DNA from: Cercozoa sp. M6MM
Lineage: Eukaryota > Protista > Endomyxa: Ascetosporea
Reading direction: 5' to 3' (one strand)
Assembly: GCA_040357565.1 (NCBI GenBank)
Contig: JBDODJ010000031.1
Length of the DNA stretch: 64,000 nt
This document shows positions 1-64,000 of this stretch, piece after piece (the first letter of the stretch is position 1; each line of letters begins with the position of its first letter). The position numbers and the translations under genes are program-made. A model generated the notes under the pieces. The model saw nothing but the letters and a program-made list of their open reading frames with translations, was not told where the DNA came from and did no database searches.

Positions 1-1879
1 CCAACTGAGGAAGCCACGAAGTGTGAGCCGCCTTCATCACTGATATGCACTGTAATCAGGACGAAGGCAGCAAACGTTAAAGCTGTCGTGAGGATTGCAA
101 ATAGTCGGTGGTAGCGAAACCAGCGCGTGCTCGGCGTCGCCATGCGCGCAATCTCCCGAATCATCGACAACTGGTCTGCAGCTCCGCCGCTTTGTTTCAG
201 TTCAAGCGAGCGCTGCAGCGTCGCACCTCTGGAACACAATCGAATATTCAGTTTATACAAAAACTGAAGTGTATCTGGTGTACTGCTCGCGACTGCGCGT
301 GTAGGCTTGATTCATGTCGTGAATCTTCAGATAGCGTGCCGACATGACAGCGAGTGGTGCGCAAACCAACCATGCCAGCGTCATCAGCACTCCGTGTGCG
401 TATACGAGTGGTGGCACTCCGCCGACCGTGATGTTGTTGCCGCTGGTGAAGTCCACTTTTATCGCACCTATGTGCAAAGGCGTAATTTTACACGTGCCCG
501 GCTTCACTTGTAACCATTCAATGACTGCTTCCTACCTCGACTTTGATGCTGCTGCAGCTGCCAATCATCGGACAGAGTCTGCGAATGAGTAGCCCACACC
601 ACCGAAGTTGTCCTCCCGAAGCCGTACTCGATCCCTGTCTCGGATAGAGGCACCGAAAACAACACAAAGTGCTCACCATTGTCGCTTCCGGTGAGCACAC
701 TTTTCACCGTCGTGTCCTAAACCGGATGACGTTAAACAAATCTAACTGGCTTGGAAGAATCTTTTCAGGTTACCGAAATATGCGTGACCCCAGAAACGGA
801 CTTGGCCGTCATGCTTACCGTGGCTAGGGCATCACTTGAAACCTGTGAGCTGGTGCTGCCAATGCGTGCAACGTACGCATTGCCGAGCATTCTTTCTCGG
901 TTGAAGCCCAACGCCACGTAGCCCTGCGAGAGTGTACTCGAAGCGAGCTGCACAGTCAGTACGCGCTGGCTGCTGTCCTGCTTATCGGCGTCGAATCTCC
1001 ACCTGCAGAAATCGGCACGTATCCGCAACAAGTGATTGCGAGAGTCAGTGACACTAATAAATTCTACCGCATGATGGCGTCAGTTCCAAGCGCCACTCCG
1101 AATGGAAACGCGTCGGTTCCCAGAGCTGTCGCGGCGCCACTGGACGTCTCATTGTTGCCAGTGAGGATGTCGACATTGATTACACCTCGCGCAGTATGCA
1201 TGTTGAGAGCATCGTACGAAAACAACTCGTTACTTGACCTGGCCCAGATCGCTGTAGCTTTCGACAGCATTTGTGACACACTCGACTGAGTCGTTGGCAT
1301 ATGCCATTCGGCCAGAATATCGCCACTTCCAACGTCAATCTCGATCTTTGGTAGCTGTTCAACAGGTCAAGTAAATGTTGACATGCAAACAAGGCAATTT
1401 GCCAAAAACTAACCTTCAGCCAGCTGCCACTGGCAGCGTCACCTGCCGTCGCGACCTTTTTAACCCCCGAAACCGTCTTTGACTCGATCTGAAACTCCGC
1501 CTGCGCGTCATTTTCACGATACCCTACCGATAGTATAGTGCAGTCGCAATGAAGAGTGCAAATACGAGATCTGCGACGTCGGGGTCACCGCGGTCAATGC
1601 GCAGCGCAATCACCCGTGCTCCTACCATCGCACTGGTTCCAAAACCAATGGCAATCCAGCCTCTGCGGTAACACCAAACAACTATAATTGGGCACTTGGT
1701 AGCAAAGCTGTTGATTACGTGGGCTGATCCGTTCGCAACTGGAAGTGCACGAAATCTTGTCGTCTTTTCCATAGCAAAAACGCTCCATCTGCCATCTTCC
1801 GGAGGTGTTCAAAATCGTCCAACGTCGTGTCTGCGAGAGCGCACGCCACGAATGCGAGTAGCGCGAGAAGTCGCAACAT
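1..1879 (-). CDS. Secreted/membrane DOMON x2 + cytochrome b561 protein (CYBDOM/FRRS1-like), multi-exon, 3' end beyond window
   Basis: ATG 1879 gives signal peptide MLRLLALLAFVACALA. Two DOMON motifs: GWIAIGFGTSAMVGA and GYVALGFNRERMLGNA. b561 motifs AHGVLMTLAW...SARY and RWFRYHRLF. Confidence 0.8.
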
Positions 1880-2375
1880 CAACTATATAAACTTATATCG
1901 CACTGTCTGCGCGGCCGGAAACTATTCTACGTGTTAGAAAAGCCTTTAGGCTTCTCTTTGGAACGCAACACATTTTTCCATACACGCGCCGAAACGCTGC
2001 TGTCGGCAAAGGAAACGCTTCATTCGGCGAGGAACTGCTTTCACCATAAATATGCGGGGCGTTTCGTTCTTCGCGTTTTTCCACGAATTGCGAGCCATTC
2101 ACTCTACGTACCGCGACGAGCTTGCAATTCCCAGTGCAGCGACAGAAAACATAGCACGGGAAGGCGTCGTGGGCTCTTTCCTCAGTTTCCTTGCGTTGGC
2201 GGACCTGCGCTGATTCTTTGCCCTTGGGTGTCTGGCATATTTAGGTAGTTACTGTACTCACGTCCCCTTCCTTCCCCTGGGATGGTTTTAGTTAACTTTT
2301 CGACGCTGTCACGGTGTCCCACTTGTACTGTACTAGTTCCATTCGCCTAATAGCAACGAGCTGAAGCTCATCGCC

Positions 2376-4943
2376 TCAAAGCTCGTCGTCTGGCAGTACG
2401 AAAACCTCGAGCGCTAGTTTGTCATGCTGTATCACACAACTTGGATTGTGCACTGAAAAGCATCACAATTCACATTAAGACATTAAGCATACCGGGTCAG
2501 CTTCATCTCCAAGGTCGTGTAGCATGCGAAGGCAGTGTGCAGTGACTATGTCAGCCTGTGTGCCCAAACTAGTCAACCGCACGTGCAATGTTGATTCAGT
2601 ATGGGCGGAGCAAGGTACAGGCACATCGAAACGAAACTGCAGCGCCAAAGCAACGCGCAGTTCACACCGCAAAATACTCTTTTTGTCCGTGTGAAATCTG
2701 TACGAAAAGAGTGCTCAAATCAGGTGACATTAGTTTACATTGAGAAAAAAGACAGGACACGTCTCAAATAGGCGTCGAAAAAGCGTTGGAAGCTTCGCCA
2801 GCAAGGTCAGCAGCGGTTCATTGAACTTAGCCGCCAACAGAATGCACTGCACGGAACAAAAGGGGAATACAAGTAGTCAAAACAAGTGTGAGTGCTGATA
2901 CCACAGCAAAGACGAGTCGCAAATTGTCGCCGTCGACCAGACGTTGCAGGATCAAAAGGTCCTGTATCGAATCGAGGAACACACACACACACACACACAT
3001 ACACACACACACATACACACAAGCATACACACAGTAGATACGAGGTAGGTGGTGGCAAAAGCGATGGTGCTCAACTCGAGCAGGAAGGACGACGAGGACA
3101 TATCGATATCGCCAGCGACACTGGTACCGTGATTGGCGACGTGAGTACCTCTGTCGGCACCACCATCGGTGTCATGCACGAGACTGCTGACACTGCCACT
3201 GACGGTGTTGCCACCAGCGACACTGACAACATTGACTGCAGTGGTGTCGGTGTGCATGTGCGGTATGTTGCTGCCTGTGCTGACGTGTCCGTAGGCCACT
3301 TGTACTACACGTGGTCAGTCACAAGAACCAAGTCATTCCAACATCGTCAAAACGGTACAGATAGCGAGTCGTTTCAGCTTTCGAATGTCTGTCAGAGACT
3401 ATGCAGTTATACACACATGCTCGTACAACATAATGACTCAAGATACTCAAATCTCAAGTACAAGAGACGGCGGCATCGCAGATGCAAAGGCCGTTCTCCA
3501 CTGCGTGCACACACCTTCCTCATCGCCAGTGCACATTACACAAAGAAGATACGTGTCGCACCTGCTCATCGATGGAAGCACGCACTTCTTCCGTGCGGAT
3601 GTAAGAGATGGCACTGCTGATGACGAAAGGTGACGGCGACATCACCACTCGGTGTCGGCTGTCATGTTTGTACATAAAAGGACGAGAAACATGAACATAG
3701 TAGAGTTGAGGTACCCCAGCGCGAACTGTAGTCTCGGGTCGTCGACAGTGTCAGCAGCGTATGTGTGCCGCACCCCTTCCTGCGCGTATGAGTTCACTGA
3801 TAGACCCAAACTACATCTACATATGTATGCCAGAGCACCTTTTCAAAAAACAGAACTGAGCCGTGTGGTCGCAATAACTCACCGAAACTGCCGTCTTCTG
3901 CCACTGCAACCCATACACACACTCCTTTAGAAAAGGTGTACAATTTGCTCCTAGAAGGGCAACATTACGCTGAGTTTCGATGTGTGCGGGTTGACAAAAG
4001 TGCTTCCACGGTTTCGGTGTCTGCTGGTAGATTACATATCATGCATAGTACACATGCGTCTCTTTAGTCAGGTAGAAATACCGTGGCCTGTGACATGACG
4101 GAGATGCGGCCGTAGGGCACCCACTTTCCTCCTGTACCAAATACACATACACACACGCACACATACACACACGCAAACATACACACACCCACACACACAC
4201 ACACACACACATACACACACACACACACACATAGACACACAGGTGACTCGAGAGCGAGTGGTACGCGACGATGTGCAGAGCAGGAAGGCTTCGTTGGCGA
4301 GTGAACCGGCGTGCTGCGAAATCGGTAGCATCCCGCGCGTCGTTTCTTGCCTGCACGCATGAACATGTGTTGTATATTTGGTGCGTGGTCCAAGGCAGGT
4401 CAGTACATTCAAAGACAGTTGTACCGCGAGGCAGCGATTTGCGATTTGTGACGTCGCCACTCTGGTTCGTGCGAGCATAACGGTACAGACATAGCAAAGG
4501 ATACATATGTATGCTCTCGCTTGTACCTTCCTGGCCTTCTCGATACACGCCGTAGATATCGGCGCGTGATCTGCGAGTCGCAGGCATGCAGCGCGACCTC
4601 ATGCAACAAAACAAAACAAAAACATACTTGGGGCTCGCTTCGCGTCGATGTGCAAAACTGCCGAGATTGTGTCTTTCATCGTACTACATCATGCACTCAC
4701 ATGTAAGGATGCACTGCGCAAGTCGCGCACGACAGCGACAGATCGATACCATACGCCGCACTTCTTCTGCAGGTGGATCCTCTTTTCGAGAGTCATACCT
4801 GAGTGTCTGCGTACAAGAGCGAATATGGCAACTGGTCACACAATTCAAAGCGAAATACACTTTTCGCTCACCAAAAGAAAAGTCTCAGCGGCGTTCAAAG
4901 CCTCAGGCGAAAGTTCAGCGAATGAACGCTCTTCCTCTTCCAT
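2376..4943 (-). CDS. CABLES-like cyclin-box protein, multi-exon
   Basis: Spliced exons give ALNAAETFLL, YAADTVDDPRL, HRVVMSPSPFVISSAISYI, PPSLSLTDIRKLKRL, LELSTIAFATTY, CILLAAKFNE, ELRVALALQF and VTAHCLRM, collinear with the CABLES C-terminal cyclin box. Confidence 0.75.
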
Positions 4944-5184
4944 TGTGAGTCCGATAAAGTCGCTCACGCAAGTGCAGACACAGCTAAACCACCACAACTT
5001 CTATCGACTCAAAAGAAATCCGAAGCCAAAAACAAAAACGCTGCAAAATATCGCATCGATTGTGATTTTAGTGCGCCCCATGGTAAAAATATCGGTGTGA
5101 ATGCGGTTAACAGGCTTTTTGTGCTGTTTGATTTCGTGCGCTTTTCTTTTGAACAATGTTTGGTTTTCTTCCTTGCGTCCACAA

Positions 5185-6631
5185 ATGATGCAGCAGATGC
5201 AAGAAGACGAGGACGAAGAAGCACCACCGCCGACAGTGTTGGACCTACTGCAGCGAAGTCGACAGCAGCGCCTCGAACGCGCTCATTCAAGTCAGTCTGG
5301 CAACGTACTGTGCCCTCCCTCTCCTCAACAGATCCTTCTGGATCGTCCGTGCGTGTGTAGGTGCATTCGAGTCGAACACGGACAAGAGCACAGGTACGAG
5401 TGCAACGTGACTTGCAAGAACTCACGTCGATGCGCACGGCTGTGGAAGGGACGTCAACACTCGTCACTCTACCTGACTCGGATGTAGCTGATCACTACCT
5501 GGTTCTTCCGTGTCTCTCTTGTATGTTGACGTCTTGCAGAATAACCTGCGCATCCACCTCGAAGTACGGCCGTCGCGCGGATTTTTTGCCGGATTCGGTC
5601 TACACTTTGAGGTATCCGACTGTGTACGACACAGCTGCCTCCCTTTGTGGTGTACTGCGTGTCATTTGGGGCAGATCGAGTGCTCGGAAAGGTACCCGTT
5701 CACTGCGCCGCAAGTGCGCTCACTCGCGAAAGTGTTCCACCCAAACATTCGCCTGCAGGACGGCGTCGTTCTTTTGCCGCTTCTCAACGAATGGGCCCCA
5801 ACACTTGTACGGTGAACATACCGAGTGCACACCTGTGTGTGTGCAAATGCAGATACATGTGGACATGTGCAGTCGTTGAATTTCGTCGTTTACTCGCTTC
5901 AGTTGATGCTGTGTGATCCTGCACGCGATGAGCACTGCGGTACATTCGCATACTCTGAATATTCTGCATGGATGTATGGTATTTAGTCGGAAACGAAACA
6001 GCAGCGTACCTGTACCAAAGCGACCGCGAGCAGTATGCACGAGCGGTGCTTCAGTTCTTTTTTGCCTTCTCCTTACATATTCATTAGCATACAGGTGGAA
6101 CATGCCTCACGAGGAGGCGAATTCAATGGAGTGGTTTACTCTGATCTGTAACTCAACTGCAATACTCTTTGCTACTGTCATCAAAAATGCCCTTGCCATC
6201 GCAGGAGACGACAGACACCGACAAGGAGGAAACGGAGAATTAATGTGTGTTTGTACCGACTTTTTAGTGTGCGTGATTTGTCTATGTGTATTCTTGTGCA
6301 TGCAGGAGGAAGAAGCGATAGCTATGGACTTTTCGAATCTGCGCATAGACACGCCACGCGCCAAGAGACGGCGCAAAGGTACCCCGATTCCGAAGTCCAG
6401 ACATAGCAGTGTCGATACCGAAGTGTGTATGTGTGCACAGCAGTAACAAGAGACGCGTTGGCACTCGAAAATCAACTGGTCACGTGGAGTCTTCCTGTAC
6501 ATCACAGCCTGTCATGATATATACACTCTGCAATACGTGCAACTGTCTCAGGAGGGAGCATTTCAGACACCTAGCTTGCAAGCACAAGTACCAGAGCCAA
6601 TTGCGAGTTTTGTGTTTTTCGCGCAACCATG
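5185..6631 (+). CDS. Ubiquitin-conjugating (E2) fold protein, Ubc12/UBE2M-like, catalytic Cys absent; 3' end uncertain
   Basis: Motifs AQVRVQRDLQEL, EVRPSRGFFAG and RYPFTAPQVRSLAKVFHPNIRLQDGVVLLPLLNEW across GT-AG introns. Confidence 0.75.
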
Positions 6632-6820
6632 AGCACGAGCAGGTGTCGGCACCGACTTCACGTGGCAATACCTCTCCGAGCCATAGTGCACGGACCAACG
6701 AGTCAGCAGCCGTGTCTCTTTCAATGCCTGCGCATCAACGCAGGCGAAGTGAGGGAGCCTGGCCACAGAGACACCGCAACGCCTTCAGTTCAACCTACAG
6801 TTAACAGTCCGATTTTGTAC

Positions 6821-6895
6821 CAACTCTGTAGTTTCCCTGTCTCGGTCCTGGGGTGGGCCACAAGCGCATGGCCATAGCCCAGCGCCCACTTAGGG
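6821..6895. repeat. Small dispersed repeat, copy A (related copies at 35189-35258, 35279-35352, diverged at 11778-11822)
   Basis: caact.tgtagtt.ccctgt...ggtcctggggtggg.cacaagcg...tag.cca...cttagg is shared with the copy starting at 35279. Confidence 0.75.
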
Positions 6896-7125
6896 TAGGT
6901 TGAACTATCGTTTTAGAGCCCGAGAGGTCTTGACCAGCGGCTTTAAATTCTGCGACTCGGGAGAACTGAGCTCACGGTCAGTGACATAAGACAAGACATG
7001 ATAGTCACTTATTTGGTACAAAAGTGAACAAATTTGACGTGTTCGCTAGCATCTGACAGCCCTTAATTTTATATGTGATTGGAATAACCAAACATACAAC
7101 TCGAGTGATGGCGTGCGGGAACGAC

Positions 7126-7974
7126 TTAGAACTTGAGCTTCGAGAAGAGGAAGGCAGTCGGGGCCGTCTGCTCCTTCTCGAGGTAACTGCGCACGCAACA
7201 GACACGTTAGTCGACTTGCTTGCCGCACTGAATGGATCTCGCTTCCAGTCGAGACATTCGCGAGCTGAAGAACAGCTCGCCGATGTCTTGCGGACGAGCC
7301 CACCAACCACCGAAATGGAAGGCAGGACACGACCGCAGCTCAGCGCGGTGCCGCTCCAAAACGGAGCCGACACAACCAAACGCCTCTGCCGGTTTGTGCT
7401 GGACGGGTCGCCCCTTACGATGGAGATCGTGCAAGCCACAAGCAATCACAAGGCAAAAGCGAAAAAAACGCGCCAAGTGAGCAGACACAAGAGCAAAATA
7501 AATCCGCTGTACCGCGTCTTCATCGTCTTGCGCAGCGTCTTCTTGACCTCGGCCTTCTTGTCAGCATCCTTGATGGCGGCGGCCGTCACCAGGTCCTTAA
7601 GCTGGAGGTCAGCGTTCGGGATCGTGAAGCGCGTCGGCATGACGTGCTGCAGGTTCACGAACTTGACGAACGACTTGATCTGCGACTTGCGCAGGATCTG
7701 CTTTTTCGACATCGACTTGGTGACCTTCAGCGGGGCGCGCTCAACACCGGCCACGATGACGTGCGGGAACGGGCGGGCCTTGCTGCCGTTGTTGACCTTG
7801 ACGATCACGGCCTTCTTACCGGCGAAACGGCCAGCAAGCAGCACAACCACACGGCCGGGCTTGATGCTGCGCGCAAAGACAATATATCATCAAGCGAAAA
7901 ATACGAACAGCGCCCCAAAAAAGCACTTATAAGTGCGCAACAACTTACAACTTCTTGCTCTCGTTCTTGGACAT
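7126..7974 (-). CDS. RPL27: 60S ribosomal protein L27 (eL27); exons 7974-7949, 7866-7513, 7186-7126
   Basis: MSKNESKKFIKPGRVVVLLAGRFAGKKAVIVK...IKSFVKFVNLQHVMPTRF...FLFSKLKF*. Canonical splice sites and biased codon usage. Confidence 0.97.
7218..7436 (-). ncRNA. Unidentified structured RNA element in RPL27 intron 2
   Basis: Closing helices gcttg/caagc, gcac/gtgc, gatctc/gagatc and tccag/ctgga enclose about five hairpins, including ccaU(UUCG)gtgg and agacat..cgagctg/cagctcg..atgtct. G-U wobbles favour the minus (sense) strand. Confidence 0.5.
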
Positions 7975-8161
7975 CTCGAGTGTGTTGTAGGGTTCCCAAA
8001 AAAAAACAGGATTCGCTGCTTAGTATTTTTGGCACAGGCGCTCCGGTCTGTTTCTCCCTGGGCTCAATTATTTTTGCCCGGGCAGAGCCCGAAGTGCGAG
8101 CAGTCCAGAGTCCTGTCCAGTGGTGTCTAGTGTTTCTTTGGCACTCTAATTGGCGCGATCG

Positions 8162-10781
8162 ATGGAGGAAAGCTATCAGGGTGACCCACAGCAGCCGTAT
8201 AATGTCAGTAGGTATGTTGTGGCATTTCGGAATGCATCGAGTTTTAATTTTAAGTGGTCATCGTTTTTTTTTTTTTTTTGCACAAAGCGATGAGGGTGAC
8301 GACATCGCTTTCGATGATGTGGGTGTAGCCTCGCTCCCCGGAAGTGTCGCCAATGTTGTTAAGGTATTGGCCCTCCCTTTCTTTACTTTTACCCGCTTGA
8401 CCCCCTTATCCCCACCCCCACCCCCACCCCCTTCTAACCCCCCCCCCTACCCCCTAGAACGTCATAGGCAGCGGAATCCTGTCGCTTCCGTTCGCTTTTA
8501 GACTGGCCGGTGCCCTCTTTCTGAGTTTGGTATGATGCATATGCCTGGTGCGTCACGTGCAATCTCGAGTTTAGGTTTGTGGCCGGGTTTGCTGCTGTTC
8601 CTTCTGTGCTGGGTGCTCTCGATCGCGACCTACCTAATACTCGCCAAGTGTGCACAGGAGGCTGCTGTATTGTTTTCTGTCCTGTCCTGGCTATGTAAGG
8701 TGTGTGGCAGGTGCGCGGAAAATCTGTGCATATGCGTTTAATACGCAGGAAAGGAGCGCCGCCAAGGGCGTTGCCTTTAGCTACAGCTACAAGGACGTGA
8801 TGGCAGCAGCAAAAGGTCCGCGCTGGGCAATTGCTGTCGATTACACAATTTCTATCCTCAGCATCATTTCATGCACGAGCTATATCGTGCTAATTGGCGA
8901 CTACGGTGCCGCCATGAACCTCGTATTTTCTGGCATTCACTCACGTCCTGGCAAGTGTAGTACCATGAATAGGTGTGTTCGCCGGACACACTGTGTACCA
9001 ACCGTGCCGTACAGCAACTGGTGGTGGCCGTTGGCATCCTGCTGCCACTGTGTTTGCTGCGTGACCTGTCACCTCTGTACCACCCTTCTTGATGCTGGCA
9101 CACATTGTGGTATTTCAGAATGAACACTTTAGGAAGTACATGAGTGTCGTTGGACTGCTTGCTGTTGTGTAACGTGCTGCTTTGCGATGTAACTACTCGC
9201 GATGTTGCTCTTGCATGTGTTGGCAGGTACACGGCCGTCTTTGTTGTTGTCACCGACGACACCGGTGATTCGGTTCCTGGTATGCGTGCTCGTTTTGGTT
9301 TCAATGAGGCATCCAAGCAGCAAAGCATGGGTACGTAGAGGATAGGAAGCTAGACTGGTGGAATTTTGACGTGCAACTGTTCGAAAGTGTCTCTCTCCTG
9401 AACGGTATACATCTCGCATCTTACCTTAGCCGTACCCCTCGCCTTCTCCCACTGTTTTAACCTCGCAGCCACATTTTCGAGTCACTACAATGCACCGCGC
9501 TTCTACGCCGAACTCAAGAATCGATCGGTATGTTGCTAGTTGAATGTGCGTCTGTCTGTAGCTATTGGTTGGTGTGCCTGTGTAGATTAAGAGGTTTCGC
9601 GCACTGACAGTGTCGGCGTATGGACTTGTCGCTGTCCTCTCTGGCGTCGGTACGTTGTTAGGCTTTCTGCTTTTGTGCGGTTCATTTTTATGGGATCGTA
9701 GTGGGCGTTGGTGCTTATGCAACGTTCGGTCGGGCCACGAAAGGCAATATCTTGGTACCTTTCTTTTTGTTGTTGTGTATGAGCCTGTGATTAAGTACGA
9801 ATGTGGTGGCTGTAGCTGAGCTACTCGGAGGACAATGTCGGCGCCGTTGTTGCGCGACTTGCCACTCTAGTTGTATGCTCATCTTCTTTTCAGTTTCCGC
9901 ACTACCTTCCTTCCTTCCTTCCTTCCTTCCTTCCTTCCTTCGTTCCTTTATTTCTTCCTTCTTTTTTCCCTACCTTCTTTCCTCCTTTCCTCCTTTTCTT
10001 CATTCCGTCCTTTCTTCCTATCTACACCTATTTATCTCCCTCCCTCTACGCGGGTTCGTCTACAATCACGCTGTCGTTTAGTAGTCAATCATGGGTACGT
10101 TCGCACTCGTGTTCAATGCGGGCCGAGTCGCCACCAGCAACCTTCTCGTGCGACTGCTCAATCGCATCGACAGAAGAGACGATAGCGCTATCAACAGCAG
10201 TGTCAGCAGTGATGACACCAGACTCCTGGTGGAGGATGGCAACTCTGTCGGTAGGATTGCTTTGTGCATGTCTCAGTCTGTGCAGTAATTGGTGTTTTGC
10301 AGGTGCCCCTCCCAGAGACGATTTGACGAAGTCGCAGCGCTACGCTCTCACTATGTTTATGTTGATCTGCGTCACGACTGCAGGTACTAGAGGATCCAGT
10401 TGGCATGTGCGTCTCTATTTGATTGTTGTGGAAACAGGAGTACTGGCTGATGACGTGTCCACAGTGAATGCCATCAAGGGCGCTCTCACCAACTCCCCTG
10501 GTACCGTCGTTCCCTTGATTTTTCTATCGGTTGTGCTACGCATGCGACGTTTTGTTTGTGCAGTTACATACATCTTTCCGGGCATGATCTGGCTGTCACT
10601 CGGCGACTCGCAACATCGGTGGATGCATCGCTTCGCCTACTTTCTCATCGTTTTCGGAGTGGTTTGTTTGTGATTTTGATATGGATGCATGCTCGTGGTT
10701 GTTTTATGCTTTGCTTTCTTATAGTTCACATCAATTGTCAGTCTGTCGGTCACATTGGTCAAACTGGGCAAGACGAACTGA
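8162..10781 (+). CDS. Amino acid transporter, SLC38/AVT (Aa_trans) family, multi-exon
   Basis: SVANVVKNVIGSGILSLPFAFRLAG, SYIVLIGD and AVTYIFPG motifs, with many hydrophobic exons. Confidence 0.9.
9906..9945 (+). repeat. (TTCC)n microsatellite in an intron
   Basis: Directly visible. Confidence 0.9.
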
Positions 10782-11632
10782 CTGGACTGTGCTCCCGCTT
10801 TACTGTACCGTGAGGTCATCGATAGCTATGTTTTGCGGTGCCGTGCTGTGCCTTCAGTTGAATCGTGCGGATACGGATTGGATCGAATGCGCGTGTGCGG
10901 GATTCCGCGCCGTCATTTGATTTGATAGTTATAGTTAGTTCGTTCGGTCTATTTCGACACAAGTGTTACTGCACATTTTCAGTAGTCATTCTGACCCGTC
11001 CGCGTGGAGGCCATAATCCACGTCCCAACAAGTTTGAGACAAGGAAGAAGTTTAAGAGTGTTTTGGCTTGATCTTGCCTGGACAGAGTCCTTGCAGAGAA
11101 GCAGAAAGCTCCGTCACGGCTTCAGCCTGGCGGAGTTTTTCTTTCTACACGCATTAAACGACCAAGGACGTCTTCCTTCGGTCGAGATCCAGTGGGATCA
11201 CTTCGAGACCCAGTAGGGGTATTTCACCTACAGTTCTAACGTTGACTCAACTGAGTGACGACTTATCTAATTGAATGATTTATTTAGTCTCTCCTTTCCC
11301 TTACTGATTGGGCCATTGAGCCGCAGTAACACAAGAGTCTAGGTCAGAGACGCGGGGGTCATCATACCTCCGAGAGGTGGCTTGGTTTCGCGCGCCAGCA
11401 GGCGTCTACTTCCGTTCTCTCCATGCGACACAATCGTCCTCTGCCGGGGCATGGACAACCTAAGCGAAGGGGCGACCTTGGCGCAGGCGATGACAGAAGA
11501 CTTGGTGGGCTCACGTTTTGAGGCGTCGGCGTCCTTGGCCCTGCGGAAGAAGGGGAAGGGGACGTCTGTCGTGTGCGTTGGGTCGTGCTCGGTCCCATGT
11601 GCATTGCCTTCCTTCAGAAACACGCAGCCTGC

Positions 11633-11633
<1 letters not shown>

Positions 11634-11705
<72 letters not shown>
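11634..11705 (+). repeat. (CA)n microsatellite
   Basis: Directly visible. Confidence 0.95.
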
Positions 11706-11708
<3 letters not shown>

Positions 11709-12091
11709 GGAGTACATTAAGAGGTCATTTTCGTTCCAAGTCGGTTTGGTTTAATTGGTTAGCTAAACTTACCAACGCAACTCCTCTGTACCAGTCTTAA
11801 TTAAGCATGGGGTGGCCTAAGTCATCGGATCCATACATATCGATCTCACCTTGTGAACAAATCGCGGATGAACTCAGACTGAGCGTGACAGTCGAGTGTA
11901 TGTAGTTACTCAATTTTGGCTCCGGAGCGAAGTGAAAAGAACCCTCAGTTCATCGTCGGACGGGTTTTAATGCTGTGTGGCAGTGGCCACGCTGGATCGG
12001 TGTGACCGTATTTTGCTGCGCTCGGAAGTTCGGTTCAAGGCGTCGCGTTCAGGTTAATTGTCAAGTCGACTTTAGGTATTGTGCGGTGCTA

Positions 12092-12657
12092 ATGATTCGT
12101 GTGTGTCTTGTGCTGTCGATTTTGGGCCTCGCTACGGAGGCTTCAGCGTCCTCCGCCGGCGGCATTTCGAGTCAGTTCGCCTGCGTTTTCAAAAAAGCTG
12201 TGCCAGCCCATCGTTTCAACGCTGGTTTGGACAGGCTATATCGTTACCGTAAAGAAGGGTTCGCCTCAATTCGCAGCCCTCGACGTATCGGACCGCGCTG
12301 CGCTAAAGTTGAAGTTTGCCGAACTGTTCGGCGTTTCAAGCGAATCCATTGACGACGTTTTTGCAATGTACGTGAAATTTATTCCGAGTGAAGCCGGAGG
12401 CAAAAAAAAAACTATATACCTGATACTTCTCACCGATATCGTTGTAGCGGTCGTGACTTTAAGGCGTTTTCTGCTCATGTGAGATGTCGCTTCAACATGA
12501 CTTAAAGTCACCACTCAGCACTTTTCAATCCTTTTTTTTTAATTGCGCGCTTGCGCAGCTCTCGGAAGAACAGGCGACGACAGTTGCAGAAGCGAGTGCT
12601 AGCTTCGCTACTGTAGAAAAGGATGAGGAAGTGCGTATTTCGGGCAACGCAGACTAA
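12092..12657 (+). CDS. Stand-alone secreted peptidase inhibitor I9 (subtilisin propeptide-like), 4 exons
   Basis: Spliced: MIRVCLVLSILGLATEASA...SYIVTVKKG...IGRDFKAFSAHLSEEQA...TVEKDEEVRISGNAD*. YIV / FxxFSAxL / VExDxxV is the I9 signature. Confidence 0.75.
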
Positions 12658-12881
12658 ATATTAAAAAAACTATTTAGTTCACAGTCCGCGCGGACGGAAG
12701 ATATACAACATTTGAAAGGCAGGAAATTTAGCGATAGTCATTCGTACCACAACCTACGCGAGGCCCTGTCTTGAAAAGTAAGGAAGAGACGTGTTACCTG
12801 CTCAAATACAGCAGATACACTAATTTATTCCGGCTTTTCCTGCTTTGATTGTCGTCTGGTTTTGACCGAACTGAATAACTG

Positions 12882-18230
<5,349 letters not shown>

Positions 18231-18279
18231 ACATCAGTAAATTTACAAGATGACACCGGGCAAGCGAGCATATGCTTGT

Positions 18280-18962
18280 TTAGGAGGGCTCAGTGGTAGC
18301 GATCGCTGTCTTGCGCGTGACGAGATACACTAATAGCACGAGCAGTGCCACTGCTAGCAAAAAAACAAAGAAGGCGATGCAGCGGCCTTTGACGTCTTCG
18401 TTTGTTGATTGCACACAATATTGAACAATAGATTGAGTTGAATGTGTATACAAAGCTCTTCCAAGTTAAGAACTCAAGAGTACACGCGAGACACGAACGC
18501 CGCCGAACGCGCCGCGCGCCTAAGCGAAAGTCCATTGTCAAATCTGTCATTTGGTCAGTCTGTTGGTGCAATCTGTTGAGCGACTGCTCGCGTTCTTGCA
18601 CTACCAGTGAGAGATATGGATGTACTTTCGATTACTAGCTAAACCCAAGAACACACGCACCCAACTGTATTGTGTCCAGCACGGAGTGTCTGGTTGCGGA
18701 TAGCTGACGGCTCAGCGATAGGAGCGACTCTTCGCGTAGGTCGCGTCTGTTTTCATTCCCCGCCTCCGAACGTTCGTCATCGTCTGCCGTAACCGCTTTG
18801 TTGCTGTCGGCTGCGTTTTCTTCTGTTTCACTATCGGTGTGCTATTGCAGACAAAACGTACGGGGGGGGGGGGGGGGGCACGCAGTGAACATTTTTTGTT
18901 ACCGATTTGCAAATACGAGAAAACCACTTCTGCGAGTACTTCCGTAGAGATTGCGTCGTCAT
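18280..18962 (-). CDS. Synaptobrevin/VAMP-type R-SNARE with C-terminal TM helix
   Basis: Spliced: ...LSATRHSVLDTIQLVVQEREQSLNRLHQQTDQMTDLTMDFRLGARRVRRRSC...CIAFFVFLLAVALLVLLVYLV. Start is tentative. Confidence 0.75.
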
Positions 18963-19286
18963 TCTTTGACGTGCATACTCACATCGTCGACGTCGGGCGG
19001 CACGAAGCTCTTCAGCATGTTGATTACCAAAGGTTGACAACGGAAACTTCGGTCTTTAAAACGACACAGAAACAGTCTGTTTGCAAAGCACGCGCTCTAC
19101 CAACTGTGCTTTTGCCGGGAGAGCTGGATTCACAGAGTGGGTGTTGGCTCCCTAGGCAACAAACGAGCGGAGGAAAATACAAGGGATGATGCCGAAGTGA
19201 GAAAAATATAAACAGAATGCCGTACTGTACAGTAAACTTAGACTCGCAAATCCGTTGGCTGCATTGTAATTTAATCTTATTCTGTG

Positions 19287-21779
19287 ATGCGCACATTAGT
19301 CCGACTTTGTCGGCCACGTTTCTTTGGCTCGGCAACGTCGCTGCATTCACGTACATTTGAGAGCACAGGTAGCACATTTTAACTGCGTTCAAGCCATAGA
19401 AGAATTGGGTTTTCAGTTAACTCAAACGACACGATTTTTGCTCTTGCAACGGGTTCGGGACAGGCTGGCGTAACGACTGTTTTTTTTTAACTGGTGTTGG
19501 TATCTGTTGTTGGTTGTGTGCAGCTCGCTGTCGTTAGAGTGAGTGGACCCCGGGCCTTGTACTCTTCTTATATTACCTGTCGTTTGCAGTTTTACTTCTG
19601 TGCACGTTGTTAGCGATGTGTTCACCAACATGGCGCGCACGCATTCGAAAGGACGTCGGTTTCGTCGAATCCCGCCTGCACGACAAGCCACTTTAGTGCA
19701 AATTCACGCGATAGATTCCGTAGGGCGGAAAAAAGAAGAAGAAGTGCTCGACCGCGATGTTCTTGCGTTGCTATTCGAGTCACCGGCGTCGTTTACGGTA
19801 CCACTGAGTTAGTATCTCTGCTGGATGTTTGTCTTTGCGGCTTTATATCTGCACGGACATTCTTTTTTTTTTTTGTTGTCTCTGTACAGGGTGAAGACAC
19901 GGTCGAACTGCATGTACATGGCTCGGTCGCTGTGGTTGATGCTGTGTTGCGGCACATGGCATCTCTGCGTATGTTGACTACTTGTGTCTGTTGATATACT
20001 ATCGATATCACCTTGCTTTCCACAGCCGAGGTTAGACAAGCAGAGGCAGGCGAATTCACGAAAAGGTACGGCGCCTTCCCTTCTGAATTTTGTGTTGTTG
20101 AGTCGTATCACTGTGCAGAGCCGTATTAAACGGCAAAATGTCACCACTCCAGGTGCAGCTATAAGTTTGTCGCGTTGAGCGCTGTCCAATGATTCCACTC
20201 TGTTGTGTCTCACTTAACAGGCCGAAGCACTGGGTGACTTGCTGAGTGCGACAACACAGGAACAGCGGCGACACGCGCTGAGACAGGTACTCAGTGCTTT
20301 CAATAGTTACTGAAAGCTGAGAAGTGCGCCTTCAGATGGACGGTCGACTGGCGGAGCACGTGTCCAGCTGGAGGAACACATTGCTGTCTGTCGTTGCTGA
20401 TGTAAAATCGATTGGTGTGCCATGCCTGTAGCTTGACTCGCCCGTTTGTCATAGATCGACACCTATCTCGACTTCGCCGACGAATTCCTACAGGTGCACT
20501 GACCAATTTTATTTTTTCCCGTATACTACATATAGGCTTATTTCTCTGACTGCTTTGGGACTACTTTGTGACTGCTTTGTGACTGCTTTGTGACTGCCTT
20601 GTGACTGCTTTGTGACTGCTTTGTTAGGACGAAGAAAGTGTGTTGGAGCAACGAAACGTCGCTCCTGTTGTAGTTTCAGTACGCAGACAGATCGGGTACA
20701 TCCTATGTTTGTCGTTCGTTCTTTGTTTTGCTGCTTTCACATGCACACTGCCAGAACGGTACTCGACTCGGCGTCGCAAGGAGCAATTGTGGATCGTGGC
20801 GCGCGTGTTGCACTCGTTTGTTTAGCATGATTTACCGCAAGTACAAACAATGTATGGTGTCTGTTTAGGTCGGTGCTTGCAATGCCGGAAAGTCGTCCCT
20901 GCTCAACAAAATATGTCAAAGCGACGTTGCCATCGTTCACAATGAGGTATTGGCGGTCACTGTATGTCCTGTATTCCCTGTAGATGAAAATGTTGATTTA
21001 TGAACGAAAAAGGCCGGCACCACGCGCGATACAGTTCACGGAAGCGTCGATTTAAGTGGTACTTGAGGGACGTTCTCGACGGAGCTATCCTGGTCCAAAA
21101 ATTGACTTGCCCCGCAGGTTTAAAAGTGACGATGCAAGACACTGCTGGCTTGCGCGAGCTGCCTGAAGACCACCGTACTATGCACACTATCTATCAACCC
21201 TTTTTTAATGAGGCATGTACCTCACCATGTGCTTGTGTTTTCATTAGATGTAGAAAGGGAGGGAATGAAGCGATCGCGTTCGCAGTGGAATGACGTTGCT
21301 TCTCATTCTGGTTATGTGCTGTTGTACTTTATTAAAATTCTTAAACTACAGGCACACGTCCGTCTGGCAGTTTTTGATATGCAGCACGTCTCCGCCGGTG
21401 TCACCTGCTCGGAAACGGTGTCACTTGTGGCTCGTGCACTGACCGGCAGTGCCCGAAACAAGGATGGTTCAGTGAAACCGGTGATTTGCGTGCTGAACAA
21501 GAGCGATCTGGTGGAACCGTCGCAGTGGTCGCACTGCGAGCGATCACTCCGTGACTCACTGGCGGCTGCGGTTGCTGATGATGACACGTGTGATATCGCA
21601 CGAGCACGTGCACTTGTCGATAGTGTTGTCGTTGTTTTCTCTTCGTGTCACAGCGCGAGCAGTCTCGATGATGCCGGTGTTGGTGCTGTTGAACGCGCCG
21701 TCAGCGCCAGTTTGAGACAGTTTGTGCCGGTACTGTGCGTGTGTGTGTGTGCGTGTGTGTGTGTGCGTGTGTGTGTGTG

Positions 21780-21826
<47 letters not shown>

Positions 21827-22223
21827 GTAAAGGTACGATGAGTGTACTTAGGAGAGCGGAACCAATGTGGTTTTGACAAGAAGAAGACATGCGGATGTGA
21901 GTTCATTTGAGACGTTTGTTTGTTTACTGCTGGCTTGTGCGGTCGCAGAATGCTGCATGTCATGTGCACTCGTTTTATCTTGTGCAGCTGTTGAATGACG
22001 CTTACGACGATTTGTCCAACAGCATCGACTGCCTTAAAAGTACGAAATTTTTCTTTGCACGACATCTCTGTCTGTATCCTCAGCAGGAGAGGACGGAGCG
22101 GCACTCGCGAGTGAGCACGCACGTCGCGCCCTTGTCGCCTTAGACGCGCTGGCATGTGAAGGCCGTGTGGGCCACGAGGATATCCTCAACAAGATCTTCG
22201 CAGACTTTTGCATCGGAAAGTGA
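19287..22223 (+). CDS. GTPBP3: Mitochondrial tRNA modification GTPase MnmE/MSS1/GTPBP3, multi-exon
   Basis: Arg-rich presequence, then DTIFALATG, VVRVSG, GEDTVELHVHG, GEFTKRAVLNGK, GACNAGKSSLLN, DTAGLR, NKSD and terminal IFADFCIGK*. Confidence 0.95.
20547..20623 (+). repeat. 11-bp tandem repeat (TGACTGCTTTG)x7 in a GTPBP3 intron
   Basis: Directly visible; ends just before the 3' AG. Confidence 0.9.
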
Positions 22224-22381
22224 AACTAGAGCCGAGTCAACGCGACGTCAAACGAACGATACTGTAAATAATATCGATGCTCACAGCAAATAAAATGCGT
22301 CCAGCACGAATCACTTGATGGCCAAGCAGTTTCTGCTGCGTATCTAGCATTGTGCCGAGTGCAACAAACGGCTATCCGCCA

Positions 22382-23137
22382 ATGCTGCGCCCAAAGGTAG
22401 AGATTTATTCCTTTGGCGAGGAGTGTCAGTCGAGATTTTGATTTTGCCTTGTCTAAACAGCTCGATCGAAAAGATCCCAATCAAATCCTCTTCCAACATG
22501 CAGGTACCCAGTGTTCAAAACGTGCTGGTGTTGATGGACACGTGTGTAACGTTTAGTTGCGGCTAGTTTTGCCGATTACGTTGACAAGCGCGTTTTGTGC
22601 TCGTTGCGCGACGGCAGGCATTTTGCCGGTACCTTTCGGCTGACACTCTCGCCAAAACTTTCATGCCTTTCGGTTTGCAGGCGTCTTCCGGAGCTTTGAC
22701 CAATTCGGCAGTGTTGTTCTGAGTGAGTGTTGTACCGTTCTGCCTTGACACAGGAAACCTTCGCGGGGACTTTTTGTCTGGACTGTTTATCGGCTTTTTT
22801 CCAACAGGTGAGAGAATATTTGATGGCACTACCTTGCGTGAAGAGGAACAAGGAATTCTCGTGCTGCGTGGCGAGAACCTCGCCACCGTCGGCGGTACTT
22901 GTGCTGATTCTTCGTGCTACCTCTATCATATTGTTGACTCTGTCTGTCGCAGTCCTCGACGAAGTAAAAGACGCTGAACTGATGGCGCAATTTAGATCTG
23001 AGGTACTTTTTTGTATTGTTGTGCATCTATGTCTATTGACTGTTGAACCATGTGTTCAAACACAGACAGAGCCGAAGGCTGCATCAAAGCACGAACGACG
23101 GAAGTCGCTTGAGATTCCTTTTGAGGATGTATTTTAA
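22382..23137 (+). CDS. LSM1: Sm-like protein LSm1
   Basis: Spliced: AASFADYVDKRVLCSLRDGRHFAGVFRSFDQFGSVVLSECCERIF...GILVLRGENLATVG. Confidence 0.88.
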
Positions 23138-23334
23138 CACCTTTCCGCCACCCGCGCGGCGACACACGACATTGCATCACATGGATTCTCATGTGGGTAC
23201 CTGGCCACAAACGTGAATGAATGAAATGCCGCTAGCAAGTCAAGAGTATTCAGTCCGCTTGAATTGATTCTTCCCGAGGAGACGATCGACCGGACGGAAC
23301 TGATTTCGTTTGCGTCGCGTTGCGTTGCCGCCGC

Positions 23335-23633
23335 GTGTCCGTGTCATGCGGCCACGAGAACCTAGGTAGCGTAATTACGCCGAAATTACGCAGCGTATTT
23401 TTAGCTTCATTTGGCAATTTTAGCCGCTTTAGTTGTGCTCAGCATAATTTTACATAGTAGAAAACACTACACTGGGCATTATAGTGGCGCTAAGCCACTG
23501 TAGGCCAAAAACAGGACAATCGGCTGCAGAATTAGTTTTTTGTCTGGGAATTTGAGAATTAAATAAAATTTGGATATTTGTCTTTTTATTGCCGGAGGGC
23601 GGTCAAGGAGCTCCGAATACTGCAGTTGCTGTT
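23335..23633. mobile_element. Left end of a putative non-autonomous DNA transposon (TIR-like end plus subterminal block)
   Basis: 23335-23392 matches the reverse complement of 63570-63622. 23536-23633 matches 62843-62936 in direct orientation. Confidence 0.6.
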
Positions 23634-23857
23634 AGACGACCTTGAAGAAACGTTGTCAAGCACGATCTTCGAAAACCGTCACGGCGCCCGGAGCGCCGGG
23701 ACAAAATGAAACCCCCTTATTCGTAATACTGTAGTATTACAGTACGAATACTAATCGGGCCGCGTGATAAACACCTGAAGGATACTTCGTCGATCAAGAC
23801 TTCAACCCTCCGTGACATCTGCCGCGACATTGACACTTACAGATGGGCAACCACTCG

Positions 23858-24355
23858 ACGATGCGCGAGACACCTCGCCTCACGGGAAGCCGCATCGTCC
23901 ACGCGGTGACCAGGCTATTGCTTCTGACCTTCTTTGTGTGGGAGAGCTGGAAATGTTGGTCTCACTTGCGAGACCAACACTCCCTCAGCATTGAAACCTG
24001 CGAGGCCAAGCTCGAGCAAGTTCAAGAGAATGTCCAACTCAGTCGAGAGCTGGGCATCGACGCCGAAGACATGGCCATCCCCAGCTGCCGGGAAATCTGG
24101 GGTACTTTCCCAGATTTCCAAGGATGGCTCATGGCCAACCCCCTACGGATCCTGATCCCAGGCAGCAAATCCTTGTACGCCAACATGCTGGTGTCGCATT
24201 TGGTTTCAGTAAATTTAATACGAGGTCCGGGCGACTCGGTGAGTCAACTAAATTTACATAGTTGGTTTCTTAAACTGAACAAACGCACTGCCAGTGAGTC
24301 AGGTTACGTCAACTTGAGTCAGTTTTCGATTTTGCCACACATGTCGCATCTGTGA
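23858..24355 (+). CDS. Hypothetical protein with N-terminal hydrophobic segment; 3' end uncertain
   Basis: Coding-like ORF MRETPRL...LLLLTFFVWESW...CEAKLEQVQENVQL; no family recognised. Confidence 0.45.
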   Translation, partial: TMRETPRLTGSRIVHAVTRLLLLTFFVWESWKCWSHLRDQHSLSIETCEAKLEQVQENVQLSRELGIDAEDMAIPSCREIWGTFPDFQGWLMANPLRILIPGSKSLYANMLVSHLVSVNLIRGPGDSVSQLNLHSWFLKLNKRTASESGYVNLSQFSILPHMSHL

Positions 24356-26862
24356 CTAAGCGAGAGTATCGAACCACTTCTGGGCACGGGCAAAACGATT
24401 TTGCACTCGCTTGTTGAAGCGTTGCTGCTGCGTATACTGCTTTAGCATAGCGACGCCTCGCTTTTTCAGCAGAGTGTCGCTAACTCGCAACGCGTGCATC
24501 AATAGATGCGTATCACGTCGTTTTCGCTTATCTGAGCGACGCCCAACCCACCGCTGCCACTTTGCCACAAACTCGCTGCCTGCCTTATTTTCTCGTCTCC
24601 GCGTAAACGTGCTGTGAGCTTCTACTTGCTGTTTTGCCGCTGAAACAAAGGCTGTGCACCACACGTCGCATAGTACAGCCTGCTCGGTCGTCGCAACAAA
24701 CTTTTGTAATATCTGGATCCTTCTTTCACAACGTTTTCGCCACAATCGCTCTGAAAAACAGCATTGTGCAGTGCAGTTCCAAAAATTTTGCGTAGAGAAA
24801 TGCAGTGGGTTACCCATTTGATGTCGCCAAAAACGAGAGGCATGCCGTAGTTTCGTTTTGTCCAGTTTCGCGCTTGCACTTTTAAAATGGTGGCGACACC
24901 TTTCTGAGTGCTGATGCCATGCCCTCAGTCCGCGCATCGCCTGTTGGCGTAAACAGTGCATGCTTGCCACTTGTTGGAGAATCTGCATGCGCTGTCTCAG
25001 TATCTCTCGTTTCGACGGTGTCGTTGTGACATCTTTTTTTGACGTCCCAGGTCCTTTTGCAGGTTTTACTTGATTCGTACCCAGTGGTTGACCTTTGACT
25101 CTCGGCGGCGTCGACACAAGTTGCGTCCATTTGTATGCTTCGGCTGCTTGCTTCTTTTCCAAAAGCGTGCGGCGACGTTCACACTGTGAACGAACCCGTT
25201 TTTTTTTCGGTCGTTTTATACGTTCACACCGCACAAACGTTGGCGCGCGAGCATGCGCCCGACGCCGTTCCTTTTCAGAATCGCGGTCCATTTTGATCTC
25301 ATCACAACCCTGTGAATTGCTATCTTTCGCATCGTTCTGGAGTTCGCTTTTCGCGGCATCATTGTTGGTGTCAGTGTCCTCCGGTTCGGAAGGCGAACCC
25401 CGTTTTTGAGGTGTAATCACGGTTCTCTGCAAGGCCTGGCTGATTTTTCGAAGCAACTCCTTCGCATGTTTTCTTCTGCAAACCGAGATTTATCGGCGTA
25501 AAATTATTTACCGCGACTTGCACTGAGTGTATGTGATGTGAGTAGTGGGTACCGTTTTTCTTGTGCCTCCACTATACGGCGATAGGCGATTCTATCTCTC
25601 GATAACAATTTCCACGCACCCATAACTCTGGCAAGGTGCGCCTTTTCGAAACGTCGTTGGACTGACAGGGCGAAGTGTGAGCGATGGAGCGTGAAAAACG
25701 TGCGATGGAGAAGACGGAAAGAACAAAAATCGTCTGCCAACTGCTTCTGTTGCGTTATGTGACTCATCCGACGAGATAATAAATGGCACCAGTTGCACAA
25801 GATTCTGTGAAGAATTCGTTTCTTTCTTTCACGCTGCAGCTGAAGCACTGCTGTTTGTTGATGCAGTGCTTGCCTTTGTTTCTTGAGTTGCCCCTTTCGT
25901 GACGCGACCGCGGCGGCACAAAAGGCAACAACAGTGAACATTGATCTGTTCACACTTAAGTCTTCTTCAATTTGAAGAGTTCTCGCTACGTCACCGCTGT
26001 CTTTGTTTCGTTTTTCCTCTTCGTATTCACACGGAATGGAATTCAGAAACCCGGCAGAACCATTGTATCACATACCGGGCACAGTCTTGGCCGCCGTTTT
26101 TGTCTGCGCAGGATCCGTATTGTTATCCGTACTGGACTGGCACGTCTCAAAATGGTGAGTCTCAATCGATTCGCTTTCAGTCTCGAAGGGATCAGCAGCA
26201 CCATCATGGCATTTGACGCCAGCTTGCTGTGAGGCGAGTGCAGTTTCTTCTTCATGAAGCACAGGTTGCTCCACTGTTTGTAAATTGACAGCTGTCGACT
26301 GAGAATTGCTTTCCCCATCTGGTTTCTTCGTCCTTTGCTCATCAAAAATGCGTTCCATTGCGTCACGTCGAGAATGACCAATGCGATTTTGGATCAACGC
26401 GAAGCGTCGCTGCCATTGAAAACGCTCGCTTTGCTCCTTGCTGAAAAGATGAAACTTGTCGCTTTCGCCCTGTTGGCTGCTCAATTTTGGCTCTACAAAT
26501 ACCCGTTCCTTATGAGCGACAGTCTGTAGCAATCTATGGTCTGCTTCAAATCGCCGCTTGCGAAGATCACGCTGTCGCTGTAGGAGAAAAGACAACTTTT
26601 CCCCACTCTTCGACGTTGTTGGTGTTCTCGGGCGCCATGGTTGTGGAGTCTTAGAGAACCGCCGGGTCATCTCGTCTGAAGCTTCGTTGATCCTTGCCCA
26701 GGAACTGAAAAAATGGATGAATGTTACGGTGCGGGTAAGAAAAGAAACGCACCAAAGCGACGCCTGTGCAGAGTTCACGGCATCATCTACATGGAAGTCG
26801 GCTGCTAGCGGCCGTGGACCGGCAAACAGGAGTTCCCAACGCGTCGAAGCACAGTGAGACAT
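24356..26862 (-). CDS. Basic coiled-coil protein with Sfi1/CCDC191-like W-repeats (probably centriolar)
   Basis: Long exons (264, 149, 366 aa frames) with recurring L/F-x-x-W motifs: RILCNW, RVMGAW, GLRAW, FVAKW. Confidence 0.5.
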
Positions 26863-27154
26863 CTCCGTCCTGATGTTAACTCACGTACGCCCAACTTTCA
26901 TAGTTTACCGGTACTTTGGAGAAACGCGACCTGGAAGGGAAATACAGGGTGCATGTATAATATATTTACAGGTACAGTTTAAAATGTTCAAGTATGTTTC
27001 CTCATACTCCTCATACAATGTGCAGTACAGAGAAACTCCCTTACTGTATATTTGTCGGTTTTTAATTCCTATAATACGTCGGAAGAGTGACAAGTTGAGC
27101 CGGTATTTTAAAAACTTGAGCAGAAGTACTTTTCTCTAGTACGCTGCTACACAC

Positions 27155-29420
27155 ATGCTCAAACAAGTAAAGTCTAGGCACCTTGAGTGGCTGTTTTTCT
27201 ACATGCGATGCGTTTTTAAACTTGAACAATTACATGATGATGTACAGTGTACAGCAGGGATTTTTCCCTGTACTGGACTAGTAAAACAGGGTGGTCGTTT
27301 GGGTTTTCTGAGAGCTGTCTGTGCTGCGACTCTCGTTCTGGTTATTTTTTCTGTGCTGCGCACGCGTTTAGATACCGTGTGTGTTTACTGGAGCCTAGTC
27401 CAGGCTTACATATGGGTTGGTTTAATCGCCGGCGTGAGCCTGCCTCACCTCCGGGGATTGACTACAATCAGTGCCTGGAGCTTTTGGACTGTACAACTCT
27501 GACATTAGTATTGTCTCTTGGTTTGTTTGCGCATCAACAATTCTGCGTGCGTGCACAGTGGCACGAAAGCTCGAACTAATGCGCACAGAGCGGCGCTGGC
27601 GGCGGTGTGTTGGTTACCACATCGACGAGAATGATTACAAGCACAAGCGTACACTTTTACCCTCCCTCCTGGTTCGTCCGTTTCCATTGTATGCAAGACT
27701 TGTCGTAGGCATGAGATACGAGCACTTACTTCGTCTGCGTGTGGGTATTTTACTTGCCATGCTGTCCTACTATCTTTAATACCTTTGCCTCCCTGCCCAC
27801 CTTTGCTGCCTTTGCTGCCTTTGCCCTTTTATTCTATCCTTTATCCCAGAGAGCACGACACGTGCCATGCCGAACGAGACATACTACGATCACCTCCTGT
27901 ACGGCGAGAAGATGGTACGTACAGATCTACACTGAAGTAAAAGTAGGTGTTCCGATATCATACAATGCAGGATGTTGATGTACCCTCGGAAGTTGTTCTA
28001 CGATCGATGAATTTATGGTAGTGAAGTGGTGTGGTCAGCGAATGTAGAGATACTGTACATGAGAGTATGCTTAGCCACTGCGACATTTGTCGTAAGGACA
28101 TGCGGCCCGGTGAAGTGCGCTACCACTCCTTGTGCTCCGACGTACGATCCCACAAGTTGCAGTTTTCAGTCTTGGTGAAGAATAGTCTGTGCTATGTGCA
28201 GAATTTTGACGTTTGTCCGGAGTGTTTCGAAAAGTATGCGTCCACTTTCGAAGACTTCGCTGGTATTTCAATTTCGTGCTATCCATGGCTTCTTACGAGT
28301 GCGCCTCAATAGACGAAGCCGTGGGCGACGCAGGACGAGCGCACATGCGTCGACTTGAAGGCATCAGACACCGTGAGACCGACAAGATCGCTCTGCTACC
28401 GCATACCTTTCGCGGGGAGGTATGCCATTTTCCTTGAACAATTGAGTTTGAAACTAAGTCCGCGCGCTATCAGTACTTTAGCACCTTCGATGCCTGCATG
28501 GCGGTATGTCGCAGCAAATTCGTGCGCGATGCTCTTAAGCGGTACTATCTGTTTGCTGTAAGTATGATTGGGATGAATGAGATTGCTTTGTGTAGTGCCT
28601 TCGTGTTGTACAAAAACCGACCGTTTGTGGGTTGGCCGAGCCCGCCATCTGTGACCACGATTGATACTTCCCGTGACGACCTGCGAGTGTGCACCTGGAT
28701 ATCGTACAGTCAGTGTGCACCGTTGCTGCAGTCGCTGGCGCAGAATCTGCGACAGATTATCGGAATGCCTCGCAAGTCTATGTATAGTTTCTATGTATTT
28801 GCAGATACAGGTCTACCGTAGTACTCCCTTGCGTTTTGCGAAGTTGTGTGATATGCCTGCCCCTGTCGGTGGAAGCAGTGCTGTTCGACATGGCCTGTGC
28901 ATTGTCACGCATCATTTCCACCCAAGGTATTCAAATAAAAATACATTCTTACTGTACATCCTGCCTTTTATTTGCATGTTGTACTTTCAGTGAACGCTGC
29001 TGGCGGCACGGACCTATTCCGTCATGCACTCGCGGCGGCGCACTCGGAGCTGTTCGAGTCGGGTGGTAGATTTACCACCAAGGCAAATGCCGCTGTAGTG
29101 TATACCTAGTGTACTTGTGCTACCTTTTATGTGCAGAGACACAACTCCGACTGGTCGTATGTCTTCGCTCACAGGAAAGCGAAATGCGCAGCGCCATGGA
29201 ACTCGTGGCTTTGTTTTTCTCTGGCTTACATGCTTTTAGCACTCCCTACCCACAGGCTGGTATCAGCGAAGACACGAATGTTACCTTGCTGTGCATCGAC
29301 GATGACGCCATGGCGCACCGATGCGGCAGCGTGCAGCACTACCTCGACTGTGTGCAACAATGTGATGGTATTTGCGTGTGTGTATGTGTGTGTATCTGTG
29401 TGTGTATCTGTGTATCTGTT

Positions 29421-29475
<55 letters not shown>

Positions 29476-32400
29476 GCATGTGTCATTTTCTCCATCTACG
29501 TTGATACAAAGCATTTGTGAGTGTAGAGCATGATTTTCGCTACCTGTTGCGACGACACGGAGACTCTGCGTTCGATTTTGAGAGCGAAGAAGTTGGTATG
29601 AGCGCAGAGGCACTGGCACAAGAAACGGCCTTTGTTGTCTGTGAGTTTTTATTTTCTGTCTCCATTGATGGTATTATGTTTGTTTTTTGTACAGTCACCT
29701 CAGGATCAACTGGCCTGCCCAAAGGTAGAGCAGGCAAACTAATTTAGTCCAACAACATTCATGTACTCACTTGTGCAGGAGCGGTGTACTCGGAAGCAGC
29801 CTTTGCTAATGCGACTCTTAATAGCACTCCGCGAACCTTCTTTGTGTGGCCGTCACTTGGCTCGCTTGCCTTGTCGGTATTGTTGCGACGCATATATAGA
29901 GCACATGCATGTACCTGACTATAGGTCAAGCGGCGCGTCACGTATTATGTCGCACTGATGGGTGGTCGTACCGCTCTCGCCTTGCACGACACTGTTGTGC
30001 CACACGTGCACACACATGCACACGCACCTTATACACATCAATACGCAAACATTTAGTCCATCCAACACACGTGTCGGCATGCACACCCGACGGAACTGAG
30101 CGCTACGCCGCGTTTCTACCAAGTCGTGCGGCAGCAGTGTACCTTGTCTACCCTGAGGAATCTCAGTCTCCCGAGGTGTGACTTTTTGTACAAAGGTCAC
30201 GCACTGCAAGAAGGAGGTCTTAGTCGACTGGATGGTGCGCCACTTCTATTGTTCTTTGTTGTTGCTGCTGCTGCTTTTGTTGTTGTTGTGTTACGTTGCG
30301 CACATCGCGTTCAGCGCTGCGAATGCTACGTCTGCGTTGCGGCACCGAACGTGTCACTTCACTCGGTGTTGGTGGTGCCTATGTCGGACAGCAGCTGCGA
30401 GAGTGTATCACTCACTTGCTTCTGTCCTCGAATGTGTTCCGTCACTTGTCGTTTGTGTATGTGCAGTCATTAAGGAGTGGGCTCAAAATATTCCACCTGT
30501 CACAAATGATGCGCATGGTACTCTTCAACTGACCTGATCCCTCCAAGATTATATACTGCACGCACCCTTCCTGTAGAAGAAGTCGACGCTGAGTTAAACA
30601 TGGCCAGGAGCATCTCGTGGAATGTCATCACAGTGCGCGAGGGCTACGGTATATCGCTGTTGGTACATTTTGTCGTTTTTTTTTTGCAACTTTTTTTGTG
30701 AAGGCATCTCGGAGACGGGACATGTGGCCACTGGTGATGGATACATGCGCGGCTCCTTGCAGGTACGGCGTCTGTACAAGCAGTATACTTCCGCGAGCCT
30801 AAATCTGTATGCAGTATCGTCTGCGTCCTGTACCGTCATTGGGCATCACACAACGGGATGTTGAAGAACAAAACAAAGGAGAGTTGCTTGTCAAAGTTCC
30901 GTTCCAGGTGTCAAATTTCCCTTGAATCGTGCACTGTTGGGCCGTCCCTTACTTTGCAATGCAGGTCAATCGTTACCTTGGAACAGTTGGTGTCGAACAA
31001 ACCAAGGAACGTTTCACTGAGGACGGTTTTTTTTGCACCGGCGATGTCGTAAAAATAGTTGGTTCAAGACAGTTAAGAGTTATCGACCGGGTCAAAGCTA
31101 TTCTTAAAACCGGACATGGTATCTTTACATATGCAGTGTATCACAACATACAATTTACTCTCGTGCTGTGTAGGCGAGTTCCTGTCGGCCAGTTTAGTTG
31201 AGGAAACTGTTCTCCAACACATACCCACGCTTGTGCAGAACTGCTTCGTCACATTGCCTTCCCTGGAGTTGGCCAGTCGCATGGTAAACAGTGTCGCTCT
31301 TGTAGTCGTCTTGAGCGACTCCTTCGTCCAAAAACTTTGTGCCGACCTTGGGTATGCCAGAAATACCAGCCTTACTATCCGTGGTATATTATGCTCCGAG
31401 TATCCTTCTGTAACTTTCCGCAGCGTTGAATACACCAACTGCTACGAGCGTGCTGTTGCGTCGCTGAGCCAGCGGGTTTTGCGTGATGCCGAAACCACTG
31501 TCCGCACGGCTGTATCGGACCTTGTCGCTTTGGGGTACCACTTGTGTCTGTAGAGTTAAGGATGTAGCTATATACATATGGGTAATTGCTCAGTCACTTG
31601 CGACGGTTTGAGGTGCCATTTGGCGTGATTACTTCCACCACCACTTTCACTGTGGCCAATCACCTGCTGACACCGTCTATCAAACCTGCACGCGCCACTC
31701 TCGGTATCGTGTGAAGTGATACATTGTAGCTCACACATGTGTACGTTTAGAGAAACGCTTCCGTGCGGAGGTGGACCGTCGCGCGGTGCGTGCGATTGAG
31801 CAAGAGCAGGTGGGGGCACGGACAGCTTTGAATGGCGCTGGAATGTGGTCGCTCGAGTTCGAACGTCTTGGCGGTGACTCGATGGCAGCAGTAGCTCTCA
31901 GTGCGCAGTTGCAAGCAATCGGCGTTTCTGTACCAAAATTTTTTTGAAATATGTCTGTTATGTTGTGCTGTTAGATGTCGCCAGGTGAAGTGCTGCGCTG
32001 CAGAGGTCGCATCTGCACCGACGAGAACCGCAGCAACAACAGCAGCAGCAACAACAATGACAACAACTCTAGCAGTGTCACGGACATTAACATCGACGAT
32101 CTCGTTCGCGGAGTCAACGAAGGTGTCGCGACCGCTGATCTTTCCGATTGTGACGATGGTCACGTTGTTATCACTGGTTGCACCGGCTTCGTTGGTCGCA
32201 ATGTCCTGCGTCACTTCCTGCTGAGTACTCTTCCACATTCGTGTCATACACCTACTCGTTCACACATACCATTACAGCGGAGCGACCTGTGGTGTGTCTG
32301 GTACGCGGTGATATCCAAGCGTCGCAGCAGCGCGTGCAGCAACGTCTGCCCGACGTCGGTATATCAATCTACCAGCTTTTCTCTCCCTCTCCTACTTTTA

Positions 32401-33658
32401 CCCCTGACCCCTTCCCGCAGAAGTCGGAAAGGCAGTATGGCTGCAAGTGCCGTCACTGAGTGCGCGCACATCGCGCGACGTCGTTGACACTGCCAAGACG
32501 ATTGTCGATGTCATTGGCAACAGTACTGTGCAGCGAGTTGTCGCCGTTGTGCACTCTGCCGTACATTTTGCCTGCAACTTGTTCAGCTGACAGAGAGTGT
32601 ATCTGTGCTGTCTGCAGTGCGAAGTGAATCATGTCAAGCAACTGCGCGAGATCTGGCCAGTGAATGTGGGTGGAACCGCCGTCGCTGCGCGTTTCGCCCG
32701 TCTACTCGGCTGTCGCCGTTTCGTGCATGTGTCCTCGCAGTCTGCTTCACGTCCTTGTACCTTTCGCTCTGAATGATGAGCTGACTGTTTGCGCGTCCCA
32801 TGATGTACTGCCCACAGCGAATCAAGTGGGCTACGGCGCATCAAAACTGCTGTCAGAGCAAGTGCTCTTGCAATGCAGTCTCGACATGCAGTTGCACATT
32901 GTGCGACTTGGCATGGTCGGCTGGAATTCGGGTACCTATCGACACGTTTAATTCTGTCCCCTTCTAATCCGTTTGCTTCCTGTAGAGACTGGCGATGTCA
33001 ACGAGCGCGACTGGTTTAATCGAGCTTTGCTCGCTTGTGTGCGACTACGAACGCTGCCGCCCTACGCGGCCAATGGTAGCACTGACGGTGATTTTTACAT
33101 GTCGCTTGTGCCAGTTGACACGGTTGCTCGTCATTTCGGTGCCATGTGTGAGTACACTACTGACACCAACACTAGCGGTATTTGCTCTCTGTATCGGGTG
33201 CTGTTTTTTCATGTACTGTGTTTTTGTAGTGTTTCGTTGGGCTCCCGGGTACACGCATGTGCCTCTGCCGCGCTTGTGCCTCGCGCTTCGACAGGCAGCG
33301 AGTGAGGAAACGCTCGAGATTGCCGAGTCTCCTGCTGCATTCCGTCGCATCTGCAGAGCCAGTACCTTTGCTTTAAGCATGTGGGCATTAACGTTATTGA
33401 CCGTGTCTATGTATCTATCATGTGCAGACAGAGGAGCAGATGGTGTCTTTGCCCAGCGTTTGTTGCAGCGCGATCTCATCACCTCTTTCATCCCGTAAGG
33501 ATAAATTTACCACTGCGCATTCCTCAATAACCTATTGTATATGCCTATGCATACGCAGCAACAACGTTGTGGAGGAAGATGACGCACTTCCCGCGTCGTC
33601 GTTTACCTCGACGACCTCAATGCAACGTGCGCTTCTGTCGTTGCTGGCTTTTGCTTAG
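27155..33658 (+). CDS. NRPS-like carboxylic acid reductase: TM segment - ZZ zinc finger - adenylation - thiolation - thioester reductase; start unresolved
   Basis: ZZ: CDIC...RYHSLCSD/NFDVCPECF. A3: TSGSTGLPKG. A5: EGYGISETG. A7/A8: FTEDGFFCTGD...IDRVK...GEF. T domain: LGGDS (31870-31881). R domain: VVITGCTGFVG and GYGASK. Confidence 0.85.
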
Positions 33659-34003
33659 TCGAGTACAGAGGAAAGCCGGGCCCGCGACACGACAGGTGTT
33701 GAGTTTGCGTTTACATACCAGCGTATGGCAGTTCGGTTATTGTTTTCATCACCTCCCGTACCCACCCGATGCTACCGAACCACGGCAAACAGGTCGCACC
33801 TTGGGATGGATCATTTAGTTGCAATTTAGTTACGTTAGTTGATTTAACCGCCGACTGAACGGAAAATGCGATCATTGAGTCGAGTTTTGTGTTTGCATTT
33901 TCCTGGGATACGCGCGTAAGTAACGAGATACAGGTCAAAGAAAACTGAAATGCTCTAAAAGCTCGAAGGTGTGCACAAGTAAGTAACCAAGAATCTGGAA
34001 ACA

Positions 34004-35007
34004 ATGACTCTGAATGAGTCGGAGCAATGGGCGGTTGAGCTGTCGCTGAAGCAACTCTCACTCGAGGAACATTTGGCCAACGTACGCTTTTGGGGGAAGA
34101 TCTTCGGTGAACGCGTCGATTATCTTATCGCCGTGGCTGAGCGACCGGAGAAACTGGTTATGAACACCGAATCACGAGCGGGCGAGTGCTTTCCGTCGCA
34201 ATTCTGGTTCAGCACGGACGGGGGTGCCAACTTCTCCAGAGTCCCTGATGTTGACCGTCGCGAGCAAGTTATTGATGCGCTCAACGCAAGAAGTCAGCGA
34301 CTGGCTCGTTTCACCGGCGATCCGATAAAACTACTTGCAGAAGTGACGATCCCTCTTCCTGAGCGCAAAGCCTCCGCCCATGGCGCCTCCGAACAGTCCG
34401 AAAAAGACGATGACGACGTACAAAAAGGGGGCGAATCTTCAGATGAAGTCGAAAACGAAAAGTTTGAGACAATGCGAGTGACTGAATTGCACCGTTTGGC
34501 GCATGTTGTTGCTCAAATCACGAGCGAGTGTCTCACCGTGCACCGCGGCGCTCATGTTCTTAGCGCGGACGGCCTCGTCAAATCGGCCAAGGACTTCCAC
34601 ATCTCCTCTTTCTACCGACTTCAGGAACTTACCACATACCAGCACATGAGAGTGCCTCACGCTCCGAAACTTCACAGAGTGTGTAATTCCACCGCCAACA
34701 ACAGCGACGACTTCTTTGAAGATCTGAGTGACGACTTTCCTCCAGGTATAATAGTCCAAGTGAACGATGGTCGGCTTTTTTGTTTTAAACAGTCCAAGGG
34801 AACAAATTCGTAGACCTGGCTTGGAGCTTACGCAGCGATGCCTACAAAAAGGTGGTGGCCTTAAGAAGCAACGTATGGCCCGGCTATGAAGTTCGATTCG
34901 ACCAAACAACAACCAGCCCGTTTGGCAGCCAAACCTACTTTGGCATCGGCGCGCCCGACACGAGCTTATGGACGGATTGCTCCACCAAACACCTAAACCG
35001 CCTTTGA
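34004..35007 (+). CDS. RSPH9: Radial spoke head protein 9-like, 2 exons
   Basis: VRFWGKIFG..DYLIA, RFTGDP, ELHRLAHVVAQI, WSL...VVALRSNVWPGY...YFGIG. Confidence 0.85.
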
Positions 35008-35188
35008 CAGCTGCCAGTAAGTTACTGTACGTTTTTTTCACTCGTTTGCTGCACCAGATGGGAGTAGACGTCCACACTGCTCGGCACAGTCGTTCCAAAT
35101 TCAGTTCGTTGCCAGTGCCGTAGAGCTCAATAAACTGTGAAATCCATCATGGAACTGAATTCTGCCGTCTATCAGTACTAGTATTCGT

Positions 35189-35352
35189 CGTAGCCAGGAT
35201 GCCGGATGAGTCACAAGCGCCGGCATATGGCCGTAGTCCACCGCCCGCTTAGGGCCATTATCATCTTTCTCGATACATCAACTATGTAGTTCCCCTGTAC
35301 CGGTCCTGGGGTGGGACACAAGCGTAGCTAGTCCACTGGCCGCTTAGGACGG
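35189..35352. repeat. Two tandem copies (C, B) of the small dispersed repeat
   Basis: cacaagcg...tagtccac...ccgcttagg occurs twice; copy B closely matches 6821-6895. Confidence 0.7.
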
Positions 35353-35386
35353 CCATCTAACTCACCTTTTAAAATTCCTCAAGGCA

Positions 35387-35767
35387 GTTACCCCTTTACC
35401 CCCCGTTACCCCTTTACCCCCCGTTACCCCTTTACCCCCCGTTACCCCTTTACCCCCCGTTACCCCTTTACCCCCCGTTACCCCTTTACCCCCCCGTTAC
35501 CCCTTTACCCCCCCGTTACCCCTTTACCCCCCGTTACCCCTTTACCCCCCGTTACCCCTTTACCCCCCGTTACCCCTTTACCCCCCGTTACCCCTTTACC
35601 CCCCGTTACCCCTTTACCCCCCNNNNNNNNNNNNNNNNNNNNNNNNNNNNNNNNNNNNNNNNNNNNNNNNNNNNNNNNNNNNNNNNNNNNNNNNNNNNNN
35701 NNNNNNNNNNNNNNNNNNNNNNCCCCCCCCGTTACCCCTTTACCCCCCCGTTACCTCTTTACCCCCG
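35387..35767. repeat. Telomere-like minisatellite (GTTACCCCTTTACCCCCC)n spanning a ~100-N gap
   Basis: About 13 units before the gap and about 2.5 after it, same orientation; the C-run varies between 6 and 7. Confidence 0.95.
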
Positions 35768-35940
35768 TACATCTAATAAAGCAGTTTGTGCGGTATTTTG
35801 GGGGTTCTGATTTTGCCTCGAAAAACCCCGCCCGGCCATACCCTTACCGTACGAAACAACCAAATGACTCCGAAACTTTTCGTTTTGCCGTTGCCCGGCG
35901 CGGTGCGGTAGAAGCGTGCCGCGCAGTTTAGTACGCAAAT

Positions 35941-38900
35941 TTAGCGACGACCCTTCTTCCGAGAAATGCGTTCTTGCTTTGCACGCTGTTGCAGTTGAAC
36001 CTTGCGCTGCACGCGCTTCTGCAAGAATTCGGCACGTGGCAACTCCTTGCCCTTCTTTCTCTGCACAAACAAACACAATTTGGGTTGTTTAAGCGAACAG
36101 TAGGGCGCAAAACCTATAGAATTGCCGTACCTGCACCTTGCGTCGCTGGTCTTTGTCCATGTTGCGGAGCTGGCGACGCTCCTTTCTCTCACGCATCTAC
36201 CAAATGTATGCACTGCACACAGCTACGGGGCAAAGGTAAAACAGGTACCTGCTTAATGGCAGAGGCATCACGCAATTCGCGTGAACCCTCAGCACGACGT
36301 TTCTGCTGCTTCTGCTCTGTGCTACCAGCAGTGTGCCACACCCGTTTGGAGTGATCTATCACAACCAGGGAGAAACAGAGTTGACGTAAATGCAAGACAA
36401 AGAGCGCAGACAAACGAGCGTCAACCCACCCATGTGCTTGAAGTCGCTGTCACTGACAACATCGGTCAGCGAGCGAGCAGTGCGCTGCTTCCAGCGACGG
36501 AAAGCGGTCTGTGCGGCACCACCGCTCTTGCTACGAAACATCAAAGGTCAGTAATATCTCGATACCCACCCATGAGGTCAACTTTACATGGCAGTAGCGT
36601 CCTTCGAAAGAGAGGCAGTGGCAACGTCACCGCCATCAGTCGGAAGTGCCATCACGAACTGCTTGACGTAGCGACGCTTGCGCGTGTCCCACTTTTGAAC
36701 CATTCTAGGCACATAAACTCGTGTGTAGATAGACGCGAAGCAACGCAAAACATAGCAGCGCACGCACCTCTTCTGACCGAGTGCCTGGGCCTCCTTGCCG
36801 CGCAGATCCACGTCAAGCAATGCCACGTTGCTCATGTTCTCCTCGTCCTGCCCGGAGTGGTGTCAGAGTGCATACGTACATTCAACAAACAAGAGGTACC
36901 ACGGCATTGCCATTGACGCGCATGTGCCGCTCTGCCAACTCCTCGCTCTGAACCATCAGCGCATACAGAACCAAGAAAGAAACATACAAATCGCAGCGAG
37001 CGGTACCGTGGGCGCAGCAGCGTGCGAAACAAAAAAGCGCGAATCGCGAAAGTCGTCAGTGCGCTTCTTACGCTTCTTGAGAGTCGGCTCGTCATCCTCG
37101 ACCTGCTGCTGCTCCGGCTCTTGTTGTTTTTTCTGTTGTTTTTGGTGTTGCTGCTGCTGCTGCTGCTGCTCACGTTGACGCTTCTTACGGCGCTTCTTGT
37201 TGCTAAGACGACGAGGCTTCTTGAGCTGCTCCTCCTCCTGTAAAGCATGCGCTTTGTGGGGTCGAAGGTATAACAGCGGCATGCAGTATGTACCTCAGCA
37301 TCGTGCACGCGAGCATTATCATTTCTCACAACCTCGTCGGCTTGGGCAAGGTGAGCAACACTAGTGAGCGAGCCAGCATCATCACTGCCTCCTTGCAGAG
37401 CCAGAATCGCGTCGCGCTTCTTCAACTCTAGCTTCATGGCGTCGCTTGCCATCTACCGCAAACACAGTCAAGACAATACATGTGCACACCTAAGCATCCT
37501 GTACCTTGGCCGAAGCCTGACGCGAGTTCTGACTGGTCTTGCCTTGCCTGACAAGTCGCATGACTGTGCAAAGACCAACAGGGTCGCAAACGAAAAACAT
37601 AAGAGTACGCGATGGCCTTGCGCTGCAGAAAATCGAACACGTTGCCCTTGTTGGGACGGTACCTACAACACAGAGGTAATACGGATGGCACTGTTGGGCA
37701 GTGATACCGCTCCAGCATGGTGGCAGCGTCGAGTTGTTCCTCCGCCTCCTGGCCTGAGACGAAAAGTGTAAAAGAAGAGCTCCAATATCCGAATACAAGT
37801 GAGAAGGTACTCAGAAGATGTGCAAAGATCGGATGCGCTTTGATGCCGTCATACAACTGGTCCTCATCTAAACGCATACTTACAACGCACGTCAAGAAAC
37901 AAAACACAGAAACACAGCGGTACCATCGACAGGCTTCTCACGCATATGACCACGCCCGTCTGTGCACACACGTACACTCCCAGAAAGAGGCGAAGAAACG
38001 GCATTGAACACACCATTGTCGAGGAGCAACTTGGCGCTGCTGACCCCGCGTTTCGTTGCCTGCGGACGCGACTTTTGGTACTTCTCGTGCGCTGCATCGC
38101 ATAAAGGAGTCCACAATCCTATGTACAGAGGTGTGTACCCTTGACGCTAGCCTCGGACATGGCGCGAACCTCCTCGTTGCGTTTTTCCACACGCCGGAGC
38201 CACTCGCAGGCATCACGCAGCGGTCCCGCCGGTACCGTGCCCAGGACAAAGTACTTGGCATACTTCTCATCGTCAGTCTGCGCATGCACACATGTAACCG
38301 CCCAGACTTCTCACTCACCCCACACAGAAAAACACGCACCATGTGGGCAGCGGCCGCAGGAAGACGAGTCAGAATCGGTCGTTGCAAGAAACGGATCAAG
38401 TCGCAATAGTACGGTAGCTAGGGACATGTCACAAGAGCAAGTCCAGAGACACGCAAGGCATAAGACACAGACACGAGGCGACAGGAGACTACCTCTTCTG
38501 GTGTCACAAGCGTGAGCACACGACCCTTGCGACCGGCACGTGCCACACGGCCTGCAGAAAAAACATGAACAACGTCGCTTTGCAACTTTTCCTGCAGCAA
38601 GCGTACCGGCGCGATGCACAAACGTTTTGGGAGCAGCACACAGGTCAACATTGATGACGTTGTCCAGTAGCGGCAAGTCGAGGCCACGAGCCGCCACATC
38701 CGTCACCACCTACCCTCACATGCACAACAATCAAAGTGCAACGTCTGTCAAAGCATACTGCAGTGACAGTGGATGTGTTTGTGTGTGCTAAACCATGCAC
38801 TGACGACGACGCGAACGGAAGAGTGCGAGTGCACGTCGACGCGCAGCTTGATCCATCTGACCGTAAGCCACGACCCTGCACAAAAAGTATCCACTACAGG

Positions 38901-40766
38901 CACAAACATACAAGTGTTTTGTACGAGGAAATGTCGGCAGCACGCAGCAGGTTATGCACGAGTTGCGCCCGCCACCGCGTTGCACAGAACAGCAAGCACC
39001 TACGATACACACACACACTGCACACTCGATACAGTCGCAGGTACAAGATGCACGCGGTACTGTTCGTAGCCATCGCGCAACACTGCGGTTTGAGTTTCCT
39101 CCCCTTCTTCCTTCTCCTCCTCCTGTTGCTGCTGCGCCATGAGCAGCTCGTCCTCTTCTTGTTCGGCATCGGCTGACTCTTGCTGTTGCTGCTGCAACAG
39201 GAGCTGGTTCTTCTTGTTTTTGCGACGCTCCTTACGTTTCTTCTTCTGAGTTTCACCAACATTGAACAGCCAACAAAACAAAATAACGGCAGCGCACAAG
39301 GCGATACCGGAACGTGCAGCACGGAGGGAATCGTCGGCGCCACGTTGGCAGGCTTCAAACGAGAGGCCTGCGTCTGTGCTTGCGAGAGTTCCTATCTCAC
39401 AGACACGCATGCGGATGCCATAATAAACACACACACGAAATGAGCGCCAAGATACCAGGTCGACACGAATGACGTGCTGGAGCATCACGAGCAGTGCACC
39501 CAGCGTCTCGTCGCTGCGGCAGTGCAGAAAGGCGGCACTCAGCTTGTCACTACACTAACTCGTTGTTGCACCCGCATAGCTTCAGATTATAGTAAGACAA
39601 TGCGTACCTCAACTTAGTGTCAGTGTCCAGTCGAATAACGGCTGCATCCTGCAGCGCATACGCAAATCAACCAAAACCGAGAAGCAAGCACTTCACATCG
39701 ACCAACGCACCTGTGCCAGACCGGCGCGAGCAAAGGCAGCAAGTGCTTCGGGCATCGTTGCCGAAAACAACGAAGTTTGTCTGCTCGTGCGAGCCTATAC
39801 AAGCGCAAACATGCGGCGATGCAAACCACAACAGATAGCGCGGGTTGAGGAAATACCTCAGGAAGTGCCTGTAGGATAGCACGCAGCTGTGGAGCAAAAC
39901 CAAGTTCGAAAAGCTGATCGGCCTCGTCGAACACAACGTGTTTCACCTACAGATAGTTGAGTACATGTGTGCTAATGAGATGGCGGGAACAAAGATCTTA
40001 CGTTAGAAAGGGACAGTTCGCCCTTGGTGGCATGCAGCAGATGCACCAGACGACCCGGGGTGGCAACCAAAATGTCCGGGTTGCCACTCAGTGCTGCGCA
40101 AACATAAGACGCGTTTGCACAGTAAAATAAAGAGAAAAGGAGTAGGCAACTACCCTCAAACTGCGTCTCCAGTGCTTCGCCGCCAACGACACATTCCACA
40201 CGCAAACGCGGCTTCGTGTGCTTACTCAGCTGTGTGCGGGTGGAGTAACAAACACACCAAGCACGCACGCACACGCATTTATACGCACCTTTCTGGCAAA
40301 CTTTAGAGTCTGAAGCGCGAGCTCTCTCGTCGGTGACAGAATTAGCGCCCGAACACTACGAATTCAATCACATACACAGCAAGTACAAAGCACAAACGGA
40401 TAGGTGGGTATGGGCGCGTGGATACCCAACAGGACGGTGTGATTCCAATGTGTTCAACACCGGAATGAGAAAAGCAGCCGACTTGCCACTACCAGTACGT
40501 GCCATGGCGACAATGTCGCGACCGGCCAGTGCCACTGGAATCGACTTACGCTGGATCGGTGTTGGCAGACGGTAACCCATATGCGCGATGCCTGTGAATG
40601 CATGGATATCCTGCAAAAAAAGAAGAAAATCAGTTCGCAAGGTACCCTTCAGCAGAGCGGTATGAAGTCCCATGCTCTGGAAGGATCCACCCGACACCTT
40701 CTTCTTGCCAGCGCCTGCGCTGACTTCGGCGGCCAAAGCCGCCAACAGGCCGTTCTCGCCCGACAT
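35941..40766 (-). CDS. DDX54: DEAD-box RNA helicase DDX54/Dbp10, multi-exon
   Basis: [91 protein letters not shown]. Confidence 0.93.
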
Positions 40767-41064
40767 GTTTAATTTGTGCCGCACCGAGTTTCAAAAACTC
40801 CAAATGCTTGCGTAAACTAAACCGAAAGGTGGCAGCACACGTTAGCGCACGCACGCTATCACGCATGCGTAAATCAAGCGGAGCGCCGGTAAAACAATAA
40901 GAAATCAGAGAATTCTCGGTGCTCAGTGCTCGCGACCACGCTAAGGTCATAGCACGTTGGTATGTTTAGTACATGGTGCGAGTGCATTTGGGCGTGTCCA
41001 GCGACTGTGTTTACGTTTGTGTGTCAAAAGTTGTCCTCCGGGTTGGCAAAGTGGGACAGATCAC

Positions 41065-42835
41065 ATGGATCCTAACGCTGCATCCTTTCAGTTCGACCCG
41101 AACGCGGTGTCGTTCGAGTTCAGCCCGACCCCAGCGCCGCAACCTGCTCAACCGGAGCCTACACCGGAGCCTACGCCGGAGCCTGCTCAGTTGGAGCCTA
41201 CACCCGAGCCTACGCCAGAGCCAGAATCCGAGCAGCCGAAGGAGGAGGAGAAGCAGCCCGAAGCCGAAGCTGAGCCTGAGAAGACCGTTGCAGTGAGCAA
41301 TGCTTTGCCTGCCAACGAACTGCGCGAGTTCGAGGTCAGTCTTTGCCTTCTTCCATTTTTTGTATTGTTCTGCAAAATTTTTTGGCCCATGACGTGACTT
41401 GACTTGCTCGCTCGATGCTGACAAAAATAACGATTGCTGTTCGCTCCATTTAATCCAATGGGAGTACCGAAGACTCGCTTCCGTCGAGAAGGCGCGCATC
41501 CCTCGCCGGGTGTGTCGTCGTCACGCGACGGGGGAAAGTCCTCGGACACTGTCGTAGAGAGTGCGGCCGCTGCGAGGTGCGTCTCCTTGTGAGTCGCGCC
41601 CGGCGGTAACCGCTGTCTAGCCGCTGCACGCTATTCGCTGAAGAGAGCCAACGCGGTACCTCTCTCGGGAGGGCCTGCGTCGGCAGGAGGTGTCGGTGCA
41701 CGCGGCGCAGCGGACATGGTCATATCACAGTCATGCGAGTGGCGCCACGCTTGCGCTAACACAACGAGGATTACTCTCGGTGCTCCCGGACCCTTTCGTT
41801 TTGTTGATTGCAGGCACACGACGAGCGCGAGCACCTCAACCTCGTCTTCATCGGCCACGTCGATCACGGCAAGTCCACGATGAGTGGACGTATCATGGTA
41901 GACTGGCTCACTTCCCATTACCCCCCCCCCCCCCCGCAGCTAATAATAGCATCCGATCTGGACAGGTGTCGAGCGGTCAGATCGACCGTCGCGTCATCGA
42001 GAAGTTCGAGCGCGATGCCAAGGTAGCTTGACTATCCACTTGGTTCTTCCTCTGATCACCGACCGATTCGACACCTATTTTTGTGAAGGCCAACAACCGC
42101 GAGTCCTGGTGGATTGCCTACATTCTCGACACCAGCGACGAGGAGCGCGCCAAGGGCAAGACTGTCGAGGTCGGCCGTGCCATGTTCGACACCCCCAACA
42201 AAGTACCTTGCCCCCTATCTTCATTACCCCCACCGACCTCCGTTCTTGTAGCGCTACACGATCTTTGATGCCCCGGGTCACAAGGACTACGTGCCCAACA
42301 TGATTCGCGGTGCCTCGCAGGCCGATGTCGGCGTGCTTGTGGTATCTCTTCTTCTTCCCATTACCCCTTTACTCAGTCCCCCATTCTTTACTCCATTTAC
42401 CCCCCCCCCCCCTCTTTACTTAGGTGTCGGCGCGCAACAAGGAGTTCGAGGCCGGTTTCGACCGTGGTGGCCAGACGCGCGAGCATACGCTGCTTGCTCG
42501 GTAGGCTAACTTAGCCTGCCCCTCCCCTAACCCGACCCTACCCCCTAACCACCCCCCCCCCCCCGTACCCAACCAACGCGTACAGTACGATCGGTATCAC
42601 GCGTCTCGTGGTGGCCGTCAACAAGATGGACGTGGTGGACTGGAGCAAGGAGCGCTACGAGCACATCGTCAAGAAGATGAGCACCTTCCTCAAGGCATGC
42701 GGCTACGGCAAGAGCGACATCTGGTTCGTCCCGGTGGCTGCCCTCAAGAACGACGGCGAGAACAACATTCGCGACTCTGTCGACCCTGCCGTGTGCGACT
42801 GGTGGCAGTCCTACAGTACGCTGCCTCGCCCCCAT

Positions 42836-42896
<61 letters not shown>

Positions 42897-44169
42897 GTGC
42901 CTCAGTGCAGGTTCGGCGTTCGTGCGTCGGACTACCTGACCANNNNNNNNNNNNNNNNNNNNNNNNNNNNNNNNNNNNNNNNNNNNNNNNNNNNNNNNNN
43001 NNNNNNNNNNNNNNNNNNNNNNNNNNNNNNNNNNNNNNNNNNGTGTGTGTGTGTGTGTGTGTGTGTGGGTGTGTGGGTGTGTGGGTGTGTGGGTGTGTGG
43101 GTGTGGGATTGCACGTGCATTAATTGCCCGTAGACAAGAAGAAGGCTGGCCTGTCGCTGATGCAGACTCTCGACTCGCTGCCACTGCTGGTACAGAACAT
43201 GTGCCCTCGAGACAGGCATGTATGTTTGTACTGTGTATGTTTCCACAGGAGCGACAGCATGACGCACCGCTGCGTGTGCCGATCATGTCGTCGTACCCGG
43301 ATCAGGGCAAGGTGTTTGCCCTCGGCAAGGTCGAGGCCGGTCGCATCGCTGTCGGCGATCGTGTCGTTGTTTCGCCCAACCCGAGGTAGTCTTGTCGTAG
43401 ACCACCAGTTTGCTTGTCATTGTTGTCATTGTTGCTGTTGCTTCCAACAGTGCCCTGGCGGAAACCAAGGTTGCCACCGTCGTTGGAATCTCTGTCGACG
43501 AGCAGGAGGTCGAGGGTGCTCGCTGCGGTGAGAACGTCGACCTGGCGCTCGTTGGCGTCGACTCCAGCGACGTCGATCAAGGCTGTGTGCTGTGCGCTCC
43601 GGTAGACTTGTTGCCTCCCTTCCTGTCTTCCGTGGCTATCCTTCAACTCACTTATCCTTCATCCCCGAGTAGGACAAGCCATCGCCGTCGGTGATGAAAC
43701 TCAAAGCACAGATCAACGTTCTCGGTATATTTTTGTTACAGCCTCCCTAAACAACCAGTCTTTGTAACTCCCTCTATGTCTACCTAACACAGAGCTGCCA
43801 GAGCACAAGCCGGTGATTGCCGAGGGCTACACGGCTGTGCTGCACTGCCACACCGCCGCTGTAGAGTGTGAACTCGTGCGAGTGTGCTACATGGTCGATC
43901 GCAAGACTGGCAAGAAGAAGCGACCGAGTGCTGTATGTCCTCTCGCCCTCCTCCGATTCTCTCTGTTCATGCCTATGTGTGTTGTTGTGCGCAAGCAGGC
44001 GCTGATGCGCGGAAATATGGCCGTCGTGCAGATCAACGTGTCGCAACCCATCGCCGTGGAGACTTTTGAGGCCTTCCCGCAGCTCGGCCGTTTCACGCTG
44101 CGTGACGAGTCGCTCACCACTGTGATCGGCCGTATCCTCGCCGTGCAGGAGGCCGCGCCTTCGAGCTAA
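41065..44169 (+). CDS. GSPT1: Eukaryotic peptide chain release factor 3 (eRF3/Sup35), multi-exon
   Basis: PAM2-like [16 protein letters not shown]; [74 protein letters not shown]. Confidence 0.95.
41460..41787 (+). ncRNA. RMRP: RNase MRP RNA, inside eRF3 intron 1 (41334-41813)
   Basis: P1 gggagtaccga/tcggtgctccc; P2 actcgc/gcgagt; CR-I GAAAGTCCTCG (41534-41544) pairs with CR-V ACAACGAGGATTACT (41761-41775); P8 gta-GAGAG-tgc (GARAR loop); CR-IV cagtca. Confidence 0.9.
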
Positions 44170-44282
44170 GCCTCTAGATCTGCGACGCTAGTTTTATTCC
44201 GGGACCAGTACCGCTCGGGTCGGTCGAATTCATATCGCGTCGTGTTATGAAATGAACAAAATAGACCCCCCAATCTCGCTCA

Positions 44283-45656
44283 TCAGACTGTCACGCTGAC
44301 TACTCCCTCATTCGGCAGAGCTTCGGAGAGTTCGTGAAACAAGCCGTGGCACAGCGTATCGCGTTGTTGTTCAAAGGTCTTGGCGTCAATGTCGACCTAC
44401 ATACAATACCACGAGCAGGAAATGAAAGAACGCAAGAAAATAATACCTGCTGTCGCACGCTGCCGTCTTCGGCAACCGTCACGAGCAGCGACGGGTCCGA
44501 GTCGTACAAAACCACAACGTTGTCTACCGCGCGTGCCGAAATGTCGAATGACAAGGCACAGTGCAAGTGCCCGGGCGTGCCTTGAGGAGGCAGCACAAAG
44601 CACCGCACCACAGACGTGTCGCAACACAAAGCGACCAGTCGGTTTGACTTCCACATGGGCCAAACAAAGCGGCTGATTAGGTGGTTCAGTCCGTCGGGAG
44701 TCTATAGACGATACAAGTGCACACATGCACATGAACATGTGCCTTTGTGTTTGCGAGCACAGACAGTACCATGTCTTGCACGTGCTCATCGACGTCGTCG
44801 TTTCGCACCGAGTCGAAGGAGTCAATTGCGACGTCAAGATGCCGTCCATTCACTTGCCGTGCTTGCACCTGCAGGTGCCGCCACACAGTACCGGGATCGA
44901 CGCTTCCTGCCGCTGTGTCGGTCACCTGACTCAGTACACACGGCGTCGACTGCAAGAAGTCTCGCCACAGACGCTCCCGGTTAAATCGACTGCGAAGCAC
45001 AGAGAGAACCCAGCGAACGCACCTACATACGCAAGGATACACTGTGCACAAGATAAAGAGGCAGCAGCGCCGTTCAGATACCGAGCAGCACTGTGTTGCA
45101 GAGCGTGCACGTCGAGTTTCTCCGAGATCTCGCGCGAGTCAAGCGAAAGGTTTGCGCCAAGTGTCCACCTGCCCAAAACAGCACCGACAAACAGTTACGT
45201 ATCGAAGAATACACTAATGGGGGGGGGGGGAAGGGGGGAGGGTACATTTGAAGCCAGCAGTGCTCGTCGTCATCTGCCTCGACTTCGACACGCGCAGCGA
45301 GAGCGTAGACACGTCTGCCTGCGCGCACTGCTGTCCTGCAAGCAACACACCGAGAGACACATTCGCACACAAACACAAACATGCACATGTGTAGGTAGGA
45401 GCGAGAAACACCAGTCAAGCGAGCGCGTGTCAAAGACCGGCGTGCCATTGACGAGCAGCACGCAGTCGTCGAGCGAGCAGGTGCCGCCGACCCGTGCACG
45501 CCGAGCAAAGGCAACAAAGTCCACACCCATACCTGCACTCAAAGAAGCGTAGTAAAACAAGTAAAAGACAAAGATGATGGACCAGCTAGTCCTTGGACCG
45601 GCCGATCGCTTCGCTGGGCCAGAATCCAGCCGTCGCTGAAGGGCACATAGACACGT

Positions 45657-45705
<49 letters not shown>

Positions 45706-48257
45706 ACTACACACACGTAAATACAACGCAGTACCTCAACAGTGTCTTGCCAACAGACACGGCCTCTTTGACCAGTCGCTCGTACAGCTCGGCAACGGCA
45801 TGCAACAGTGATGACACCGGGGCGCGTGGAAACTCGGACGATGCCAGCGACACTTTCGACGAGAAGGTCGGCAGGCGGCGCAGCAACTCGCGTCCTAGTG
45901 CCGTGCAGGCGACCTGCACAGACACAGACACACACAGTCACACACAGTCACACACACAGACACACACACACATAGACATAGACACAGACACAGACACAGA
46001 CACACACAATGAAGAATAGTGTCAGTTGGGCTGTAGATGTTACGTCAAAGTAGAGCGAGCGCAGGTCCTCGGTGGCTGCCATGGCGCCATTGACACGGGT
46101 CAGCACTTGAGCTAGTGTGCGTAGATGGCTGACAAGGCGGGGTGCATACACACGCGCGCACAGCACTACAAGGCAGGATACCCTGGTGTCAACTGTTGTG
46201 CCGCCGCAGCAAACACGAGTGATTTCGAGCTCGTTCCTCTGTTTATATACACTCCTTACATATACATACCATGAAGGTAACTTACCGAGAGTCGCCATGA
46301 GACTTGTGTCGCCCAAAGTCGCTCATGTGCCGCGGCAGATCAAGCGCATGCAACACAAGTCGTCGTGCCTAACGTGCGTGTGTGTATGATATGTTTAGTG
46401 TATCAGAAGAGGTACCTGTCGTCGCAGCACGAACAACAGACGCACGTTGTCGCATCGCACCTAAGTAAAATGAAGAGTCGCCCTCTCAGACAAACACCAA
46501 ACCCACAGAGTGACAGTGTGTACCACTTGCACGAAGTGAGTTGCACTGCTCTTTAGCTTGTTACCTTTGTCCCCTGTCCTTGCATCTGCAGAGGCATAGT
46601 CCAGTCAAGTAATATGCCAGCAGGAAGCGGCAGGAGCACAGAGGGACAGACGTACCAGGATCACGCATGGTGAGACGCACGCAGTTGGCGAATCGCCCAC
46701 TCACGAAGTCGTCGATCACGCGCAACAGGAGCGCGTCCAAGTGTGCGTGCACGTGCGGCATGCGCAGTGCGTCATCGATCGTGAAGATAGCTCCCTGTCG
46801 CAACACGTGTGTGTGCCAACGAGCGGCGGCCTCGTCGGTCAGCCCTATTGAAGGGAGACCCATACAATACGCAACCTCCTTGACAGTAATGTTACTCACC
46901 TTGGGAAGGATCGTTTTGAATGAACAACGACGGGTCACACGCCAGAACCTGTCGCACAACCTCGGCTCGTTTGCTCAGTCTGCAAACGCATATAAAGGTG
47001 GCGGGACAGATCCACAGGCAGGCAGGAGTGAGGCCTGAAAGCGTACTGCATGTGCACTCGCTTCTTGGAGTCGGCACACAGCCACGAGAAGTCAGCATGC
47101 GCCAGTCTGTGCGGTGCCATGCATCAGCATAAAAATGTTGATAGCTAAGTCGTACAGTGCATGTGCGTCCATAGTGCACAGAACTGGAGCGTCCTTCGTC
47201 GCTTCCGACAGACTGCGACAAAGGGGCGGCTTCTTCGGTGTCTCTGCAACAGGTGCATATCTCATACATGCCACCTCTTCCAACATAATGTCGACACGAT
47301 GACAGGAAGTACCAGCGGTGGTGTCGACGGGTGACCTGCGTGAACGCCGGATAACGCGGCGTCGTCGCTGTCTTGCCGCCGGAGGCTGGGCCGCCACAAT
47401 GCACAGTGCTGTTTTAGACGGCTGTATGAGTGCAGGATGTACACACGATGGAGAGCGCATTTGTACAGAGAGTAGAGGAATGTACCTTGGATGGCGAAGC
47501 AGGCGAGGGAGATAGCGAGGATGCGGTGGATGCCATGAGCAAGCGTCCAGTGTCGCGGTACACAGCAGTCGACACGGCGTGCTGCGACGCGGTGCTTTTG
47601 CTGGCGGCAGAGTCGGACAGTGCAGTGTCGCTTCGGACGGAAGTGGCTGGAGGTGAGAGTGCCTGTACGTCGGTTGACGTTGTTTCCGCTGTTGCTGCTG
47701 CTGTTGCTGCCGTCTGTCCCTGTGACAAGGCGGCAACAGCACTGTCGGCGACGACGTTGGCGCTGCCGCGACTCTCTTTCAAGACACCCTGCCGCTGCAG
47801 GTGTAGCTGCCACTGCGCAATGCGCGTCATAGCCTGTGAGCATACACACATAAACACACACACACACACACATTCACATACACACATACGCACATACATA
47901 TGTGTCAACGATGCACCTCCTTGTCGGCTAAAGCCTCGGTCTGCGGGGTGCCCGAGGCACGCAGAGCAAGCGCGAGCAGTGCCTGCTGTACGAGTTGCTG
48001 CACCTGGAACAGCAGGCCAGGCGACACATTGAACACTGCGCAGTCCACCTGCACACATACATAAGCACACACGCACGTATAAACACACATCTGTGCAAGC
48101 AACAGAGACAAGGTACACTGGCGACACTGATACGCAGATACAGTGCCATGTAATCACTTCGCTCTGTTCTGTTATCCGACCTGTAAGTACAGTACACGAA
48201 CAGACATGGACACACTCGGAGCCAGATGGGACCATGTGTGTATGTGTGTGTGTGTGT

Positions 48258-48296
<39 letters not shown>

Positions 48297-49722
48297 TGTG
48301 TTGTGTGTGTGCACAGGTGTACAGTGAGGGAGACACGGCGCGCAGTCCCGTAGTGCATAGTGGCACACTGCCAAACCAAGTGATCTCAACAACGCATGCT
48401 GCCGTGTCATGCCGGTCGATGCGTGTACTCAGCGACACGTGACTGTCGAACAGTGCCGCCACGGCTGCTACCAGTACGGGCACTGCCACATCTAGGTGAC
48501 TGTGCGCAAATCCATGAGGTAGACATGTCCATACAGGACTTATGGGAAGCAAGGAAGCCAGGGTACGATGACTTGGGCACGTCGGAGAGAGCACATAGCC
48601 AGGTGTGCTGCCGTACGAGTCGCACCTGCTGCGTAACCTCGCGACAGGCGGCGTCCGAAGGTGGACACTGCGGTCGCTGCAGGTGCTGTCGTAGCAGCGA
48701 GCCGTGACTTTCGTCCTCGCCTATACATGTACACATACACCTGAATCGAAGTCACAATACACAACACCGGTACCCAACATGATGATGCGACGCAAAGCGA
48801 CTCTACCCAGACAGCTTGGCTTCAAACACACAGGCATAGTCACAAAACAGAACACTTACCGATGGCGCGCTTCCTTCACCAACAAGGATAGTAGGTGTTG
48901 CACCAACTGCACGCGTGCAAGGGGATACTTATACAGTTCAAACAGGAAAACAGTAGGGGGGGGGGGGCTGACACACCCGAAGGTCATCCGACTCACTCGA
49001 CGCCTCGACGAAAAGTTCGTTGTCGGTGCGAGGCGACAGAGAGGTCAGCAGCATCGCCCAGCTACAGGACACGTCCATCGATTCGTTGGAAGTCTGTTCG
49101 CGTTGCTGCATGTAACTCGCGTAGCGTCGGCACAACTCGGCCAGTGTGCGGTCGGCACGTGCGTTGCCACTAAGCATGTGCGTTTCGCTGGCTTCTTCGC
49201 TGAGGAGTGTGTGCACCAGGTCTTTGGTCCGAAGTGTCCAATGGCCTGCACATACACAGCGTATACTTGCTTGTCTAAGTACCTGCACAGTCGAGCATTG
49301 GTATACCAGCGTCAGCGTGTTCAGCAACATCATTTACAAGGTCTTGATGCAGACACGAGGGCACATAGACCATCTGAAGCAGCACTGGGCCTGCCAATGA
49401 TGGAAGGCACGTGTGTATCCACCAGGCATTGCGTCGCAGCTGGTCCTGCAGCGAGACCGTCGAGGTGTCGTCCATGTCTTCCACGTGGATTGGCACCGAC
49501 ATGCAGCCCAGTGTGCCACACAGTGCCTCGTGCAGCTGTCTCTGCGTCGGCACGTGCGTCGGTGCGCTCGGTGGCAGCAGCGGCATCAGCAGCAGTCGGC
49601 GGCGCGCACACGGAGCTCCGGCAAGCCAGGACAAGTCGAACCGGCGCAGTCGACGCTTCAGTGGCACGGCCGCGCTGTAGCGCTGAATCTGCGTTTGACC
49701 ACCAGGCATGCCATGGTCGAAA

Positions 49723-49778
<56 letters not shown>

Positions 49779-52457
49779 AGATATTACCGCAGCGCGCTCG
49801 AGCAGTGCATCCAGAGCCCGACAAAGCGACAGCACGATCGATCGCGGTGGAATACTCAAGCCAGAGATGCGTGCCTGCGTGTATGCGTAAGTGTGTGTGT
49901 GCGTGTGTGGGGGGCGTGTGTGTGTGGTGTGTGTGTGTATGTGTGTGTGAATGAAGCCTCATATGCAGATACACACGCAAGATAGCACACACAGGGGTAT
50001 ACCTCGACAGTGCAGCTGTCGTCGATGACATCGCCTGCACCGAGCACTAGCTGCACCTCTCTTCTCGACCTGCGTCACTCACACACACACACATACATAC
50101 CTACATACATGTACACAAACAAGCAGAGTACCCATCGGAGCAGGAGTGCAAACGCATGTCAGGAGCGCTGCCGCGAAAGTCACCGTCGTAAAAGGACAGA
50201 GTGTCGCCGTCGTTGCCTGCTGCAGCAGAAGCAGAAGGGGCAAGGTCCAAGTCGCTAGGTCGGGTCTAGACAGGGAGGGATGTGCCATGTACCCTCCTCG
50301 TCACGCGAACTGTGCCGCGAGTGGAACGAAAACGAATGTGCCGACGGAACTGCTGCTGTCTGTACAGGGGGAAAGGAGAGTCAAGACGGCAGAAGGTCTA
50401 GAGAAACACAAGCACCGGAGTCTGACGTCGCTGTTCGCTCAGATGCAGCAGTCGGAAATAATATACGCCCTCGCTGTCGTCCTTGTTCTGCATACATGCA
50501 CTTACAAAATGTCGGCCTGCCGACCAACAAATACAGAGGGTGCCACACCTCGGTGTCACGCAGCACAAAGCAGTTGTGGCGGTTCGACACGGCGAGTCGC
50601 GCCAGCGCACTGCGACACAGTGCCGACAGCGCCTGCTGTGGTCTGCAGTAAAGGCGAGGCAGGGGTATGGTATCGAAAGGACAGGGTAACAGGAGAGTAA
50701 CACGAGGGTCACAGAAGGGAAACAGGAAGGTAACAGGGTGCAAGAGACCTCAGTCGGCGACTGTGCTTGACTCGAATCGTCGAACGCAGCTCGCACTCGA
50801 ACTGTCCCGGACGCCAGCGAGGTTGCTGTGATGCATGAGATATTGGATTCGTATCGGTCTAGGTCAAGGAGGGTAGGGGGGTAAGCCTACCTTGCCAGAA
50901 ACAGGAGATGTTGGTGCCTGCGGTCGTCGTCTGCGTCGTGCGATCTGGTCATAATTGTCAGAATCGATTCTGCCCCCCTGACTGATTCTAGCTACGCTAA
51001 TACGTGAGAGAGACAGGAGTACCCGGAGCATGCGTTGGCGGCGCGAGACGGCGGTGTCGTCCTCGTCGTCGGTGTTGTTGTTGTTGGCGTTGATAGGACT
51101 GGTCTCGGGTGCCACAGGGGCGGCGGCATGGTCGAGTGCGTCGACACCGGCACCAACGACCGGCATGAGATTCACGTCGCCGAGTGACGTGTTGGGTGCC
51201 TATACCAACATACGAGTACACGTGTACATTGCACAGACAAAATCATGTGCGGTAGGAGAGGGTACCAGTAACAAGTCACTGCAGTAGCGTCCCTCCGCCA
51301 GCTGTCGTAGCAGCAGGCGCTGGTTGGTACAGTGCAGCGCACGTGACACGAGTGCCGACCACGTGCGCGACACCACCGACTCGGCACTGGTGTCACTGTT
51401 GTCACTAACACGTGTGCACACTAGTGAGTGCAGCGACTGGGTGGTGACGTGCAACTGTGCCACCTGCAGTCACACACACACACATGCGCGCGCGCACAGA
51501 CATACATAGACGAAAAGATCATCAGTGAGAGTGTTCAGCATACCGCCACACCGTCACTGGCAACGTAGATGATGCTGCCTTCATGTTGTCTCAAAAGACC
51601 TAGGTCTTCGCCCTCACTGTACAATACAGATATGGCAAACACTCATATCAATGTACATACATAAATAAATAAATAAATATATATATATATATATGTATAT
51701 ATGTCGTAAATCTTTGCACACATGTGTCCTATCTCATAAGGTGTGTATACACATGGTCAACGAGTTGCCGACGAAACACGGTGCAGCGTGCCGCTTCGTC
51801 CTACCCACACTCACTGTACTGATCGATCACATTGACCACTTGTAAAAACTTACCAGCTTCAAATGCGAGGTCGGAACAAAGCACAACTCGATCTTTTCAT
51901 GTCTGCAAGAATCCATCTTTAGTTTTACCCCCCCCCCCCCGTACACTCCCTCCTGCACGGCAAAAACCGCACCGAAACTGGAACGACGACCACGGCAGGT
52001 GACGTAGCACGGCCGCAGCTGCATGGGCATCAAGGATCCCTCCGCGCGGATGGCGCAGATGCGACAAGTCAGTCACGTGCTTCATGACCGAGTCACCCTG
52101 AAAGTGCGTGAGCACACGTGTAGTGGCACCGAGCACACATGAAGGATAGTAACAATACCACGTGTTTTGAAAGACGAGCGACGAGCATCTTGCACGGTGT
52201 CCACATGTCCACCGGTAGTTGTGGTAGCTACACATGCACACACATGCGCACCCTAGTACACGGGCTAAGTGGTACCTCATGCAAGTCGAAGGCACGTGGC
52301 ACGCCCGAGTCGGCAGGCGGTGTGCCGGGACGGTACCAGTCGAAAGGCTCGGTGTGCTCGGTCAGCGCAGGCGACGACAGCGACGTACGCAAGCGTCCGT
52401 TTGAGCGTGAGGACACTGGGTGATCTGCGTCCGCGCGGAAGTACACACACATGACAT

Positions 52458-52489
<32 letters not shown>

Positions 52490-55400
52490 ATGCAGGGCAA
52501 ATGAACAGGTACCACCGTTGCCATAGATGCTGAGTCTCAGCACGAGACGCAGCTGACAGTGGCGCAGGTCGTCCTCCTGGCCAAACGGCAAGGCAAAGTC
52601 ACTGCAACAAAAAGGGAAAGGGGTATCAGTGCATCTTAGGGGTATCAATGTGCCTCAGGGGAGGGAGGGGTAAGATAGGTAACCCTGCAATAGCCTGTCG
52701 GTCTAGAAGGTTCGCTTGCAGTGTCATGCCCGACGGGTGCACAACGATGGCCACAAACCGCGCGAAAACAGGTGTTTCCATCACCCGCCATTCACCTACT
52801 CCCCGCACAAAAAGCACACACACACACACACACACAAACATATACAAGCATAACAAGCATAAGCAGGTTCAATGCACCAGTTGTGTCGACGTCGTTGATG
52901 ACAACGTGTGCCTGTGCGAGACGGTTCAGCGTGGCGCACACTGCCGGCACCAGGTGGGCCAGTCGGTCGGCAGGCCGCGTGACACCCAGGTGCATGTGCG
53001 CCAGCTGCGACGGCGGCACGCGTACCTCGGTGACGGCCAGCACGTCCGACAGCAGCACGGTGTGCCAGGTATCGTGCGACTCCTGCAGTGCTTGCAGCAC
53101 GCACCATCGCAGCACGTGCAAGGCGTGACTCAAACCGCCCGAGACAGGCGCAGCAGCCGGAGAAGAGACAGCAGCAGGGACAGAGCCGCCGTCTTCGGCC
53201 TCATTAAGCGACCGACTGGGCGCTTCCTCGAAGCTGTCGCTGTTCTCGCGCGTTAACGAGATGGCTGGAGGGACGGCCCTACCGTAGGCGCTGGTGCCGT
53301 GCGTGCCCACCGATCGCAGCAGCAGTGCGTCACACGGCAGCGGCATCTCCACCGGCAGGGCACCGTCGTCGTCGGCCACTGCACGCACGTGGCGACGCAG
53401 CTCACTGTCACTGTTGTCAGTGATCTCGCCAGTGAGTTCGTCAGTGATACCATAATCAAGACCGTCAGTGATACTGTCAATGATATTGTCGGCGGTACCG
53501 TCGACGGTACCATCAGCGACACCGTCAGTGACATGGTCAGTGACTCCGTCGGACAGCAGCTCCGCAAAGTCGCCGCTGACACTGCCCACGCGAGGCAGCA
53601 CCTCGGCACGCGACAAATCGTTGAACGACAGAGTGTCGTCCATGCCATCCACGTTGGCGGCTTCCTTGGTATCGTCATGGCATGTCCCCTTGTCAGCAGT
53701 CTCCTTGAGTCGTTCCTTGTCAACAGTCTCCGTCATGCCGTCCCTGTCGCTGCCCTTGTCTGTGTCACCATCGCCACTGGCAGTGGTGCGAGTGACTGTT
53801 CCCAGTGTGCACGCTATATCGGGTCGATCGCGCAGACATGCGAACACAAAGGCGGCCCGAGAGCGCCGGCACTGCTGTCGCAAGTCGCTCACCACTACAG
53901 ACACATGGCATTTCTCATGTCTCACGAACACACCTATGGTGAGTGCGGCACATGTACCCTTGTTCAGGCGGATTTGCAATTGCCGCGCAGGCGAAGACGA
54001 CGTCGGCGAACCCGGTCCCGGCGTGTGCCACTGTAGACAATAGCCCAGGATGGTGTCCTCATCCACCACGTGCACATGCACCTGCCATACAATGTGTCCG
54101 AACACACAACACACAAAGACATAGGAGGGGTGAATGTCCTCTATCTACCTCAGGCACAAGACGAAGGTCGCGATGCAGCAGTAGCGTAACGTGTCGCTCC
54201 TTGTTGCTCAGGAGCCAGGCTGCATCGGTCTCGTTGGCCTCTCCACTTGTGTGCCTATCGATAGTGCTGTCGCCCAAGACACCACCTTCAACGCTCTCCT
54301 CGCTGTCGTCGCTGTCGTCCTCGAAGTCTTCTGAGTCGCACTCGTTTTCGTTCGAGTCGTCGGCGTAGAACTCTTCCTCCTCGAGGTCAGAGTCGCTCTT
54401 TATATCGGCGGGCACCAGCGCAGAAGCACGTCTGCCTGTGCACACAAATATATATATATATATATATATAATATATAACAGGCTGAAGAGATACCTGTCG
54501 ATGTACGCGACACACGAAGTGACACGTGCGGCATGCGCGTCCACAGTGCCTGCGTGTGCTGCGACCATAGAGTCCAAAACGGCACATGCGCCTGCGTCGT
54601 GTCCGGCGTCATATCAGGCGCGAACAGGTCCTGCATGCACAGTGACATCTGCGCCGTGCCCGGTGCGAGGATTTGCCATGCTGCGTCTGCATGTTGATGC
54701 ACGTGTGATACATATGTTATACGCCGAGGGATGCATTAGCACAAGTACCCACAGATGAGTCCTGTAGCACTGGCGTCGGTGCGTCGGCTGTGGCTTCACT
54801 TAGGCAGAACTGTCGCACGTGCCACTTGGCATAGTCGCGTGCAGCCACGGTTCTGGCCTCCTCGGGTAGAGTGCTCGTCGTGGCAGTAGGTCCGGCATCA
54901 GTAGCAGCAGCAGTAGCAGTAGCAGATCCGGCAGCGATCGAGTGTTGACGAGTCAGCGATACTATCAAACGGCTGCTCTTCTGCTGCCGCAGTGCAGGTT
55001 GCTTCCTGGGTGGACGAGCGTGCAGCCAGATGACACGGAAGGCGGCCCAGGCACTACACGCGTGCAGTAAACGCATTCGCCACTGCTTGCACTGCTTGCT
55101 CAACAGGTGCTGCACGTGCCCGCGCTGTTCCACTGTGTGCGCATGCGCGGGAGGTAACAAGGTCACTGTGAGGGACAGTCAGGGTACAGAAGGACACTAC
55201 AGGACAGGGCCGACAGCGTGCACAGACGAAACTCGACGCGCAATTCGGTATCACTGAGTGTCATCAGCACAAACATCGGCACGTGTTCCATCTCGCACAA
55301 CAGCACTCGCTCGAGGGTCTGTCAAGCGCACAAACACTGCACATGCACTACAGGCTTACTGTTTCTTTGTTACCGAGGCAGACACGTCCTCCGAGCGATG

Positions 55401-56422
55401 CAGTGTCGTAAAGTCGCCCAGTGACGCCGACACTGACGCGAAGAAACCCAGTGAAAACCTGCGGAGCGCCTTTTTCTCCTCGTCTAAGAGTGCGCACATC
55501 AAGAGCATACACAGATACCCCGTAGATCTGTGTTTGCGAGGTGTACCACTGGAAAGTGGCACGAGGCAAGACACTGCCATCGTTGACAGCAGCGAGCGCA
55601 CTTGCGCACACGCCATAGGAGAAGCACAGGTCGACAGTGGCAAGGTGCTGCGTCAGGAGAGAGTGTATGGAGGCCGCGGTGGGTGCAGGGAAGAGATACC
55701 ACATAGAGGGCAGTGCCTGCACTGCACGCCCGGTGAGGACGCCCTTGGCCACGTCGCGGAACGAAGGTCGGCGCGATCGCGAACGGCCCGACGCTTCCGG
55801 TGACCGCAGAAGATCGACGGTGACGGTGCATACGATGCGAAGAATGCGTGCGCACACTTTAGCGACACCAATGGTCGCACCCGACACCGAGGTAGGCAGG
55901 GCGGAAACAGACTCCTGTTCCAGGTCACTCACAGTGTCGGCGGCATCAGCACTCACAGCGTCTGTGCTTACAGTGCTGGCACCATTAGCACATGGTGTCG
56001 TCATCGACACGCGCAGTTGAAATACACGTGACAGACACGTGCGTCGCAGCGTGAGCCACAGCAGGACGGGGGTTTCGTCGTCGCTGGACGCGGTCACCAA
56101 GGCCACGTGCCAGATGACGGTGCGATCACACGCCGACCGCACGTCGTGCAGACTGCTGGCACGATGCATGGCACCGTGGAGTGCGGCACCGATGGTGTCG
56201 TTCACCTCGTGGTCTTCTTCCTCTTCTTCGTCCTGCGAGGAACACTCGGCCAGAATGGCGTGACTGAACTCTTGCGGCCTATCCTGCGTCAGTTCTCGCA
56301 CAATGGCACGCCACAACTCACGGAACACGCGGTCGTTGAACTCTGCTTCCACGCGCGTCGTATTCTATACAGACAGGGTCAGCAGGCAGGGAGAGAAACG
56401 TGTGTGTGCATGTATGTGTGTG

Positions 56423-56468
<46 letters not shown>

Positions 56469-56568
56469 NNNNNNNNNNNNNNNNNNNNNNNNNNNNNNNN
56501 NNNNNNNNNNNNNNNNNNNNNNNNNNNNNNNNNNNNNNNNNNNNNNNNNNNNNNNNNNNNNNNNNNNN

Positions 56569-56614
<46 letters not shown>

Positions 56615-57989
56615 TACACTGAGGTACTGCGGTCGGAATTCAATGACAGCAATGTCGCGTTTGAGCCACTGTTCATCCGCTGTCTCTGTGGGTGTGGGTG
56701 ACTAGAGAGACCACCAAGATACGTACGAAGCCACAAGTACCTTCACGCGGCCGCATCATCAAATCGGCGAAGCGTTTGAGAAAGTGGCGCTGCACAGCGC
56801 TCTTTCGTTCGTTCGACAGTGACGACGATTCCTGTACGCAGAGATACATGAACCCTAATCAAGTGGAACAGGTCAAGGAGTATCTTATGTGCACCTGCGA
56901 GAAGAGCGTACGGATGCCCGAGAGAAAGAAAGCCGCGCGTGACAGTGGTGCAAACAAGAGACGCAAATTCTGCGACTCGTTTGGGTTCCACAGGCATTGC
57001 TGGACGGCGTCTTGGTGCTGTGGAAGGGAGTGACAACGAAAGGGTGGAAGATGAGAGAGGTGGGACAAGGTACCACAACAGAGGCCGCCACGTGAAGCAG
57101 GTGCACAAAGTTCTGCGACACCTGAAACGACGCGCTGTGGTCAAGTAGGTGCGCACCCTCCTCTAAGGTGCCTTTGGCCAGGTGCCTAAGTGCTACACGT
57201 GCACACATATTGACAATTGTCTTTCTCACCTGATTCACATGGTAGGATTGCAGTATACGTCGTTCTCCCATGCGAGCCACGCGTCGCGACAGTTTCGTCA
57301 AGAACTTGCCTGCCGAGTAGACCCCACTGGATAGAGACAAAAAAGTGGTATCGCTCACAGAGGAATCGCAGATACGGAAGAGAGAGGCTGACGACTTAGA
57401 CAGCAAGGCGACGAGGGACACGAAGCACGTGGTCTCATGTGCGACTGCGCGGTACTCCAGCGTCACTCCTTGCAGTGGCAGCAGCACCGAGATCTGTATC
57501 ATTAGATGAAGGTAAGTGCAGCAGGTTAGAAAGGGCAGAAGGCGTACACAATGCATGGCGTCTTCCTGTTTGCGTACGGTACTCCGACAGAAGCGGAACG
57601 CTTGGGCAACGCGCTGGAACAGGAGGTCTTGCAGACCGCTGAATCCTTCCTGTTCGCAGCACAGCGTTTACCTCACCTACCCTCCAGAAAAGGCAGCCTA
57701 TGTACCCTGGGTAGCTGTAGGCGGTACTGCTGCAGCACGACCGTGCTCTCGTTTGTGTAGCTGCGAAAGTTGGCGGCGTACTCGGGCGGCCACAGAGGCC
57801 GCGAGTAGCTGCAGAAACACAAGCCTTATCCGGGTCTTTTAATTCTGTTAAGGGAGTGATATACAAATCTCGGTCACGCCAGTGGTCACCGCGGTCGCAC
57901 ATGTTCATCATGAGAGCGCTCATGTTGTCGGCTATGTCGTTCCTGTCACACACACGCGTAACCTTACCCCTTCCCCCTGCGTAGCGCAC

Positions 57990-58037
<48 letters not shown>

Positions 58038-58047
58038 NNNNNNNNNN

Positions 58048-58096
<49 letters not shown>

Positions 58097-59524
58097 TGTG
58101 TACATGTACTGCGTGGCACGCACGTGCGACCGGAGTGCGCAGGCGTCGATGAGCATGCCTCGTGTGAGCGATGCGAACGGCGTCCACTGGCGACGGTGCG
58201 ACAGCGGAGTGGAAGCGACCACGTGGCACACTGTGTCATCTTCGGTGAGACACGTGGCCACATTGTACGTGTCACTGTCCTCGCGAATGTCTCTGCAACG
58301 AAACCTAGTACGAAGGAGAAGAACAGAAGTGTGCGCCTACCGAGAGGGCAGCAGCACCAGCACAGGCGCGCTGTGTCTACACATGCCGCGTAGTACTGTG
58401 CGACCGGCGGCGACCATGCCTCGCAGCAAATCAACCGTGCCTTCAGTGGACTCATTTGCCTCTTGACTCGTCTGTCGTCGTCGCCGACGCAGCAAGCACA
58501 GCAGTTCTGCCTTTTTCTCCGCTAACACCTAGAAGGGGAATGAGTTGAAGTAAAGAGTAGGCTAAAGGTTAGGGTAGGCTTAGGGGTAGGGGTAAGTAGG
58601 GTAGAGTAGGGCAGGGCAGGGTAGGGTAGGGTAGGGTAGGGTAGGGTAGGGTAGGGGTAGGGTAGGGTAGGGGTAGGGTAGGGGTATGGGTAAGGCAGGG
58701 AAAAGGGTACGGGTTCCCAGTCGTCGCACTGCACGTCAAAGACCAAAGGAAGTGTCACGACGCCAGCTTCGTGCATCGCCTTGATATGTCTCGTTGCACA
58801 GTAACCCGTGCTGTCACCAGACACGTCTGTGCCGTCGGAATCCTCGCTCGCATAGCACGGCAGCAGCGCCGTCACCGACACAGAAACTTGCGTTGCAGCC
58901 GGCAGAGGCACTCCGTCTGGCAGTTGTTGCAGCCGCAGCACCTTGAGTCTACCCGATACGTGTGACACAAAGCTCCAGATTGCTATGACACAAACGTACA
59001 AGTCACTGATGGCATCGAACATGGTGTCAAAGTGCGACACTGTTTCTTTCTCCGAGTTCTTCTGCAGTCAGTTCGAGGTGAGGAGGGTGGAATCAATAGG
59101 ATACGCAAAGCACAAGAGTAGGTACGTAGAGAAAGTCGGTGCCGCAGGTGGCGTCGAGCACAAAAGCCACGCGGAGCGAGCGAAACAGAAAGGCGAACCG
59201 CGTGTCAGGACCTATCGTGATCTGTCCGTGCGGACACTCGATACTGCTGAGTGCAGAATCGCTCAGTCGGTCCTGTTTCAGAACAGCAGCAACCAGCCGC
59301 ATGCCGTCTTCGTGCTCATCTGTCCCCTGCGATGACGTGCTGCTGCTTATGCGCACCTGGGTTCCTTCCAGTTGTCGCACACGGAATGCAATGCGCTGAG
59401 CAAAGTTCCACTTTGCAAAGTCGTCGCACTACAGAACAGATGAGTGTGTACAGTACAACAGGAGATACAAGCTAAATTGAACATATCAAGGTACAAAGGC
59501 AAAAAGATGTGTCGCCACAGACAT
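44283..59524 (-). CDS. Very large multi-exon protein, SZT2 (KICSTOR subunit)-like
   Basis: N-terminus MSVATHLFAF|CDDFAKWNFAQRIAF...IGPDTRFAFLFRSLRVAFVLDAT...SHFDTMFDAI and ISVLLPLQGVTLEYRA resemble the SZT2 N-terminal blocks. Minus-strand exon/intron pattern is continuous over ~15 kb; could be more than one gene. Confidence 0.55.
58556..58700. repeat. Degenerate (TAGGG)n tract in an intron of the SZT2-like gene (C-rich on the sense strand)
   Basis: Directly visible. Confidence 0.9.
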
Positions 59525-59908
59525 TCTTGGCGTCAAACGCCAATTAAGGCGACTTTCCTGCGCCCAATACTCTTGGGGTCACTATAGCGCACAGCAGATT
59601 GCCACAACAACGGCGATAGCAAGTCAACAGTGCGCCCTTAAGAAACATTGGAGTCGTGCTCGTGCAGTTTGTTCAAGAAGAGGTCGTGTTAATTGTACAG
59701 AAAGAATATCGATGCACAAATCATACACAATACTGACATAGGCGACTATACAGCGTTTTAGTCAGCACATAGCCCGATTGATGCAAAGCACGTACGCGTT
59801 GTTCGGCTCATACAAAGCACGCCTCATTTTAATCCTTACGGAGTGACCCCTTCTCTTGGCGGTGGAGGACACGTTCGACCACGCATATGCCCAACACTCT
59901 GCTTGCAG

Positions 59909-60220
59909 CGCAGGCTACGCGTGCGTCATATCGTGGAAAGCGGGGCCTTGGAGGTGCTCCTTGATTTTGCATCTGCTGTTCAACCTAATGGTACAACTCC
60001 TGTTGCTCAGGCACTATCGAAACTGATGAACGTGCCGAACGAGGCGCTGTTGGAGCAAATCATCTGGGCACTCGGCAACATCGCTGGCGACGTACATCAT
60101 TTACACCTTGTTCTACCGCACTCATACCCCCCCCCCCCCGTTTTTGCAGTGCGCTGAGATGCGAGACATTGTGTTTTCCAACAAGGAGGTACTCGCATAT
60201 GTGCCTATCTTTGTGTTCTG

Positions 60221-60270
<50 letters not shown>

Positions 60271-60890
60271 NNNNNNNNNNTGTGTGTGTGTGTGTATGTA
60301 GGTCGTCGACGGTGTGACTTATGTGCTGGCGCATGCAGACAGCTTTTTGTTCAACACTGTGCGCACCGCGGCATGGTATCCGCGTCGCTGGCCGTCTATA
60401 CTATGGGTCTATATACCCTGTGCTGTTGTGAAGGTGCGCGAGCAACCTGACACGCGCAAAACCGCTGCCGGACCTCCGCCGTTTTGAGTCACTGTTGCGA
60501 CATGTCATTCGAGTGTACTTTGTCTTTCAAACCGGCCTATTGTGTCCCTCCATTTGAGTGAATGCGTACAGGTGGGCGAACTGGCCAGCAGAACGCACGC
60601 ATGGCGCTCGTTCGCGCAGTGACTCCTCGCCCTCTGGTATTCCTTGCTTTCTGCATCTGTGTCTGTATCTGTGTCTGTGTCTGTATCTGTGTCTGTGTCA
60701 ACCTTTCTTTTGCGCCTAGGTCCAGATGCGAGTGCGTCTGCTGATGAGGTGATTTGTTGACCCAGCATACGCCTATCTTTGATGTGGTGGAGTTTTCGTT
60801 TGTTCAGGTTCAAGCCGACTTGTGCTGGACGCTGTCCTACCCTTTGGACGGACCGAACGAGGACATTGACCTCATTCTGCGCTGGGCTTC
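59909..60890 (+). pseudogene. Importin-alpha-like fragment (central ARM repeats only)
   Basis: IVESGAL, EQIIWALGNIAGD, SNLTRAKPLP and ADLCWTLSYPLDGPNEDI are present; no IBB domain or distal ARM repeats found. Confidence 0.6.
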
Positions 60891-61343
60891 CGAACTTGGG
60901 TACAGTAACCTATTGTACAGTAACCTCTCGCCTAGCGATTGTGAGCTTGGTATTATAGTAAAATCGTTGGGTGAGGACGTCGAAGTATCTACTTTCGCGA
61001 CAGTACTGGCGTGGGAACTCAGTGGCTCTCAGGCTGGGATTATACTGAAACTTCACGAGATTGTGTGCCTACAACAGGAGCTTTCGGACATAAATTCGAT
61101 ACCCGTCAGTTTCGTCTGTCTCGGGTCGAGATTTGTGGCTTTTGATTTGCACCGGGAAGCGCACTGTCTGTACCGAAAGGGAAAGGCACGTGCTGTGAGG
61201 GTCCGATCGTTGAGTTCTCGGACTGACTGAAAGGCTGGAAATTCGACTACTCGACGTCAAAGTGTTGCTGCGAATCGAAGCGCTCTTGCACGTTGACGCA
61301 GAACGACAACTACCGCTGAAGTTCGCAATCAAACCTCACAAAA

Positions 61344-62776
61344 ATGAGTGACGCACCAATTGTGCTTGACAACGGGAGCGGCTTTATCAAAGCCGGTTTC
61401 GCCGGGGATGACGCACCGCGTGCTGTGTTTCAAGCCGTTGTGGGAAGACCTCGATTCGAGAGTATTGATTGGCGCTTTTCACAGCACCTAGGGTGCGATA
61501 TCCAACTATGACATGTGTGTGAGCAGCTGTCATGGTGGGCGTGCAGGACTCGGACGTGTTCGTCGGTGACGACGCAATCGCTCGTCGTGGATTGCTGCAC
61601 CTTGAGCATGCTACAACGCGCGGATCTGTCAACAACTGGGAAGATCTGGAGCGTCTCTGGCATGCATGCTTCTTTGACGAGCTGCAGTGTGAACCTGAAA
61701 GCCAACCGCTGCTTCTCACCGAGGCAGTTCATGTCGCTGCGCGCGAGAAGGCGCACAAGGCTGAGATAATGTTTGAAAAGTTCAATGTGAGTTATGTATG
61801 CGCTCTGGTTTCGTTTTTTCTTGGTGCAAAACGATGTTACTTTGGTTTTGGTAGGTTCCGGCTCTCAACATCAGCTTGGGGTCAGTGCTATCTCTGTACG
61901 CAAGTGGACGAACAACAGGCCTCGTGTTGGACTGCGGCGACTCGTGCACACAGTGCATTCCTGTGTTTGAAGGTTTCACTGTGCGCACTGGCATCAAGCG
62001 TCTCGACGTGGGTGGACGAGACATCACTCATGCGCTCGCAGCGCTCATTCGAGGTTCTTCACCAACCTCTCCGTTGGGCGCAAGCACAGGCGACATGGAC
62101 ATTGTACGAGAGGCAAAAGAATCCCTCTGCTGTATCGCGAGTCTCCGCCAGATCGCCGGCATGCGCCACACGAAGCGCAAGCGAGCTAGCCCGTCTGTCT
62201 CCGGCGGCAGCTCTCCTATCTCGGGCCACAGGTATTTCTCTCTTTGTCTTGGTGCCTCTCTTCCTCACACAAATTGTGTCCGTGAAAAGTGTGCCCGAGG
62301 GAGTGCCGGGCGCACCGAGCTCGGCGCACTCGGGTACGGCGTCGATCGGCAAGAAGGAGTTTGAGCTGCCAGATGGCTCGCGTCTCACTCTGCGAGATGA
62401 GCGCTGGCGAGCGTGCGAGCTCTTGTTCAACCCGACGCAAGTAGGACAGGATGCCTACGGAGTGAACGATCTGCTGAGCAGTGCACTTTCGGTGTGTCCA
62501 CTCGACGAACGGCGCGAGCTACTCCAGAACGTGATACTCACTGGCGGCACGACCTTGCTCGACGGATTCGCTGAGCGGCTCCACTCCGAGCTGCACACTG
62601 GTCTTGGAGTCTCCCCAGATGCTATCAAGGTCGTCGCGCCACCGGAGCGCAAGTACTCTGTCTGGATCGGAGGCAGCATCCTCGCTTCGCTCAGTAGTTT
62701 CGCAGAACAGTGGTGCTCGCGGGAGGACTGGCAAGAACAAGGCGACAGCGCACTAGCTCGCTCTTCTTTCGTTTAG
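61344..62776 (+). CDS. Divergent actin / actin-related protein, 4 exons
   Basis: [86 protein letters not shown]. Confidence 0.92.
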
Positions 62777-62842
62777 AATTCACCATTAGAAACCCCAGTT
62801 AGTCTGTGTGTCAGTGTGTAAAATAATGATGCTTAGCATTTG

Positions 62843-63622
62843 TTTTTTGTCTGGGAATTTGAGAAATAAATTCGGATATTTGTCTTTTTGTCGAGGAGCT
62901 ATTTTGGCATCGGCTCCGAATACTGCTGTTGCTGTTCGGTATCTTCTGGTGTCGCATTTGGTTTTTAAAGCAAGCTCGCTGTTACCAACGCCGCTCTGTG
63001 TTCCAAGCGTCACTCACCTGCAAGTGCCACTGGCTAGTCTCGCTGCTGGAACGCCTTGTTTAAACGACTTGCCCATATGCTGAAGCGCGTCGTTGGCCCA
63101 GGGAAGCGTATCCAAAACGTGCCACAGCAGAACATGTTTGCATCATCACATTGCTGAGTGGTGTTGCACTGCAACGCGGTTCACTGTCCTACGAAACTCT
63201 GCACGTGCGTCTGAGTTTTTTTGTGCTGTGTCGGTTTCTGTGGTCTGGATTTGCTGTCGTTTTGCGAGAGGGCACCTGCAGCGTGTTTCTGCAGAAATGG
63301 GAGGCAGTGAAGCAGGTACTGGAGGTGCAGTTGAACTCGCCGTTGGCAAGATACTTAATAATGCTAAACTCCATGGCAACCGCCGAGGCCCGTGGTATCT
63401 GCTGCATACCTATGCCAGACCGCAGCCAGTTCTATGAGCTACGGCGACGTCTTCGGTGATACCGGGGCGACACATCACGGTACCGTTCCTTTGTAATGTT
63501 CCCAGATTGTAAGACCTTTTCGTTTACTTCTTTGCATAATTGATCGCTAGTTTAAAGGAGTAATATTTTTGCATAATTACGGCGTAATTACGCTACCCTG
63601 GTTCTCGGGGCACTTAGGACAC
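62843..63622. mobile_element. Putative degenerate DNA transposon copy (subterminal block to right TIR-like end)
   Basis: Shares two blocks with 23335-23633, one direct and one inverted. The right end reads CAGGGTAGCGTAATTACGCCG on the minus strand. Confidence 0.55.
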
Positions 63623-64000
63623 ATATGCGCCGCCCCAGCCAAACTCTCCACTTGACAATGTTCCCGACGTTACGTTAGTCTCCAGAAGTAAACTGAACTG
63701 AACGAAAGCTGCAAAGGCATTACCATTAGGTTGGGTTCTGGGGCGTTGAAGCCCACTTTTAAATACGCGTGCTAACTATCATCAGTGCATGAGCATATAA
63801 GATTAGTGCATAACTGAGTGCGTGGAAGTTCCGCTAATCCCGTAAACTCGAAGAAAATTGTTATACAATCCTCTTATTTTGTTGCGTTGGAGCGCCGGAT
63901 TCGCATCACCGCGCTTTGATAATGGCAATCTCTGCTGCCTGTTTCGTTGTAAAGAAAGTTGCGCTGCAGTGCTGACATCAATAGAGCACCCTGGCTTTGG

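Follow-up and report, generated by a model that had tools for sequence, protein, structure and literature searches.

The window analysed here, a 64-kb stretch of DNA from the rhizarian Cercozoa sp. M6MM, carries an RNase MRP RNA in sense orientation within the first intron of a gene for eRF3, together with a promoter-type element upstream of the RNA and a T-run downstream of it (Table 1). The host gene is modelled with GT-AG splice sites in 13 exons that comprise 542 codons with no internal stop. Its start codon lies about 300 nt from that of a divergently transcribed DEAD-box helicase gene, whose exon at 40428-40589 (minus strand) finds its top PDB matches in DDX54 (61.4 bits) and DBP10 (58.6 bits); this bears out, as a DDX54/Dbp10-like gene, the DDX54 neighbour named in the original prediction.

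Table 1. Features of the eRF3 locus and of the RNase MRP RNA unit in its first intron (positions in the window).
Feature	Position	Strand	Basis or remark
First exons of divergent DDX54/Dbp10-like DEAD-box helicase gene	40428..40766	-	start codon at about 40766
eRF3 exon 1, 90 codons	41065..41334	+	stop-free frame from ATG; donor GTCAGT follows
eRF3 intron 1, 479 nt, GT..AG, phase 0	41335..41813	+	hosts the whole predicted MRP transcription unit
USE/PSE-like element: T6, GGCCCATGA (core 41384-41392), CGTGAC	41378..41398	+	shared RCCCATGA
A-rich stretch AAAAATAA, possible TATA-like element of uncertain role	41423..41430	+	-37 to -30
RNase MRP RNA, P1 5' strand to P1 3' strand	41460..41787	+	328 nt; RF00030 match
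CR-I, GAAAGUCCUCGGAC	41534-41547	+	read from sequence and Rfam alignment
P4 pseudoknot 5' strand, within CR-I	41537..41544	+	8 bp complementarity with 41765-41772
P8 terminal loop GAGAG (MRP-specific GARAR motif)	41557..41561	+	Rfam covariance-model alignment
CTAAC, proposed branch point; conserved MRP sequence just before CR-V	41756..41760	+	Rfam alignment
P4 pseudoknot 3' strand, within CR-V	41765..41772	+	read from sequence and Rfam alignment
T4 run, likely terminator/3'-end signal	41799..41802	+	12 nt after MRP RNA
eRF3 exon 2, GTPase G1 motif	41814-41897	+	begins directly after AG
eRF3 exons 2-13: GTPase domain, domains 2 and 3, stop codon 44167-44169	41814..44169	+	GT-AG model

The Pfam domains GTP_EFTU and GTP_EFTU_D2 match the host gene, and comparison with solved structures, run exon by exon, separates eRF3 from its relative HBS1: exon 4 scores 42.9 bits against eRF3a and 21.2 bits against HBS1, exon 13 scores 37.1 bits against eRF3 and 25.2 bits against HBS1, and exon 7 by itself is ambiguous. 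Beyond this gene, the genome searches recovered only two further family members, both of them copies of eEF1A. Judged by these sequence comparisons the host gene is eRF3 and not HBS1, and the claimed sense placement of the RNA within eRF3 intron 1 is supported by the exon scores as well as by the 13-exon model. The intron, of the GT-AG type, is long, as had been proposed, but its start and length needed correction, from 480 nt beginning at 41334 to 479 nt beginning at 41335; the distance of 26 nt between the end of the RNA and the 3' splice site holds. The other eRF3 introns measure 49-85 nt, apart from one of 318 nt that includes an assembly gap. Several of the short introns contain C12-C17 homopolymer tracts (41920-41936, 42405-42418, 42553-42565), and similar C tracts occur in an intron of an MFAP1-like gene elsewhere in the genome (locus L004, about 1190-1210). 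In intron 7 (42840-43100) long (GT)n tracts flank the assembly gap, an N run at 42944-43042.

The identity of the RNA is firm. The Rfam model RNase_MRP (RF00030) matches 41460-41786 on the plus strand at 86 bits (gathering score 50, E 2.1e-22), and the alignment spans the full model, positions 1-266 of 266. The match was the sole one above threshold when the whole window was scanned with Rfam, and a genome-wide search with RF00030 (23.6 Mb, 2235 contigs) returned this locus only, which makes it a single-copy gene. The original prediction had read an MRP RNA from the letters of the intron and had pointed to the Rfam model, run on the intron and on the genome, as the way to check it; the outcome is a significant full-length match and no other copy in 23.6 Mb. 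The hallmarks on which it drew, P1, P4 and a P8 with a GAGAG loop, can all be read in the sequence. P1 forms 10 bp between 41460-41469 and 41778-41787, the CR-I and CR-V blocks are aligned to the model with high posterior probability, and P4 consists of eight contiguous pairs, both strands of which depart from the Rfam consensus in ways that keep the pairing.

A GARAR loop on P8 sets MRP RNA apart from RNase P RNA. The idea that the match is a misassigned RNase P RNA was considered and rejected, because a separate gene for that RNA exists on another contig, the single one in the genome (97.6 bits; locus L010, 1501-1744, minus strand, contig C183). By sequence and structure, then, the RNA in eRF3 intron 1 is a genuine RNase MRP RNA, putatively expressed, assembled with P/MRP proteins and active in cleaving pre-rRNA.

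The arrangement was also looked for outside this genome. A protein search with exon 7 among 1.84 billion representatives gave best matches of about 55% identity, and a metagenome scan with a CR-I pattern yielded 117 loci, none of them close to the M6MM MRP RNA beyond the CR-I/P8 core and none with eRF3 exons nearby by tblastn, most of the contigs being short. The metagenome result is weak evidence that the pairing of eRF3 and MRP RNA is not widespread.

When the 150 nt preceding the MRP RNA were compared with the corresponding regions of nine U6 genes and of the RNase P RNA gene, a shared upstream element emerged. At the MRP locus it appears as a T-run followed by GGCCCATGA (41378-41392), inside intron 1 and 74 nt before the RNA, distances being counted from the first C of the motif (41386 for MRP) to the start of the Rfam model. 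The octamer RCCCATGA with a T-rich prefix stands at -67 to -69 of all nine U6 genes, and the RNase P RNA and MRP RNA genes both carry RCCCATGA at -74. In the reverse direction, a scan of the sequence that follows the motif at other sites in the genome picked up a U2 gene (-68) and a tRNA-Sec gene (-69). Direct searches placed the motif in all six U1 genes, both U4 genes and five of the six U5 genes, at -66 to -72; the remaining U5 gene has it with one mismatch. Among the other small-RNA genes checked the motif is thus present 66-74 nt upstream in 25 of 26, or, with the MRP and RNase P RNA genes counted, at -66 to -74 of 27 of 28. The promoter regions of MRP and U2 agree at 18 of 21 positions. 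U1, U2, U4, U5, U6, tRNA-Sec, RNase P and MRP together make up the classical SNAPc-dependent type 3 set, and a SNAPC3 homologue is encoded in the genome (PF12251, 55 and 33 bits). SNAPC1 (PF09808) was not found in the genome, by a search that gave no match in any control genome either.

Since the octamer occurs only three times on both strands of the 64-kb window (128 kb), which is about the chance expectation, the probability that it would fall by accident within a few nucleotides of the expected place is only about 2e-4. The two further occurrences in the window, at 10089-10096 (minus strand) and 36568-36575 (plus strand), are without the T-rich prefix and without a downstream Rfam match, and were judged to be chance. 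At 7187-7512, a candidate site of a structured RNA in a long RPL27 intron, no USE motif is close by, and Rfam gave no match at E<=1 across 6500-8500. The motif at the MRP locus is therefore unlikely to be there by chance, and its conserved sequence and spacing suggest that it is functional. If the distance from the element to the transcription start is the same as in U6 and U1, the true 5' end of the MRP RNA may lie 5-9 nt upstream of 41460. Genes of the snRNA type that share the T-rich stretch and RCCCATGA at -66 to -74 are found at loci L002-L009, L030, L046 and L164-L177. RCCCATGA is also present upstream of tRNA-Val(UAC) copies (L020, L043 and L045), at -91 in two of these loci and at -123 in the third.

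The remark in the original prediction that no obvious TATA box lies upstream of the RNA is literally true, but the absence of a promoter of its own that it implied is contradicted by the element in the intron at 41384-41392. Downstream of that element the MRP gene has the A-rich AAAAATAA, with CAAAAG at a comparable position in the RNase P RNA gene; comparison of the U6 copies and the others revealed no consensus TATA common to the type 3 genes, nor any TATA or any rule of USE-TATA spacing that would separate genes of RNA polymerase II (Pol II) from those of RNA polymerase III (Pol III).

On the 3' side, the T4 run is part of the pyrimidine tract of the intron, 11 nt before the 3' splice site, as had been pointed out; it is also a normal 3' feature of small-RNA genes in this genome, shared with U1, U2, U4, U5, U6 and RNase P RNA. 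The RNase P RNA gene has T4 at +10, U6 ends in T7-T9, and U1, U2, U4 and U5 have T4-T8 at +3 to +26. No internal run of four or more T occurs within the 328-nt MRP RNA, and the U5 genes do have an internal T4. Because T4-T8 follows every snRNA-type gene within 26 nt, it is possible that Pol III also makes the spliceosomal snRNAs, or that a T-run serves as their 3' signal. U1, U2 and U4 are free of internal T4, and their Sm sites are AAUCUCU, AUUUCUG and AAUUUCUGG, respectively.

MRP is not the only small-RNA gene of this genome found inside a host gene. The RNase P RNA, with its USE, lies in sense in the 465-nt first intron of a GH63 glucosidase-like gene (L010:1386-1896, minus strand). Exon 1 of this host is an ATG-initiated hydrophobic leader of 15 codons whose GT donor stands 27 nt before the USE, and exon 2 matches the Pfam family GH63N (PF16923, E 2e-13) from profile position 4, directly at the acceptor. 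Two U6 genes with USE and T-run likewise occupy sense introns (L004:1389-1683, minus strand, and L005:1399-1687, plus strand), so that at least two of the nine U6 genes are placed in this way; their hosts are the MFAP1-like gene, in which the 5' splice site lies 7 nt before the USE region of U6, and a DEAD-box helicase gene with a VLDEAD motif. U6 is not known to be made from introns, and for this reason the nesting of a small-RNA gene that keeps its USE is best taken to reflect where the gene is placed and not how its RNA is made.

A crude scan of codon usage gave a mixed picture for the other snRNA-type loci, with sense, antisense or no coding flanks, and is too crude for counts; it suggests that other snRNA genes are intergenic or antisense-flanked, and that nesting is frequent and not universal. 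The longest stop-free stretches proved uninformative as a test of nesting in this GC-rich DNA. The nine U6 copies are identical and occur partly in pairs that share flanks (L009/L004, L002/L007, L005/L008), and the MFAP1-like region of L004 seems to recur in degenerate form in L009, which suggests that the pairs are segmental duplicates or assembly haplotypes.

A part of the case for coupling between MRP RNA and splicing had been the position of the clearest branch-point motif. The CTAAC at 41756-41760 does lie inside the RNA beside CR-V, as described, but the argument built on it is weak: the Rfam consensus at these columns reads ..gcuAACccAAUGGGG.. (..cuAAC..), which marks the pentamer as conserved MRP sequence, and a CTRAY motif is present in only five of the 12 eRF3 introns. 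In intron 11 the A of the sole YTNAY candidate stands 5 nt short of the intron end, and since this is so, a TTGAT in intron 1, whose A lies 6 nt before the intron end and outside the MRP RNA, is a possible branch site as well. Sequence does not locate the branch point, nor does anything demand a position inside the RNA.

Taken together, the MRP gene of M6MM is likely to be an independent, USE-driven unit, probably of Pol III, nested in the eRF3 intron, as judged from its sequence and its parallels. The unit would consist of the USE/PSE-type element, a spacer of about 60 nt, the 328-nt RNA and the T4 run. Reading it as a gene with transcription of its own is favoured because the element stands at the canonical distance, because a T-run follows the RNA, and because U6 and RNase P RNA offer close parallels. 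A SNAPc-type (type 3) promoter of its own would drive transcription of the RNA, with Pol III as the probable polymerase by likeness to other eukaryotes; the transcript would terminate at the T-run and be trimmed to the P1 helix. Its production would be independent of the transcription and splicing of eRF3, and for the eRF3 pre-mRNA the unit would be mere intron content that is spliced out. Intron 1 without 41378-41802 would measure 54 nt, a normal intron size here. Some observations speak against this reading, namely that no consensus TATA is visible, that T4 is a short terminator and occurs inside the U5 genes, and that SNAPC1 was not found; the sense first-intron setting shared by MRP and RNase P RNA would also suit production that depends on the host.

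The original prediction proposed that MRP RNA may be processed from the eRF3 pre-mRNA. On this view debranching and trimming of the eRF3 intron, whether already spliced or not, would free the RNA in a Pol II-dependent manner, as with arthropod RNase P RNA or intronic snoRNAs. Its sense placement in an intron and its single copy fit such a route, and there are precedents in the intron-embedded RNase P RNA of insects (PMC4287351) and in an intronic MRP RNA annotated in Cyanidioschyzon merolae (bioRxiv 10.1101/2025.12.01.691491). However, the hallmark of the arthropod cases, the absence of Pol III signals, was looked for at this locus, and a USE and a T-run are both present, the former at -74 exactly as in the RNase P RNA gene; the U6 genes are nested in the same manner with their USE, and maturation would require the removal of about 125 nt from the 5' side and 26 nt from the 3' side, with no factor known to protect the RNA. 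Processing from the pre-mRNA is not supported by these findings and appears quite improbable.

In mammals Pol III and Pol II are known to interfere with each other where units are nested, and a coupled arrangement can be imagined in which the USE-driven unit is active while host transcription supplies a second precursor, or in which the Pol III complex acts as a roadblock that tunes the output of eRF3. Only about 310 nt separate the unit from the eRF3 start codon upstream of it, its T4 run approaches the 3' splice site closely, and RNase P RNA is likewise found in sense in a first intron. Against this, the codon-usage scan, crude as it is, points to intergenic or antisense-flanked positions for other snRNA-type genes, and nesting may simply reflect a compact genome; such coupling is quite improbable. 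Extended to both catalytic RNAs, the idea becomes that of a transitional or dual state, in which host transcription would contribute to, or gate, the production of MRP and RNase P RNA, or the Pol III unit would throttle eRF3. We regard such a state as unlikely; if it existed, it would be an independent instance, at an earlier point, of the switch completed by RNase P RNA in arthropods.

The gene model itself can also be doubted. Should the reading frame at 41065-41334 not be exon 1 of eRF3, the MRP RNA would lie in intergenic or 5'-leader DNA and not in an intron. The N-terminus encoded there contains a tandem NAxSFxF motif followed by a Pro/Glu-rich region, and its resemblance to PAM2, the motif that binds PABP, is by eye only, since neither a Pfam PAM2 match nor a PDB match was obtained for it. 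But exon 2 requires an upstream coding exon, because an in-frame TGA (41805-41807) lies 6 nt upstream of its acceptor and the G1 motif is preceded by no ATG, and the 90-codon frame opens with an ATG, ends exactly at a GT donor and joins exon 2 in phase 0. Splicing of exon 1 to exon 2 as modelled is thus the probable arrangement, and a location outside an intron is highly improbable.

The self-contained nested gene, preferred over these alternatives, has consequences for annotation. A single RNase MRP RNA gene and an RNase P RNA gene are now firmly annotated in a poorly known rhizarian, and RCCCATGA with a T-rich prefix at about -68 can be taken as the snRNA-type promoter element of the M6MM genome, usable to find further small-RNA genes such as those of telomerase RNA, U3 or SRP RNA. 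The position of an RNA in an intron is by itself no evidence for intron-derived biogenesis, and a search for promoter elements must come first. That the genes for MRP RNA, RNase P RNA and some of the U6 copies repeatedly turn up in sense introns is a modest curiosity, which could serve the study of Pol II/Pol III interplay if the organism is experimentally tractable.

Pol III genes, including those of tRNA, U6 and other small RNAs, are nested in Pol II introns in many eukaryotes, and the M6MM MRP gene does not differ from them in principle; it is a small-RNA gene of type 3 placed inside a host intron and belongs to an already known category. Type 3 genes, among which a published survey of USEs in Diaphoretickes (Fajkus et al. 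2021) lists MRP as a usual member, likewise combine an element at about -70 with a downstream T-run, whereas in M6MM the whole unit lies in the intron of a protein-coding gene and has no recognisable TATA (PMC8287931). The USE published for another rhizarian, Plasmodiophora, is GNCCCAYW, centred on CCCA as is the M6MM motif, with W at the last position where M6MM has G (PMC8287931). In insects and crustaceans RNase P RNA is intron-embedded, host-dependent and devoid of Pol III signals, and arthropod MRP RNA remains a stand-alone gene with Pol III promoters (Manivannan et al. 2015, PMC4287351). The arthropod RNase P RNA thus resembles the M6MM MRP RNA in being a catalytic RNA of the P/MRP family, placed in sense in an intron of a Pol II gene, but it has lost its signals, while the M6MM gene retains both promoter element and T-run. 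A further case of an MRP RNA in a protist spliceosomal intron comes from an unrelated lineage, the red alga C. merolae, where a 2025 preprint annotates it (bioRxiv 10.1101/2025.12.01.691491), the likeness to M6MM being drawn from this mention in the annotation.
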